Assembly (NCBI GenBank): GCA_964199315.1 | Contig: OZ116706.1 | Location: 24,800,001-24,864,000, forward strand | Reading direction: 5' to 3' | DNA from: Orbicella franksi | Taxonomy: Eukaryota | DNA length: 64,000 bases | Shown here: positions 1 to 64,000 of the stretch, in pieces | Layout: each line of letters begins with the position of its first letter | How positions within the stretch are numbered: the first letter of the stretch is position 1 | Translations under genes and position numbers: made by a program | Notes under the pieces: generated by a model | Seen by the model: only the letters and a program-made list of their open reading frames with translations | Told to the model about the DNA's origin: nothing | Databases searched by the model: none

Positions 1-460
1 ACTATAGAGCTGAAGATTTACTATAGTAAACAGGACAAGTTTACCATTGAAGATGGCTGTATCCTTTTTGGTACTTGAGTTGTTATTCCACTGAAATATC
101 AGGCGGCTGTTTTGTCAGAGTTGCACTTGAATTATCCTGAGATTGTCCGGATGAAGTCCTTTGATATATTGCACATGTGGTGGCCAAGTCTGGATCACGG
201 TGTTGAACAAATGGTACAAGATTGCTACACTCGCCAAGCTAACTGTTCTAGGAACCCCTGAAAGTCAGCAATCCTTGGATCTGGCCAACCCTGCCATGGG
301 AGATACATTTTGACTTTGCCAGTCCATTTAGTGGTTTGATGTTTCTGCATGTGGTAGGTGCAAAATCTAAGTGGATTGAAGTTTTCCCGATGTCTGCAAC
401 CACTGCGTCAGGCACTATTCAGATTTTTTGTTTCCTAGTTGCAACTCATGGTTTGTGATG
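1..460 (+). mobile_element. Gypsy/Ty3 LTR retrotransposon integrase fragment (degraded, truncated by window edge)
   Basis: Frame 1 translates ..FTIEDGCILFGT*VVIPLKYQAAVLSELHLNYPEIVRMK..WWPSLDHGVEQMVQDC.., then after a frameshift WPTLPW.IHFDFASPFSGLMFLHVVGAKSKWIEVFPM. This is the zinc-binding region plus the start of the rve core of metazoan Gypsy integrases, with stops. Confidence 0.85.
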
Positions 461-683
461 CAAGTCATGCCAAGATAATGTTTTACATTGCACAAAGTCC
501 GAAAACTTCAATTTAAAAAATTTGTAAAAATACCAGAGTCTCGAATAAAATTCATAAACTCTAAAAAGGTATACAATTTTTCTGCTCAGTGTCATAAACA
601 GAGTACAAAGATGTCTATGCCTGTCAGCAATAATAAAAATACATCTTCAATTAAATGTGCATTGTATCTAAGAAGACTTATTT

Positions 684-2743
684 CTATGTAATATAAGCGC
701 AGTAAGCACCCTTTACACCTACTTCTTGCCACTTGTTGCTATATCCCCCCCAACCATAATGTAAGAACTCGTTATCGTAGACTGTCTTCCAGTAGCAGTG
801 TTCTTTGGTCCTCTCTTCCCACCACCATCCAGTCTTCGTAGTGTCACACTGACGCTCACTTCTGGACCTTTGCTTGTATTTCGTGGCAACGACCGCATGG
901 CCTCCACCTTCTAGTGTAATGCTAAGAATGACAGGGTAGCCGTATTTTAAGTAATAGACAGCTTTGGATGCAATCCAAGATGAGCCTCCTCGTTGAATGG
1001 ATCCTCCACTGCTTTTAGTGCTCCGTTTTTTGCGTTTCTCGACATAAGTAGCAACCCTTGATCTGGATCCTTGGTGTGCTTGAAACCACGGTGCAATGTA
1101 GTGCATTTTGGAACGTTGAGTGGAGCCTTCACCATTACTACAGAAAGTTTCAACCTCATCTCATATGTCCTCTACAAAGCGCTTTATGTCATATGTCAGG
1201 TATAACGGGGCGACAGTGTACTTATCGCCGTATATTGTTGGACTAAAAAAATCCGGGACATACCTTGCGCGTCTGTCGAAGTATTCAAACACTTGAGCCC
1301 AGGCCACAGGACTGCATCCACTCTTACAACTGCAACAATCGTACTGGTCATAGTCAGGAAAGTCGTATTCAGCCACGATCGATCCTGTAGTTATGGAGCA
1401 TCTGGATCGTTTGGACTGCAAATTTATTTCAAAATGTTTCTTTATCACTTCGTTTTTACGTCCTTTAATTTCCACGACAAATCCTATTTCACGCCACTCT
1501 AAGATATTTCCCACCAGTGTCCAGTTGCCGCGTACCTCAAGTTTCAGGTATGAGAGATGATTGGGCGTCTCCATTATAGCAATTGGATTTACCTTGGTAC
1601 TTCCCTCTGGTTTGCACACGTCGACAAGCACCTTACAGAGTCTGCTGCCACTCGGATCTTGAACTGTGGTGCATGCGTGAATTACCAATGTTTGTTATAT
1701 AGATGCCAAAAGATCTGAAGTGTTCACCTAGAGCAAGTTTCATAATGGAGCCAGGAAAAAGGGCTTCCTCGTTAATGCCTGTTTTCTTCTTTCCTCCTCC
1801 TCTAGGATCCACGTCTGTGGTTGCCCAGTCTGACCGCGACTGCCTCTGTAAAGACCTTTGTCACCACTGCTGTTTAAAGTCCTTAAGACTTTGATTCACC
1901 ATCTGATCCAGCTCTCGCCAATCTTTAATCTGTTTCACAAACGAGCCAGAGAGATCAAAAAAAAAATGTTGATATTCTATACAATGTTGAAGCTACAAAG
2001 GCCAAACTATTTTGAATGTTTGTCTCAGAATGAGATAGGATTGCATGACTGATTAACGCTCTCTTTTATTCAATTTGGGATTTCCTTCACAAAGAGCTTT
2101 TAGACTTTCCTATACAGTTATATTGCATCTTTTTCCTTTTTTGTTTTATTTTCTGGACTTTCTGTTGATAACAAGGCCGCACACTCTGCGAGTTTTGCTC
2201 AGATTAACGACAGCTAACAAATATTATAAATTACTTGTATAAAAATCAGGTATACACGTTTATCTGTAATGTCTAATTCAACCCACCTGGGGAGTAGTAG
2301 CCGTCCAGTTGTAATTCACCGCCACAACAGTTCCATTGTCATTCTTACAAACCGTCAATCCCAGTGGTGACAAGCAATAAAACTTGGCGCACCGCTGACC
2401 ATTGTCCTGAGCCTGCTGTATGAGCACATTGGTTGGTCTAGGATCCGGGCCACTCTCCACGTCTCGATAATCTCCAGTTTTTTTACTGGAAGAGAGTACT
2501 ACGTAGTCACTTCTGATGTCAATTTCGTAGTAGGCTATAAAATCTGGTTCAAGGTCCAGGCGATAGATAGGACGGGTGGGACCCAGGTCATCAGATACGT
2601 TGACGCAGATGAGGTCTGTGAAGTCCTGATCAGTGTCGCTCAGCTCCACTATGGAGTCTAGGACTTCATAAGGCAGCTCCAATGCGGCTAAGCTTGTCAC
2701 CAGGGCGATGCCGATACTCATAGGAAGGGGGCTTGTAATGCCC
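684..2743 (-). pseudogene. Spliced peptidase C10 (streptopain/SpeB)-like cysteine protease with N-terminal prodomain; disrupted
   Basis: Exon 2743-2287 (AG acceptor, cag|gtgggt donor) splices in phase 0 to exon 1929-684. ORFs 1161-1688 and 684-1106 are one frame split by a TGA. Motifs: SGCSPVAWAQVFEY (Cys), GGGHAVVATKY (His), FLHYGWGGYSN (the NWGWGG position). A second TGA lies near 1860 and there is a frameshift near 1690. Confidence 0.75.
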
Positions 2744-3039
2744 CTGACATTTTATTCAACAGTAACTTTAACCGTACGTCCCTGATGAAATGAAACAAAT
2801 ATATTGCCTAAGTAAGCAGCTTAATAATTATGCCAGTAAAGTAATTATATGTAAACAGGTAAACAAGTAGATAAATGCATTGCCAGAAAAATTGAACCGA
2901 TATGCGCAGTTGAACCGTGACACTTCAAGCATGCACTATTTTGATCTTCTGATTACAGAAAATATATGGGGAACAGTTTTTGATTGTGTCGTGGTTTCAA
3001 ACAAATAATGGACCAAATAAACAGACAGACGCAGATAGA

Positions 3040-3078
3040 AATCAATCCATCCATCCATCAATCAATCAATCAATAAAT
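3040..3078. repeat. (CCAT)n/(CAAT)n microsatellite
   Basis: aatcaatccatccatccatcaatcaatcaatcaataaat. Confidence 0.8.
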
Positions 3079-3917
3079 AGACATAAAAATAAATCAAAAT
3101 ACAGACGAAAGAGGCATTCAAAACAACTAACAAACAACTGTCACTGTAATCTTTCTTTCTAAATTGCCGAAAAATATTCGGTCAGTCACAAAAAAATTGG
3201 TCATGTTTTTAAACATCTTATACTGTACGTTTCATTTCAGCAAGCGAACAACAAATGCTATCGGTGTATCTCATTGAAATTACACCAAACAATCACTGCC
3301 AGAACATTCAATCGAGAAATGATCACAAGAAAAATACTGCATGCATGATATAAAAGCAGGAAGTATTAGAACAAAATTAATTATACTCGGAAGAAAAGAA
3401 AGGTCGTTAAGTTGTTCCAAACATCAAATGTTTTTATTCTTTTGTTCTTTCTGAAGGTAAGAAAGACTGCACTGACTACCAGTTAAGTCCACAAGAAATA
3501 AACTATTCTGAGACACGAAACTTTAGGAACATGTAGACGCGTGCCTATTCGAGACAAAACTTGAAGAATTTGTCTTGCACAGAGACACCATGAAAAGAAG
3601 GAAAAATAGATGGCGGGTCAAATAACTGGAATTATTGCTGTACGAGTAAGACAGTGCAGTGGAAATGGTTAAGAAAATTATGGTAAAACTCAGACTCCCA
3701 AGTTCGATGGGGAAGAGATTCGAATATGGTTCAGATCGACAAACGAGCTTACAAATTATCATGTCAGTGTCGCTACTATTTGGACCTTGCACTGGATTAT
3801 AAAGTTTTTTTTTTATATTTATGAAACTATTATTAACGTAAAGTATGGCATTGAAAATATAGAGCCGGAAGATTTAGACAGATCTCTTAAAAAGATAACG
3901 TGCAGATACCAACTTAC

Positions 3918-4020
3918 CTGAGATCAGCACTGACAAAGGCTAGAAGGTGCCGTTTACTCCCGAATAGGAGCAATCAAACTGATTAAGTTTTGGATCGTCA
4001 AGAGCTTTTATATCTTTATA
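3918..4020 (-). promoter_or_regulatory. Candidate TATA box and first exon of the C10-like gene
   Basis: Minus strand reads TATAAAGATATAAAAG (4020-4005), then ..LLAFVSADL ag|gtaagt. The phase-2 donor at 3918/3917 matches the phase-2 acceptor at 2743. No ATG was found, so this is tentative. Confidence 0.35.
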
Positions 4021-6914
4021 TCTTGAACAAACTGTTTAAGTCCTGCTGTTTTCTTTTTCACTTTTCTCACAGAGCAACCGGAAGGTTACAACGATTATGT
4101 TACACTGGAATTAGCTTCTTGTTTGAGAAAATATAACGTGGGCATGGCATGACAATGTTTTTTTTTGCATCCTCTGGCTTTGTATCAGCTCATTGCGGCT
4201 TAGCGATTCTTACGGTTATTGTACATTAGCTTGGTGGTGGTGCTAGATCGCGAGTGAAACACGTAAAATACCACGTAACATGACGCATGGCATTCGGTTT
4301 CCATTCAATGATGATTGCGGGGAAAAATAACATAACAATAAAAACGTAGGACTGCTAAAGGGTGACCGTCTTGATATCTTTCCACACATGGAACTAATTC
4401 CGGTGTAATTGAATCGCTTCAACAACGTCTTCCCATTGCTCTCTAAGACAACTGACAGAATTACAGGAAGTCTTAACAGTAAAATATTCTTTTTTCAAGG
4501 AAAACCTAGCTCTGTTCTTAACTAGGCCTGTGTATGTGCAAACTTCGAATGACCCAGTAAAGAATCAAGCAGTTAGAGCAATGTCTCAGTCTATGAGGGT
4601 CTTGTAAGGTCGTGCAACGCTTCTTGATTTTCTTAGAACTGCCCAACAGAGGTGCATTCAAAATTTAAGAAACCTACTAGGTCTACTCGTGATTCGGAAG
4701 GTCAAGATCACCATTTTTAAACTTTCTTTAAAAAGAACTGAAGGCCAAAAATCAACAGTTTTTGAAACATTTTCTTAGAAAGCCTAACATACACACTTAA
4801 GTTTGGATAGTTATTTCTGCTTGTTTCTTGTTTTTCATCAGTTTTGAGAGATAAACTATAGATGGTGGCTACATTACCATTTTTTGTCTTCTTCCCTTGT
4901 TTGCAAAATTATAACTATGAAGCGGTACATTCAACCATATCAAATTTTGTAGGTCAACAGTTGAGCTTTGTTTGCCAGAGCGCTTAAAGAAATCCAAACA
5001 AGACAAGTCGTTGGGATAAATTTTGGCCACGCAGAATGGCCGATTTATTGATTAAAACTAATATGAAATACAATATTAGCGAATTATTATTTGTTAAGCT
5101 CTTGCAAAGGAAGAGAAAAAAGGAGAAGTGTCTATATCACAAATACATAACATAACTGAGGTGGAGGAAGGGAGGAGGAGGGTCGAACTCGCTGAGTGTG
5201 TCAGGTCTGGAGACAAAGAGGATGAACTCGAGAAACATGCCACGTCTTATACCGATCACTGAAAGAGAGGGTAAGTTGTTGTCCAGTGAAACTATTACCA
5301 ATAAATTCGTTATTGTCATCGAAGTCATAAGGTTGTCTTGTGATGGTTTTATGATTATTGCTCAATCAAGTTTGTACTTGGTGACCCCGTCCCCATTTAG
5401 TTCGACCCTTCAGTACTCCCAGCTAACTCTTTGTTGAAAATGAACACTGTGTTTACAGTAACACCAGGAGCGTGGGTAGAACTGCTAAACGCTTTTATTT
5501 GGTGGCAAATAAAATTTATGTATATAATTTGTAATCGAAATAGCGTGAATCGAGTGAACTTGAACTTGATTTATAATACTTCTGTCGCAGATGTCTATAA
5601 CACCTACTGGATCAACCTGAAAGAAAGCAAAATTGGCGAGTCCCATGACTAAAGATGTCATGTGCACCTCTGATGAGAGGAGTTGTCTCTCATTTCCGGA
5701 AACACGATTCTTTTTCTTGCTCTTTGCTATATATCGGGTTCTTTCAGCACTCATTATTCCTGATCTACCTTTGTCATTACAGGACAGGTAAATATGTTGT
5801 GATTTTGTTATTTTTTTAACTCATACCATATCTATGCCCCACCATGTGAAATCACACAAATATGAGAGCGATATCTTCTTCGCAGCTTCAATCAATTTAT
5901 TTTATTTTCCTGTTCTTCAATCGATCGACTGGTGACACTAATTTTTGTTATTTAAAAAAAATACACGTATATTCGCTTCTCATCCTCGTCATTTGAACAT
6001 AACATGCCTAAAATTCCTTTCTTAACAAATGAACATCAAGAAAAACTTACAGCTGGTATCTATAACATGTTAAATGTTCTAAAAATGTAGAATTAGTCGC
6101 TGCGGACTGCCCAAGAGGGCCGTTAGGTGGGTGTGGGTGTGATGATTCCTCTTCAGTCCAGCTGACATGTGCACTTGTGCGACGTTGTTTCTCAGTTAGT
6201 CCGGCCAAATACGCCTGGTCCAGTTTTGTTTTAATATTCCTCAGTTTGCTCTTCTCCCATGACAGCTTTCTGATCTTTCGTGGTCTTGGCCCACTCCTTG
6301 GTTCTGCTACGTCGTCTTCGCAGCTTTCCTCCTCCAAGATATAGTGTAATGCGTCTGGGGAAGACAGAATTTCTTGCGCCCTTCTCTTGTCTCCTTCAGA
6401 CAGCACTGTCGAGGTGTCCAGACAAGACAGTCGTTGAGAAAGTTTCTAAAGGAAATAAATGATCAGGACACATGAGAATCTTTTAGAGTACTATTAGTGA
6501 TATTTTCTTGTTGTTATGGATTTAAGTAGCCCATCCTGAAACATCAAAGACAGAATAGCTATCAAACTGGCCTCATACAATTTATGTACAATACTTACCC
6601 TCTTTAAACGATTGCTTCGCTTGATTTGCCTTTGATACTTCTCAAAGCTGTTGTTTGTTTTCCTTGGTCTCCAGTGCTGATGAATAGCAGCTAATTCAAA
6701 ATGAATAGAGCCGAGTATGTTAGTTGACGAGGCATAATGTCGGTACGAATTGGTAGAAATCACTACAAGAAAAGGAGGTTGTCGCCCAAATGTCATTCAT
6801 TCAGCGATAGGTGCTTACAGTATTGGCAGTTTTCAACTCGCTTTGAAGACCCAGCTGACTTGTGTTTAAGAACAGTCACAAACTTTTCAACCATTAAGTC
6901 CAATTTTGGGATTA

Positions 6915-6958
6915 ATTATATATATAGATAGACAGACAGACAGACAGATAGATAGAGC
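6915..6958. repeat. Compound (TA)n(GACA)n(GATA)n microsatellite
   Basis: tatatatatagatagacagacagacagacagatagatagag. Confidence 0.85.
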
Positions 6959-7092
6959 TACATCACTGAAGCAATCTCGTCGGGACATACCGTACTTATA
7001 TAGTTGAGGGTAAATCGGGATTTGAAATTGTGAACTTGACTTGGTCAGCGTACTTAGAGTTGTTTATTGCATACTATGACGCTAATTTGAAC

Positions 7093-7320
7093 TCAGCCTA
7101 CCAGCAGTCTCTCTTTTGCCCTAAGTAAAGTCAGTGAGGGTAAACAAGAAAATAAGTAAAAGTACTAGCAGAGTTAAGCAGGCGCCGGAAGAAGAGCCGC
7201 TTTTTTTCCGGTGCCCGCGCTTCGCATAGCTCGCAGCTTTGCCACTCGTGTAACGCACACTTTCAATATTTTCAACTCCTTGTCCCTGATTTCAGAGCAG
7301 AGAGACTGCCCGCAGTCCAA
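7093..7320. mobile_element. MITE-like non-autonomous element
   Basis: Inverted ends agcagtctctct (~7102) and agagagactgcc (~7300) enclose a CG-rich core. Resembles a common coral MITE with TAGACTGCGAGCAGTCTC termini. Confidence 0.55.
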
Positions 7321-8659
7321 TTTGACCTAATTGAGAAGCTCGATTGCCTGTAAACAGTACCTTCAAAAAGGCTCTCATAGAACAAAAACGACACAAATTC
7401 TATGGCCAGCTGGTGTCTTGTTGGAGGAGGTTCCACTGCTCTTGTAAAGAAATTAGGAGAGAGGCTTACCTTTAATGGTTGACTTCATCCACTTTTTCTT
7501 GCTGTAAACTGCCCGCACTTCAGTTAAGAGTTTCTTGGCTTCTTTTAGCACTCTCCTAGCCATAGTCATTTTGTGGACTATCAAAACTGAAAAAGCTATA
7601 AGATATTAATTTAAGGATTTCACTCAGCTAAATTAAATGTGAGGGCAAACCTAAATAGAAGCGATCACATACTGTATCGCCAATCATAACAGCAGGTAAT
7701 TTAGTGCAACAATCAAACAGCCAGTGAGATAATTATAAGTTTTCGTATTATTTATCCCATTGTTGTTTGCTTTAGACCATGGAGAGGCTATTGTTTCCCT
7801 GCCGTGAAATTGTGCTTCTTTTTAATGAACCAAGGAAAGAGGGAACACTCATAATGTCCCTGCTAAACTACTTGCATGCACTACCTGTACTGTGTGTTGC
7901 TCACAAGTATGAAATTCACTTGATTATTTTTACGTTGCAAGCATGGCCTTAGAGCTGGTTTAACAATAACTAAAAACTGAGCTCCTCCATCATTGCCACA
8001 CAACAGGTCAACTTGTTTTGAACTTGAGGAAAAAGCGAATAACTATTGTAGCTGGCCTACTACATCTCAGCTGTAACTGTAACTGTAACACCAAGTGTGT
8101 CAAAAAAGGTGTCTGATAAGAGAGAGAGTTGACTGTATACTCAATAAGATGAGATGCTAGCTTACCCTTCTCCTTGATGTTAGCTTCTTTTCAGCTTGTT
8201 GCTTTTGAGCCAAATTTCTTCTATCTGGCAAACTATCCAGATATTGTTGCCACTTTGTTTCATAGTATCTTGACACAACTCCTACATATACAGACACAAC
8301 AGTAATATTAGAGGTATCTATCTATCCATTTCTTGCTGGTTATACAGTAAGTGAACATCACCCTTAAATTTGAAAACAAAAAAGATCAACAAAAACAGTG
8401 CTAAAAATAACAGAATGGCTCTTATCACTATGATACTAGCAGTGCACTACTACAATCTATACTTACCTTGAGAGAAAACCAACTTGGCAAACAGAATATG
8501 ACCCAATAACAATGATCCATCAATCTCATTACATGTCTGGGAGTGATGGTCATTTTCCTTTGCAGATATATACATAAATGTAAAAAATAACAGAGCAAAA
8601 TATAGACTCTGAGGTCATTACAGAAAGCTTAAAAAGGTTTCTGTGAATTTGTTGTTTTT

Positions 8660-8802
8660 CGTATAAACCCCACCAACCCTCTGGAAATTCCAGCTTAGCT
8701 TCAGACTATCCTTTTAAGTCGTTTCTTTTCAATCCCCCCTCCCCCATGGAAGTTCCAATAACCTTCTTTGGAGTCGGTATGGATGTTTTCTGGAAATAAA
8801 CA
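8660..8802. mobile_element. Half of a common coral MITE (..ggtatggatattttctggaa.. terminus)
   Basis: ccctctggaaattccag..cccctcccc..ggaagttccaataacc..ggtatggatgttttctggaaat; the left terminus is not evident. Confidence 0.5.
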
Positions 8803-8957
8803 ATAAAGAAGAATTTAACAGTAACAAAGATATGAAAAATTGAAACAGTCTGCCCTATTCCTCTTCCTGCTCCACTAATCAGCTGTCTGGCTAATAGCAT
8901 GCCAACAACCTTCAACCTGCCATTCTTCTTCCAAGCACAACAATGCTATAAATAATG

Positions 8958-9432
8958 GTAATAGGACTGAGTGGAGTCCAATTCGGTCTGTGATCATACA
9001 AGTGATTAACAAAATTAGATGACCACAAAGCGGGAGTCCAATTTGTTAATCACAAGTATGATTACAGACTGAATTGAATGACATGATGTCCTGTGGCCAA
9101 TTAATGATTACAATTTTCCACAAAAGTAAAAGTTTCATTTGAAAAAGAGCTTTTCATAGTCATATTTTAAATGGAGACTTGACCTCCACAATTTTGCAAA
9201 GTCAGTCTCTTGAATTGGTTACTATAGTAATTGTAATCAATGTTGTGATTGGTGGATTAAGTGAAGAGGACTTAAAATAATTGGCTCATGTAACTGTCTG
9301 ATTGCTGGTGTCAGATTACAGGCAACTGTCTGATTACACTGTCCGATTACAACTTTGCAGATTAATTAGAACAAAATACAGTAGTTTATGCACCAATCAC
9401 ATTTGAGGAAATTGTAATTGTTATGATTATTT
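8958..9432. repeat. Dispersed non-autonomous repeat with ~40-bp imperfect hairpin
   Basis: The arm AATTCGGTCTGTGATCATACAAGTGATTAACAAAATT (from 8980) pairs with AATTTGTTAATCACAAGTATGATTACAGACTGAATT (to 9075). Ends resemble a high-copy coral repeat. Confidence 0.55.
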
Positions 9433-11956
9433 GAGAAATTCTATTTCAGAAATCCTAGAAGGCCAAATATTCCATGTAAAAAGTGAAATACCCTGCCAAT
9501 GCATTCAAATTTGAGACGTTTTCAGGCTGCTTAACTTTCCTTTAATTTGTAAAAGCATTCATTCATTGTAGCTATCATATTTCCAATGGGCGTGTCTTTC
9601 AAATCAGCATAATAATGCAAATTTGCATTTGGGAATTTTATCTGACGAGTGCTGCACACAAGTTGTGTACTATGAAACTAACTAGTAATAAAATGCCAAG
9701 TCAAATCTACAGTTGCTCAGTTCATCATCTGTTGTAATCATGCTCTAGTTTACTATTGAGCACTCTGAAAACAGATCTGCAAACCAGCTTGTTTATATAT
9801 AAAATATATATAGAGACTGACTTGTGAAATGCCAAAATTTGTTTGCCAATATAAATTTTCAATAGCTCTTACAAAAATAAATCTTAAAAAGTCTCCATGG
9901 CCCCCTAAATAGTCCTAAATACATACATGTATCTCGTAAGCCAGGGTTCTACTTCACAGTTTTTCCTTCTTTTTTTTTTCATCAAGTAAGGATGCCAGGG
10001 ATTATACATGAGGCACTACCAATTTTACTTCATCCTATGAATAAAATACAATACGCATAAAAGGTTAGTTAAGTTTATGTGTAAATCCATATTGGGAAAC
10101 CTCAAATCAAGATTGCAGTAATAAGGAAAATATCCTTTAAATCGATCAGTAAATTTTACACAGTAGTTTGATTTAAGCTTAATGGTTTAATTTACCATCA
10201 TTCCCATTGCTGTCCCTTTTGAAGCTTCTGCTTGTTAAAGAAAAATTTACAACCAGAGGCAATTCCATACATCTTAAGCAAACTTTACAACTGAACTTTC
10301 CCCTTGAAACTTCAGCTTAACTTACTCGTATGGGTCTTGTACATACAAGACAACCCGGGAAGACAATGGCTTACCTGTTTTTGTTGACTCGTACCTCGGT
10401 ATGTATCGATGTTTTCACCGGCTGTATCCATGAAAAACTGCTTGAAATTGTGCACAGAGATTAAGTCAACGTAAAGTGAATTTTGTATGCCAAAGTAGAG
10501 TTTTTAAACAGTGAAAAAGGACCAAGAGATCAACACAAGCTTTGACATTTCACACCTTTTAAAAGGTAGCCAAAAAATGGCGCGAGAACCAAGAGAACCC
10601 GGTATCTAATGTGGAAAACTGCTGATCAGTGCTTGTTGAAGTTGTGCACTCAGAATGCTGATGCAGTCTTGTCATTTCCAGGTCATTTCGTTACAAGCCA
10701 TTTCGAAACACATTTGAAGTCAATTTCGTTTCAAAAGTAAGCTCGAGGAAAAAATCGAATGAAAGTGTTTTCGTCCTTGTAATACGTTTTGTGATTTCTT
10801 GTTCAAACGTAATGCAATGTTGATATGATGACAGGAAGTCGTCAACTGAGGAGGCTACTGGACCGTTGTTTAGGAGTTATTTAGGTGTGCGTGACGTTTT
10901 GTGTGCGTCGTGAATACTGCAGGATTCTATGGCGCCACAATAACGTAGCCTCAAATACGCTTATTATCGTCAAAGCGGAGAGAAAGAAATAACTTCATTA
11001 TTGTCGCTTTTGATGCACGCTTGAAGAAACAACAGCCAGGAAAAGCAAATGGTCCTGCAATTTTCTGAGAGTGAGCTCAGCGTCTCTTAACAAGGTCTTC
11101 ATCACGTATTATGACAAAATAAAGGGAAACGAATTTCCTTGTATACGAAATTTTCCATAAAACGAATTTATGTGATTTGTGTTGAGGAATTTTACTGACA
11201 ACCCGACTGGAAGAAATATTGGTTGGTAAATTTCTTTAAAAACACTCTTTATAATTACGCATGGCCTGATGCTACCGGACTAACAGCGGTAACCACAATG
11301 AAGGGAAACCACTAGTCGGTCTAAATAAATAGATTTTGCAACATTCCATCTTCACAAGCTAAAGATCAGCCAGAGGCCTCCTATGAGGGTTCCAAGGTTT
11401 GCATCAAATGCGTGGTAGCGTTGAATGGGTTTGGCGTCCCGGTGCAAGTCCTCCCATGCAACCGATTTTAGGGCATTCCGCTTTCAAGCTTTGTGAAACT
11501 GGTGAGTTGCGCCATCACGTAGGTCGGTGAGATGTAAGGAATGTTCCGCTGCAGATTTTTTTAACACTTTATATAAACAAGGGTTTTACATTCAGTAGCT
11601 ATTCTAAAAAGCCCTGTGATAAGTAGATTTTAAATACTAGGATATAAAATAGTAGTCGGAAGTGATAAAAACTGCTATTTAGCATTATGTTATTGCTGCT
11701 GTTGTTTTTGTTGTTTGTATGTATTTGAGCTCCATCAATTAATTTGGCTGATTAAACTAAAACCGTGTGCTGTTAAGTATATCAGAGTCCTGGCTTCACT
11801 TGATACACCGCACATGACGTACCCAGGCCATGATTTTTCCTGACATGCCGCAACATATGTATCAGGAACAAACACTCTCCGACACATCACGTTTCTTGAC
11901 ACATCACCTTCTGAACTCGGACACGCCGAGTGTCGAGGAAGTTCACGGCCATGTAA

Positions 11957-13630
11957 ATTCCACGAAATTACTCATTTCACGCAACTGGCTCAAATCGCAC
12001 AACTGTCTCATTTGGCCTAACTGACACAAATCACAAAAATGACTTATTTGGCCTAATTGGCTCACATAACACAAATGTCTCCTTTGGCCCAACTAGCTCG
12101 ATTCACACAACTGTCTCATCTGGGCCAACCGGATCAAATGGCACAACAGTCTCATTTGGCCCAACCAACTTAAATCACACAACTGTCTCGTTTGGCCACA
12201 CAACACGAATGTCTCATTTAGCCCAACCGGTTCAAATCACACAACTGGCTCAAATCACACAACTGTCTCATTTGGCCTAACTGACTCAAATCACAAAAAT
12301 TACTTATTTGGCCTAGTTGGCTCACATAACACAACTGTCTCATTTGGCCCAACTGGCTCAATTCACACAACTGTCTCATTTGGGCCAACCGGATCAAATG
12401 ACACAACAGTCTCATTTGGCCCAACCAACTTAAATCACACAACTGTCTCACTTGGCCACACCAGCTCAAATCACACAACTGTCTCATTTGGCCCAACTGG
12501 ATCAAATTGACACAACTGTCTCATGTAGCCTGACCAGCTCAAATCACACAACTGTCTCATCTGGCCCAACTGGCTCAAATCACACAACTGTCTCATTTGG
12601 CCTGACTGGCTCAAATCACAAAAATGACTTATTTGGCCTAACTGGCTCAAATAACACAAATGTCTCATTTGGCCCGACTGGCTAAATTCACACAACAGTC
12701 TCATTTGGGCCAACAGGATTAAATGACACAACTGTCTCGTTTGACGCAACCGACTCAAATCACACAACTGTTTCATTTGGCCCAACCAGCTCAAATCACA
12801 CATAAGTCTCATTTGGCCCAACCGGATTAAATCACACAACTGTCTCATTTGGTCGCACCCAATTAAATGACACAACTGTCTCATTAGGCCCAATTGGCTC
12901 AATTCACACAACTGTCTCATTTGGGCCAACTGGATCGAATAACACAACTGTCTCATTTGGTCCAACTGACTTAAATCACACAACTGTCTCATTTGGCCCA
13001 ACTTGATCAAATGGCACAACTGGCTCAAATCACAGACCTGTCTCATTTGGTCTAACCGGCTCAAATCACACCACTGTCTCATTTGACTCAAACAGCTCAA
13101 CTCACACAACTGTCTCATTTGGCCTAACCAGCTCAAATAACAGCAATGTCTCATTTCATCCAACCGGCTCCAAGCACACAAATGTCTCATTTGGCGCCGC
13201 CAGCTCAAATGACACAATTGTCTCATTTTAGCCTAACCAACTTACACCAGATAAATATCTCATTTGGCCCAACTGGCTCAAATCACACAACTGTCTCATT
13301 TGGCCCAGCCAGTTCAAGCCACACAATTGTCTAATTTGGCCCATGAGAGGCTCAATTCACACAACTGTCTCGTTTGGGCCAACCGGATCAAATGACACAA
13401 CTGTCGCATCAGGCCCAACCGACTTAAATCACTCAACTGTCTTGTTTAGCCCAACCGGCTCAAATAACACAAATGTCTCATTTGGCCCAACCAGATCAAA
13501 TTGACACAACTGTTTCATTTGGCCCAAATGGATTAAATGACACACCTGCCTCATTTCGCCCAACCAGCTCAATTCACACAACTGTCTCATTTGGGCCTAC
13601 CGGCTCAACTGGCTTGAACCGGCTCAAATC
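11957..13630 (+). repeat. 36-bp minisatellite, ~45 units, with higher-order structure; possibly a decayed coding repeat (SNHTTVSFGPTG)n
   Basis: Consensus tcaaatcacacaactgtctcatttggcccaactggc. The variant block tcacaaaaatgacttatttggccta recurs at ~12031, ~12291 and ~12617. Confidence 0.95.
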
Positions 13631-14609
13631 GCTTCCTGACAGGAACATTTGGAAAGTTACGTACCACGAATATTTTCAGATGAAAACTATATTCAGTAGT
13701 GTATAAAGAAGAAAGGTAAAAAATTCAGTTGGATTACTGGGTTAAGGGAATATATAGAACATTGCCCTGACACTTTGTGTATGGTTATGTGTAAGAACTA
13801 GTATACATAGGAATAAAGGAGCAAACGCATACTGATCATTGCGCAGTCCTTATACATTAAGGGCCCTTACACGGACTCCTCATACCACATTATATTATTT
13901 TGTCATTTTACGAAGTGTGAGGTGAGGTACTTCCTGCGGCTGCAGCTGTAGTTCGTCTCCTACTGGTTAAAATGTTAAGATTCATTGTTGTTCAAAGACC
14001 CATCTTGTGTTTTTGTTTTGGTAGATGTAGCAAACAACTGCAAATCCGTTTGCAGAAACATGACGGAAATGAACAACAGCGGAAATCTGCTAACTTAGAT
14101 ATGACGGAAATGTGACTTGGCATTTCTGTCCCGGAAACGTGACAGAATCATGTAGACTTGAATTTTCATGTTTCCGCAAGACGTAAACATGACAGAAACA
14201 TGGAGTTGCATGTTTCCGCCACGTTTCAGAAATACAGAAACATGTGATTTCGTCCTGTGTACATCCCACAATACTCTAGACTGGTGTCCAATCCCCCAAC
14301 AAGTATACCAAGATTAACTCTAGAATAGATATAACTACTTTTACTTCATAACAAAACAGTTGTCACATTTGAATTGTGAAAAAATTCTTTTTTATTCATG
14401 GTCTTTTCTTTTCACGTTTCAAAAAGATAAAAAGAGAACAATATCATTAACTCTACTGACCAACATGAAAGGTTATCTTCATATCTAGCCCTGTAAAACT
14501 GCAATAATTCCGTATTTACTTGTACAAGAAGTTTAAAATTAAAAAAACAAAGAAATATTACAATAACTTGAAATGTGTTTTTGCCTAGGTACGTATGATC
14601 GTTAGTAAT

Positions 14610-14830
14610 CAATCTTTTGATATTACTCTTTATAAGAGCTTTCTGATGGGAAAAATGGGAGTAGTTTCCCTATGCTTTATATTCGGAAAGGGTAGCCCTG
14701 CATCTCTTCCAATCATTTTCACTGTTTTTTTATGATTAGACCCTCTCCATTTCTGTTATAGTTTTATATTTCTTGTTGTCTATTATCTTTAACTCGCAAA
14801 TGCCTATTAGTCTAGTGAGGTAAAACTGTA
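14610..14830 (-). pseudogene. CCDC106-like C-terminal domain, degraded copy 1
   Basis: ..LIGICELKIIDNKKYKTITEMER..RCRATLSEYK..GKLLPFFPSESSYKE. It is a diverged direct duplicate of 15620-15955. Confidence 0.55.
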
Positions 14831-15619
14831 ATAATACCGTATATACTTGATTTGATGCCTCACTGGTTGTCGGAATAGTTTAAAATGGGGGTAAATACAG
14901 TTTTGGAAGTTTGTGAGTGTTGTATGTTATTTTCCAAATCATGGCAAGAGAAAGGGTGCAGCTCACAAGCTGAAACTTGAAAGGTGAAAAATATACTGGG
15001 AAAAGATTTTGATTGACAGTTAAAATTTGATGTTTTCTTAGTTTCCTTGGCAACAGAAATGTTTGAATACAACCTTAAAATTTCACTTTTGCACTGTTGA
15101 CATAAAATTTGCTGATTAGATTTTCCTATAAACTTGCACATAGCTTACTACAATTGATCGGTACCATCATTGCACACAGCTTATTACAATAATCATGGCC
15201 ATTTGCAACTTATTTGACCAAATTCTAACAGGTTTTTAAATAATCGATAATTTAATTGTACTCAAGGTGTGAAATGTCTCTCAAAAATTGTCTGTTCAAC
15301 ATCCCTTTTAAAGTTTTCATTTAAAATATGATAAAAGTAAAAATTCTGCCAAATATCACAAAATTTAAATTAGTAGATTTTGAGAAATCGTCTTCTGTTT
15401 ACCATTGCTTTTTTCACCACTGTTCTTCTGTTTACCATTGCTTTTTTCACCACTATGTTTGTTTGTCTAATTTAAAATTTGCGCCATCACACGAGTTACT
15501 GCTGACCACCCGAAAAACTGTGTTCACCCACCTTTAAAAAAACAGAAATATTACGATAACTTGAAATGTTTTTTTGCCTAGTCAGGATCATTAATGATAA
15601 ATCTTTGCATGTTACTCTT

Positions 15620-15955
15620 TATAAAAGCTTTCTGATGGGAAAAATGGAAGTAGTCTCCCATCTTCCTTGTATTTTCTGACCTCCACTTTATATTTAGAAT
15701 GGGCAGCCCTGCATCTTATCTCTATCATTTTACCACTGGTTTTCCTGAACGGTCCCTCTCCATTCCTGTTATCGTGTTGTATTTCCTCCTGTCTATTATC
15801 TTTAACTCACAAATGCCTATGAAGTCTCGCAAGGTGTTCCTGGCTACTCCATATGACTCCATAGCATGCATGAGGGAACAATTTTCTTTTATCAATACTT
15901 GAAGTACACTGTTGTAGTGAGCGTGTATCAGACTTAGATCCAGCCCTGTCACTGT
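15620..15955 (-). pseudogene. CCDC106-like C-terminal domain, copy 2
   Basis: Acceptor ttcttacag, then HYNSVLQVLIKENCSLMHAMESYGVARNTLRDFIGICELKIID..(frameshift)IEIRCRAAHSKYKVEVRKYKEDGRLLPFF. Parallels CCDC106 RY..IL..F....M..A...H.VDRNT...PIAEL..LLLP. Confidence 0.6.
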
Positions 15956-17324
15956 AAGAAGAAATATTTAAAAAATTATATTGAGTAAAAGTGTTGTTTT
16001 CAATGTGTTTTCTTTTAGGCAAAGAAAATACATTTTGCTAACGACCTTATCTTTTTCCAAATGCACTGATTACCTAAACTCAATTATCTATTTATCTATG
16101 CACGTGGTCCTTGTTGAGCTGTTTTCATTCATGCAAGTTTAGAGTACCTTAACTCCTTCTCAATTCGCATTTCTTTATTTCTATTCCTTGATAATGGCCT
16201 CATGATGTTGCCAAAATGTCCCTTTGTGCAATCAAATTAAGTTCAATCTATTTTTCATAAATTAAGGTAATTCGTAAAATCTCCAAATAAATTGCACAGT
16301 GCATGTGTTTAACTAAAATCTTCACTCGTTAGCAATGAGTAATACCTATAACTTGTATCTTGGATTTAATGTACAGGTAGTCGACTCCCTTTCAGCTAAT
16401 GGTATAAATGGTATATAGGGGCAACATTTCACTATGCATACCTTTACTGTTAGGGGGTGGACGCCGACATCATTCAAATTATTCTCTAACACAAACCAAC
16501 GCTGCAACGGAGAAATGTTTTATAAACAGAAACTTCAAGCGTCGAACTTGTCTGATTCTTTAATACTTGAAATTCCGTAAAAACTGAAAATACAATGATC
16601 AATAAAACTAAATTACTACAAAATCTGAACCAAAAGAAACGATCTTAACTGAAACACATGTGGTGCGCATACTAGCAAGTTTAACAATACTAACGAATAT
16701 AAACGTAACAAATCTCGCGTATGAAAACACTACGGTCGGCAATTGATCTAAATAAAAGAATAAACAAGATAACATACCTCTTTCCCCGCTTTTATAACTC
16801 TAGTAATGGCAACGATCCTTCGATCTATCCTTTTATGAAGATAACATGTATCTAACATGCGAGTCTTATACCGAATGAAAGATAATACTGACAACTCACA
16901 GGTATACAACAAGAAAACAAAGAGGCATTGATTCGATGTAACGCTGACGCAGGTCACGCAATCACAAGTTACAGTGATATCCATAACATACCCTCCCTTT
17001 CCTTTTCTTGTCCTGGTGTTTTACCAGCTTTTTCCCTTTCTTTTTTTTCTTTTCTTCTCCTTTGTCAGTAGAAATTCCACTAGTGACTTCTATGGATTGG
17101 CTTTCACTCTCTGATTTCCTCTTACCTAACACAATAAAAATTAATTTACCATAAGATGATTTAATTCTGACAGTCTTGATTTCATTAAATGAAATTAATG
17201 TATGGAAGTTTGCATTATTAAGTTGGTGGCTAATCCTCAAGAGCTTAAAATAATGTAACACACTTTTGCTATAATATCTGTAACTTGTTATTGTAACATG
17301 TTGTTGTAACATTTCTCTTTGCAT

Positions 17325-20300
17325 TTTCATTTCATTTTTCATTTTTTTCATTTTATTTATTCCATTCTAAAATTACAAAAATAAATATAGAGTAGACAAG
17401 TAAGAGGAGAAATGGAAAAGGGCAAAAATATAGCAAGCTAATTAGATGCCCTTGTTTAACTGACAATAATAATTAGGGTAAAAAAGTTAACTTAACATAG
17501 GAGAGGAAGAGGTATGAATTAATTAATACTGAGCAAAATAATACTGGAAGAGTGCTTTTTTAAAACATTTTCTAGTCGCTAAGTTACGTATAGATAAAGG
17601 AAGGTCATTCCAATAGTACATCCAATAACAGTGGGACAAAATTTCCTTATATTTATTCTGGAGAAACCAGGATTTAAGTGTTGTAGGGATGCACTTTGAG
17701 TAACGTAGTTATGTTGCTCAGACACCAGAGATAAGGTGTAATTAGACAGTTTTTCATCAATTAAGTGGTCATAAAATAGCTGGCAGGTATATAATTTAAC
17801 AATGTCAGGAAGCTTAATAAGACCAAGGTTTACATAATGGGGAGTAATATGTTCACGAAGTGGCACATTGTTGATTATTCCAATAGCTTTGTTTTGTAGT
17901 CTCACTAATTGTGACAATGGAACCTCGTAATTATTACCCCACAGTACGCAACCATAAGTTAAATAGGGATATATAAGTCCATAATAAATACTTGTTAGGG
18001 ATTGGGATGTCACATAGGGTTTTAGTTTTGCAATAATATTTACACTTTTGCTAATTTTATTACTTATATAATTGATATGGTCGTGCCAAGACAGTGAGCA
18101 ATCAATAATGAGTCCTAAATATTTAACACTGGAAGACTGCTCTAGGTACCGGTCTGCTAGTTTAAGAGGGATATGTAAATTATAATTTCTTTTTTGTCAT
18201 GGTTGACAAACCAGGTATTTTGTCTTACTTAAATTCAAGGTTAATCTGTTTGAGCATAACCATTCATAAATAGCAGGCAATTCAGAGTTTATTCTATGTA
18301 AAAGTATGTCTAAATCTTTACCAGTCGCGGTTAAAGAAGTGTCATCAGCAAATAGTCTTAAGGAGAAGTAGTTGGTTGATTTAACAATATCATTAATATA
18401 AATTAGAAAAAGAAAAGGACCTAAAATTGACCCTTGTGGTACACCTGAGCTTATTAAAAGAGAACTAGACTCGATACCATTAACAAATACCTTTTGTTTC
18501 CTGTTGCTCAAGTAAGACTTAAACCACTGATTTTCAATGCTTCGAATACCATATGAGTCAAGTTTGGATAACAGAATAGAGTGATTGACCGTGTCAAATG
18601 CTTTACTTAAATCAAGAAAAATAGAAACCGCATATTTTTCTTCATCAAGGGCTTTTGTTATCTCATCCATTAATTTTACCAAGCAATCAGTTGTGGTGCT
18701 CCCAGATCTAAAGCCATATTGATTAGATACTAAGATATTCTCAGTCATAAAATAAAATTTTAGTTGATTAAGAATGCACTTCTCAAATTTTACTTAATGC
18801 AGAAAGGACTGATATGGGCCGGTAGTTATTGCATGAGGAACGAGAGCCTTGTTTGAAAATCGGGATAACCTTGGCAATTTTTAAACTATTTGGAAATATA
18901 CCTTTTTCAAGTGTTAAATTTATGTATGTCAATGGTTTAAATATTTCCAACGCTGCAGAGAACAATAAGAAAGGATGAATCTTATCAAAACCAAATGATT
19001 TTTTACAATCAATGCTCACTCAATTTCACTTACTTTAGTGAAGTGGAACGTGCATTTTTTCCTATTCACATGAGACGAAGCACGGCGATCTGTTTTAGGC
19101 ACATCAGATGCAAGTTCAGATGGAACATTGCAAAAGTACTTGTTGATAGCATTTGATATTGACGCTGGCTGTTGAAGATTTTTACCTTTAACTTGCAAAT
19201 TTTCAATAACAGAGGGCGGCCACTTTTTATTTATTATTAAATTAACGTTATCCCACATTTTCTTAGTGTTTGTTGAGTCTTTAAGTACGCTATCATAGTA
19301 TAAAGTACGGAACATTTTATTGATTGAAACAATCTTGTTTCAGTAGATTTTGTATCGATTATAATAATAGCTGTTACGAGTTGTCAACCATTTTTTATGC
19401 AGCTGATTTCGAACTTTGATCAATTTTTTTAAGCCTTTAGTTACCCAGGGCTTGTTAGACTTACTTTTGACCTTAATTAATTTAATTGGTGCATGTGTAT
19501 TGCTAATCCTGTTGAATATGTGCAGAAATCTTGTTAAGCCTTCATTTGCATCGCTGCTATTATAAACAGATTTCCAATTTTCATTCCTTAATTCATCATG
19601 GAAAGCAATCTTGTCAAACCCTTTAAAGTCTCTAATTTCAATAGTATCAGGAAATGGACTAAGTGTTGGATCGTATGAAAGGGTAAAAACAGGTAAATGA
19701 TCTGCTACTCTACTGCAATACTACCACTTGTACTTGAAGATACAAAATTGGAATGAATATGATCTATACAACTTACTGAGGTCTCAGTTATACGTGTTGC
19801 TTCAAATATCAGGGGATTAAAGCCTTCGGAATGAATTAGATTAAGGTATTCCTTTGCTATTGTGCTCTTAACAAGTGTATTGATATTGATATCACCTAGG
19901 ATCAAACATTAATGCTTTGACAAAAAGATGGAATGCAAAACTTGTTCAAATTCATCAAGAAATTCCCGTTGGCACCTTTTAAGTGGGTTATAAATAACAC
20001 CAATTAATAAGCCTTGTGTGTCTACCCAAATATTTTCAATGCCATCTATGTTAAGATCATCTCTTATTGTATAGTCAAAGTTTGACTTTAGGTAAAAAGC
20101 AACTCCACCACCTGTTGAAAACGTGTGGTTGTCTATTGTCATATTGTAATCTGTAATTTTTATGCTATCTAGATCGACTTGAGGCGTGATCCATGTTTCT
20201 GAGCAAGCAATCATATCAATTTCGAAAGGAATAGAGTCCAAAAGATTGCATAGCTCATCAAAATGTTTACTTAGGCTTCTGATATTAAGATGAAGTGCCG

Positions 20301-21310
20301 AGAGTTGCGGCTTAACAACAGAGGAGAGTTCATTAAGCTCTTCTACTGTAAATATTCCATGATCATTAAATGATTGTACATTTAAATCTGGATCATTTGT
20401 GTTATGAGTCATTTGTCTATTTTAAACAACTAAATATTGGCAAATGCCAGTTAAAAATAAACTAGTTGTAGGACAACAGAAGGCTTTATGCATATTTTAA
20501 CTAACCTGATCAATGGAATCAACATTTACAAAGTTCCATCAATATAAAGTTTTCCACGATGAAATCTTGGCCCTTTTCCCCTCTCAAACGCCTCCTTCAT
20601 CACATCTCTGAGCTTCTTCTTTTTCGCTCAGTCCTCCCAAATCAGATCCTCTGTGATCCAAACACCATCTTTAAGGTCACGCTTCTTCTGAATAACTTTG
20701 TACCTCTCTGGATGATAAACAAACTTACAAATTATCACTTGTGGCTTATCATCGGTTCTAATGCTCCCACTTGACGGGCGTTTTCAATTTGCGGCTCCAG
20801 ATTAAGCTGGTTGGCTATGATATCGTTGATTTTCTGCAGGCAATCCTCGCTAGGAGATTCTGGAATGTTGTGAAAACGAAGATTGTATTCGCGTGAATAA
20901 CGCTCGAGGGACAGCAAACGTTCATACATTTGAGCGATTTGCGTGGTATGGTTTTGAACCAAGCTTTCTATTTCATTGACTTTGCATCTTGCATCATGAA
21001 GTTCTCCCTTGAGCTCCTTGAAACTTTGGTTGAGGGTCGTAAATTGTTTCGAAAGCTTCACCAATGCCGCCTCATTAGACTGAACTTTCATTCTCAGACT
21101 CGAGATGTCCTGTATGATCTTGTTCTGACCTTCGCACAAGCGTGTCAGTAGCTCACGTACATATGTTTCAAAATCTTCCGGTGCATCACTTGACAGTTTC
21201 TTGCTTCCCCTCGTAGTTAGTGACATGTTAATACACACAATAACACATGTAGTAAGGTAGATATGAAAAGTGGAAGAAAAAAATTTAACTTTTTCCCTAT
21301 TTAGCTCAGA
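17325..21310 (-). mobile_element. Near full-length CR1/L2-group LINE (ORF1 + APE-RT ORF2), frameshifted
   Basis: ORF1 (~21240-20530): coiled coil, then ERYSREYNLRFHNIPE..PIIAKF..WITEDL. ORF2 endonuclease: LHLNIRSL, ACSETW, GGGVAFY, ILGDIN, CIDHI. ORF2 RT: NNYRPISVL, QYGFR, FLDLSKAFDTV, GVPQGSILGP, LFADDT. 3' tail aataaataaa(atgaaa)n near 17330. Confidence 0.92.
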
Positions 21311-22744
21311 GCTATAAATTTCACAGCCATCTTGCTCGCTGACCGCTGACCGCTATTTCTCTTTGCATACCTTTATCTATCCTACAGTGGCCCAAAATTG
21401 CCACAAAGGGGCTGGTAGAGACACCACACATACGTTTATACATTGCACTGACGATGTTTACTAATTGTTTTCCTTCTGGGAACGACTTCTTTTCATTGGT
21501 GCAATCTTCCCATTTTATTTTTTGTTGGCATGACAATTTTTTTCCTCTAGCATGATCTTTTTCTTTTCTTTAGTGCAAGATATCCTCAGGTTAATTAATT
21601 TCAGAGTCAAACATGATTTTCGCCTCCAGTGCCCCTCAGCAGGGTTTGCGGAATATGCGTGGACTGCGCAAGTAACCATAGTTACTTGGAATCAAAACCA
21701 CGTATTCCGTGAACGGTTTTTGCCATCTTTGCTGGTGAATCCGACAGTCTAGAGGGAGACATCAAAAGAAGGTAATAATATTTTCTTTGCTATCTTCATT
21801 ACCTCAAAAAATGGCATATCGCTATTTTAGGGCCAAAGAGAACCCTTTTGAACCTACGGACTTCGAACGCGCCACTTAAGGTGTTCATTGACTTCATTGC
21901 AAATACAATACAATACATGACTTGATAATATAGCGCTTATTTCAAGAGCTCAATGGTGCTTTACAATGTTTTGTAACAAATGCATGGAAAAAAGTTTCAT
22001 TGTGGATGTGCCATTTTATTTTGAAATTAAATTTAGCTTGATGAATCCTCAATCATATCATGATATGTAAACTTGTGGTGTTTGTCAAAATTCAAGCTTT
22101 TGAATGCTTTGGAAACAATTTCTCAAAGAAGCAGATTTACTATCAAAAGTAATCCCCAAAGCAGTTGTTACTGACATGTAAGAAGCAGATTGTTGTCTTG
22201 TCATAAATTGTCCCTTGAAAAAATGTGTACTAATGTGTGTTAATTTATACTGAGGTCACTTACTGAATTGCTATAAATATATAATAATAATTTTAATTAC
22301 TCACACAGAAAACCAGCCAGCCCTTGCAGATACCAAAGAGAATCCACCTAATTAAAACCAGTTTTATTTGCTGTTATTCCTATTTGTTTTCTTGAAAAGG
22401 TCCTTCCAATTATTCCACACAGCTAATTTATTACAATAATGTTAATAGTGCTATTTATGAGGCATTTTTGTTTTGTTTTTAAATCATGTTACATCACTGT
22501 TTTAATTGTAGTCAACAGTTTGGTCTTTAAGTTCTGACCAGCAATAATCGAAACAGTCGTTGTCAATGATGTACATGTAATTGATAAATGTGTCTATTTG
22601 AATGTAAATGTTCTACCCACTACACTTGTAATTCAAATGCATCACAAAAGGTCTGATACATGCATATGATTCTGACCAAATCCTTCTCTCTTTGTTGATG
22701 AGACATGATTAATGACCAGCTCTTACTGTTGTTCTCTGCCAAGT

Positions 22745-23100
22745 GGGGCACTGTTTTAGTTGTGTGACAAGAGCAAACACACTGGTAAAATCGATTGGCT
22801 TTTGTATCCATTGGGCCTTTATGACAAGTGACGGTGGAAGTAGTTACTTTCTGGCCAACACGGTTTACATCGGAGATATCCTTGACTTGCTTCGACAAGT
22901 TGTCTTTGAAGAGTTCACCTGTGACTGTTGTAGACACTGAGCAAAGGCGTTTGTAATCGGTGTGCAGGTCCGGTTTTATGAGCTCTTTCCTTCTGTTATT
23001 AAGCTCGGTATTTGCATGTGCCAAAAGAGAAAGGCTGTCTATTGCCTCTTGGAAGAGCACTTTCCCACCATATATCTCATTAACTGGTTTCAAGATGACG
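22745..23100 (-). mobile_element. DIRS-type (tyrosine-recombinase retrotransposon) ORF1/gag fragment
   Basis: DSLSLLAHANTELNNRRKELIKPDLHTDYKRLCS...ELFKDNLSKQVKDISDVNRV matches the conserved DIRS ORF1 signature. Confidence 0.75.
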
Positions 23101-23134
23101 TCAGTGATGCAAGCAAGAAAAACAAGCTGTGATC

Positions 23135-23577
23135 GCTCTTATTGAAAAAAGGAAAGGATCGCTCACTTCTTGAAATTGGCATCCAATTTCTCTTGTCAAT
23201 GTTGACACAAAAATCATGTCCAAAATAAATGCTTCAAGGATTAAAGGTGTGTTACCTAATATATTCATCATGAGACAGTTTACGTTAAAGATCGCTTTAT
23301 AGGTGAAACAATTCAATCTATCTATGGCATGGTGGATTGTACTGTCGAAGAAAACATTCCAGGTCTACTGATTTTCATTGATTTTGAGAAAGCTTTTGAT
23401 TGTGTAGAGTGGGATTTCCTTTTTAAATGTATTGAAGCTCAGAATTCCTACAGTGGATTAAAACTTTTTATTAAAATGTTCAGAGTTGCACAATGCATGA
23501 TGGTACTGATTCAAATTATGTTTCAATTGGACAAGGTGTTCGGCGGGGGATCCATTCTCCCCTTATCTATTTATAGT
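23135..23577 (+). mobile_element. L1/Tx1 LINE RT fragment, 5' part (split by BEL/Pao insertion)
   Basis: KKGKDRSLLENWHPISLVNVDTKI..GLLIFIDFEKAFDCVEW..(GVRQG)DP(L)SPYLF, which continues at 30076. Confidence 0.85.
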
Positions 23578-26500
23578 TGTTCAGGACGATTTCACATAGT
23601 TTCAAGACGACAAAACGGTAAACCTTTTCAAACATTTATTCTTAACGAATGACAACAATGTAATGCGACACAACAGTCAAAACGATAAAAAGGGCATTCA
23701 ATCATGTGTAATGCAATGTGTCATGTGCCCATGTTTTGGTGCGAACATCCTCTCCCTCATATTCGACGGTGGGGCAAGGCGGTGAACACTACTTCGCACT
23801 CTCAAGTAAGCACAGTTTAACAACAGGTCAGATGTAGGTACTAGTCTTAGTACGAACTTCCGCTACTCTGACTCTCCTGTCCCCAGGGAGTGCTCTTAGT
23901 ACACATCCTAATGGCCAACACCCATGAGGGAGTTCTCGTCGATGACAAGTACAAGATCTCCTTCACAAACATTACGAGCATCCTTTCTCCACTTCCAGTG
24001 TTCCGTCAACGCTGGTAGGTATTCCTGGAGCTAACGTTTCCAGAAGTGTTGGGTCATAACTTTTGCATGCTTCCACCTCTTTTGGCTGCACAAGTCCTTG
24101 TCGTTGACGACATCTGACGGGAAATTAGGGTTCCCTCGTTCGAGCAGAAAGTGATTCGGTGTTAAGGCTTCATCTCAATAATCAGTGCTAACATGAGTTA
24201 GAGGGCGACCATTCATTAGTGACTCCACTTCAGCCATAAATGTAAGCAATGTTTCATCATTGACTCACTGCTTTCCCACAACTGCTTTAAGTGCTCTTTT
24301 AGCAGACTGAACAAGATGTCCCCACGCACCTCCAAAGTGCAGCGAAGAGATGGGGGATTGAGTCCCATTGCACTCTTTCGTCGGACAGCTAATTGCCAAT
24401 TTGCTCTCTGTCTAGGTGCTTGAGGGCTACTCAGAGTTCCTTTTCAGCCCCAGCAAAGTTAGTGCCATTATCTGACCAAATATTGGCTGGCCTTCTGCGT
24501 ATGGCCATCATCCTTCTTACTGCCATCAAGCAAGAATCAGTGTTCAACGAATGAGCTATTTCAAGGTGTACCGCCCGCCTAGTCAAGCACAAAAAAAGCA
24601 CACCTTAGTGCTTTTCTGTTTTCCTTCCATGGCGCACATGAGTAATGAACTCTGGTATTTGCAAAGGGTGGCTGCTGATATCCCAGTCTCGAATCAGGCA
24701 GATCAGCCATGACAGGTGGTTCAGGTTTCGCTTGTAGTCTACGGCATGAGAAACAACTTGACAAAATCCTCTGAACCGTGGCCAGCCCTTTCAGGATCCA
24801 ATACTTCTGTCTCAGCTCGTTCAAAATGTGCTAGTTACTTGCACAGTACAAACGGAGGTGATTTTGCATTACAATTAGATGTGTTATCTCGTGCTTCGGA
24901 TCCAGTATCAAAGAGTGTCGGGTCTGTTCAGGAGCGGGGCCTTTGCATAGGTGACTGCCTACCCTCAAGCATTCGGCTTCATCAACATAGGGGTTAAGGG
25001 TGCTGGGTCTGGTTCTAACTGGCAGTCGCTTGTTTGCTCTTAAGGCTTCAAAGTCAAGATGAAATAAGTCTCTGACTTTTTTATATGGCGATGAATTTCT
25101 GTGGCAGTAAGAGACGACGCAACGTGATCCTCTGCTTTTCTTTTACAGCTTTTGACAAAACGACAAATCCACACAAGGACACGACGAAATCTTGTCCAAG
25201 AGGAGAATTTCTCTGGGTCTGGAAAGTACGCTCTTGTATTGCTAACAGATGTATGCCCCGACCACTTTGTGTTTTTCACTTCCTCATTTTCAAAGAGGGG
25301 TCCAACATATCTTGAGGCCAGTACTCTACAGATTTGGACAGGAAAGCAGGGCCATTGAGCCATCAGCAATTGTGATCCAAATTTACTGCTCCAAGGCCCC
25401 AGCTGCAATTACCAGCAGGATTACAGTGACCAGAAACGTGCCTCCCCTGTGTCGGGTCAGTTGCGTCGTGAATCTCTGAGACCCGGTTGGCCATGAATGT
25501 GTGAAAATGTCGGCTTTTGTCAGCTGTGTACTGCAACACAGTTTTTGAGTCACTCCAAAAGATGGTATCTTTGATGACAACAGTCAACTCTTGCTTGACC
25601 ACGCAGTACAACCTTATGTCTAAGACAGCTACTTGGAGCTCTAAACAAGGTAAGCTTAACTGCTTTAGGGGTGCCACACGATTCCCCGCCATAACAAATG
25701 AAACCTTAATCGTGCCATCAGGAAGTGAGTATCTAGTGTAACACATGGCATCAAAGCCCATCTCAGACGCGTTGGCTAATATATGAAGCTATGGATGCTT
25801 CAGGACGTGTTAACACAGAAACGAGGCAGTTCCAATTGACTTAGTCTCTTCAGGTCTTCGAGCCAGTCCTTCCAGATACTCTGGTCCCTTTCATCTAATG
25901 TTCATCCCAGTCTGTTCCTATGCCATAACGATTGGATTAGACATTTTGCAGGCTGCATGTATGGGGCTAGCACTCCCAGTGGGTTGAACACCGTTGATAG
26001 GCAACTTAAGATGCTGCACTTGGTTGACTCAGGTGTCTGATGTGAGTGAACATAGAAACGAAAACAGTCTGTTTCAGTGTTTGATTTCAAACTCAGTATG
26101 TGTTCAATTGGTAGTTCATCGAAGTTTAAATTGACTGACAGGCTAGCTTTCTCTTGAGGAGGAATCTGCGACAGGCCTTCATGCGAGGAACTGATCACTT
26201 TGTTAACCTGAAACCTCCACGTGCCAAGAGAGAGGTCATTTCCCCGAACATTCGCACTGTGGTGGTTTTGTCACATACGGATTTCAGAAAGTCATCCATG
26301 TAGAAATTCTTCTCAACTGACTTGATCGTGTCAACTTAAAATGCAACGTCCTGACAGTTTTCAAGTGCTGTCTTTCTCAACACATAGTTTGCCATACAAG
26401 GGATAGATGCAGCTCCGAAAATCATGACGAGCATCTAATACACATCAGGTGGGCGTTCCAGTTCCAGGTGCCACCACAAGAATGTCAGGGCAGGCTGATC

Positions 26501-29500
26501 TTCCCCTATGATTTTAACTTGATGGAACATGGCTTTGATGTCAGCGGCTAAGCCAACATGCTATTCTCTAAATCGCAACAACACACCTAGGCTATTCAGG
26601 AGATCGGCCCCAGTGTGAAGTTTGTCATTCAGGGATACTCCATCCTATTTGGCAGCTGCATCCATGACGATTCGGACTTTGTCCGGCTTGTTGGGATTAC
26701 GGATTGGATGGTGCGACAGAAACCACTGTTTCAGGGGTTGGGGCAGATGCCTCTTCAGGGGTAAGCTTTCGTGCGTAACCCTTGTCAACATAATCTTCAA
26801 TAATGTCACAGTATTGTGACGAAACTGCTGTGGTTTACCGCTAGACCGCAAGAACTCACCATGTAGTACGTTTGTGTCTCGTATTACAGGAAATAGTTTC
26901 TACATTTTTGCTAGCCACATCGGCACGTGTATTCATTCGCATATTGCCTGCTGAACAATATACGTCGTTTTGTTACTCAAAAAAGTACTTGCTGTCTCTA
27001 CAAGTATTTCTTCGCCAGCTCCTCGTCACACTTCCATTTCCTTTTGGTAGACTCCAGTCGTTTTTCAGCCATGAGGTGGTTATCAGGAAACTTTACTCTT
27101 CCTTCTCTCCATAACATCCCGATTTCATATCTGTCACTCATGCTTCACAAGTCTCTCTAAAGTCTATAGAGCCCCTTTGTCTTCACAAGAACAGGGTTTC
27201 TCATCTTCATACTTTGTACCAAAGGATTCTGTTTGCCACCAGTCTTCTACATGCTTTTTCAATGACTCTTCAACATTCAGGACATGGTGCACATGCATAA
27301 CATGCAGACGTTCAGGTTTCATGATTGACTTAACTCAACCAGCAAGGGTCCAACCAAAGGCTGTGAGAATTGCAATGGGCTGCCCAGGACGACCCCTTCA
27401 TACATCATGCTGCAATATCGCCTCCAATACATTTGCTCAAATTGTCACATCTTCGGAATCGACTTCAGAGATGCCAAGATCGGTCAGGTGCGGGAAATCC
27501 TGCACCATTGTACGCGTAACTCTTTGCAGGGGAGATTCAACTCTGGTATTGTCCAGGTTTCTTCCATGGTTATCTGGACACCTGTTTCTGGACCCTCAAC
27601 AGCATCAACGTGGAATGACACTTTTCTCGAATGTACTGGTTCACCAGACGAGTTAATAGTGCCAAGTTGTAAAGGGCTATCCTTACCAACCAGACCAATA
27701 GCATCAGCAAATTTTTCCAAGATAAACGAAGTTTGGCCACCAGAGTCACAGCTGTACAAATGTATTAACTTTAACCCCACTGGGGGTCGCAACTTCTATG
27801 GGTACGATTTGCAACAGAACAGCAGAGGGGGCGCAGTTCACAGACGAAGCTCCGACGAAGGCAGGTGCTGCGGCATTCCAAGCTCAAGACAGTTGACGCA
27901 CTGTTCAAAGGTGGTAGAGCAACGAAAACTGGTGCCGCACCGTGGATTAGCAGGTGGTGGTATTTGTTACAGCCTTCTACGTCACATCGTTTCTTGCAGG
28001 AGCAGTCACATGATTGGTGGTCTGCTGACTCCAAGCAGGAAAAGCACAGCCTCTTTTCCTTGTCCAACTGAGCTCTCTGATTCACATCCATCACTATGAA
28101 TTTGCCGCACTTCTCAATCTTGCATTTCTTGTTGCACATCAGACAGGTGTTGGCTGTGGGCAAGCTCTGATTCCCTGTCATGGCACCTGTAGCTAGGGTT
28201 GAGCATCTGTGAAGCTGCTCTTGACAGTTGTCAATTCCCTGATCTCCCTATTGCCAGATCTTCCTCCCTTCGACAGCTTACCAATGCTTGGTAAGGGTTC
28301 ACTGACTAAAGTCTTGGAACATAGTCTCACACGGAGCCATTCATTAAGATCAACTAATGTGGGAATGATGGGATGTATCTCAATCTTCCTTTCTCCCCAC
28401 TTTTCCTTTAACGGGTCAGGTAATTTCTGTAACGCAGCACGCGTGTTAGTCGAAGATGCCAAATCATGAGAGTATCGCAAACTCTTCATCGTGGCGACTG
28501 CATTGTGTAGTGTGTTGTAGAATGAACGAAGCTGTGTTCTGTCTCCCTCGACAACAATCAGGTGATTAAGTGCAGTCTTCATGAAGGCTCCAGCAACAAG
28601 TTCCTCATTTCCAAATTGTTCTTCGAGTTCTCAGTGCTGCCTTGTAGAGATGGCCATGATTCAGCATGCCTCCAGTAGCTTTCTTCGCATTTCCTACCAA
28701 GGCCCTCTGGAGGTAAGTCATTCTCTGTGTATCGGTGAGGGGTTGGTCATGTACTAAACATTTAAACAGTGATGTGAAGTGAGGCCACTCGAGAGGATCC
28801 CCTGAGAAGCGTGGTAACTCTAAACACGGTATGAATTTCACGAATGCTGGTGTCGACTGTGTTTGTTTCTCCCTTTTTCATATGCTGCTTAGCCAAGAGC
28901 TCTTTGATCCACGAAACATTTAGGCATTCCTGTGTCACAATAAGCTTGATTGATTTGGGGAGTCTGCTTGCACAACATGGACAATTTAATTGGGGACGGC
29001 AACTTCACACTTCGCTGAGGTAAACAGTCATCTGGGTTTTCACAATTTTCTACATTTTCCAATATTTTGGGTTCAATATCGCAGTAAACAGTTTCATCTT
29101 CGGCATCTTCAAAATCTCGCAAACGGCTCTCAGTATCTTCTGGGTCCCCTTTACCTTTAGTAGGGATGTCAAGCTGAGCTTCTAATCGCAATTTTTTGGC
29201 TTGGTATTCAAGTTCTCATATGCCCCAGTGTTCTTGTAATTGCCTTTCCTGTTTGAGATTTTCAGCTCACTTGCACTCTTCTTCCAGTCAGTGTTAACCT
29301 TCTCTCCTTTTTGTTTGACTTGTAGATCCATCACACGTGCACGCCTCTCACTTTCACTGGCGCACAAGGGTGAACCATGACTGCTAACTGTTTCAAATCG
29401 GAGGCAGTTCTAAGTTCTAAGGCAGTTTGCTTTCCCTTTGTTTATCGAAATTTCAATGCTTTCGAGACAAATTTGCCCTTTCAATGGCGTTTTTCAGTTA

Positions 29501-30075
29501 GCATGAGGTGCTCCTGCAATCCTTCAAGTTCCAAACGATTTGTATTCCTCGCTGGCCCGCTCAAGTTCTTTAAGCACTTCTTCATTTTTTTTGGCTAGCT
29601 CGCATAGTTTCCATCGGCCTCCATGCAACTTCAGAAGATTCTCAGTGATGTTAATATGACTTGTGAGCGTAGCCTTTCAGCATGATAACTTGTTCTTAGC
29701 CTTTTCCTTTTGAAAATTCCAGTGTTGGAATGGCTCGGCCTGACGACAACACGCATTTCTTGTTCATACACATATTGCACATGGTCGGACACATGATCAA
29801 GTTCCTTCAATGACATTTCAACTCACAAACTCCTCATATCAAACAAAAATTCATCAAAGCAAATGTTCAATGGTATGTACAAGCAACCTCGCTCTGCTAC
29901 CAGATGTTCAGGACGATTTCACGTAGTTTCAAGATGTCAAAATGGTAAACCTTTTCAGACGATTTATTCTCAATGAACAACAACAACATAATGCGACACA
30001 ACACTCAAAATGATACAAAGGTCAGTCGATCATGTGTAACGCAACGTGTCACGTGCCCATGATTTGGCACGAACA
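23578..30075 (-). mobile_element. Complete but decayed BEL/Pao LTR retrotransposon (6.5 kb)
   Basis: LTRs at 23578-23747 and 29905-30075 (TG..CA); TSD ATAGT at 23573-77 and 30076-80. PBS TGGTAGCAGAG (11-nt match to the animal tRNA-iMet 3' end) and PPT agggagagga. Domains: gag (LELPRFSGDPLEW), zinc knuckles (RLCFSCL..H), protease (DSGGQTSFI), RT (HHPIRNPNKPDKVRIVMDAAAK), RNase H (APLKQLSLPCLELQ, FWSDSKTVL), integrase (LRQKYWI..CFSCRR). Confidence 0.95.
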
Positions 30076-31365
30076 ATAGTAGTCGTGGAAACTCTGGCAA
30101 TTGCAATTCGTCTAAATCAAGGAATAAGAGGAATAAGTATCAAGAACGAGAAAACAAAGATCATGATACAACTGCAGTGTTATCAGATATAAGCTCAGCT
30201 GAACAATTGTTTGAGTTGAATTTTTTTAAGGACATTTCAGGTCTTAACTGCAAAAAAACAGAGGGTATGTCCATTGGGTCGACTAAAGAGAATAAAGCAA
30301 AACCTAACAAGCAAATAAAAGTCCTCAGAGTTTATTATACATATCATGTAAAACTGCTCAGAGAAAAGAACTTTATTGAAAGACTGGATAGCATTAAAAA
30401 CTTTATGGTAAGTTGACAATAAGCAAATCCTTTCTAATCTGCAAATTTGTTCATATATGTGCACTACTACCAACACCAAATGAACTATTGAAACAGTTAA
30501 ATCAAGTACTGTTCAAATTCTTATGGAAAGGCACGGACAAAGTAAGGCGTGTGTCAGTGATAAATGAATATGGAGGAAGGTGGCTTGAAAATGATTGATC
30601 TAGAGACTATGGTTAAGTCTTTAAGACTAGCATTGCTGAAACAAATATTTAATGGAAATGATGGGACACGGAAGAGGTACTTAAAATACCAATGAAAACC
30701 CGTAGGAGGTCTTTTCTATATTAATTGTAATTACAATGTTAATGACTACACAATTTCTTTTCAATTTTGTTGCAAACTCTTGTTGTGGTGGTCACAGTTC
30801 CATGGAACGTTTGCTTCAGAAAGCAGTTGGCAAAGAATCATTTGGAATAATAAAGAAATACAAATAGATTAAAAACTGGTATATTTTAAAAACTATTATG
30901 AATCTGGAATTGTCTATGTAAATGATCTCTTAATTAATCTAAGCAGTAACGACTCTTTCAGCTATTTTGCCAAAAAAATTTAGTAAAATAAACTTTCTTC
31001 AATGGGCAGGCCTTCGACACTCTATACCTGACTTTTTCAAAAGGTGGTTACACATCCCTGCCGTTAATCTCTCTTTTATTTGTGATTCACAACAACATCT
31101 TTGATGTGACAAAAAAGAAATTGAAAGATTATTATTCATTACTTGTCATGGAAAAAGCACAACCTCCTAACATTATCCATAAATGAAAAAGCGTTTTTAA
31201 CCTTTCAGATGATCATTTGAGAAAATTCTGTCTGTTACCTCATTCTGTTGTTCTCAATTCTTATGTTAAGGCTTTCCAGAATAAAGTGTTTAACAATGTA
31301 CTCTACACAAAAAACATTTTTTAAAATTGGTTATTTCTGATTCACAACAACATCTTTGATGTGAA
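30076..31365 (+). mobile_element. L1/Tx1 LINE ORF2 fragment, 3' continuation
   Basis: ..VVETLAIAIR.NQGIRGI..TTAVLSDISSAEQLF..FKFLWKGTDKVRR..GG....DLETMVKSLRLA..IIWNNKEIQID..NFLQWAGLRHSIP. Confidence 0.85.
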
Positions 31366-31371
31366 AAAAAA

Positions 31372-31830
31372 AATGATGGAAACTTCTGGCCTATTAGACC
31401 CTGTTCATGAAGTTCATTTGTTATCACTTCATCTTGTGTATTTGCAGGAAATTAACAAATCTCTGGAAGAATTTACCAGACAATGGAATTACCATGGTCT
31501 TGGCACAGAAGGTGGCTCATCTCCTCTTCAGCTTTAGACTGAGGGCATTCTAAGAAATGCAAATGAGAAGAACTTGCCATTAGATGTTATTTTAACAGAC
31601 AAAGAATTATTTTGGTACGGAGTAGATGAAGATGACAGTACTGTTACAGAAGAGGATCAAGAGGTAGTTGTTCCAAGCAGTAACATAGCTCTGAGTGGAA
31701 GTCAACTACACCACCTTCAATCCCTAATAATCACAAACATAAGAGAAGATGAAAGAATCCCCAAATATGTTGAGCTTGTTGGGGTTGTTCATGCTATGCT
31801 TTCAGGAATAATTAGAACAATCATTTTATG
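31372..31830 (+). mobile_element. C-terminal fragment of an rve/IS3EU-like DDE transposase
   Basis: METSGLLDPVHEVHLLSLHLVYLQEINKSLEEFTRQWNYHGLGTEGGSSPLQL matches the LE..GLLD..N..HL..LH.V....IN..L..F...WN.H...TE...SP.QL motif. Confidence 0.6.
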
Positions 31831-32799
31831 GGGAGGAACTTGGGGAAAAGTAACAGGTCCTTTTAGAGGACTGAGAAAAGTAATGTCAGTGCCAAAAAAT
31901 GCTTGCTCAGTAGTGGAAGAAAAAGACATATGGAGGTTCAGTCTGGGTTTACTAAATTAAGTTCGAGTTGAGAAATTTATTTGTATGCACCATGTCATAA
32001 CTGGGGACAACTAGCTGACAGTGACTTCCAGTCATTTCACAAGACCCAGGAATTCTTTTAAGCTTTTCTCTCGCAGCAGCAGATGTAGCATGTGAGTTCA
32101 GTTAAAGAAACAATTTGCAGATGCCACACATTATGGACAACTAATGCCTTCTTTCAAATTGTTTTTTTTAATTTTCTGGTATTTTCACTGTGTTTGAGGC
32201 TACCACTTAAATTTGTTGTTTAACATCAGTGTTAATTAATGTTGTTTTTGGCATCAGCAGCACCAAAACAGTCACTAGGTAATTATTAGACAACTTAGAT
32301 CCTATAAAGACAAACAAGCAGGACATTTAGGTCCATGTGTTGCTGTATTGAGGGACTCCAACTGAAAAAATAAAAGTTATTCATGTTTTAATTCAGCCAA
32401 TAGCATCTTTTACAAATTATATTATTACCCTTAAATAGTAAATTGCCACAAGCATTTCTTATATGATGTGGCAAACAGCCACAGGTACGTTGGTTATGTG
32501 GAGACTTCAAAACAACTCAAAACTACTGGTGAAAATGAGCTAACACTCTGGTTTTGTAAGTGCATGCTCCCTTTAAGAGTTTTCTCTTTTAATAGTCAAT
32601 GCAGTGAAAGTACAGTATGAAAGTTAAAAATGGTCATACATGTACATGAACTTCTGCACTTCACACATCAAGTTAAATCATAATTATTAATTAAGGCTTG
32701 AAGGACTAGGCTTCTACATGCAGAAATTTCAATGGGCACAACAGTAAATGTCAACACTAGCATGTGGCTGAAATACTTCTTAAAAAATCATATCATATG

Positions 32800-33058
32800 T
32801 CTTGATTGACCACTCCCCCAATGGGGCTTTTCAGGACCAATGAAACCAAATGATGGAACAAATAATGCAAATGAACATAACATGATTAAAAATCCCAACT
32901 GGCAGGGGGCAGACCAGTTGGCTATTTACAAGCATGACTGAGGAGCTGAACTAAGATCTACCGAGAAGCAACTCCAGCTAATTGGTCACAGTGGGACTTG
33001 AACCTGTGACCTCCAGATTTAAAGTCCGGAGCCCTGACCACTTGGCCACGCTGCCTCC
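32800..33058 (-). mobile_element. tRNA-derived SINE (Nin-like central domain)
   Basis: Minus strand: A box TGGCCAAGTGG, B box GGTTCAAGTCC, body GTAAATAGCCAACTGGTCTGCC.CCTGCCAGTTGGGATTTTTAA. Confidence 0.75.
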
Positions 33059-33439
33059 TCAGCAACGCTGTATCGAGTGGGATGTTAGTCAGTCAATGCA
33101 ACATGGCTGAGAATTGTTAAACAGGGTGCGTACATGTACGCCTCGCAGCAGCAATCAATGTAACAACAACAAATACCATTGAAGTATCAGTGGGAAAATA
33201 TTCCACTAAAAAGTGAGGAATTGAACTCTTTAATTTTTGCATGCTAACTACAATGTCATGAATAAAACGGTTGAAATGAATTACACACAGTTGATGGATT
33301 TCTTTACAGAACCAATGACAGCATTCAGCAATAAAGTGAAACTTTCCTCACTTTGAAAGTGATTTGGAAGAGTAAATGAAAGCAAACACGTTGATGCAAA
33401 AATAGAAGGGACATTGTCAATTTTTTTTCTCCCCCATGT

Positions 33440-36400
33440 ATCCTACCTTGTTGAGGTGGAGGGGGGGGGGCTTGTGTGCCTCTGTGACCCGGAGAGCTAT
33501 GCCAGCTGGAGCTTAGGTTCCTGGTAGGGTCTCCCTTGCTGGACAGGTCAATGGGTAGAGGCCTGACAAACAGGATCACCTATCCTTGAGGTAAAGAGGT
33601 TGGCATAGGGCTAACAACCCTATCTATAAAAACAGTTGTTGCAGAAACCTTGACAACAACTTCAAGGCAGCAAGACTTGGGAGAGGAGGGGGCCCTTAGA
33701 CCGAGGGTATATGATGCAAGACAGTGAAAGCCATCAGGACGCTGTAATGTAAACTCCCCTTCTAACCCCCAAGAGGACTAATAATATAGCCACCTGGAAC
33801 ATCAGGACCATGTTTCAACCAGGGAAGCAGCACAGGTGGCACAGGAAATGGAGAACTACAGAATACTGCTGCTAGGACTATGCGAGATGTGGTAGAGGCA
33901 GTCAGGTCAGCTACAACTACCTTCAGGTCAGACAATATTATATTCAGGTCACAAGGAAGAATGTGCACCACACACAGAGGGCGTGGCCATCATGCTTTCC
34001 AAGGAACCACAGCAAGTGCTCATCAGCTGGGAAGCAGTCAGTCCACGGATTGTCACAGCCAGTTTCACCACAAAAAAGAAGAACATCAATATTACTGTTA
34101 TACAGTGCTATGCCCCTATGAATGACGCTTTGGATGATAAGAAGGAAGAATTCTATGATCAACTGCAGAGTGTAGTCAAAAGACAAAGCGATAAAGATGT
34201 TACCTTACTTATGGGAGATCTTAATGCAAAGATAGGAGATGTCAACACAGGATATGAGAAGGTTATGGGCGTACATGGGCTTGGAAGGATGAATGAAAAC
34301 GGAGAACTGTTTGCAGATTTCTGTGCACAAAACAGTCTGCTTTTCGGAGGCAGTGTGTTCGAACACAGGCACATTCATAAAGCAACATGGAGATTGCCTG
34401 ATCATGTGACAGAAAATCAGATTGACCATGTGTATATGTTGCAAGTTCAGATGGTCTCTACAGGTGTGAGAGTAAAAAGAGGAGCTGATGCTGCATCAGA
34501 CCACCATATGGTTTTGGCAACACTCAAGCTACGCCTGAAGCGCTGCAAACCACCCACTAATGCCGCTAGAACAAGGTATAATGTGGACCTACTGAGTGAC
34601 AAGGAGACAGCAGACAAGTTTAAGATCAACCTCACCAATAGGTACCAGGTGCTGCAGCAGCTTTATGATGATGAGAACATTCCACTTGAGGAAAAATGGA
34701 AGCAGACAAAGAAGATGTGGACTGAGACATGCGAAGAGACAGTTGATAGTAGGAGGTTCCAACATAAGGACTGGATGTCGGCTGAAACTCTACGAAAGAT
34801 ACAAGTTAGGTGGAAGAGGAAGGCCATATTGAACACATGCAGAACAAGAGCAAGTAAGGCAGAAGCGTAGCAGCGCTACACAAGAGCCCACAGAGAGATG
34901 AGGAGGAGTATAACAAGAGACAAGAGGAGCAATATAGACAATCTGGCCAAGCACACAGAGGAAGCAGCAGCACAAGGGAACATGAGGGACCTTTACAACA
35001 CTACTAAGAAGCTCTCAGCACGATACCAATTAACAGACAACTAATCAAAGACAAGGAAGGAAAAACATTAACAGCAGAGGAACAGCTAAAGAGATGTGTG
35101 GAGCATCCATTCTTTGAAGAATGGTAGGGCAGCTGGGCCAGAGGACATTCCTGCAGAAGCCCTAAAGGTAGGCATTGGCACCTCCACTGAAGCTCTCTAC
35201 AGACTATTTGAGACCATTTGGGAGGAGGAAGAGATTCCAAGGGACTGGAAGGAGGGACTCCTCATCAAACTACCGAAGAAAGGAGATTTTAGGGTCTGCA
35301 GTAACTATAGGGGGATCACTCTCAATACCAGGTGAAGTCCTAACCAGAGTTCTTTTGGATAGAATGAAAGCAGCAGTAGACAATCAATTATTGGATCAGG
35401 AGGCAGGTTTTAGAAAGGAAAGGTCATGCACTGATCAAATTGCTACACTTTGCATCATAGTGGAGCAATTGTTGGAATGGAGCTCATCTCTCTACATCAT
35501 CTTTATTAACTGTGAAAAGGCCTTTGACAGTGCAGACAGAGCCACACTGTGGAAACTTCTGAAGGACTACAGTATCCCTGAAAGGATCATTACAATCATT
35601 CAGCAATCTTATGAGGGGATATCTTGTAGAGTGGTGCACAGAGGCCAGCTTTCAGATTCCTTCAATGTCGCGAGTGGCATTCGACAAGGATGCTTGCTCT
35701 CACCTTTCATGTTTCTTCTTGTTATAGACTGGATTTTGAGGACCACTGAGGGAACAAAGAATGGAATTCAGTGGACCCTTTGGTCACAGCTGGAGGACTT
35801 GGACTTTGCCGATGGCCGGGCCCTTCTTTCACATAGCCATAAACAGATGCAAAGCAAGACCTCTGGACTGGCAGCAGCATCAAAAAGAACAAGACAAGAT
35901 CAATAGGGCTAAATCAATGGTCACAAGGATAAACAACATCAATGAAAATCCAGTCACAGTGGAAGGAGAGTGATTAGAGGAGGTAGACTCTTTCTCATAC
36001 CTTGGCAGTGTTGTACACAAACAAGGAAGTAGAGATGAAGATGTAGCAGCAAGAATTGGTAAGGCGAGGGTAGCATTTAACATGCTCAAAAACATCTGGA
36101 TGTCTAAAGAAATCAGGAGACAAACAAGGCTATACATCTTCAATGCCAATGTAAATTCAAGGAGTGAATGTAAATTCAGTTCTCCTGTATGGATCAGGCT
36201 GGATTGCTCACACCCTGTGGAAAGTAGCGAACAACATAACCTGGTAAGCTCTAAGGTGGAACCCCCAAGGGAAGAGAAAGAGGGGATGCCCCAGAAACAT
36301 CTGGCGACGGAACACTGATGCAGAACTGAAGCTGATAGGATACAACTGGAAAGAAGCTGAATGAAAAGCCCAAGTTCAAGTTTACTGGCAAGGGGTTGTC

Positions 36401-36443
36401 GATGGCCTACGCTTCACCTGGAGCGATGGGCCTAAGTAAGTAA
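33440..36443 (+). mobile_element. Full-length RTE-clade LINE, decayed
   Basis: Typical RTE 5' leader (cctaccttgttgaggtggaggg..gggctaacaaccc). Endonuclease: IATWNIRT, GVAIML, IQCYAP, MGDLNAKIG, NQIDH, SDHHMV. RT: CSNYRGITL, AGFRKERSCTDQI, KAFDS, RQGCLLSP, DLDFAD. Tail (TAAG)n at 36433-36443. Confidence 0.92.
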
Positions 36444-36549
36444 TAGTCAAATTTTATATTGATTCTACTTAATCCAAAGTTGGGCAAACCAGAGGAACCA
36501 AAGATAAAAAAGACAAAATTTTCCAACAATTGAATATCAGCCTTATGTA

Positions 36550-39277
36550 CCGTATTTACCCATGTATTAGTCGATCCCGTGTATAAGTCAACCCCCAATT
36601 TTTTGAGGCCGAAAACTAGATTTTGTTAATTTCCAGGTAAGAATTTCTTGGAAAACTTATCTTGTATTTCTTAGAATTTCCTTTCAGCTACTACAGATAT
36701 GTGAACAAATCACAGCTAGTTTCAACATAAAGTTTTAGTAAGCTTATTATGGCACGTACACGAGCGTTTTATCCAGTTAGCAACACGTGTGTATGCGGTC
36801 TTTTTGACGATAAGTTTTGTAAAGTGCTCACAAAATCAAACAGGATTTCAAACGAACCTTTTTAAATGTGAAGAGATAAGTGGCTTTATAAGACAGGCAA
36901 GACACCAAAGAAGCTCAGGACTCTTCCAAAACAACTCGATAAACAAAGTTGGGGAGCTTGGTAGCCAAGCCTCAAAATCGGTCAAGAACTGGTAACTGAA
37001 ATAAAACTAAAGCTACACGTGGCTTGCTTACCTGGGCTTTCCAGTACTAGAAAATTTTGCACTCATCTGCAGGCAGAACTTTATAAGAAAATTAAAACAC
37101 AATTTTACAGTTGGTCATTGACTTTTGTTTTATTTGGTGGCTCCTAAAGGAGCCATTTTGTAAGCAAGCACAGTCCCTGCTCGCTAAGAGCCATTGAAGT
37201 CCTCATCATCATCACTCATGCCAAACAAGTTTTGCCACTCTTCTGTGAGGCAATCATCATAGGCGTCTTCGTCTTCACTTTCCTGGTCTTTGCTCTCTTC
37301 ATCTGGAACAGTACCTTCTTCTTCTTCCCACAGCATGTCATCCTCTGTACCATCAGTAGAGTTGGAAATTCCACATTTCTTAAACAATCGTGTGACCATC
37401 TCCTCAGGTAGATCTTGCCATGCCTCTAAGACCCATGAAGCCACAGTTGTCAACAAGGCTGCCTTCACATTTCCAGCTGGAGTCAAGGTCTTGTCTCCTT
37501 CTACCATCCAGGTTGTCCATCTTTCTCGGACTCGGTCCTTGAATGGTTTATAGACAGTAGCCGTTACAGTTCTGAATAGGTGCCAGGATGTCGTGAGAAA
37601 TTTGGATGCGTTATAGAGAGCAGAACCAATACAGGAGACAATGGGCTGAAGAGGGTAACTGCTACTCTGTCTCCAACTCAAGTGAATTTGTTGACCAAGT
37701 CACTAATCTAGAAATTCCTGATGACGAAGCCATGGTTTCTTTTGATGTTGTCTCGCTCTTTACTGCCATCCCGGTTAAGAAAGCTTGTGAATACATCAGA
37801 CAAAATTCAATGAAGATACAACCCTACATCTAAGAACCAGCCTCACTACAGATGATATTGTTTCTCTTCTGGACTTTACGCTCTCAAACATTTCGTTTAC
37901 AATGACTCCATCTGCAAACAGATTCATGGTTGTGCAATGGGCAGCCCTATTAGCCCTGTTGTTGCAAATCTCTGCATGGAGATAATCAAGGAAGCAGCCA
38001 TCACTGCCTCCTCAACACGTCCAAAAATCTGGAAGCGTTACATTGACGATAGTTTTGTCACAATAAAGAAACATTCTGTCGCATCCTTTCATGACACTCT
38101 TAACTCAATTGACCCAAAGATACCCTTCTTAGACACCCTGGTATCCAGGAACAGTGGTGTCATAACCATCGATGTTTACAGGAAATCTACTCACACAGAC
38201 CAATATCTGGATTTTTATTCACACCACGAAATGAAACACAAGCTGAGTACTGCCACCACTCTCCTGAATTGTGCTTCTAATCTCCCAAGTACCCCCGAGG
38301 AAAAGCGAAAGAATTAATCCACGTCATTGATGCTCTGAAATCGGACAGCTACCCACTATTGGTCATATCTAACATCTTGAAGAAGAAACCACCCCCGGTA
38401 ATCACACCATCTCCAGAAGAATTGGTAGGAATGTTCTTTGGATGGGCTGATCCTTCTGACTTACACGTTGGCTCCGCAGTTTTACCTTACATCAAAGGCC
38501 TAACTGAACCTCTCTCAAGACTTCTAAGAAACAATGGAATACAAACTACAAGCAGACCCCTTAAGACATTACAACAAGAGTTTGTTTCTCCGAAATCAAG
38601 ACCACCTGCGGAACTACAAACAAATGTCGTTTACAAGATCCCATGCATCGATTGTCCATGGAGCTATATCGGCAAGACTTGTAGATGTTTACAAACAGGG
38701 AAGAAAGAACATATTAGAAATACAAAAACCTGTAAAAAAGGTCCCAACATTGCTTCACATGCCTGGTTAAACGACCATTCCATCGACTTTGACAGTGCAC
38801 GCATGATTGACAAGGGAAATTTCCGTGTTAGAAAAACTCTGGAATCCTGGCACACAGCAATTATGAACCATGCTGACAATAATGCGAAACAAATACCAAG
38901 ACAATATTCAATTTTATTTTGAACCTCACATTAGCATTTTTACTCACACACAAGCATTTCTATTGTTTTTATTATAATTTTGTTTTTTCACACTTTCCTC
39001 AGTATATATTTTAACGTTCACGCTTTCTATCTATTACTTGTTAAAGACTACAGACTGGTAGTTGAAAGCTCGTTTTATACACATTTTTAACCAGAGATCG
39101 TTTTTCTATTTTTCAAAATGTCTTATCCTGGTTACTCATCTATTTTTAAATGTAGTTTTTCAATTTTTATGGATCTAGTGCTTGGATCTCAAGTTTTGAC
39201 CCATGTATGAGTTGAGGGCAAATTTTCGGACGGATTTTTAGGTCTAGAAAGGTCAACCTATACACGGGTAAACACAG
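36550..39277 (-). mobile_element. pogo/Tigger-type DNA transposon, internally deleted and carrying a Penelope insertion
   Basis: TIRs CCGTATTTACCCATGTATTAGTCGA (36550, after TA) and diverged CTGTGTTTACCCGTGTATAGGTTGA (39277, minus). DDE_1 C-terminus KPFKDRVRERWTTW..SWVLEAWQDLPEEMV..FKKCGISNSTDGTEDD at 37555-37184. Confidence 0.85.
37556..39090 (+). mobile_element. Penelope-like element (RT + GIY-YIG endonuclease), 5'-truncated with 5' inversion
   Basis: RT: MVSFDVVSLFTAIP, AMGSPISPVVANL, WKRYIDD, PFLDTLV, VYRKSTHTDQYL. Endonuclease: VVYKIPCIDCPWSYIGKT.R.L....EH. Segment 37556-37660 encodes the upstream RT motif PIVSCIGSALYN on the opposite strand. Confidence 0.92.
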
Positions 39278-39314
39278 CAAGTACTGTTTAAGGTAATTTG
39301 CAACAGTTGTCGAG

Positions 39315-41300
39315 TTGTCATCTTCTCTCAGGTTGGATGTGAAAACAGAAGCAATGTGGATCGGCTCCCTTCAGAACTGTGAAAATGAACCACTTGGAGT
39401 CAAATGGAAAACTTGTGTTAAGTTTTTAGGAATTTTCATTACCTATGATGTACAGATACTAGTCGAGAAGAATTTTAAGCAAAGGCTAAAAAAAAAATCA
39501 GAAATGCAATAAATTTATGGAAATCAAGGCGTTTGTCAATTCATGGCAAGGTTAATATTATAAAAGCAATTCTTCCAAAACTAATATACCCTAGCTCCGT
39601 CTGAAGTTATAAAAGAATTCAACAATTTCGTTTTTCATTTTTCATTTTTTTATGGAACAGGAAAGATAAAGTTATTTGAAGTTCAACATATGCACCCCAT
39701 GAAGAGGGTGGCCTCAAAATGATAGATTATGAAACCATAATAAAAGCATTTAGGTTGAGCTGGCTAATGCGCATGAGGACTCGTCAGGTTTCTGGAAGTC
39801 TTGCCTCGATTATCTTTTGGACAATGAAGGGGGTCTTTTTCTACTTCAGTGTAATTATGATGTAAATCAGATAAACATTTCATCCATTTTTTATCAGTAT
39901 CTATTAGTGTCATGGTTAAATATAAGAGAAATAGTAGATCCAAATAATGTTTATATGGAACAACAAAGAAATCAAAATTGATGGTAAAAGTGTTTTTTAC
40001 AAGCATTATTTTAATATGAATATTAAATATACAAATGATCTGCTCTTTGACAAGTCAAATATCAAGTCTTTTAATGTTCTCAGAAGTGAGGGATTGATAA
40101 GGTCCAATTTTTTATTATGGGCAGGCCTAAGGCAATCTGTTCCTTTAAAGTTGCGTGTTGACATACCCAATTTTAAGGTGATTCTTGATTTGGATAGTCT
40201 TAAATGTTAAGACTATTACTGTTTTCTTGTAAAACAAAAATTGGAAAAGCAAAGTAAATGGGTCAAGCTAAAGCAAGAATTTAGCCTTGATGACAATCAA
40301 GTTTCAAAGGCATTTCTTTTGCCAGTGAGGGTTGCAAAAGAACCGTATCTACGCTCCTTTCAATAAGGTAAAGGTAAAGTCTGCATACAAGCCAAATGGG
40401 CCATCAGGCTGGAGCTTATCCCGGTTTCTGTAGCATGAAGCAACTAGGAGTATTTCTACTCCCCCCTGGATGGGATACTAGTCCATCGCAGGGTTACCCC
40501 CAGCATTAAGTTCACCGGTATCCATTTTATACACCTGGGTGGAGAGAGGCACTGTGAGAGTAAAGTGTCTTGCCCAAGAACACAACACAGTGTCCCTGTC
40601 CAGGACTCGAACCCGGACCGCTTGATCCGGAGACGACACTCCTTTCAATACAGATCGTTGAATTCTGTTCTGTTTACTAATGACCGCCTGTGTAAAATAG
40701 GATACATTTCTAATCCCAACTGCACCTTCTGTCATCTGCTAACAGAAACCATATCCCATATTTTGCTTGGTTGTTCTTTTTCACATTCTTTTTGGCATGA
40801 GGTTAATTGAAAAATTTTGAGCAAAATCAAGAGTTGCAGAAGCCTGTTGCATACATATTGTGATGTTATTGTTGGGTCTTTTGAGGAGGAGATGGATCTA
40901 TTTAATTGCATAGCAATTTTAGGAAAATCTTTTTTGTGGACTTGTCGATGTAAAGAAACATTACCTTCCTTGAGTCACTTCATAAGAATTTTGCTAATTA
41001 AATATGAAACTGAAAAACACATATATTTCAAATCGGATGAAAAGAATTTGTTTAAAGAAAAATGGAAGATTTTTGAGGAAAAAATTTTAACTAATATCTT
41101 ACGTCGGACAACGCTATTATTAAGGAAAATCGTAAAGTTAAATAAGTATGTAGAAAAGAACTGACAACATCTATTTTCTTTACTCAAATTCAATATGGTG
41201 TCATTGCTAACTTCTATAAAACAGACTTTATTGATTCTTCTGTAACTTAATTGTTGAAAAAAGAATTGTAACTGCTGTAATTGTGGTAATAAAGAAATAA
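39315..41300 (+). mobile_element. L1/Tx1 LINE 3' portion (RT thumb to zinc-binding C-terminus)
   Basis: KTEAMWIGS..KFLGI..GGLKMIDY..FIWNNKEIKIDGK..NFLLWAGLRQSVP..CTFCHLLTETISHILLGC..ILGKSFLW..KYETEK, followed by an AT-rich 3' UTR. Confidence 0.88.
40366..40638 (-). mobile_element. 5'-truncated tRNA-derived CORE-like SINE with 12-bp TSD
   Basis: TSD CTCCTTTCAATA at 40354-65 and 40639-50; B box GGTTCGAGTCC; MIR-core-like segment; (TTTACC)n tail. Removing it restores the L1 reading EPYLRSFQ|YRSLNSVL. Confidence 0.9.
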
Positions 41301-44300
41301 ATAAATAATTAAAAAAGATCTTATAAAAGATGTCTTGTACACCTGTAGCAATTTTGTTAAATTTGAAACGGTTTAACTGCACATATTTTTAAGCTTGTGG
41401 ATAAGAATTATACAACACTTTGTACTGTATTTACAACTTATAATCAGCAATTTAATAAAAATGGATTTGACAAAAAGCCTGGCTGACACTCCCATGGTAG
41501 GTTAGAGCATTCTGCTGTATGCTGGTGCTTTTTCCAGGGAACATATCTTGTGACTGATCCAGCCCTCCTCAATTTGTTGCACTGCAGCAGTTGAAAGGTA
41601 TGAAACATTTGACAAACCACTGCATTCACCATCATCAGCAATTTGCACTTGTTCAGGAAGCGGTGAACTTAATCTTGTATTTCCACCACTTGGATTATGA
41701 TCAGGACTCTGGGGAGGGCTGTCAGTTTCACTACAAAGACTAGCAGAGATATCACATCCTGGTTGAATGTATATGCTCCCTTTTCCAGGAAGGCCAAGAA
41801 GATGTGAAGCTGAAAAATGTTATTGTTTGCACGGGGAGTGCCTGACTGTTGCATAGAGAAGTCTGTCTGCACTTGCAACTCTATATACCTGGAAAGTGTG
41901 GCTGTTGGAAATTAAGTCTTGTCTCCGTTGTTGAATAAAACGTTATGTCACCCAAGCGCCATGTAAGCGTGCAGAATTCGATGTTCATTTCAAGCTAATT
42001 ATAGAGTCAGTTTGTTGAAAATACACAGAAAAAATTAAATGACCATTAAACGGTGTCAGCATCGTTATGTCTCTTCTGTGAAGTTGTCAAGGTAAAGCAA
42101 AGTGGTTTTTAATCTTTTAATCTTTCTTAATCACGTTTTAAGTGCCAGCGTGTTTCTTAACACATGTTAACACGGCTGATGGGATTTACAAACTTCAGAA
42201 CATTTCAAAAACAGTCACAGTGTTGGCTAAAATGCTGCTACTTACACTTAAATTAATGATGTGTTGAGTTGCTTCTTATCAAATATACACAAAAATCGTG
42301 CTGAAATGAAGAAAAAGAAAGCTATTTGGATCATTCACAGCATTCATGGTATAGACAATGTATGCAATTTATCAAGTTTATTGACCTGTGTGTGACCTAA
42401 GCCGTGACACTTAACATGTTCAGGTCAACAAAGAATCGCCTCAAATTCTTTTATTTCTGCTTTAAAAATCTTAGATGAAAGAACAATATAAAAATCCGTT
42501 GAGGAAACTATCATCACATTTCTTAAAGAACTTTCAGAGAATTATTTGTGTGAAAATCAATTTGAGATGGGCTGCAAGTGATCAAATCTATTACTGATCA
42601 TCAAAACACATTTTGAACGAGCATTAATTTGATCATAATGGGCGATGTCTAATTGAAAACTGTAGTCATCCTTCAGCGATGCTTGTCAGAGCGAGTCAAT
42701 GAGTAATGTTGTAAGATAGAATCATGTACAGTACCTGTTCTTTTCCATGGTGGATTATAGTATGTCCCGCGGAAGATGCAGTGAGCACCCAGGTCACATC
42801 AACTGAGTGATCACAAATGCAATGGAATTGTTTTAGATCAAAATTATCTTGACTTTCCCAACACAGAATATGTTTCTTGCTAAAAAATAATGGCTTCAGT
42901 ATGCAGCCCACAGGGAAATAGATGATGTGTAACAGCTACGCAATCAAAGTAGGGCATCAATAGGTAAACATTATCTCTTCCACAACATTCAGGACGATAT
43001 GTGAGCTTATCAGACAACCCCCCAGAAATTTTCATGTAATAGCACCACTCATAATTCTGACTAAGAGACATTCATTGCATCAGTTTGGCATATTGCAAAT
43101 TTCTTGGACACCTGTTATTATGAAATCAAGAACCTGGTAACACCTGCTAAGGCCTCAATTTCGATTAACTATGATGTTGCAAAGTAAATAACAATGTAAG
43201 ATTTCAAACTTAATGCGCAGCACAATGTATCCTTTTAAACAGCTCCTTGGCAACCTTGGTTAATGCCCCCTTATTTTAATGAACATTGCTCACTTTTTCT
43301 GTATTCTGTATGTGATTAGAGCAGTGACTGTACTCTGCAGAAAAAAACCTCCTAACCAGACATTCAACATAATAATAAACAGGACTTACAGGGTATGTTT
43401 CCATGACAGTTGCTTCGGGATATCTCCTACTAGTGACCCTCCTAGCTATCCACAACTTAAACCTCTACCAGTGAGGAGACAAAGACACATCATTAAGATT
43501 ATGGCTAGTTTTTTTCAGCAAGGTGAAATAATAAATCATGCTTTGATGCCATGAACATCAGTCATGGAAATGATTTATAAATAAATGCATATACTTCTCC
43601 TTACTTTTGTAAACATGTTTGGTAGTTGTTCTGCATTGGTCAAGATAACATGTCCTGCTGCTACACTCTCTTACCATTCAGTAATATGTATATATATGTA
43701 TATATGTAGTATGTATATAGTTCAATTACCAGGGTATACTCCAGATTCAAAGCAACAGTGAGGGTTGATTGACAAGAATTGCAATAAAAAAATTATTGCT
43801 CATTAGGCCATCAACACTACTAAGACATTCAAGTCTGCTTCAGTGTACAAGTCCCTAAGTAAAGTCCTAAAATATCTAAGTATTTAGGTATCAAAATCTG
43901 TAACTGAACACTAACTAAAAGCTATTTGTAAGTTGACTTACTTGGGCTAACAAGTACTATGTAGGCTTACCAATGTGCCCTTTAGGCTAATCGCAGTATT
44001 GTTTAGGCCATTTGCAGAGTGTTCTTAATTTTAGGCTGACTAGGGAACCATCAATTGAAGTTGGTATAAATAAACCATTTATGTTAGAAATGTTAACTGC
44101 ATCTTGTCTCACCTAAAATGGCTGCTACTTATACTAACACTGTACTATATATTGAGGCAAACAAATAGTTACATGTACTTAGCTTAACTGGAAAGGCTTT
44201 GATAATTTCTTGGTCTCATTTTGTGCAGGCTGCCTTAGATGAGTTAACCCAACTTTCATATGAAAACATCCACATTCCTTGAACAGGACCAGTGACCCAT

Positions 44301-44669
44301 ATTCCTTCAACAACATGGTGAAGGAGATGAAGGGATATATTCTAGGGAGGAAAAGATGACAAATAATTTTTATTCACCATTGTGTTAAATTGAAAAAAGT
44401 TAATTATTTGAAAGGCACTTTTGGAGAAAAGGTAACAAGATAAAAGTTATGGTTAAAGTTCTTTAATATGCCTCTAAATGTGGCTAACAAAATTGTGGGT
44501 TAAATTTTTTGAAACTTATATCCCTGGCAACTTTATTCAGTTCCTTGACAACATGTAGGCAGTGAGGCCCAAAGATGTAACAGTCTACAGTAGACTAAAG
44601 CAGCACAATTGAGGGTTGCCAGCATATTATGTTGAGGGCTGGTCAACAATATTTGGTTTCATAATATAG

Positions 44670-44925
44670 ATAGGACCCTGCATGTGCCCCGATTGGTCAA
44701 AAACCCATGTTTTATCAGAGTATAAAACATAGAAAAAGTGTGTTTTATTGTTTTTTGCCACATTACCTCTATATCATCTTGAGTGTTCTAGAGAACACTC
44801 AAGGAATACAGGGAATGCTTGCCTGCAACTCATGTTTTCTGCATTTCCCTCGTGTTCTCAGTTGCCTGTTGTGCTTTATCACAGCGTAATACACGACTTA
44901 GGCTTCTTTATTTGTTAACTAAATA
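44670..44925. repeat. Palindromic coral-type MITE-like repeat in a CACTA intron
   Basis: gattggtcaaaaacccatgttttatcagagtataaaac.., central perfect palindrome TTGAGTGTTCTAGAGAACACTCAA, and end ..taatacacgacttaggcttctttatttg. Confidence 0.6.
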
Positions 44926-45031
44926 AATTTTACCACTGATCCTTAAATAAAAATGGTACCTGTATGATGCAAGGAAAGTCTCTCTCCATAAGGGCCATTG
45001 CCTCATTGAGCTCGAGATCCAGGCTCTCAAG

Positions 45032-46591
45032 TGTTATAATATGCATTAGCACGTGCCTCCAGGGACCTGTTCCTGTGGTGCTTTAGCCTATTTAGTATTC
45101 TGTTATAGCTCGAAGCTCAGTTGTAATCGCGTGGTGCTCGAGTAAAGTGTATTTCGTTTTACTCCATGTGTGTCCTTCATGATATTACATGGTGGCAACG
45201 GGCAGAGCACACGTCCCAACAGGCTTGACCTTGGTGCCATTCCACATAACGAGGGACTGGGAACAAGGCTCGAGATCCACACCTTTCACATGTTTACATG
45301 GCACAATGTTGGCACTGGCTCCACAGTCAATTTGAAATCTCACGGGTTTCTGCTGAACCAGCATCTGAGCAAACACAACTTTATCCTTCATAGCTTGAAC
45401 TCTTACGACACTGATCTCTTCCAACTCTTCATCGCTCTCAAAGGCATTAACCGCGGCATCTTTGCACCCTTTCACAAAATGATTCTTTTTCTTGCACCGC
45501 TTACACACTTTGCCTCACGCAGGACACTTCTTTCTCTCAGGAGCATGTTCATAGCCACAAAACTTGCACGAAATTTTCTTTCCCGACTGTCCGTCCGGCG
45601 TTGGAACTTGAGGCTTCTTTTTCTTAGACTTGACCTGGTTTATGTTGTCCACCGGTTCCGATAGTGACTTCATGTGCAGCGCCGTAACTTCTTCGCTGCG
45701 GCAGATATCGATACACCGATTCAAAGTGAGATCTCGGATTCTCAGTAGCTTCTTGGTGGTCTGCTCATCTTTAATACCCAGCACAATGCGATCACAGATA
45801 AGACTATCGCAAACAGCGACAAGCTCAGTATTACAACAGAGGTGCTATTGATCTGGATCCGTTAAAGAGAGGAGATACTGTGAGACTGAAACTGTTCCAG
45901 TTGGGCAAGCGCGATTGGCAGAAAGGAATTGTACGAAAGCGACTGGACGAGAGATCGTATGAGGTCGAGACACCTTACAATGTTGTACGTCGCAACCGTG
46001 TTCACCTACGTTTGACAAATGAGCCATCACCGCCACTGATAGACGAGATACCTAATGAGATATCTGCTGAGGTACCAGAGGTGCCCGCTCCCTCTTTTGC
46101 ACAGTTGTACGAGTCGCAGACAAGTTCTTCTGGAGAAGTTAGTCTACCCGCGTCGAGTCAAGGAAGCTCGTCTCCGAGTGACTCGGAAGTTCCTTCAGCT
46201 GCAGTGACGTCACCACCCAAGCCGATGCTTAGACGATCAGTGCGTCAGCGACGTCCACCAAAACACTTAAATGACTTTGTTTTGACATGAAGCCATGAAC
46301 ACTAAGAACACTTGGAACACTAAGACCTTTAGCGCATTATCACAGAGCTCAGTTACTTTCTTTATCAATTCATGCTTATTCGTATTGTGTATTTATAAGC
46401 TAGTTTTCTTTTCCTTATCCATAAAAGGGAGGGTGTTATAATGTGCATTAGCACGTGCCTCCAGGGACCTGTTCCCGCGGTGCTTTAGCCTATTTAGTAT
46501 TCTGTTATAGCTCGAAGCTCAGTTGTAATCGCGTGGTGCTCGAGTAAAGTGTATTTCGTTTTACTCCATGTGTGTCCTTCATGATATTACA
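45032..46591 (+). mobile_element. 1.56-kb rearranged Gypsy element: two LTRs, inverted gag-protease piece, integrase tail
   Basis: 158-bp LTRs at 45032-45189 and 46434-46591 differ at 3 sites; TSD TCAAG; PPT aaaagggaggg. Minus-strand gag (LGIKDEQTTKKLL..CKFCG..H, CKRCKKKNHF) and protease (FQIDCGASAN) at 45190-45845. Plus-strand integrase tail (PLKRGDTVR..RSYEVET..RRNRVHLR) at 45845-46290. Confidence 0.95.
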
Positions 46592-46903
46592 TCAAGCCTT
46601 AGCACTGACTGTTCCTCTCTCAAAAGCATGCTTATAGCATCTAGAAACCTGCAAAGAGTGGCTTCTTGGGGCTGTGGCAGCAGACCAAAGATACACTATT
46701 TGAATATGTTGCTCTTAAGAAACTGTCACAACAAAATGTGCAAGAGGTTATTTGTCAGCAACACTTATGTGTGGACATCTGAAGCACATGAATATACATT
46801 TCATTATACAGGGAGAGTTTAAGTGCCAGTACATGGTTTCCAGATGATAATGTACTCCACATTTAGACATTGGTCCAGCTAGTTTTATTAAAAGTTGCAT
46901 TTA

Positions 46904-48046
46904 CCGTATTTTCTCAATTAAACACCCCCGGTGTTTATTTCAAAATTGGCCTTGTGGATCCGGTGTTTATTTGAAGCCGGAATTTATTTATGAAGTGCAA
47001 TATTCTGTCATTTTTTTCAGATTGATTTATTCATCTATCCTCCGAAACCTAGGGCAGTTTGTCAACACGAAATGACTTGTCCATTCGGTAAACTGTCCCT
47101 GAGTCTTGGAGGATGATTATTGCTAAAAGATACAGCATTATAAACAGCACATGTATGTTACAATCAGGACATGTGGCACTGAACAGCACAAAAATATGTA
47201 AAATAAATAGGAGCAGGTATGGATACAAAGTTTTAAGTTCCGTATAAACGGCAATGTCACCATCGTTCTCCTCGATACTATCAGTTAAGCGTCCGCATTT
47301 ACGATTTTTAATGTACCTTAATTGTCATAAACAACAAACTCGTTAACTTCTGGAAAGATATTGCGATCGGCGAAGGTCTTATTGTAAGTCATGAAAAAAA
47401 CAACAAGTACAATCCGTATGCGATAGCTGTTCACCATGTGCATGACCCTGATAATGAGAATATAAATGTCGGACACATCCCAATCGAACTCTCTTCCGCT
47501 CTTCGCTTCTTTGTAAAACATGGAGGGAAAATTTTGGCTAAAGTGAGACAGGAAACCTACCGAGCTAGCAACTTGGAACAAGGCGGCCTTGAAGTCCCTA
47601 TTTCTATTCAATGTGCGATTTCCTCTCAGAAAGGACAACTTGACAAGATTGAAACAGCTCATAAACAAACGCTGGAGGGATCCTTGCGATTCTAGTGACA
47701 GTGAGCACTATAAGACACGAAAGAAAGTGCGTCATTAGTAATAAGACTTAATGACAACACAAACACGAACATTTTGTTTTTGTTGTACAGCTACTATTCT
47801 TTTTATGTTAAGCCAGACTTTTCCTTTTGAACGTTTATTAAGATTATCAAAACACCATAGCGTAATAGTATGGCACAGTAGTGCTATTTAATAAGGGAAA
47901 AATCAAATTGTTGGTTCAAACACAAATAAACGCCGGGGCCTCGATTAAACGCCCCCGGCATTTATTTCAAAATTGGCCTTGTGGACCCGGCATTTATACG
48001 AGGCCGGCGTTTAATCGGGGTCCAGTGTTTAATTGAGAAAATACGG
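46904..48046 (+). mobile_element. pogo-type non-autonomous TIR element (1.14 kb) carrying a HIRAN-like ORF
   Basis: Perfect 22-bp TIRs CCGTATTTTCTCAATTAAACAC, TA flanks on both sides, and subterminal direct repeats (cccccgg..tttatttcaaaattggccttgtgga). Confidence 0.92.
47254..47695 (+). CDS. Stand-alone HIRAN-like domain protein (probable frameshift near the N-terminus)
   Basis: Open frame 47312-47695: FWKDIAIGEGLIVSHEKNNKYNPYAIAV..VGHIPIELSSALRFFVKHGGKILAKV..RASNLEQGGLEVPI. This fits the HIRAN consensus (GE.L...E..N..D..A.AV, VGH.P, GG). Confidence 0.72.
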
Positions 48047-49069
48047 TATACTTGGGAGTGAAATCAATACTGGTTGGGAATACAGTGCATGCCACTCAAA
48101 GCCCAAGCAGTGTATTGTTTGCTTACACCATAAACTAGCTGTTAATATGATGCTTCCTAAAACAAAAGATTTATTTTGTTTTTCGTGCAACAAAAGATGT
48201 AAAGAAGATGCCGCAAGGAAAACTGAGTTTTTTGCATACATCATTTCTTGAAAATGAAGAGCAAACCAGTGCAAAAAAATAGGGTGATCTTTTTTCTATT
48301 AAATTGAAAACCACAAAAATTAAGGCACTTCTGAGGAAAAAAAATCATCCAAAACCAGCACTTAGCAAGGTTTTCAACCAGCTCCTTCAATTACTGCTCA
48401 TTACCTGAAGCCAATCCTGGGATTTCATTTGCCGAGATGTGAAAATGTTTGACGGTTGGTAACTAAATCCTACAGGTACTGTGACACTACTGGCCCTTTT
48501 GTTAGCTTCCACGATTCCATCTGGTGCAAAGCAAAATGTAACTGGTGTCTCAACTTCATTATCTTGCTTGGTCTTTTTACCTAAATGGTCTTTTTACCTA
48601 AATTGGTTTTCATGTTACTACCTTTTCCTTTCTTTTGCGAGAAAACGACAATGACCTAAATTATTTATTATCTACAGTCTACATTTTCAACACCTATAAT
48701 GCCACAAAGGTTGCTAGTTTTACTACTAACAAATAAATTTATAAAAACAATACCACAAAAATATTGCTATTACTGTCCTCTTATTTAGTCTTGTAAATCA
48801 AAACCAACAAGTTTACCACAAAAGTAGAAGAAAAGTTATCATTCTTAAATGAACTTAATTTATAAATTCCTGTTAACGGTGCCTTCATGAGAAATGGACC
48901 TACATTCAAAACAAGGAGAACAAGAGTTACCTCTTCATTCGACAATCCTCCAAAATTAATGATAGTTATTACAATCGTAGGAAAATGAACTCATACACCC
49001 CTTTCTGGTTTGTAAAAACCACTGTGCTTCTTTATTGCATGGCTTTGAGAGACTACACCATGTAACCTC

Positions 49070-52050
49070 TCAAACAATAGTGGGACACTGCATTGCTCTC
49101 AATGATTTCATTTGCTTCCTCTCTGGTGACAGAGGTCTACAAGGTGGAAACAGGGGCTGTCCCTTCACACTCGGCACCTGCTTCAGCGACAACATCATTT
49201 GAAAAAACCTCACTGCATTCGGCACTCTGTGCCACAGACCTTGTATCAAAACCCTCATCCACATCACCAGCAACCACTTGATCCTGTCTAGGAATAGAGG
49301 TCCACAAGGTCAAAATCAAGGCTGACCCTTCACACTCAGCACATTCTTCAGCACACAACATCGTTTGAAAGAACCTCACAGCACTCGACACTCTGCACCA
49401 AAGACCCTGTATCACAACCCTCGATCGCATCATTGGCAACCACTTGATCCTCTCTGGTCCACAAGGTCGAAATTGAGGCTGACCCTTCACATTCAACACC
49501 TGCTTCAGCAACATTGTTCAAAAGAACCTCGCTGCACTTGACACACTGCGCCACAGACCCTGTATCAAAACCCTCAACCTCATCACAGGCAACCACTTGA
49601 CCCAGTTCTGCACTGTCAACTGCCAGGACATTGCCTACATCTAGAATTTTAGCAGAATTTATGACCTTTGCCAAAATATCGGCACGTGGAACATTTTTAT
49701 TTTCCTTCAAATCCTCATCTTCATCATATTGCCACATTGGCCCGTGATTCAACAACACCCACTTGCAACCAAAATGGGCGAACATGGTTTCTTGCCAGAG
49801 AGCATAGTGCTCTTCTATCTTTAACTTGACAGCACTCTCACTATTGAAAAAACAAATGTTATAGTCAATCAGTCCAACTGACATCCTTTCTATATCCATT
49901 CTTTTCTCTGCAGTAACATTTGCCAATTGGTAAAGAATGTTTCTCTTCCAGCACTGTAAAGGGTAAGAATAACCTTGGTCACTTTTTCTAGGCTGTCACC
50001 ATAAATAAAGTGAACAACTTCTAATCTGTGATCTTGTTCAATCATAAGCTTAAACAGATGGGACACCAACTGCAGCTGCATCTTGTTGGACATTTGTCCT
50101 TTAAAGAGGCTAATGAAACGAGGAATTACTTCCCCTAAAGGAGATTCATTCCTCAGTCTCTTGACACTCGGGGATGCTCTAAAGAGTGGCAAAAGTGTAA
50201 ATGCTTCTTGCATTTGGGGCAACTGAGGCATGGTGGCTTGGACTGGTGGTTTGCTTTGAAAATAATTCACCGTATAAGTGTTTCAGGACCCTTGTCTTAC
50301 AGGACAAGTCTACAATTGTAAAAAAAAGGCAAAGTAAAATTACAGAGTGCCTTGAGCCAGACAAACAAAAAATGGATTCTCTTTTATTTAAGCATTTATT
50401 TATCTATTTGTTTATTTATGTATATGTTGGGGGCAGGCAAAGAATAAAAACATGTCACTAAACAATCAAATAGTACACTCTTCAAACTGAGTCAATAAGT
50501 AGAAAATTATGAAACCATGGATCACAGCCATTATTTGTTTGTCATGCAATGCTGTCATGGCATATGCTGCACATTTTGATCTATTTTCGTATAGAGCACT
50601 CAGGATAAGTGAAACAATTTATTCATTGTTCATGTGTTCATATATATGTCTGGATTTATGAAAATGGTGTTAAAGACTGAATCAAGTGTTTCTTGATTTA
50701 TTTGTTTTTTTCATTTTTTTTCTGCTTTCGTTGTGACAGCAGCTTGGAAATCTTACCTAGCATGAACTGTAGAAACTCCTTGACGCATGTTTAATTTATT
50801 TAGGTATTTTTTCATTATTTATCAACCCCCCCCACCTCCTTTTCAATTTGTGTCAGCAAAAATCTTTAGCCACATCAACTTAGGGTTTAGACGTGCAATG
50901 GACTAGACATCTCTAGCTGCTGTTGGCTTCATTTGCTCTGAACTTTGATGTAGCTAAAGGCTTAGAAAAAATCTGTCGAAATCTGGATGTGCCGTTCCAC
51001 GCTTGACAAAATTGAAGTACATCCGGGACATTGTTATTTGCGAGCAAAACATGGCCACGAGGAGAGAGAAGAACGTGAGTTCAAGCGCTGATTGTAAGTA
51101 GAATTTCCTTGTTTTATCAATTTTTAGCGTTCTCAGCTTAGCTAATTATCAGAACTGTCTGTGATTCGCTGGCGTGGAAGAGATTTATTTGCGTGGCTTC
51201 TGGGCGATAATTGACGTAACGACAACATGTTGAGTGTTTGCTTACTGCTAACTATGGCCTAGTCTGTTTGAGGTTCAATCGATTCTCGATGTAGGAAGCT
51301 CTTGTTCAGTCCATTTAGGACAATGCAGGCCTTTAGAAAGCGATAGATTAGCTCTCCACCGCGGTTTTGATATCTGTATGTTTGTGTTGATTTAGACTCC
51401 AATTTCATGTTGAAAGCACTCTTAATTAACTGGTACAATTCATGATTCAACGAAAAGACGGTGAATTCAATCTTCCTGGCCTCAAAAGGCATACAGGAGA
51501 GTTATTTGCTGCTTTTTGAGCTACGATATGCAAAATGGAAAGCTAGCTTTAGGACAGAATTGTATTAAGGTTATCAGTGACAGGTAAAATTCTATGGCTA
51601 TGTTTTTGTGAATCCGGTCAGATATTGAAATGAAATGTCACGTAACGACTACTTTTTGGCTGAAATATACAGGTAAATAACTGATTCCACTGCTTACCAT
51701 GCTCTTGTTAGCCCTGTTAGCATGATTGGCTAATTTAACCCACAGTAAAGACATAGTGAGGTCATTTAGGTGAAATTGCAGAGGTTAAGCCTGTCTAAAT
51801 TAGTGCTGTGGTAAATCAAATGATCAATTTAAGCTCTAATCTAACTTTGTTTGGCTCGTTCGACTCATTTGCAGTGACTTCAAAGGCTTGTATAGGCATG
51901 GTATGGACTCTATTAAGAGTAAACAAGGCAGATAGCACTCTGTGTACGACATGGCCATATTTGTGTACATTTTCTAATGATTTTCCAAAAACATGCCCAC
52001 TATTTTGGTGCAAAGTCTTTAACACGGTTTTCATGAATTCAGACATATAT
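49070..52050 (-). pseudogene. Uncharacterised TE-associated multi-exon ORF with three acidic/Cys-containing ~51-55 aa tandem repeats
   Basis: ORF pieces 51816-52046, 51259-51492, 49890-50270 and 49348-49926 (..RMSVGLIDY..YALWQETMFAHFGCKWVLLNHGPMW). Repeat units are anchored by caaccacttga at 49271, 49437 and 49590. Confidence 0.5.
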
Positions 52051-52069
52051 GTAATATGTGTATAAGCAG

Positions 52070-55000
52070 TGTAAATTTGGTATACCTAATGATGGAAAAG
52101 GTGTTGGCTATGACTTGTTGTGCCCCTTTCTTATACTTCACTTCAAATGACCATCGTTGGAGTCTCATGCGCATGGCTTGTAGTCACCGTGGAGCTTTGT
52201 TGAGAGGTTTCTTGAAGATACTCTCTAGTGGCTGATGATGCATTTGTACTGTGATATCTGACTTTCCATAAAGGAGACTGTCCCATTTGTCAAACGCCAA
52301 GCAGATAGCAAGACATTCCTTTTCAATCACAGCGTATCTCTGTTCAGTTTCTGTTAGAGTGTTGGAGTAAAATGCCACTGGTTAATCATTTTGCAAGAGC
52401 ACTCCACCAATCCCAACACCAGGTGCATCCACCTGAAGGGTTACAGGCTATTCTGGATTGAAATAGCACAAAACAGGGGCGTGAGCAATGAGTTCCTTAG
52501 ACTCACCAAAAGCTTTGTCATGTGAGTCAGTCCACTGGAAAGTGACATCTTTGTGGGTTAATTCTCTTAAAGGCTTGACCACGTCACTCCATTTTGGACA
52601 AAATCTTGTAAGGAAATTGAGCATACCCAAATTACGCTGAGCAGCACGTGGGTCTGCAGGTTTGGGCATGTTTGAGATAGCTTCCACCATGGTTGGAACT
52701 GGGCTAACCCCTTCAGGACTGAGCTGGAGTCCCATGAAGATCACCTTTTGAGTTTTGAACCTCCACTTGGCTAGGTTCAGTTTGAGTTTCACTTCTTCCA
52801 TTTGCTGCAGGAATTGTAAAGATTCTCATCGTGATCTTTCTCGGCCCCCTCCTGTGTTTGTCCACATCCATAAATAAGAACATCATCAGCAATGTTGCAG
52901 ATACCTTTCAATCCTGCAAGGGCTTCCTGCTGTCTTGCTTGGTACTCCTCAGGTCCACTGGAGACACTGTAGGGTAACCGAAGCCACCGGTACCTGCCAA
53001 AAGGTGTGTGGAATGTTGTGGCAATCTTGATTCGTGATCTAGAAGTATATTGACGAGATCAGACATCGCATCTGCAACTGGAAAACACTTTGCACCGTTC
53101 AGTTAGGGCAAAATGTCCTCGAAGCGAGGAATTGGATGCTTGGGGACTCTTATCGCCTTGTTAATGGTGTTTGATGGGTCCAAACAGATTCTAAATTTGT
53201 CCTTTGTCTCTCTAATTGTCATGTTACAGCACCAAGCTGTTGGCTCATACTGTCGGCAAATTTTCCCTTCGCTTTCCATCTTGTCTAACTGCCCTTTGAT
53301 TCTGGCATGTCTTGCTACTGGTTGCCGGTGGATGGCATCATGGACTGGAGTCACTGTCGGGTCTAAATCAAAAGAAACAGGCTTTCCAAACTGTCCCAAT
53401 CCTGTATGCACATCAGGAAATACTTTGAGAACCCACTCAAGAGTCATATTGGCAGGGCAGGATGGCAACGATGTGTTTGGATGCGGAACATCAAACATCC
53501 ACGGTGCTGGCGTCTCCCTGGCATGCGAGTTCTCAGTAAGGTGTTGTTGGCAGTTGTACTGGGGGCTCAGAGTGGGGTTTCTGAAGTGTTGCAGTGCCAC
53601 GTGATGTTCCAAGTGAATGAATTTCATCTGCACGGATCTTCACCAGTCCCAGCTTCACACAGTCCAAGCCAGACAGGAGGGGTGGCTTTCCTTGTATGTG
53701 CGAGTCTCTCAAAACATGGAATGTGAGGAGGTGGTACCCTGCTGTGCTTTCAGCTAGTAACTGCAGTTTACCCATGGGTGTGAGTCTAGAGTTGTCATAG
53801 GTGAATAAGGTGGCTTTACTAGGGGTGAGGTAGTTTGTGATCTTCTGCCCAATAGGAATTAATGATTAAGCATGTTTTTCTGGCAGTGTGTTGCAAGTGG
53901 AGGCAGTATTTAACTGCACTCTGATAGATTTGATTAGGTCCTTGGTCACACCTGGTTTCAAGTGGCTGAAGAACTTACGGCCCACCATGGCGCCATGAGG
54001 ATTTTGCAAAGTGCTGTAGACACTTTGAGCATACTTTTCTGGTTAGATATCCACCTCGAATAGGTCAGTTTCATACTCGTCCCCTAAACTGGCATCAAGA
54101 TGGTGTGCCAGGCTGGAGCTGGCTACAGGGGATGCTCCCATTCAACATGTGTGGGCAGTGTCCTATTCTCCCACAGCCCTTCCTAGAGCATCGCTTGTTT
54201 GAAGCTGGGCATACAGAGCAAGGGTGTGGAGGACCTGCACAATACTGATGGGTGTCAGTTTTGAATTGGCGCTTAGACAGATCTTGACCCCAGTTTTGCT
54301 CGGACTTTGGGGGTGTCTTTGTGCCTTTGTAGTTACCCTGACCCTGACCCCAGTTTTGCTCCGACTTTGAGGGCGACTTTGTGCCGGTGTAGTTTACTTG
54401 TTGTTTGGGGCCTTTAGCTTGCTGCATTATTGCTTTAGCCTTCTCACATTGCTCAAAGTTCTTAGCTACCTGTAACATTGTTTTAAATGAGACGATTTCT
54501 TACATTGTTTTATCTCTGTGGCCCTTATCTAGTAGTTTTACCATCAGTCTCTCGTTGTTGATCCCTGATATGAATTTATCTCTGGGTAACTGATCTTCAC
54601 ATTTAGCACAGTACTCAAGTCTCCTACCTTGTTGTTTAACTCTTCCTTCCCAGGCTGTGACAGATTCTTGGTCTTCCTGTTTCATTTGGTCGAAACTTTG
54701 TTCTTTCCTTTAGGACTCCTTTGCTAGCCATGAAGTGTTCCTGCAAGTGCTTGAGTATAATGTTCGGTTCTTTTGCTGCTTCCTCTGATAGTTGAAAGCT
54801 GTGTACAAGGTTTTCGAGTTCTTTGTTACCAGCAATGGCAGAACGGAAAGCTGCCAAAGCTTTTCCTTTTGAAAGCCACTTTGGCTCAACAGGCACAGGA
54901 TCCGCTCCTTCTTCTGTTGCTTCGGGTGGAGGCTCACTATCATACCATCCATTGAGCTCACACCAATCTTTGAATATCTAAATGAACTTTTCACAATTTC

Positions 55001-55274
55001 TTTGTGGATCTCCTGTGGTTGAAAACCTCAGGAGCATGACCACCGCGACTCCCTGTCCGGACGAAGACGCCATCGTCAGATTTATCTTCATTCCTGAGTT
55101 CTGGGGAGAGTGTTAAATCAATGCGAAGCACACTTCTGACACCATGTTGTGGCTGCACGAAAACATAAAGAAACCAAAGATGGATGCCACATTTTTATTA
55201 CGCCCCCTAAGGCATGCTGAGACCAACTATAACAATGCATGATGTAACAAGCTATGACAATGCATGATGTAACA
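52070..55274 (-). mobile_element. Gypsy LTR retrotransposon, 5' LTR through RNase H, 3'-truncated
   Basis: LTR 55274-55145 (TG..CA); PBS TGGTGTCAGAAGTG; gag (QLPRDKFISGI); RT (FRICLDP..INKAI, NIADDVLI); RNase H (TETEQRYAVIEKECLAI..HQPLESIFKKPLNKAPRRLQ). No integrase or second LTR. Confidence 0.9.
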
Positions 55275-55399
55275 AAATGCCTTATTTGCATTCTGTCAAC
55301 AACACACATACTGGTTTGTTTACCTATTTCAAGCACGCAAAAATAGGAATTACTTCTTACTACTTACCATTTCCTTCCAATTTAAGATCTTATCGTATT

Positions 55400-56666
55400 T
55401 GTTAGTGAATGTAGAAGTCTTTCCTTGAGTCTCATTTAAGAAAATCTATCCATATTTCTTTTTAACCTCCAAAAACGCATGGATTAATGAAGAATTAGTG
55501 GAAGACGGGCTGAAAATGGTTTGGAGCAAAGTCGGTGATTTGAGTTGCCAAAAGTCGATGCTTGCATGGGACTCATTTTGTGCACATCTGTCACAACCAA
55601 TTTAGAGGACACTGCAGTCACTGAACACAGAGTGTGCAGTTATTCCTGGAGGGAAGACAGGCTTACTCCAACCTCTTGATGTCTGCATCAACAAACCGTT
55701 CAAAGATCGCCTTAGAAGCAAGTGGCAGCAGTGGATGATATCTGGAGAACAAATCTTGACTGCTACCAACCGTATGTGTAAAGCTGAGTTGAATGTGATC
55801 TGCAACTGGATCAAGCAAGCATGGGATGATATTCCAACCGAGATGATTCAGAAATCTTTCCGCAAGTACTGTATCACTAATGCAATTGACGGAACCAAGG
55901 ATGATGAAGTATGGGAGCAGGAAAGTGAAGACCCTTTCGAGGACGTGGACGATGCAGGGCTGATTGACGGTGAGCTGTACTACGCTGATGCATACGAGAA
56001 GGAACAAGTAGGACTTGATCCAGCAACCTATGAAATGATGTTTGGAAGCAGTGATGATGAGGAGGACTTCTATGGCTTCTAATAGCTTTTTACAGCTGAA
56101 CATGAGTTTATTACACTTCATTCCAGAACTTTTCCGTTGACATGTAAATACCTGGTGGTTATTGCCTTTTTTTATATTACAATGTAAAGAAATTCTTATC
56201 TCTCAATTTTGTTTAACCATTGCAAGACAAGTTACAGAAACGGTGCTTTGTGTAATACCCACAAAACTCTTAAAAACATCGCGCTACTTCCGGTGTCAAG
56301 TTTTCCATCTTCCAATCCGATTGAATGCCTGGTTACTAAGCTACACACGTTCGACAAACACTCAAGCAAAAATCTATGGAAAAAACGGTGTTGAATGAAG
56401 AAATACCTGTCAACAAATTCCAGAAAAAGGTCAAACATATGTCAAAAATGGTGGAAACAATGTTCATTATATTAAAGAGCTAAAATTGTGGGTAAGATTT
56501 TGAAGTATTTTTCATTTCAATGTTAAAAGTGAGTTTACGTTCGATGAACAAGACTCCTAAAGGCTCGACTTTGGATTTCTTTCAAAAAACTTTTTTCCAA
56601 AATTCAAGTTGCTAAACTCAGGGTGCGGCTTATCTGTGAGTGGAGCTTATCTGCGGGTGTTTACGG
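55400..56666 (+). mobile_element. pogo-type transposon, 3' half
   Basis: AWINEELV..KSMLAWDSFCAHL..LQPLDVCINKPFKDRLRSKWQQW..NWIKQAWDDIPTEMIQKSF..NAIDGTKDD, an acidic tail, and a right TIR ..GGGTGTTTACGG followed by TA at 56667. Confidence 0.85.
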
Positions 56667-57163
56667 TATATTCACAAAGTACTTTTAAATGAATGAAATA
56701 CATTCCTTCGAAATTTAATTATTTTGCACCCAAAAAGACAACGCAACATTCCCTAAAATCAACCTAGTACACATTTAAACATGCACAAATTTAAGTGTTT
56801 TAAAGACAGAAGAATGATGTGGTTTTGCATGCAAGGCTCTCAAACTTGTTTAATAAAATGGTGCGTCAAATGACGATTTAATCGGAATTTAGTAATTTGC
56901 ATTTTTCTTTGAAATATATGGGTATTTGGCCAAAAAAACTATTCATGCCCTCGCCTATCTACCATAAAAATATGAGTGAAATTGAATTTTTGACCCTTGC
57001 CAAGTTATTTTCCATATTTATGGACAGGGACTCTTAAGATGATTTGGTGAGTGAGTATCGATTTTTATTGATTGAACCAATCAATAATCAATGGATTATT
57101 ATTGATGATATTGATTGCAATCAATGATTGATTTTCATTGATTGATACCACCAGGCACCCATT

Positions 57164-57825
57164 GTGCTAGGAGAGAATCAGCAACTCCATTTTGATAGTC
57201 TTCAAATTACAGATGAACAGTCAAAGGAATTTGAGCTTCAAACTAGGGAGCAATCATTCAGCAAAGACTGGTATCGGTTAAGGAAATTTCACCTCACTGC
57301 ATCAAATGTTAAAATTATTTACTCTAGGCAAAAAGATTTTGAAGCTCTTGCAACCAGATTGTTAAAGGGAAGAAAAATACAAACAGCTGCATGAAGTATG
57401 GTTTACAACATGAAGATGAAGTTGAACAGTTTTATGCTCAAAATTTTGGTGGGTCTGTTTTTAAAGTTGGTTTTGTGATTAACCCAAGAGTCCCTCATAT
57501 TGGCTGTAGTCCTGACAGGAGGGAGGGTATATGACCCTTCGGATAGTCCATCTTAGGGTCTGTTTCAAATTAAATAGTCCATGGCAGAAGAATACTTGAA
57601 AAAAAAATCCCACTACAGGAGTTTACTCCCTAAAATAGAGCCATCAGTATTACTTTCAGATCATGGGCTGTGTAGGGCTCACTGGTGAGGGGTGGTCTGA
57701 TTTTTTTTGTTCAGTGCAAAAAGGAATTTAAGAACGGATATATTATGAAGCTGAGTTTTTCTCAAATATGATGGAAAAACTTAATTTATTTTATTTCTGT
57801 TATTACCTGCCTGCATTAGTGGCTT
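57164..57825 (+). pseudogene. YqaJ/lambda-exonuclease-like (PD-(D/E)XK) domain, degraded
   Basis: QTREQSFSKDWYRLRKFHLTAS..MKYGLQHE..GFVINPRVPHIGCSPD..YYFQIMGCVGLTG..WSDF, with frameshifts. The 5' end is cut by an ATCGAT/ATTGAT-rich repeat at 57045-57155. Confidence 0.85.
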
Positions 57826-58289
57826 CAAAATAGTGAATCCTACAGCAATCAAAATACAATGGGTGGTTGCTAGTTGTTACCACATGTTAGTGTTTCACAT
57901 CAGACTTATGGTTGTGAAAAAATGTTATCTTCGATTAAGAATTATAAAGGGCATGTCACATACAGATTTTAACATTTTGAACAGTGTTAAGGATCACAGG
58001 GTCCAAAATCATTCAAAGAATTCGATGTTTGTCATAAAGTAAATACTATAGAAACTACGTCATAGTAGGAAGATAAATTAAAAATACAGCACTGTTGTCC
58101 ACAGGCTAACCCTGAAATTAAGGTCATTCCTCACATTTGCATTGTGTGTCCTTACTGCGCATAATTTATGGTGATAATTCCGTGGTACACAGATTTCCCC
58201 AAAACGACTTATATAGTCTGAAAGAGCATGATTTCTTCTACAAATTAGTGAAATAAAATTTTTGGGTAATTAGAATCATGAGCGCCATT

Positions 58290-58560
58290 TAATATCCACA
58301 CCCCCCTATGGATGAGCTGTTTTGTTTGGACAACCCTCAGAAAATCACTTTCACCCACGACCCCTCGGAAATATCTATGGATGAGCTTATTTTGATAGAT
58401 ACCCCTCAGAAATGTCTATGGATGAGGTTATTTTTCTTATATACCCCTCAGAAATGTCTATGGATGAAGTTATTTTTCTTATGTACCCCTCAGAAATGTC
58501 TATTTAAACAAAAATGAGTTCATTTTTCTATTATTCCCCTCTCAAGAGGCTGTATGGATT
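58290..58560. repeat. ~3.5 copies of a 42-bp tandem unit inside a MITE-like sequence
   Basis: acccctcagaaatgtctatggatgaggttatttttcttatat at 58360, 58401, 58443 and 58485. Confidence 0.85.
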
Positions 58561-59795
58561 GGTCCCCAATTTGTTAAAATAACATGTGCCAGTTACAGTA
58601 ACATGTACATAAACAATAAACACGTTACTTTTTTTATCAAGTTGCCTTGACAATAAGCAGAGTTGTAGGGATGATAACAAGATTATGCCATCTTAGGTTC
58701 CACTTCAGATTTCTTTACACAAAATTTTCTCTTGGTTTGTGCCGCCAGGCCTCCAGTACATATTAAGCAAAGCTCTGCACCCAGAAATGTATTTTTCGAA
58801 CAGAATTATTTGCCCAGTCTGTTTAAGAAGGTTTCAAACATTTCTTCCAAATCTAACTCTGCAATATTATACATGTTTCACACTTCCTTTCCCATGGGGA
58901 GGGGGAACGTTCATAAAAAATTGATAGGGGTGTTGTCAGAAATTTTTTGGGGGGATTCCCTAGAAGGTATAGAATACCACAATCTTGATTTACGGGCTTG
59001 GTTCAAATTCACTCTCTCCACTAAAAGATACTTAATTTCGGAGAGTAGCTCCTGTCATAGTTATTTTCACATTAATACCCTAGCTAGAAGATACTGAAAT
59101 TACTCAATAGTGTTAATTTCGAACCAACACAATTAAGTTTAACCCTTAATATAATTTATATATAGTGGGTACGATGAGCCCCCATGCCTCTTTTATGAGA
59201 GTTCCTCATGCTCCTTACAACACCAACAATATTATGATAATATATTGTGGAATGCCTCACCCATGTGTAATGCTTATTTCCACTGTAGATAAAAAAAAAA
59301 AAACAAAACTACTTTGATTGCTCCACTATTTTAAATAGCAAAGCAAATCAGGGCATATGGAAGAATATATATTCATCAAGCTGTATAACATTCATTTCAC
59401 TTGTGTACTAGTATGTCACAAAAAAATGCACTTAGCTCAAAGCAAGTTTAAGGGTATCACTCCAATGAAACAGGCGGGGTGGGGAGTTGTGCACCATTTC
59501 CCTTTTTTTTTCTTTCAGATGCAGGATTTTTTTCAGGTTAATGTACCCAAACCCCACACCCTACCCTCTCTAGCCATTTTTCCTGATCACATTACGGACG
59601 TACCACGTAACCCAATTTGGAAAGCTTCATGTGATAGTCATTTGAGTTTCAAACGAACTAAAATTGCACTAATGTTGAACTGATCAGAAGGCTTGTTTTT
59701 GGCTCTTTTCACTCTGTCCAAGGTTAAATGGTCTGTATCGCAGTTATCATATTGTTTGGAGGACACAAGCTACATATAGAAGGCTATCAAAACAG

Positions 59796-62700
59796 TTATT
59801 TCTTCAGACGGAGCGTCCCTGAAATAAGGCTTGGTAGGACTGGAATACTGTACACATATCCAGGTTCATCCAAAAAAACCAGCTCGATATCATCGTCATC
59901 ATAGTCAAATGACTGCACCTCTGCCTCGTACCAACCTTGAAAAAAAAATTAATAGCTTTGTAAATGCAGAAGGAATTAGGGAATAGTAGCACCAAGTCAC
60001 ATAAGTTCTCAGTTTATGTGGTTCTTGACTTTCTTCTGTATGTGGTGTCATGTTAACAGAATTACTGGGGACATTCACTCAATAATCAGCCTGGACATGA
60101 CGATATAATATATTCTTGATAGTGAATACATGAAAATCACTATATGTGCACTGTGGGTGATAGGGTATAGGGTATGAGTATATTACAAACTCGCAAAGTG
60201 AACAGCTCCCAATTCATCAGCTGGTTGAGCACTGCATCAGTATCACAGAGGTCGTGGATTTGAATCCCGTTCAAGCCTGAAATTTTTTCTGGCGTTCTTT
60301 TCTAAACGGCTCAAGTTGAGTTCAAGTTGATGATTGTTCATTTGTTAAATATAGATCTTATGAAACAAAACAAACACACATACCAGCTGGCCACTCCCTG
60401 TCCACTAGGTCATCTTTTGTCCATTTAAATTCAACAATGGCCCAAATCTGACATATTTCCTCATAGCTGCCAAGCTTTTTCTCTGTGGATAGTGCAAGTT
60501 TGACCTTTCCTGCGGTGGCCTCTTTCTCTATGCAGTACTTGTAAGTGACACCTACTTCTGTGTCAAATTCCACCACCATTGTGTCACTGTCCTTTATGTA
60601 CTGTCTGACAGTTCCAACATACCACCCTAGAACAAAAAAACATTCTCTTATTGTTTTGTTGGGTTGAGGGAAATGGAATTGGTATTTATATTATACTCTT
60701 CCTACTGTCTGTGTTGAACAAAGTGGTTGCAAACATTACGCAAGGGACTAAAACACTCTGAAATGTCAATTATCGATGTCTCATTCAAATAAGTTGGTCA
60801 ACTTGCAAATATTTAGCTTCATAAAATACATAACTATCATCGTTACTCCTTGTCAATGACAGCATTAAATCGTTTTTTGAGTGCTGATTTATTGACTATT
60901 ATTAAACATTGTTGTCATATACCCCTGTAACTTGTTTTCAAATGAGTTATAAATTCCCTTACCCGATTTCCATCCAGATGTTCCAACTTCATCCTTGCTC
61001 CATGATACTAGAACCCTAGCACCCACTGATCTCATGGCTTCCAACGTCACAGGGACATTTTTGCGAAGGTGGTTCTTTTCGTGCTGCAACTTCTGGTAAA
61101 TAGAAAGTTCATCACTTAGAGGAGTCAGGGCTTCCTTGAGATTGTCCAGTGATAGACCATCCGTCACTGGCAGGAATGCATTTTGCTTTTGCGGAGGAGT
61201 GGACGCCCTATCTCTTGGTTGCATCAAAATTATTGAGGTACCTGACAGCATGGCAAACTTTCTCCTCTTGAGGATTACTTTGGGATCTTCCAAGTAAAGG
61301 CTTTTCTCTGCAATCATGAGGGTTCTTGTTGCATTAATGATGTTCCTTATGGCTTCAAGTTCCCTATGGAAGGCGAAATAGCTTCTTCCTCGTCAAACCA
61401 TGCTAACTCGAGCAACCAATTCATCTTTGTTGCCACTATCCAAAACATTGTGGACTCATAAGATTTCTCTCAGCCTATACACGGACACTTTGGCAATTTC
61501 CGTTACAAAATCTGGAATGCAGAGGACATTAGCACCGTACTCTACAAGAGGGGGTGGTTTAGCACAGTCTCTTTTGTCTGATAGATGCTTTACACACGTG
61601 TTTTTTCCCTTCGATCGATGGTCCCTCTTTACGACACAACTGCTGAAGGTGTTCTTTATCATTCTCCTGATAAAGCGGTTCCTGGGACCAATACTCTCTT
61701 TGTCATTTGCAAATGATTTATCCACCTTTTCTTTGTACTCCTGACAGAATGTTGTCACATCTGTTTCGGTGCACCAGGTTAGAAACAATATGGAAGGCAA
61801 GATGTTTTCAACACCATTAGGAAACACTTTCTATGTCATTTCCAAATTTTTGAAGGAAGAAATGCTCCAGGTGTGTCTGAAACAATTTGCGTTTAATTTT
61901 TGGATCTTCTCTAAGGGTAGGTAATACATTTCACCACCAGTGGCCATCCATCTGACATAGTCAGGCACAGGTTGCACAGTGAATAATGTTGTTTCCAACT
62001 CACACTCAATATTTGGGTTGAATATTATAGGGGAATATTTATCAATCCAGCAGGTCCTCTGTCCTGCTTCGTGAAACGTGTTCTGCAGAATTTGGTAGTC
62101 TTCCCTGTGGCTTCCTGTGTAATCTTCATCCAAGTCCCATACGGTTGCAACCTCCCTCCACAAATCGTTTTTAATGGGATGGTACTGTAGGATGTCATCA
62201 GCCTTCCTTTTTTTCTTCATTAAATACGAAATTTTCCTGCCCATCAATTCCACGCGTCACAACACATGGGCCATCACCATACTGTGTATTGGCTAAACAC
62301 TGCCTAACTTCCTCTGCCATGTGTTCCATGTTTGCCTTGTGTTTGTCATCTCCTGTACCATACTCTGGATAAATTCCCCTTGCTTGAGAATTTTTCATTG
62401 GACAGGGCGTGGTTTTGTGCAGCATGGACTCGTTCCACCGGATTCCTTTTGCTATGGTACTCGGCAAAAGACTTTTGAGTTACTGACTTCAATTTCAGTA
62501 TCCTCGCCAAACGTACCAACCACATTTGTAGCAAAGGGCTCGCCAGGGCCTCAGATGGTCCATTATCCACAATAAATGCAAAATGTTCCTTCAATTTCCC
62601 AGTGTGAGGGTTTCTGAACAAATGATCAAGTGCTGGATTTCTTAACAGTAGAAAGATCTCATTGACGACACGGTGTACTGTTTCTGGTTCAACATGAGAT

Positions 62701-64000
62701 AGGTTTAGAAGAGTTGCTGCTGTTCTCATTCTACGAACACTGCACACAAGCCTCTGTTCCCCTTTCTCTTCAAGATATAATGCTCTTTCCATAAGCAGGT
62801 GACTTATCGGTGTAACTGCATTCTGAGAAGACCTATTCCAGTCGTGATCAGGTAAGATTACTTTACGCCAGGTTTTTCCTGGTTTTTGAACCGAAGATAC
62901 GTCAGAGTGAATTTTTGCTTTGGCATCCTTTCGAGTCTACCAAAATACAGTTTGGCAGCAAATGTGCTAAATCCAAAGTGAGGTTTACATTTTGTGTGGA
63001 CCAATGCACGTTAATAACAAATTTGCTCTACTCCAATTCTTTGTGGCTTATGCAGGGATAAACATGCATTAATACCTCGCCCTGAATGGTGCCTTCTAGC
63101 CTGGTATGTCCTCGCATTAATTTTGAGTATAATTGAAGCATGTAGATAAACTAATACTGAATCCCTTTGGAGCTAAAGCTAGGATGGTTTCTCTTGCCTG
63201 CTGCATTATGGTGTTACTGTCTGCTGCTCTGTAAAGCACAGTGTCTGTTAGTCTGGGATGACTTTCCAGGCCTCCCCCTGCCCTTCTACACGATCACATT
63301 CTCCAAAACCAAACTCCAGAATTCCTGTAAGATCTGGAAATTCTTCGCATTTGAGTTGTCTTCCTCTCCCTTTGAATACATGACATAATTTCTCAAGTTT
63401 CGTTGATTGAAGCAGCCTGCTGCATTTCTTCCTTTTCGCTTCTTCAGTCGTTGAGGGGTCTCTTACCTGTATCTCACTCTTCGTGTCCTCAAACAATTGT
63501 AGATTACAGGCAACGGTACCATTTGAGTACTGGAAACTTCTTTTGTCTTAAACATTGGCAAATTTGCCCATGAATTTTGCACTTGTTATTTGGGTTAATA
63601 TTGCTTTGACAGTGTCCCTCTCTCGTTTACTGTCAAGATACTGCAATAAAGTATCGTACATGCTTCCAATCGCTTCCTCTACTCTGGTTCACTATGGTCT
63701 GATCTGCTTTTCCGATTTGTTGCAATGACTCTACAATCTTGACTATTTCCTTGCCATGGTTCTCAACAATGTAGCCTTTTCCATTTATGTAAACTTGTGC
63801 AACATTTAAATGTTTCAACATGATCTTGAGTAAGCGGGATGACTCAAGGTGGGAAGGCTCCTTCAAACCTTTTGATTCCTTGTACTTTTTGACAAGATCT
63901 TGCATAGGGACAAGTAACCCATTATTCATGATGTGGTACGCAAGAGATATCATTGCACTCAAGTGATTTTGTTGTTCTGAGGATCCAGCAATAAGGTCTT
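59796..64000 (-). mobile_element. Zator-like DDE transposase gene with C-terminal SAP x2 and Tudor-like x2 modules, three exons, pseudogenised
   Basis: Long exon (>64000-60963) contains VDSKDAKAKI..KVILPDHDW..FIVDNGPSE..FAEYHSKRNPVERVH, then SAP-like LQQLCRKEG.SIEGKKH.CVKHL and YRLREIL.VHNVLDSGNKDELVARV. Exons 60626-60384 and 59935-59796 each begin at G|WY with GT-AG phase-1 introns. Confidence 0.8.
60170..60340 (+). mobile_element. Degraded tRNA-derived repeat/SINE inside intron 2 of the Zator-like gene
   Basis: agctggttgagcactgcatcagtatcacagaggtcgtggatttgaatcccgttcaagcctgaa contains decayed A and B boxes. Confidence 0.6.

Follow-up and report, generated by a model that had tools for sequence, protein, structure and literature searches.

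A decayed transposase gene at the end of the window

We analysed a 64,000-nucleotide stretch of Orbicella franksi DNA, referred to here as the window. We found that the minus strand from about 58282 to beyond 64000 very likely carries the 3' five to six kb of a dead cut-and-paste transposon of the Zator superfamily that encodes a multi-domain transposase; this grading concerns the identity and anatomy of the element, and the chromatin-targeting step is graded separately below. The decayed transposase gene has three exons, runs from 64000 to 59796 and continues past the window end, which cuts off all upstream sequence and some 100 N-terminal residues, or more, of the transposase part. The features are listed below, with reference to an intact copy of the same subfamily (L057, 92-94% nucleotide identity to the window copy) and to an intact Porites lobata protein (P0153, 1181 aa).

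58282..58325, minus strand: 3'-terminal inverted repeat, decayed (exact 20-mer match of the terminus at 58285-58304)
58306..58515, no strand: four subterminal 42-nt tandem repeats with a CCCCTCAGAAA-like core (repeat search of the window)
58516..59795, minus strand: non-coding 3' region from the stop codon to the subterminal repeats (85-94% nucleotide identity to L057 5213-6502)
59796..59935, minus strand: exon C, second half of Tudor-like module 2 and stop codon (59798-59796)
59936..60383, minus strand: intron 2, GT..AG, phase 1, dividing the Gly of the module 2 G/WY
60384..60626, minus strand: exon B, second half of module 1, linker and first half of module 2
60627..60962, minus strand: intron 1, GT..AG, phase 1, at the module 1 G/WY position homologous to the intron 2 site
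60963..64000, minus strand: exon A, cut by the window end (tblastn of P0153, L057 alignment)
60961..61026, minus strand: Tudor-like module 1, first half (VGARVLVSW...GWKSG; translation, tblastn)
61396..61497, minus strand: SAP motif 2, with an in-frame stop at 61458-61456 (translation, tblastn; Pfam on relatives)
61571..61651, minus strand: SAP motif 1, in a shifted frame (tblastn HSP to P0153 803-846; Pfam SAP at P0153 818-845 and in L057)
62000..63020, minus strand: RNase H-like DDE core, bounds approximate (motifs, conservation, P0153 model, fold matches)

The motifs listed in an initial annotation of this DNA are all present in the three-frame minus-strand translation, namely SLSTCFNYTQN (63152-63120), ARRHHSGRGINAC (63100-63062), DAKAKI (62927-62910), LPDHDW (62855-62838), VDNGPSE (62570-62550) and SKRNPVER (62453-62430), followed by two W-rich modules (module 1, 61026-60961 plus 60624-60520; module 2, 60447-60382 plus 59933-59799). 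Since residues 27-1181 of P0153 align collinearly with window 63989-59790 across frame changes (tblastn), these pieces belong to a single gene and are not chance open reading frames. Within exon A, an N-terminal helical region precedes the DDE core and a post-core domain; the two SAP motifs come next, followed by a helical linker and the first half of Tudor-like module 1. The splice junctions that had been proposed at 60963/60626 and 60384/59935 are exact, both being GT..AG, phase 1, and shared with both L057 and the annotated P. lobata gene model P0153; ORFs of several lineages (P0003, P0021, P0155 and P0174) enter intron 1 at the same residue.

The spliced coding sequence of L057 has 1179 codons and no stop. 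Relative to L057, exon A retains 94% nucleotide identity but is broken by 11 indels that shift the frame and by 5 premature stops, which confirms the annotation of this copy as dead. In exon B the invariant Gly of the module is replaced by Trp, and the exon C stop codon lies three codons before that of L057. The previously given span of 59796-64000 locates the gene correctly but understates its extent, as the gene passes 64000 and the element reaches its terminal inverted repeat (TIR) at ~58282. Comparison of the window with itself revealed no second copy of the element. The window copy is surrounded by other transposon remnants.

Intact relatives and domain organization

A search for intact relatives recovered L057 and P0153 as well as more distant family members, with transposases of about 1200 to 2000 aa. 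Full-length relatives begin with an OTU-like domain and a low-complexity linker, continue with a helical N-terminal region and the DDE core, and close with two SAP motifs, a helical linker and then one Tudor-type barrel or two. The union of core with SAP and Tudor parts recurs down to 37% core identity. The family occurs in corals, octocorals and probably bivalves. In the P. lobata annotation, relatives are entered as ordinary genes ("SAP domain-containing protein").

The OTU-like cysteine-protease domain lies at the N-terminus, which in the window copy falls past the window end, and is absent from the description in the initial annotation. Five members scored 22.8, 20.4, 18.1, 16.8 and 14.3 bits against PF02338, all under the 23.3 cut-off, and DGNC-type and NHF-type motifs are visible in the OTU-like domain of relatives.

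The two SAP-like helices noted earlier are borne out by the intact relatives, in which two stretches each exceed the Pfam gathering cut-off for SAP (PF02037; 23.9 bits), with scores of 30.4 for P0153, 35.2 for L057, 38.1 for P0012 and 34.2 for P0021. Overall, the SAP model matched 16 of the 49 family members. The window's own pieces gave no Pfam SAP match because motif 1 is frameshifted and motif 2 holds a stop.

The W-rich modules are predicted to be Tudor-type barrels

Both W-rich modules are predicted to fold as Tudor-type five-stranded SH3-like barrels, as the initial annotation had suggested, although its count of two modules does not hold for every lineage, some having only one. The Tudor-type module is present in at least eight lineages. 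In a model of the tail (pLDDT 81), Foldseek returned matches with E about 1e-5 and probability 1.0 to Spindlin1, the BAHCC1 TTD and the ADCP1 Agenet domain, and the top matches, at least 60 in number, were methyl-lysine or methyl-arginine readers without exception. A shape search of the ESM Atlas with the tail gave ten of ten families of Tudor type. VIA matched Spindlin1 repeat 2 (Z 8.6 over 69 aa) and PHF20L1 Tudor 1 (Z 8.0 over 64 aa), values that barely exceed the tool's stated background of 7-8. Each module superposes on one Tudor-type barrel (rmsd 2.5-3.0 Å, 19-25% identity), and the nearest known proteins are Spindlin1 and the tandem Agenet/Tudor readers ADCP1, FMRP/FXR2, BAHCC1 and PHF20.

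At the sequence level, the Pfam Tudor, Agenet and Spin-Ssty models gave no match to the tail at E up to 1, and a word-indexed search with the tail region returned only two close relatives, reading into the intron. A profile of seven modules had its best sequence matches in Agenet proteins (6ie4, E 0.035; 5zwx, E 0.068), and the coral GW..GWY motif resembles the Agenet G.RGSWY. The W and Y of GWY are invariant, and in seven modules aromatic residues reappear where strands 1, 3 and 4 end. From their position, we predict that the conserved W/Y residues lie at the places on the strands from which Tudor domains build their cages.

The tail is under purifying selection (dN/dS 0.10-0.18 in the Tudor modules, 0.16 across the SAP region); these values are rough, since dS between the compared copies is saturated (>1.2). 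In P0014 (L006 303-5249) and P0186 (L007 10001-14251), the core, SAP motifs and Tudor module(s) are encoded in a single intronless ORF, and the ORF of L057 is unbroken from the linker via the SAP motifs into module 1. The purifying selection and the uninterrupted ORF of the intronless relatives indicate that the tail belongs to the transposase.

A rather unlikely alternative to histone reading, and the most serious one, is that the element is as described here while the partner of its barrels is DNA, RNA, another transposase subunit or a methylated protein other than a histone (e.g., a piRNA-pathway or repair factor), in which case the tail would act in assembly or silencing evasion and not in target choice. 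Small SH3-like barrels have many roles, and the VIA list includes Spt5 KOW, ssDNA-bound PWWP and TraI domains at Z about 7. The blank result with the Pfam reader models, the shift in module number between one and two, and a module-to-module orientation unlike that of known tandem readers (when both modules are superposed together, the rmsd is 12-14 Å) point in the same direction. However, the uniform reader identity of the top Foldseek matches and the conserved W/Y at predicted Tudor cage positions argue for methyl-mark binding, and the adjoining SAP motifs already provide DNA binding.

The catalytic core resembles ISAzo13/TP36 transposases

The candidate catalytic triad of the window copy consists of D at 62927-62925 (DAKAKI), D at 62567-62565 (VDNGPSE) and E at 62435-62433 (SKRNPVER), with an invariant DH inside LPDHDW. 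In P0153 numbering these residues are D382, D502 and E546, each invariant or at least 90% conserved among 24 sequences. The AlphaFold model of P0153 (pLDDT ~90 across residues 350-950) has core elements in the order beta1-beta2-beta3-alpha-beta4-alpha-beta5-alpha, in which D382 follows beta1, D502 follows beta4 and E546 stands at a helix start, a placement read from strand and helix order.

A shape search of the ESM Atlas with the P0153 model returned, over residues 255-700, clusters of PF07592, the Pfam family of bacterial ISAzo13 (formerly Transposase_36/TP36), with TM scores of 0.80, 0.55 and 0.48 by hit, the best extending over 246 aa. PF07592 clusters also made up 73 of the 100 matches listed in a feature search and 72 of the 100 named matches listed in a second. 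The top feature-search matches were clusters from Mucoromycota, a fungal group with reported Zator elements (PMC5751038). VIA alignment of the core gave Z 8.8 for Mos1 mariner and 8.6-8.9 for integrases, and SETMAR and Sleeping Beauty also matched. These models predict that the core has an RNase H-like DDE fold that is nearest to ISAzo13/TP36 and then to Mos1 mariner.

Sequence searches gave no such match. Neither PF07592 nor the NCBIfam ISAzo13 model matched any of 49 family members (Pfam and NCBIfam), and Pfam found nothing in the window's own ORF pieces. A core profile retrieved 320 family members from a 5.8-billion protein set, and since no PF07592-annotated protein appeared among the 120 matches listed, we found no sequence bridge to ISAzo13. 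Searching plasmids for an ISAzo13 relative with the core (tblastn) yielded chance matches only. Against PDB sequences the core profile found weak matches to the Ku80 C-terminal region (E 0.04), a likeness that we regard as chance. Published work finds Zator cores to be without similarity to Pfam models (PMC5751038); the blank Pfam result on the core agrees with this but does not in itself prove membership.

We consider it likely that the element belongs to the Zator superfamily, eukaryotic relatives of ISAzo13/TP36; the link of the coral family to ISAzo13 draws on predicted folds, language-model features and the length of the target-site duplication (TSD). The divergent Zator-related lineage proposed earlier agrees with the ISAzo13-like fold (TM 0.80), the 3-bp TSD and the TIRs. 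It is improbable that the core comes from another IS630-Tc1-mariner branch (Tc1/mariner, pogo, Gambol, Sailor or an unnamed one) and resembles ISAzo13 through a shared fold. Such an origin would suit the Mos1, SETMAR and Sleeping Beauty catalytic domains (Z 7.6-8.8), the AlphaFold DB matches to proteins named mariner and Tc1-like, and the lack of a PF07592 HMM match, but the ISAzo13 models fit better and dominate the feature search, and a shape search seeded from the top Mucoromycota match gave TM about 0.6 for IS630 models versus about 0.7 for ISAzo13. Moreover, the D-to-E spacing is 43 residues, compared to 34-41 in the named Tc1/mariner families (PMC7386202), published Zator cores likewise lack Pfam similarity (PMC5751038), and the TSD described below is 3 bp without fixed sequence, not TA.

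Element ends, target-site duplication and mobility

A terminus of ~41 bp, beginning GGGCCATTCC, closes L003, L004, L057 and the window copy on the right, occurs inverted at L005:1844, and stands at both ends of 24 short copies. It is borne by 52 metagenome loci, and at least 50 loci end there with unrelated flanks. The outermost bases of the window TIR depart from the canonical GGGCCATTCCATTT... end, probably through a 5-bp deletion, and its boundary is good to ~3 bp. Repeats homologous to the subterminal 42-nt units of the window adjoin the terminus in L003 and L057, and the units may be transposase-binding sites.

The 5' end of the window copy lies outside the window, and TSDs were counted in the short two-ended copies. 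A perfect 3-bp duplication flanks 16 of these 24 relatives, where 0.38 would be expected (P about 8e-24), while 4-bp flank identity occurs in none of the 24 and 2-bp matches are near chance (4/24), which does not correspond to the TA duplication of Tc1/mariner and pogo. The TIRs and 3-bp TSD anticipated by the initial annotation, traits by which the Zator superfamily is defined, are thus present; the TWA-type target that it expected is not, as the 3-bp duplications of the 24 copies have no fixed sequence and no TWA preference. The left repeat of an autonomous copy was not reached with flanks extended to 10 kb, the two P. lobata copies sharing at least 14.3 kb; the single candidate for a left end is L005:1844, at a distance of 6.5 kb upstream from the ORF. 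In the L007 lineage, the ORF lies between inverted repeats of about 380 bp, in the flanks of which no clean 3-bp duplication was readable.

Our data indicate that the family is mobile, given its multiple copies, non-autonomous derivatives, TIRs and TSDs. Two P. lobata copies that are 99.5% identical occupy unrelated loci of one genome, and their homology halts at that terminus, outside which the flanks differ. Descent from a domesticated host gene present in single copy, with the window copy as its decayed paralogue, would fit the P. lobata gene annotations, the introns and the strong purifying selection, but this origin is highly improbable and is contradicted by the TIRs, the 3-bp TSDs, the dozens of short non-autonomous derivatives, the two or more near-identical P. 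lobata copies, the 54 cluster members at 90% identity or above, and a window copy that is dead and lies among transposon remnants. Least probable of all is that the SAP/Tudor tail is a fragment of an adjacent host gene mis-joined across frames, for while the window tail is reached only via frameshifts and two introns, the intronless P0014 and P0186 contradict this, as do the continuous L057 ORF from linker to module 1 and the recurrence of the architecture down to 37% core identity.

A possible role of the tail in target choice

Retroelements are well known to choose insertion sites according to chromatin, which they read with chromodomains or through host tethers such as LEDGF; for cut-and-paste DNA transposons, to our knowledge, such choice is hardly documented. 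We propose that the DDE core (D382, D502, E546) would cut and join the element at its ~41-bp inverted repeats, that the SAP motifs may contribute non-specific or AT-rich DNA binding, and that the Tudor-type modules may tether either the enzyme or the entire transposition complex to a methylated histone tail. This would steer insertion to a particular chromatin state, analogous to the action of the chromodomains of chromoviral integrases, and the OTU domain would probably free the enzyme or a host factor of ubiquitin or of a ubiquitin-like tag. Chromatin targeting by the Tudor-type modules is quite possible, though we hold it with well under the confidence given to the identity of the element. 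Only tentatively do we suggest the full statement, that no earlier family of cut-and-paste DNA transposases combines Tudor-type readers of histone marks with SAP motifs and an OTU-like domain, and that the tail steers insertion.

If true, the targeting strategy of chromoviral integrases was invented independently in a DNA transposon. The window copy itself is a non-functional fossil without its 5' part, and the intact, near-identical Porites copies make the targeting idea directly testable. Zator is among the least studied superfamilies, and the family described here adds to it a well-defined and richly decorated clade with ends, a TSD and short derivative families, in which a Zator-type transposase has retained two SAP motifs along with one Tudor-type module or two, under purifying selection across many lineages.

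Comparison with known systems

Like Zator elements (e.g., Zator-1 of amphioxus), the coral family has a transposase related to ISAzo13/TP36, a 3-bp TSD, TIRs of some tens of bp (about 41 bp, and 33 bp in Zator-1) and abundant short non-autonomous copies (PMC10045372, PMC12905397). It differs in the lack of a TAA/TTA preference in its TSD, in a gene that is spliced in coral lineages, and in a far longer transposase with OTU-like, SAP and Tudor-type domains, which we found no mention of for Zator in the literature searched. Bacterial ISAzo13 elements share the DDE core shape and the 3-bp TSD (PMC10045372), and a 3-bp TSD is reported for both Zator and ISAzo13 (PMC10045372; PMC12905397). In contrast, there is no HMM-level sequence match between the bacterial and coral proteins, the bacterial proteins lack SAP, Tudor and OTU domains, and in the coral family the catalytic Glu is followed by a further domain, long and conserved.

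The initial annotation knew of no description of this architecture, and we found no paper describing it, nor any account of the SAP and Tudor combination in cut-and-paste transposons, in the literature searched. A close parallel is a histone-reader domain, from the same wide family of readers, at the C-terminus of a mobile element's DNA-joining enzyme, as in the chromoviral (Ty3/Gypsy) integrases with their C-terminal chromodomain and in Gypsy-10_Ec32 of Ectocarpus, whose C-terminal Tudor domain was named in 2025 as the first reported in a transposable element (PMC12477816). Those are LTR retrotransposons with retroviral-type integrases, whereas the coral element is a cut-and-paste transposon with an IS630/ISAzo13-type core and one or two modules plus SAP motifs. 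Ginger1, Helitron and Mutator elements carry an OTU or Ulp1 protease, either as part of the transposition enzyme or in a neighbouring coding sequence (PMC2836005). The coral family likewise pairs a transposition enzyme with a putative ubiquitin/SUMO-type cysteine protease, here OTU-like and just below the Pfam cut-off, but it belongs to a different transposase superfamily and carries this domain at the N-terminus and not at the C-terminus.

A fossil copy of a Zator-type transposon

We regard the element described here as a Zator-type transposon with a new domain architecture; the copy in the window is a fossil. Translation of the minus strand at 59500-64000 in three frames gave a chain of stop-free pieces, and all of the motifs listed in the initial annotation are present in this translation. 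An exhaustive HMMER search recovered P0153, an intact relative from Porites lobata (1181 amino acids), residues 27-1181 of which are collinear with window positions 63989-59790, with the alignment switching between frames. The gene in the window consists of three exons.

Exons of the gene in the window
From beyond the window end (64000) down to 60963, minus strand: exon A, cut by the window end
60626-60384, minus strand: exon B
59935-59796, minus strand: exon C

Both introns are of the GT..AG type and phase 1, and each splits the glycine of a G|WY motif at the homologous position of one W-rich module. The splice junctions predicted from the sequence (60963/60626 and 60384/59935) proved exact, and the P. 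lobata gene model has identical junctions, as does L057, a 6.6-kb metagenome contig with an intact copy of the same subfamily that was retrieved by scanning metagenome contigs with the element terminus. L057 shares 92.5-93.8% nucleotide identity with window positions 58285-63994, and its spliced coding sequence comprises 1179 stop-free codons. Relative to L057, exon A is 94% identical and contains 11 frameshifting indels and five premature stops, in line with the earlier view that this copy is dead. Furthermore, an invariant glycine in module 2 of the window copy is replaced by tryptophan, and its stop codon lies three codons early. The window boundary falls within exon A and thereby leaves out both the N-terminal portion of the protein and the 5' end of the element.

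In relatives of the window gene, an OTU-like cysteine-protease domain precedes the transposase part, beyond the window, and the OTU model PF02338 scores 14-23 bits in five members, just below its cut-off of 23.3. This domain is followed by a long, repetitive, Ser/Thr/Pro-rich linker, and the complete Porites protein would have close to 2000 residues. Domains of the OTU or Ulp1 type have already been reported in Ginger1, Helitron, and Mutator elements (PMC2836005). Ahead of the OTU-like domain, Porites proteins contain another conserved region, of approximately 300 amino acids, with no Pfam match (L003:7606-9852 and L005:8509-9714).

The catalytic core

Neither Pfam nor NCBIfam models matched the catalytic region, whether in the window pieces or in the 49 family members searched. 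P0153 was modelled with AlphaFold from an alignment of 49 sequences; the model reached a pLDDT of approximately 90 over residues 350-950, and its strands and helices are ordered as in an RNase H-like domain. Searching the ESM Atlas by shape returned bacterial models of PF07592, the ISAzo13 transposase family formerly named Transposase_36/TP36 (TM 0.80 by the hit, 246 residues), while VIA-align superposed the core on Mos1 mariner (Z 8.8, 189 residues, rmsd 3.6 Å), with SETMAR, Sleeping Beauty, and retroviral integrases next in the list, and Foldseek matched it to Mos1 with an E of approximately 1e-3. When language-model features were searched with the 196-aa piece from the window itself, PF07592 clusters made up 73 of 100 matches, and 72 of 100 when the intact core served as query; the top matches were unnamed Mucoromycota and rotifer clusters, and Zator's reported fungal host, Rhizophagus, is a Mucoromycota fungus (PMC5751038). 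The strand and helix order together with the fold matches to PF07592, Mos1, and integrases show a DDE core of ISAzo13/mariner shape, and thus bear out the RNase H/DDE fold first proposed for it.

Across a 24-sequence alignment of the core, D382, K384, D408, H409, and G504 (P0153 numbering) are invariant, and D502 and E546 reach at least 90% conservation. In the P0153 model, D382 follows β1, D502 follows β4, and E546 stands at the start of the following helix. From their position and conservation, we infer that D382, D502, and E546 are the candidate catalytic triad, D(119)D(43)E. The DH of LPDHDW (P0153 residues 406-411, window 62855-62838), invariant in all 24 aligned cores, sits in a low-confidence loop between β1 and β2, outside the classical triad. 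Weak matches to the Ku80 C-terminal domain (E 0.04-0.07) in the helical region past the candidate catalytic Glu (positions 272-351 of the core alignment profile, A3) are probably due to chance.

Element ends and target-site duplications

Two P. lobata loci (L003:1553-15810 and L004:1-14279) have at least 14.3 kb in common at 99.5% identity. Their homology breaks off sharply approximately 1.3 kb past the stop codon, at the right terminus of the element, with unrelated genes beyond; the left end of the element was not reached within this stretch, so the autonomous element is either very large or embedded in a duplicated block of greater extent. The final 20 or more bases at this boundary occur once in the window, at 58285-58304, directly outside four 42-nt tandem repeats. 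The element in the window therefore ends near 58282, and the extent initially assigned to it (59796-64000) had to be corrected at its lower limit.

The terminus, starting GGGCCATTCC, ends 52 metagenome loci whose outside flanks are unrelated, and an inverted copy of it is located at L005:1844, upstream of a gene copy. Short two-ended copies of 238-990 bp were found at 24 loci; 16 of these have identical 3-bp flanks compared to 0.38 expected (P approximately 8e-24), none of the 24 has a 4-bp flank match, and matches of one or two bases occur at close to chance frequency. The duplicated triplets do not share a sequence. Terminal inverted repeats with a 3-bp, TWA-type target-site duplication had been named as traits to look for; the inverted terminus and the 3-bp length stand, while the TWA type does not. 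These data show that the element exists in multiple copies, has inverted ends, and generates 3-bp duplications.

Zator resembles ISAzo13, and both make 3-bp duplications (Kojima, PMC10045372); in amphioxus Zator-1, the inverted repeats are 33 bp long and the duplications are TAA or TTA (PMC12905397). Compared with these published descriptions, the family agrees with the definition of Zator on the two features tested, an ISAzo13-shaped core and 3-bp duplications, and its earlier placement as a Zator-related lineage holds for these two.

The short non-autonomous elements (L008-L059) include at least two abundant families, of approximately 275 bp and 365-405 bp, which have a terminus in common with the transposon and different interiors; their contigs come mostly from a few coral-associated metagenomes. 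The stop codon of the P. lobata gene lies within a perfect 58-bp palindrome (L003:14447-14504). Inverted repeats of approximately 380 bp (L007:9391-9775 and 15829-16143) flank the ORF of P0186, a protein of a distant intronless lineage, and each of these repeats has 22-bp inverted termini of its own, a foldback-like layout, with no clean 3-bp duplication readable there. These arms recall amphioxus Zator-1, for which paired palindromic arms are described.

The SAP and Tudor-type tail

The tail belongs to the transposase. In two family proteins (P0014 and P0186), a single uninterrupted ORF encodes the OTU-like domain, the core, SAP, and either one or two Tudor modules. Screening 297 proteins with an HMM of the module recovered it, complete or truncated at the intron, in 24, and the carriers represent at least eight lineages, down to approximately 37% core identity and including an octocoral protein. 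In the comparison of the two Porites-type subfamilies, overall dN/dS is 0.086, with 0.039 in the core, 0.157 in the SAP region, and 0.18 and 0.10 in the modules, values that are rough because dS is saturated between these subfamilies. These data show that the SAP motifs and Tudor-type barrels are kept by selection.

Intact relatives place the two SAP-like helices noted in the window above the Pfam SAP cut-off of 23.9 bits, with two stretches each in P0153 (30.4 bits), the L057 ORF (35.2), and the family proteins P0012 (38.1) and P0021 (34.2). Of 49 family members, 16 match the model; in the window copy, a frameshift affects one SAP motif and a stop interrupts the other.

The last 160 residues, modelled separately, are predicted to form two five-stranded barrels (pLDDT 81). 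The best Foldseek matches were all tandem methyl-mark readers (Spindlin1, BAHCC1 TTD, and ADCP1 Agenet, E approximately 1e-5, probability 1.0), Swiss-Prot models gave the same picture (Spindlins, PHF20, and ATX1), and all 10 families in an Atlas shape search were Tudor-type. VIA-align placed module 2 on Spindlin1 repeat 2 (Z 8.6, 69 residues, rmsd 3.0 Å) and module 1 on PHF20L1 Tudor 1 (Z 8.0, 64 residues, rmsd 2.5 Å), both scores being only just above the stated background of VIA-align; we assign the modules as Tudor-type because the hit lists are uniform, rather than because of the size of the Z-scores. The predicted barrels and their matches thus favor the Tudor folds suggested at the outset for the W-rich modules. 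Sequence-level matches were to Agenet proteins only (E 0.035-0.068). Each of seven modules retains the W and Y of GWY, and aromatic residues are found repeatedly where strands 1, 3, and 4 end, a pattern compatible with an aromatic cage, though short of proof.

Full-text literature searches returned no paper combining transposase, Tudor, and SAP, and none reporting a Tudor, Spindlin, or Agenet domain in a DNA transposase, in keeping with the suggestion that the architecture was undescribed. An Ectocarpus Gypsy element with a Tudor domain was described in 2025 as the first TE of this kind (PMC12477816).

Proposed mechanism and genomic surroundings

We hypothesize that the helical N-terminal region binds the element ends, perhaps aided by the subterminal repeats, and that the D-D-E triad would perform cutting and joining while the SAP motifs contribute DNA contact. 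The Tudor-type modules might dock the complex on a methylated histone tail, which would bias the landing site, and the OTU domain may strip ubiquitin-like tags. The main alternative keeps the same anatomy and has the barrels bind another partner, for example nucleic acid, a methylated non-histone protein, or another subunit.

The neighborhood of the window element is transposon debris. Within window positions 55735-56082 (plus strand) and 52448-54478 (minus strand), one ORF resembles the C-terminal end of a pogo/Tigger-type transposase, and the minus-strand ORFs nearby (52448-54478) resemble retroelement pol/gag remnants.
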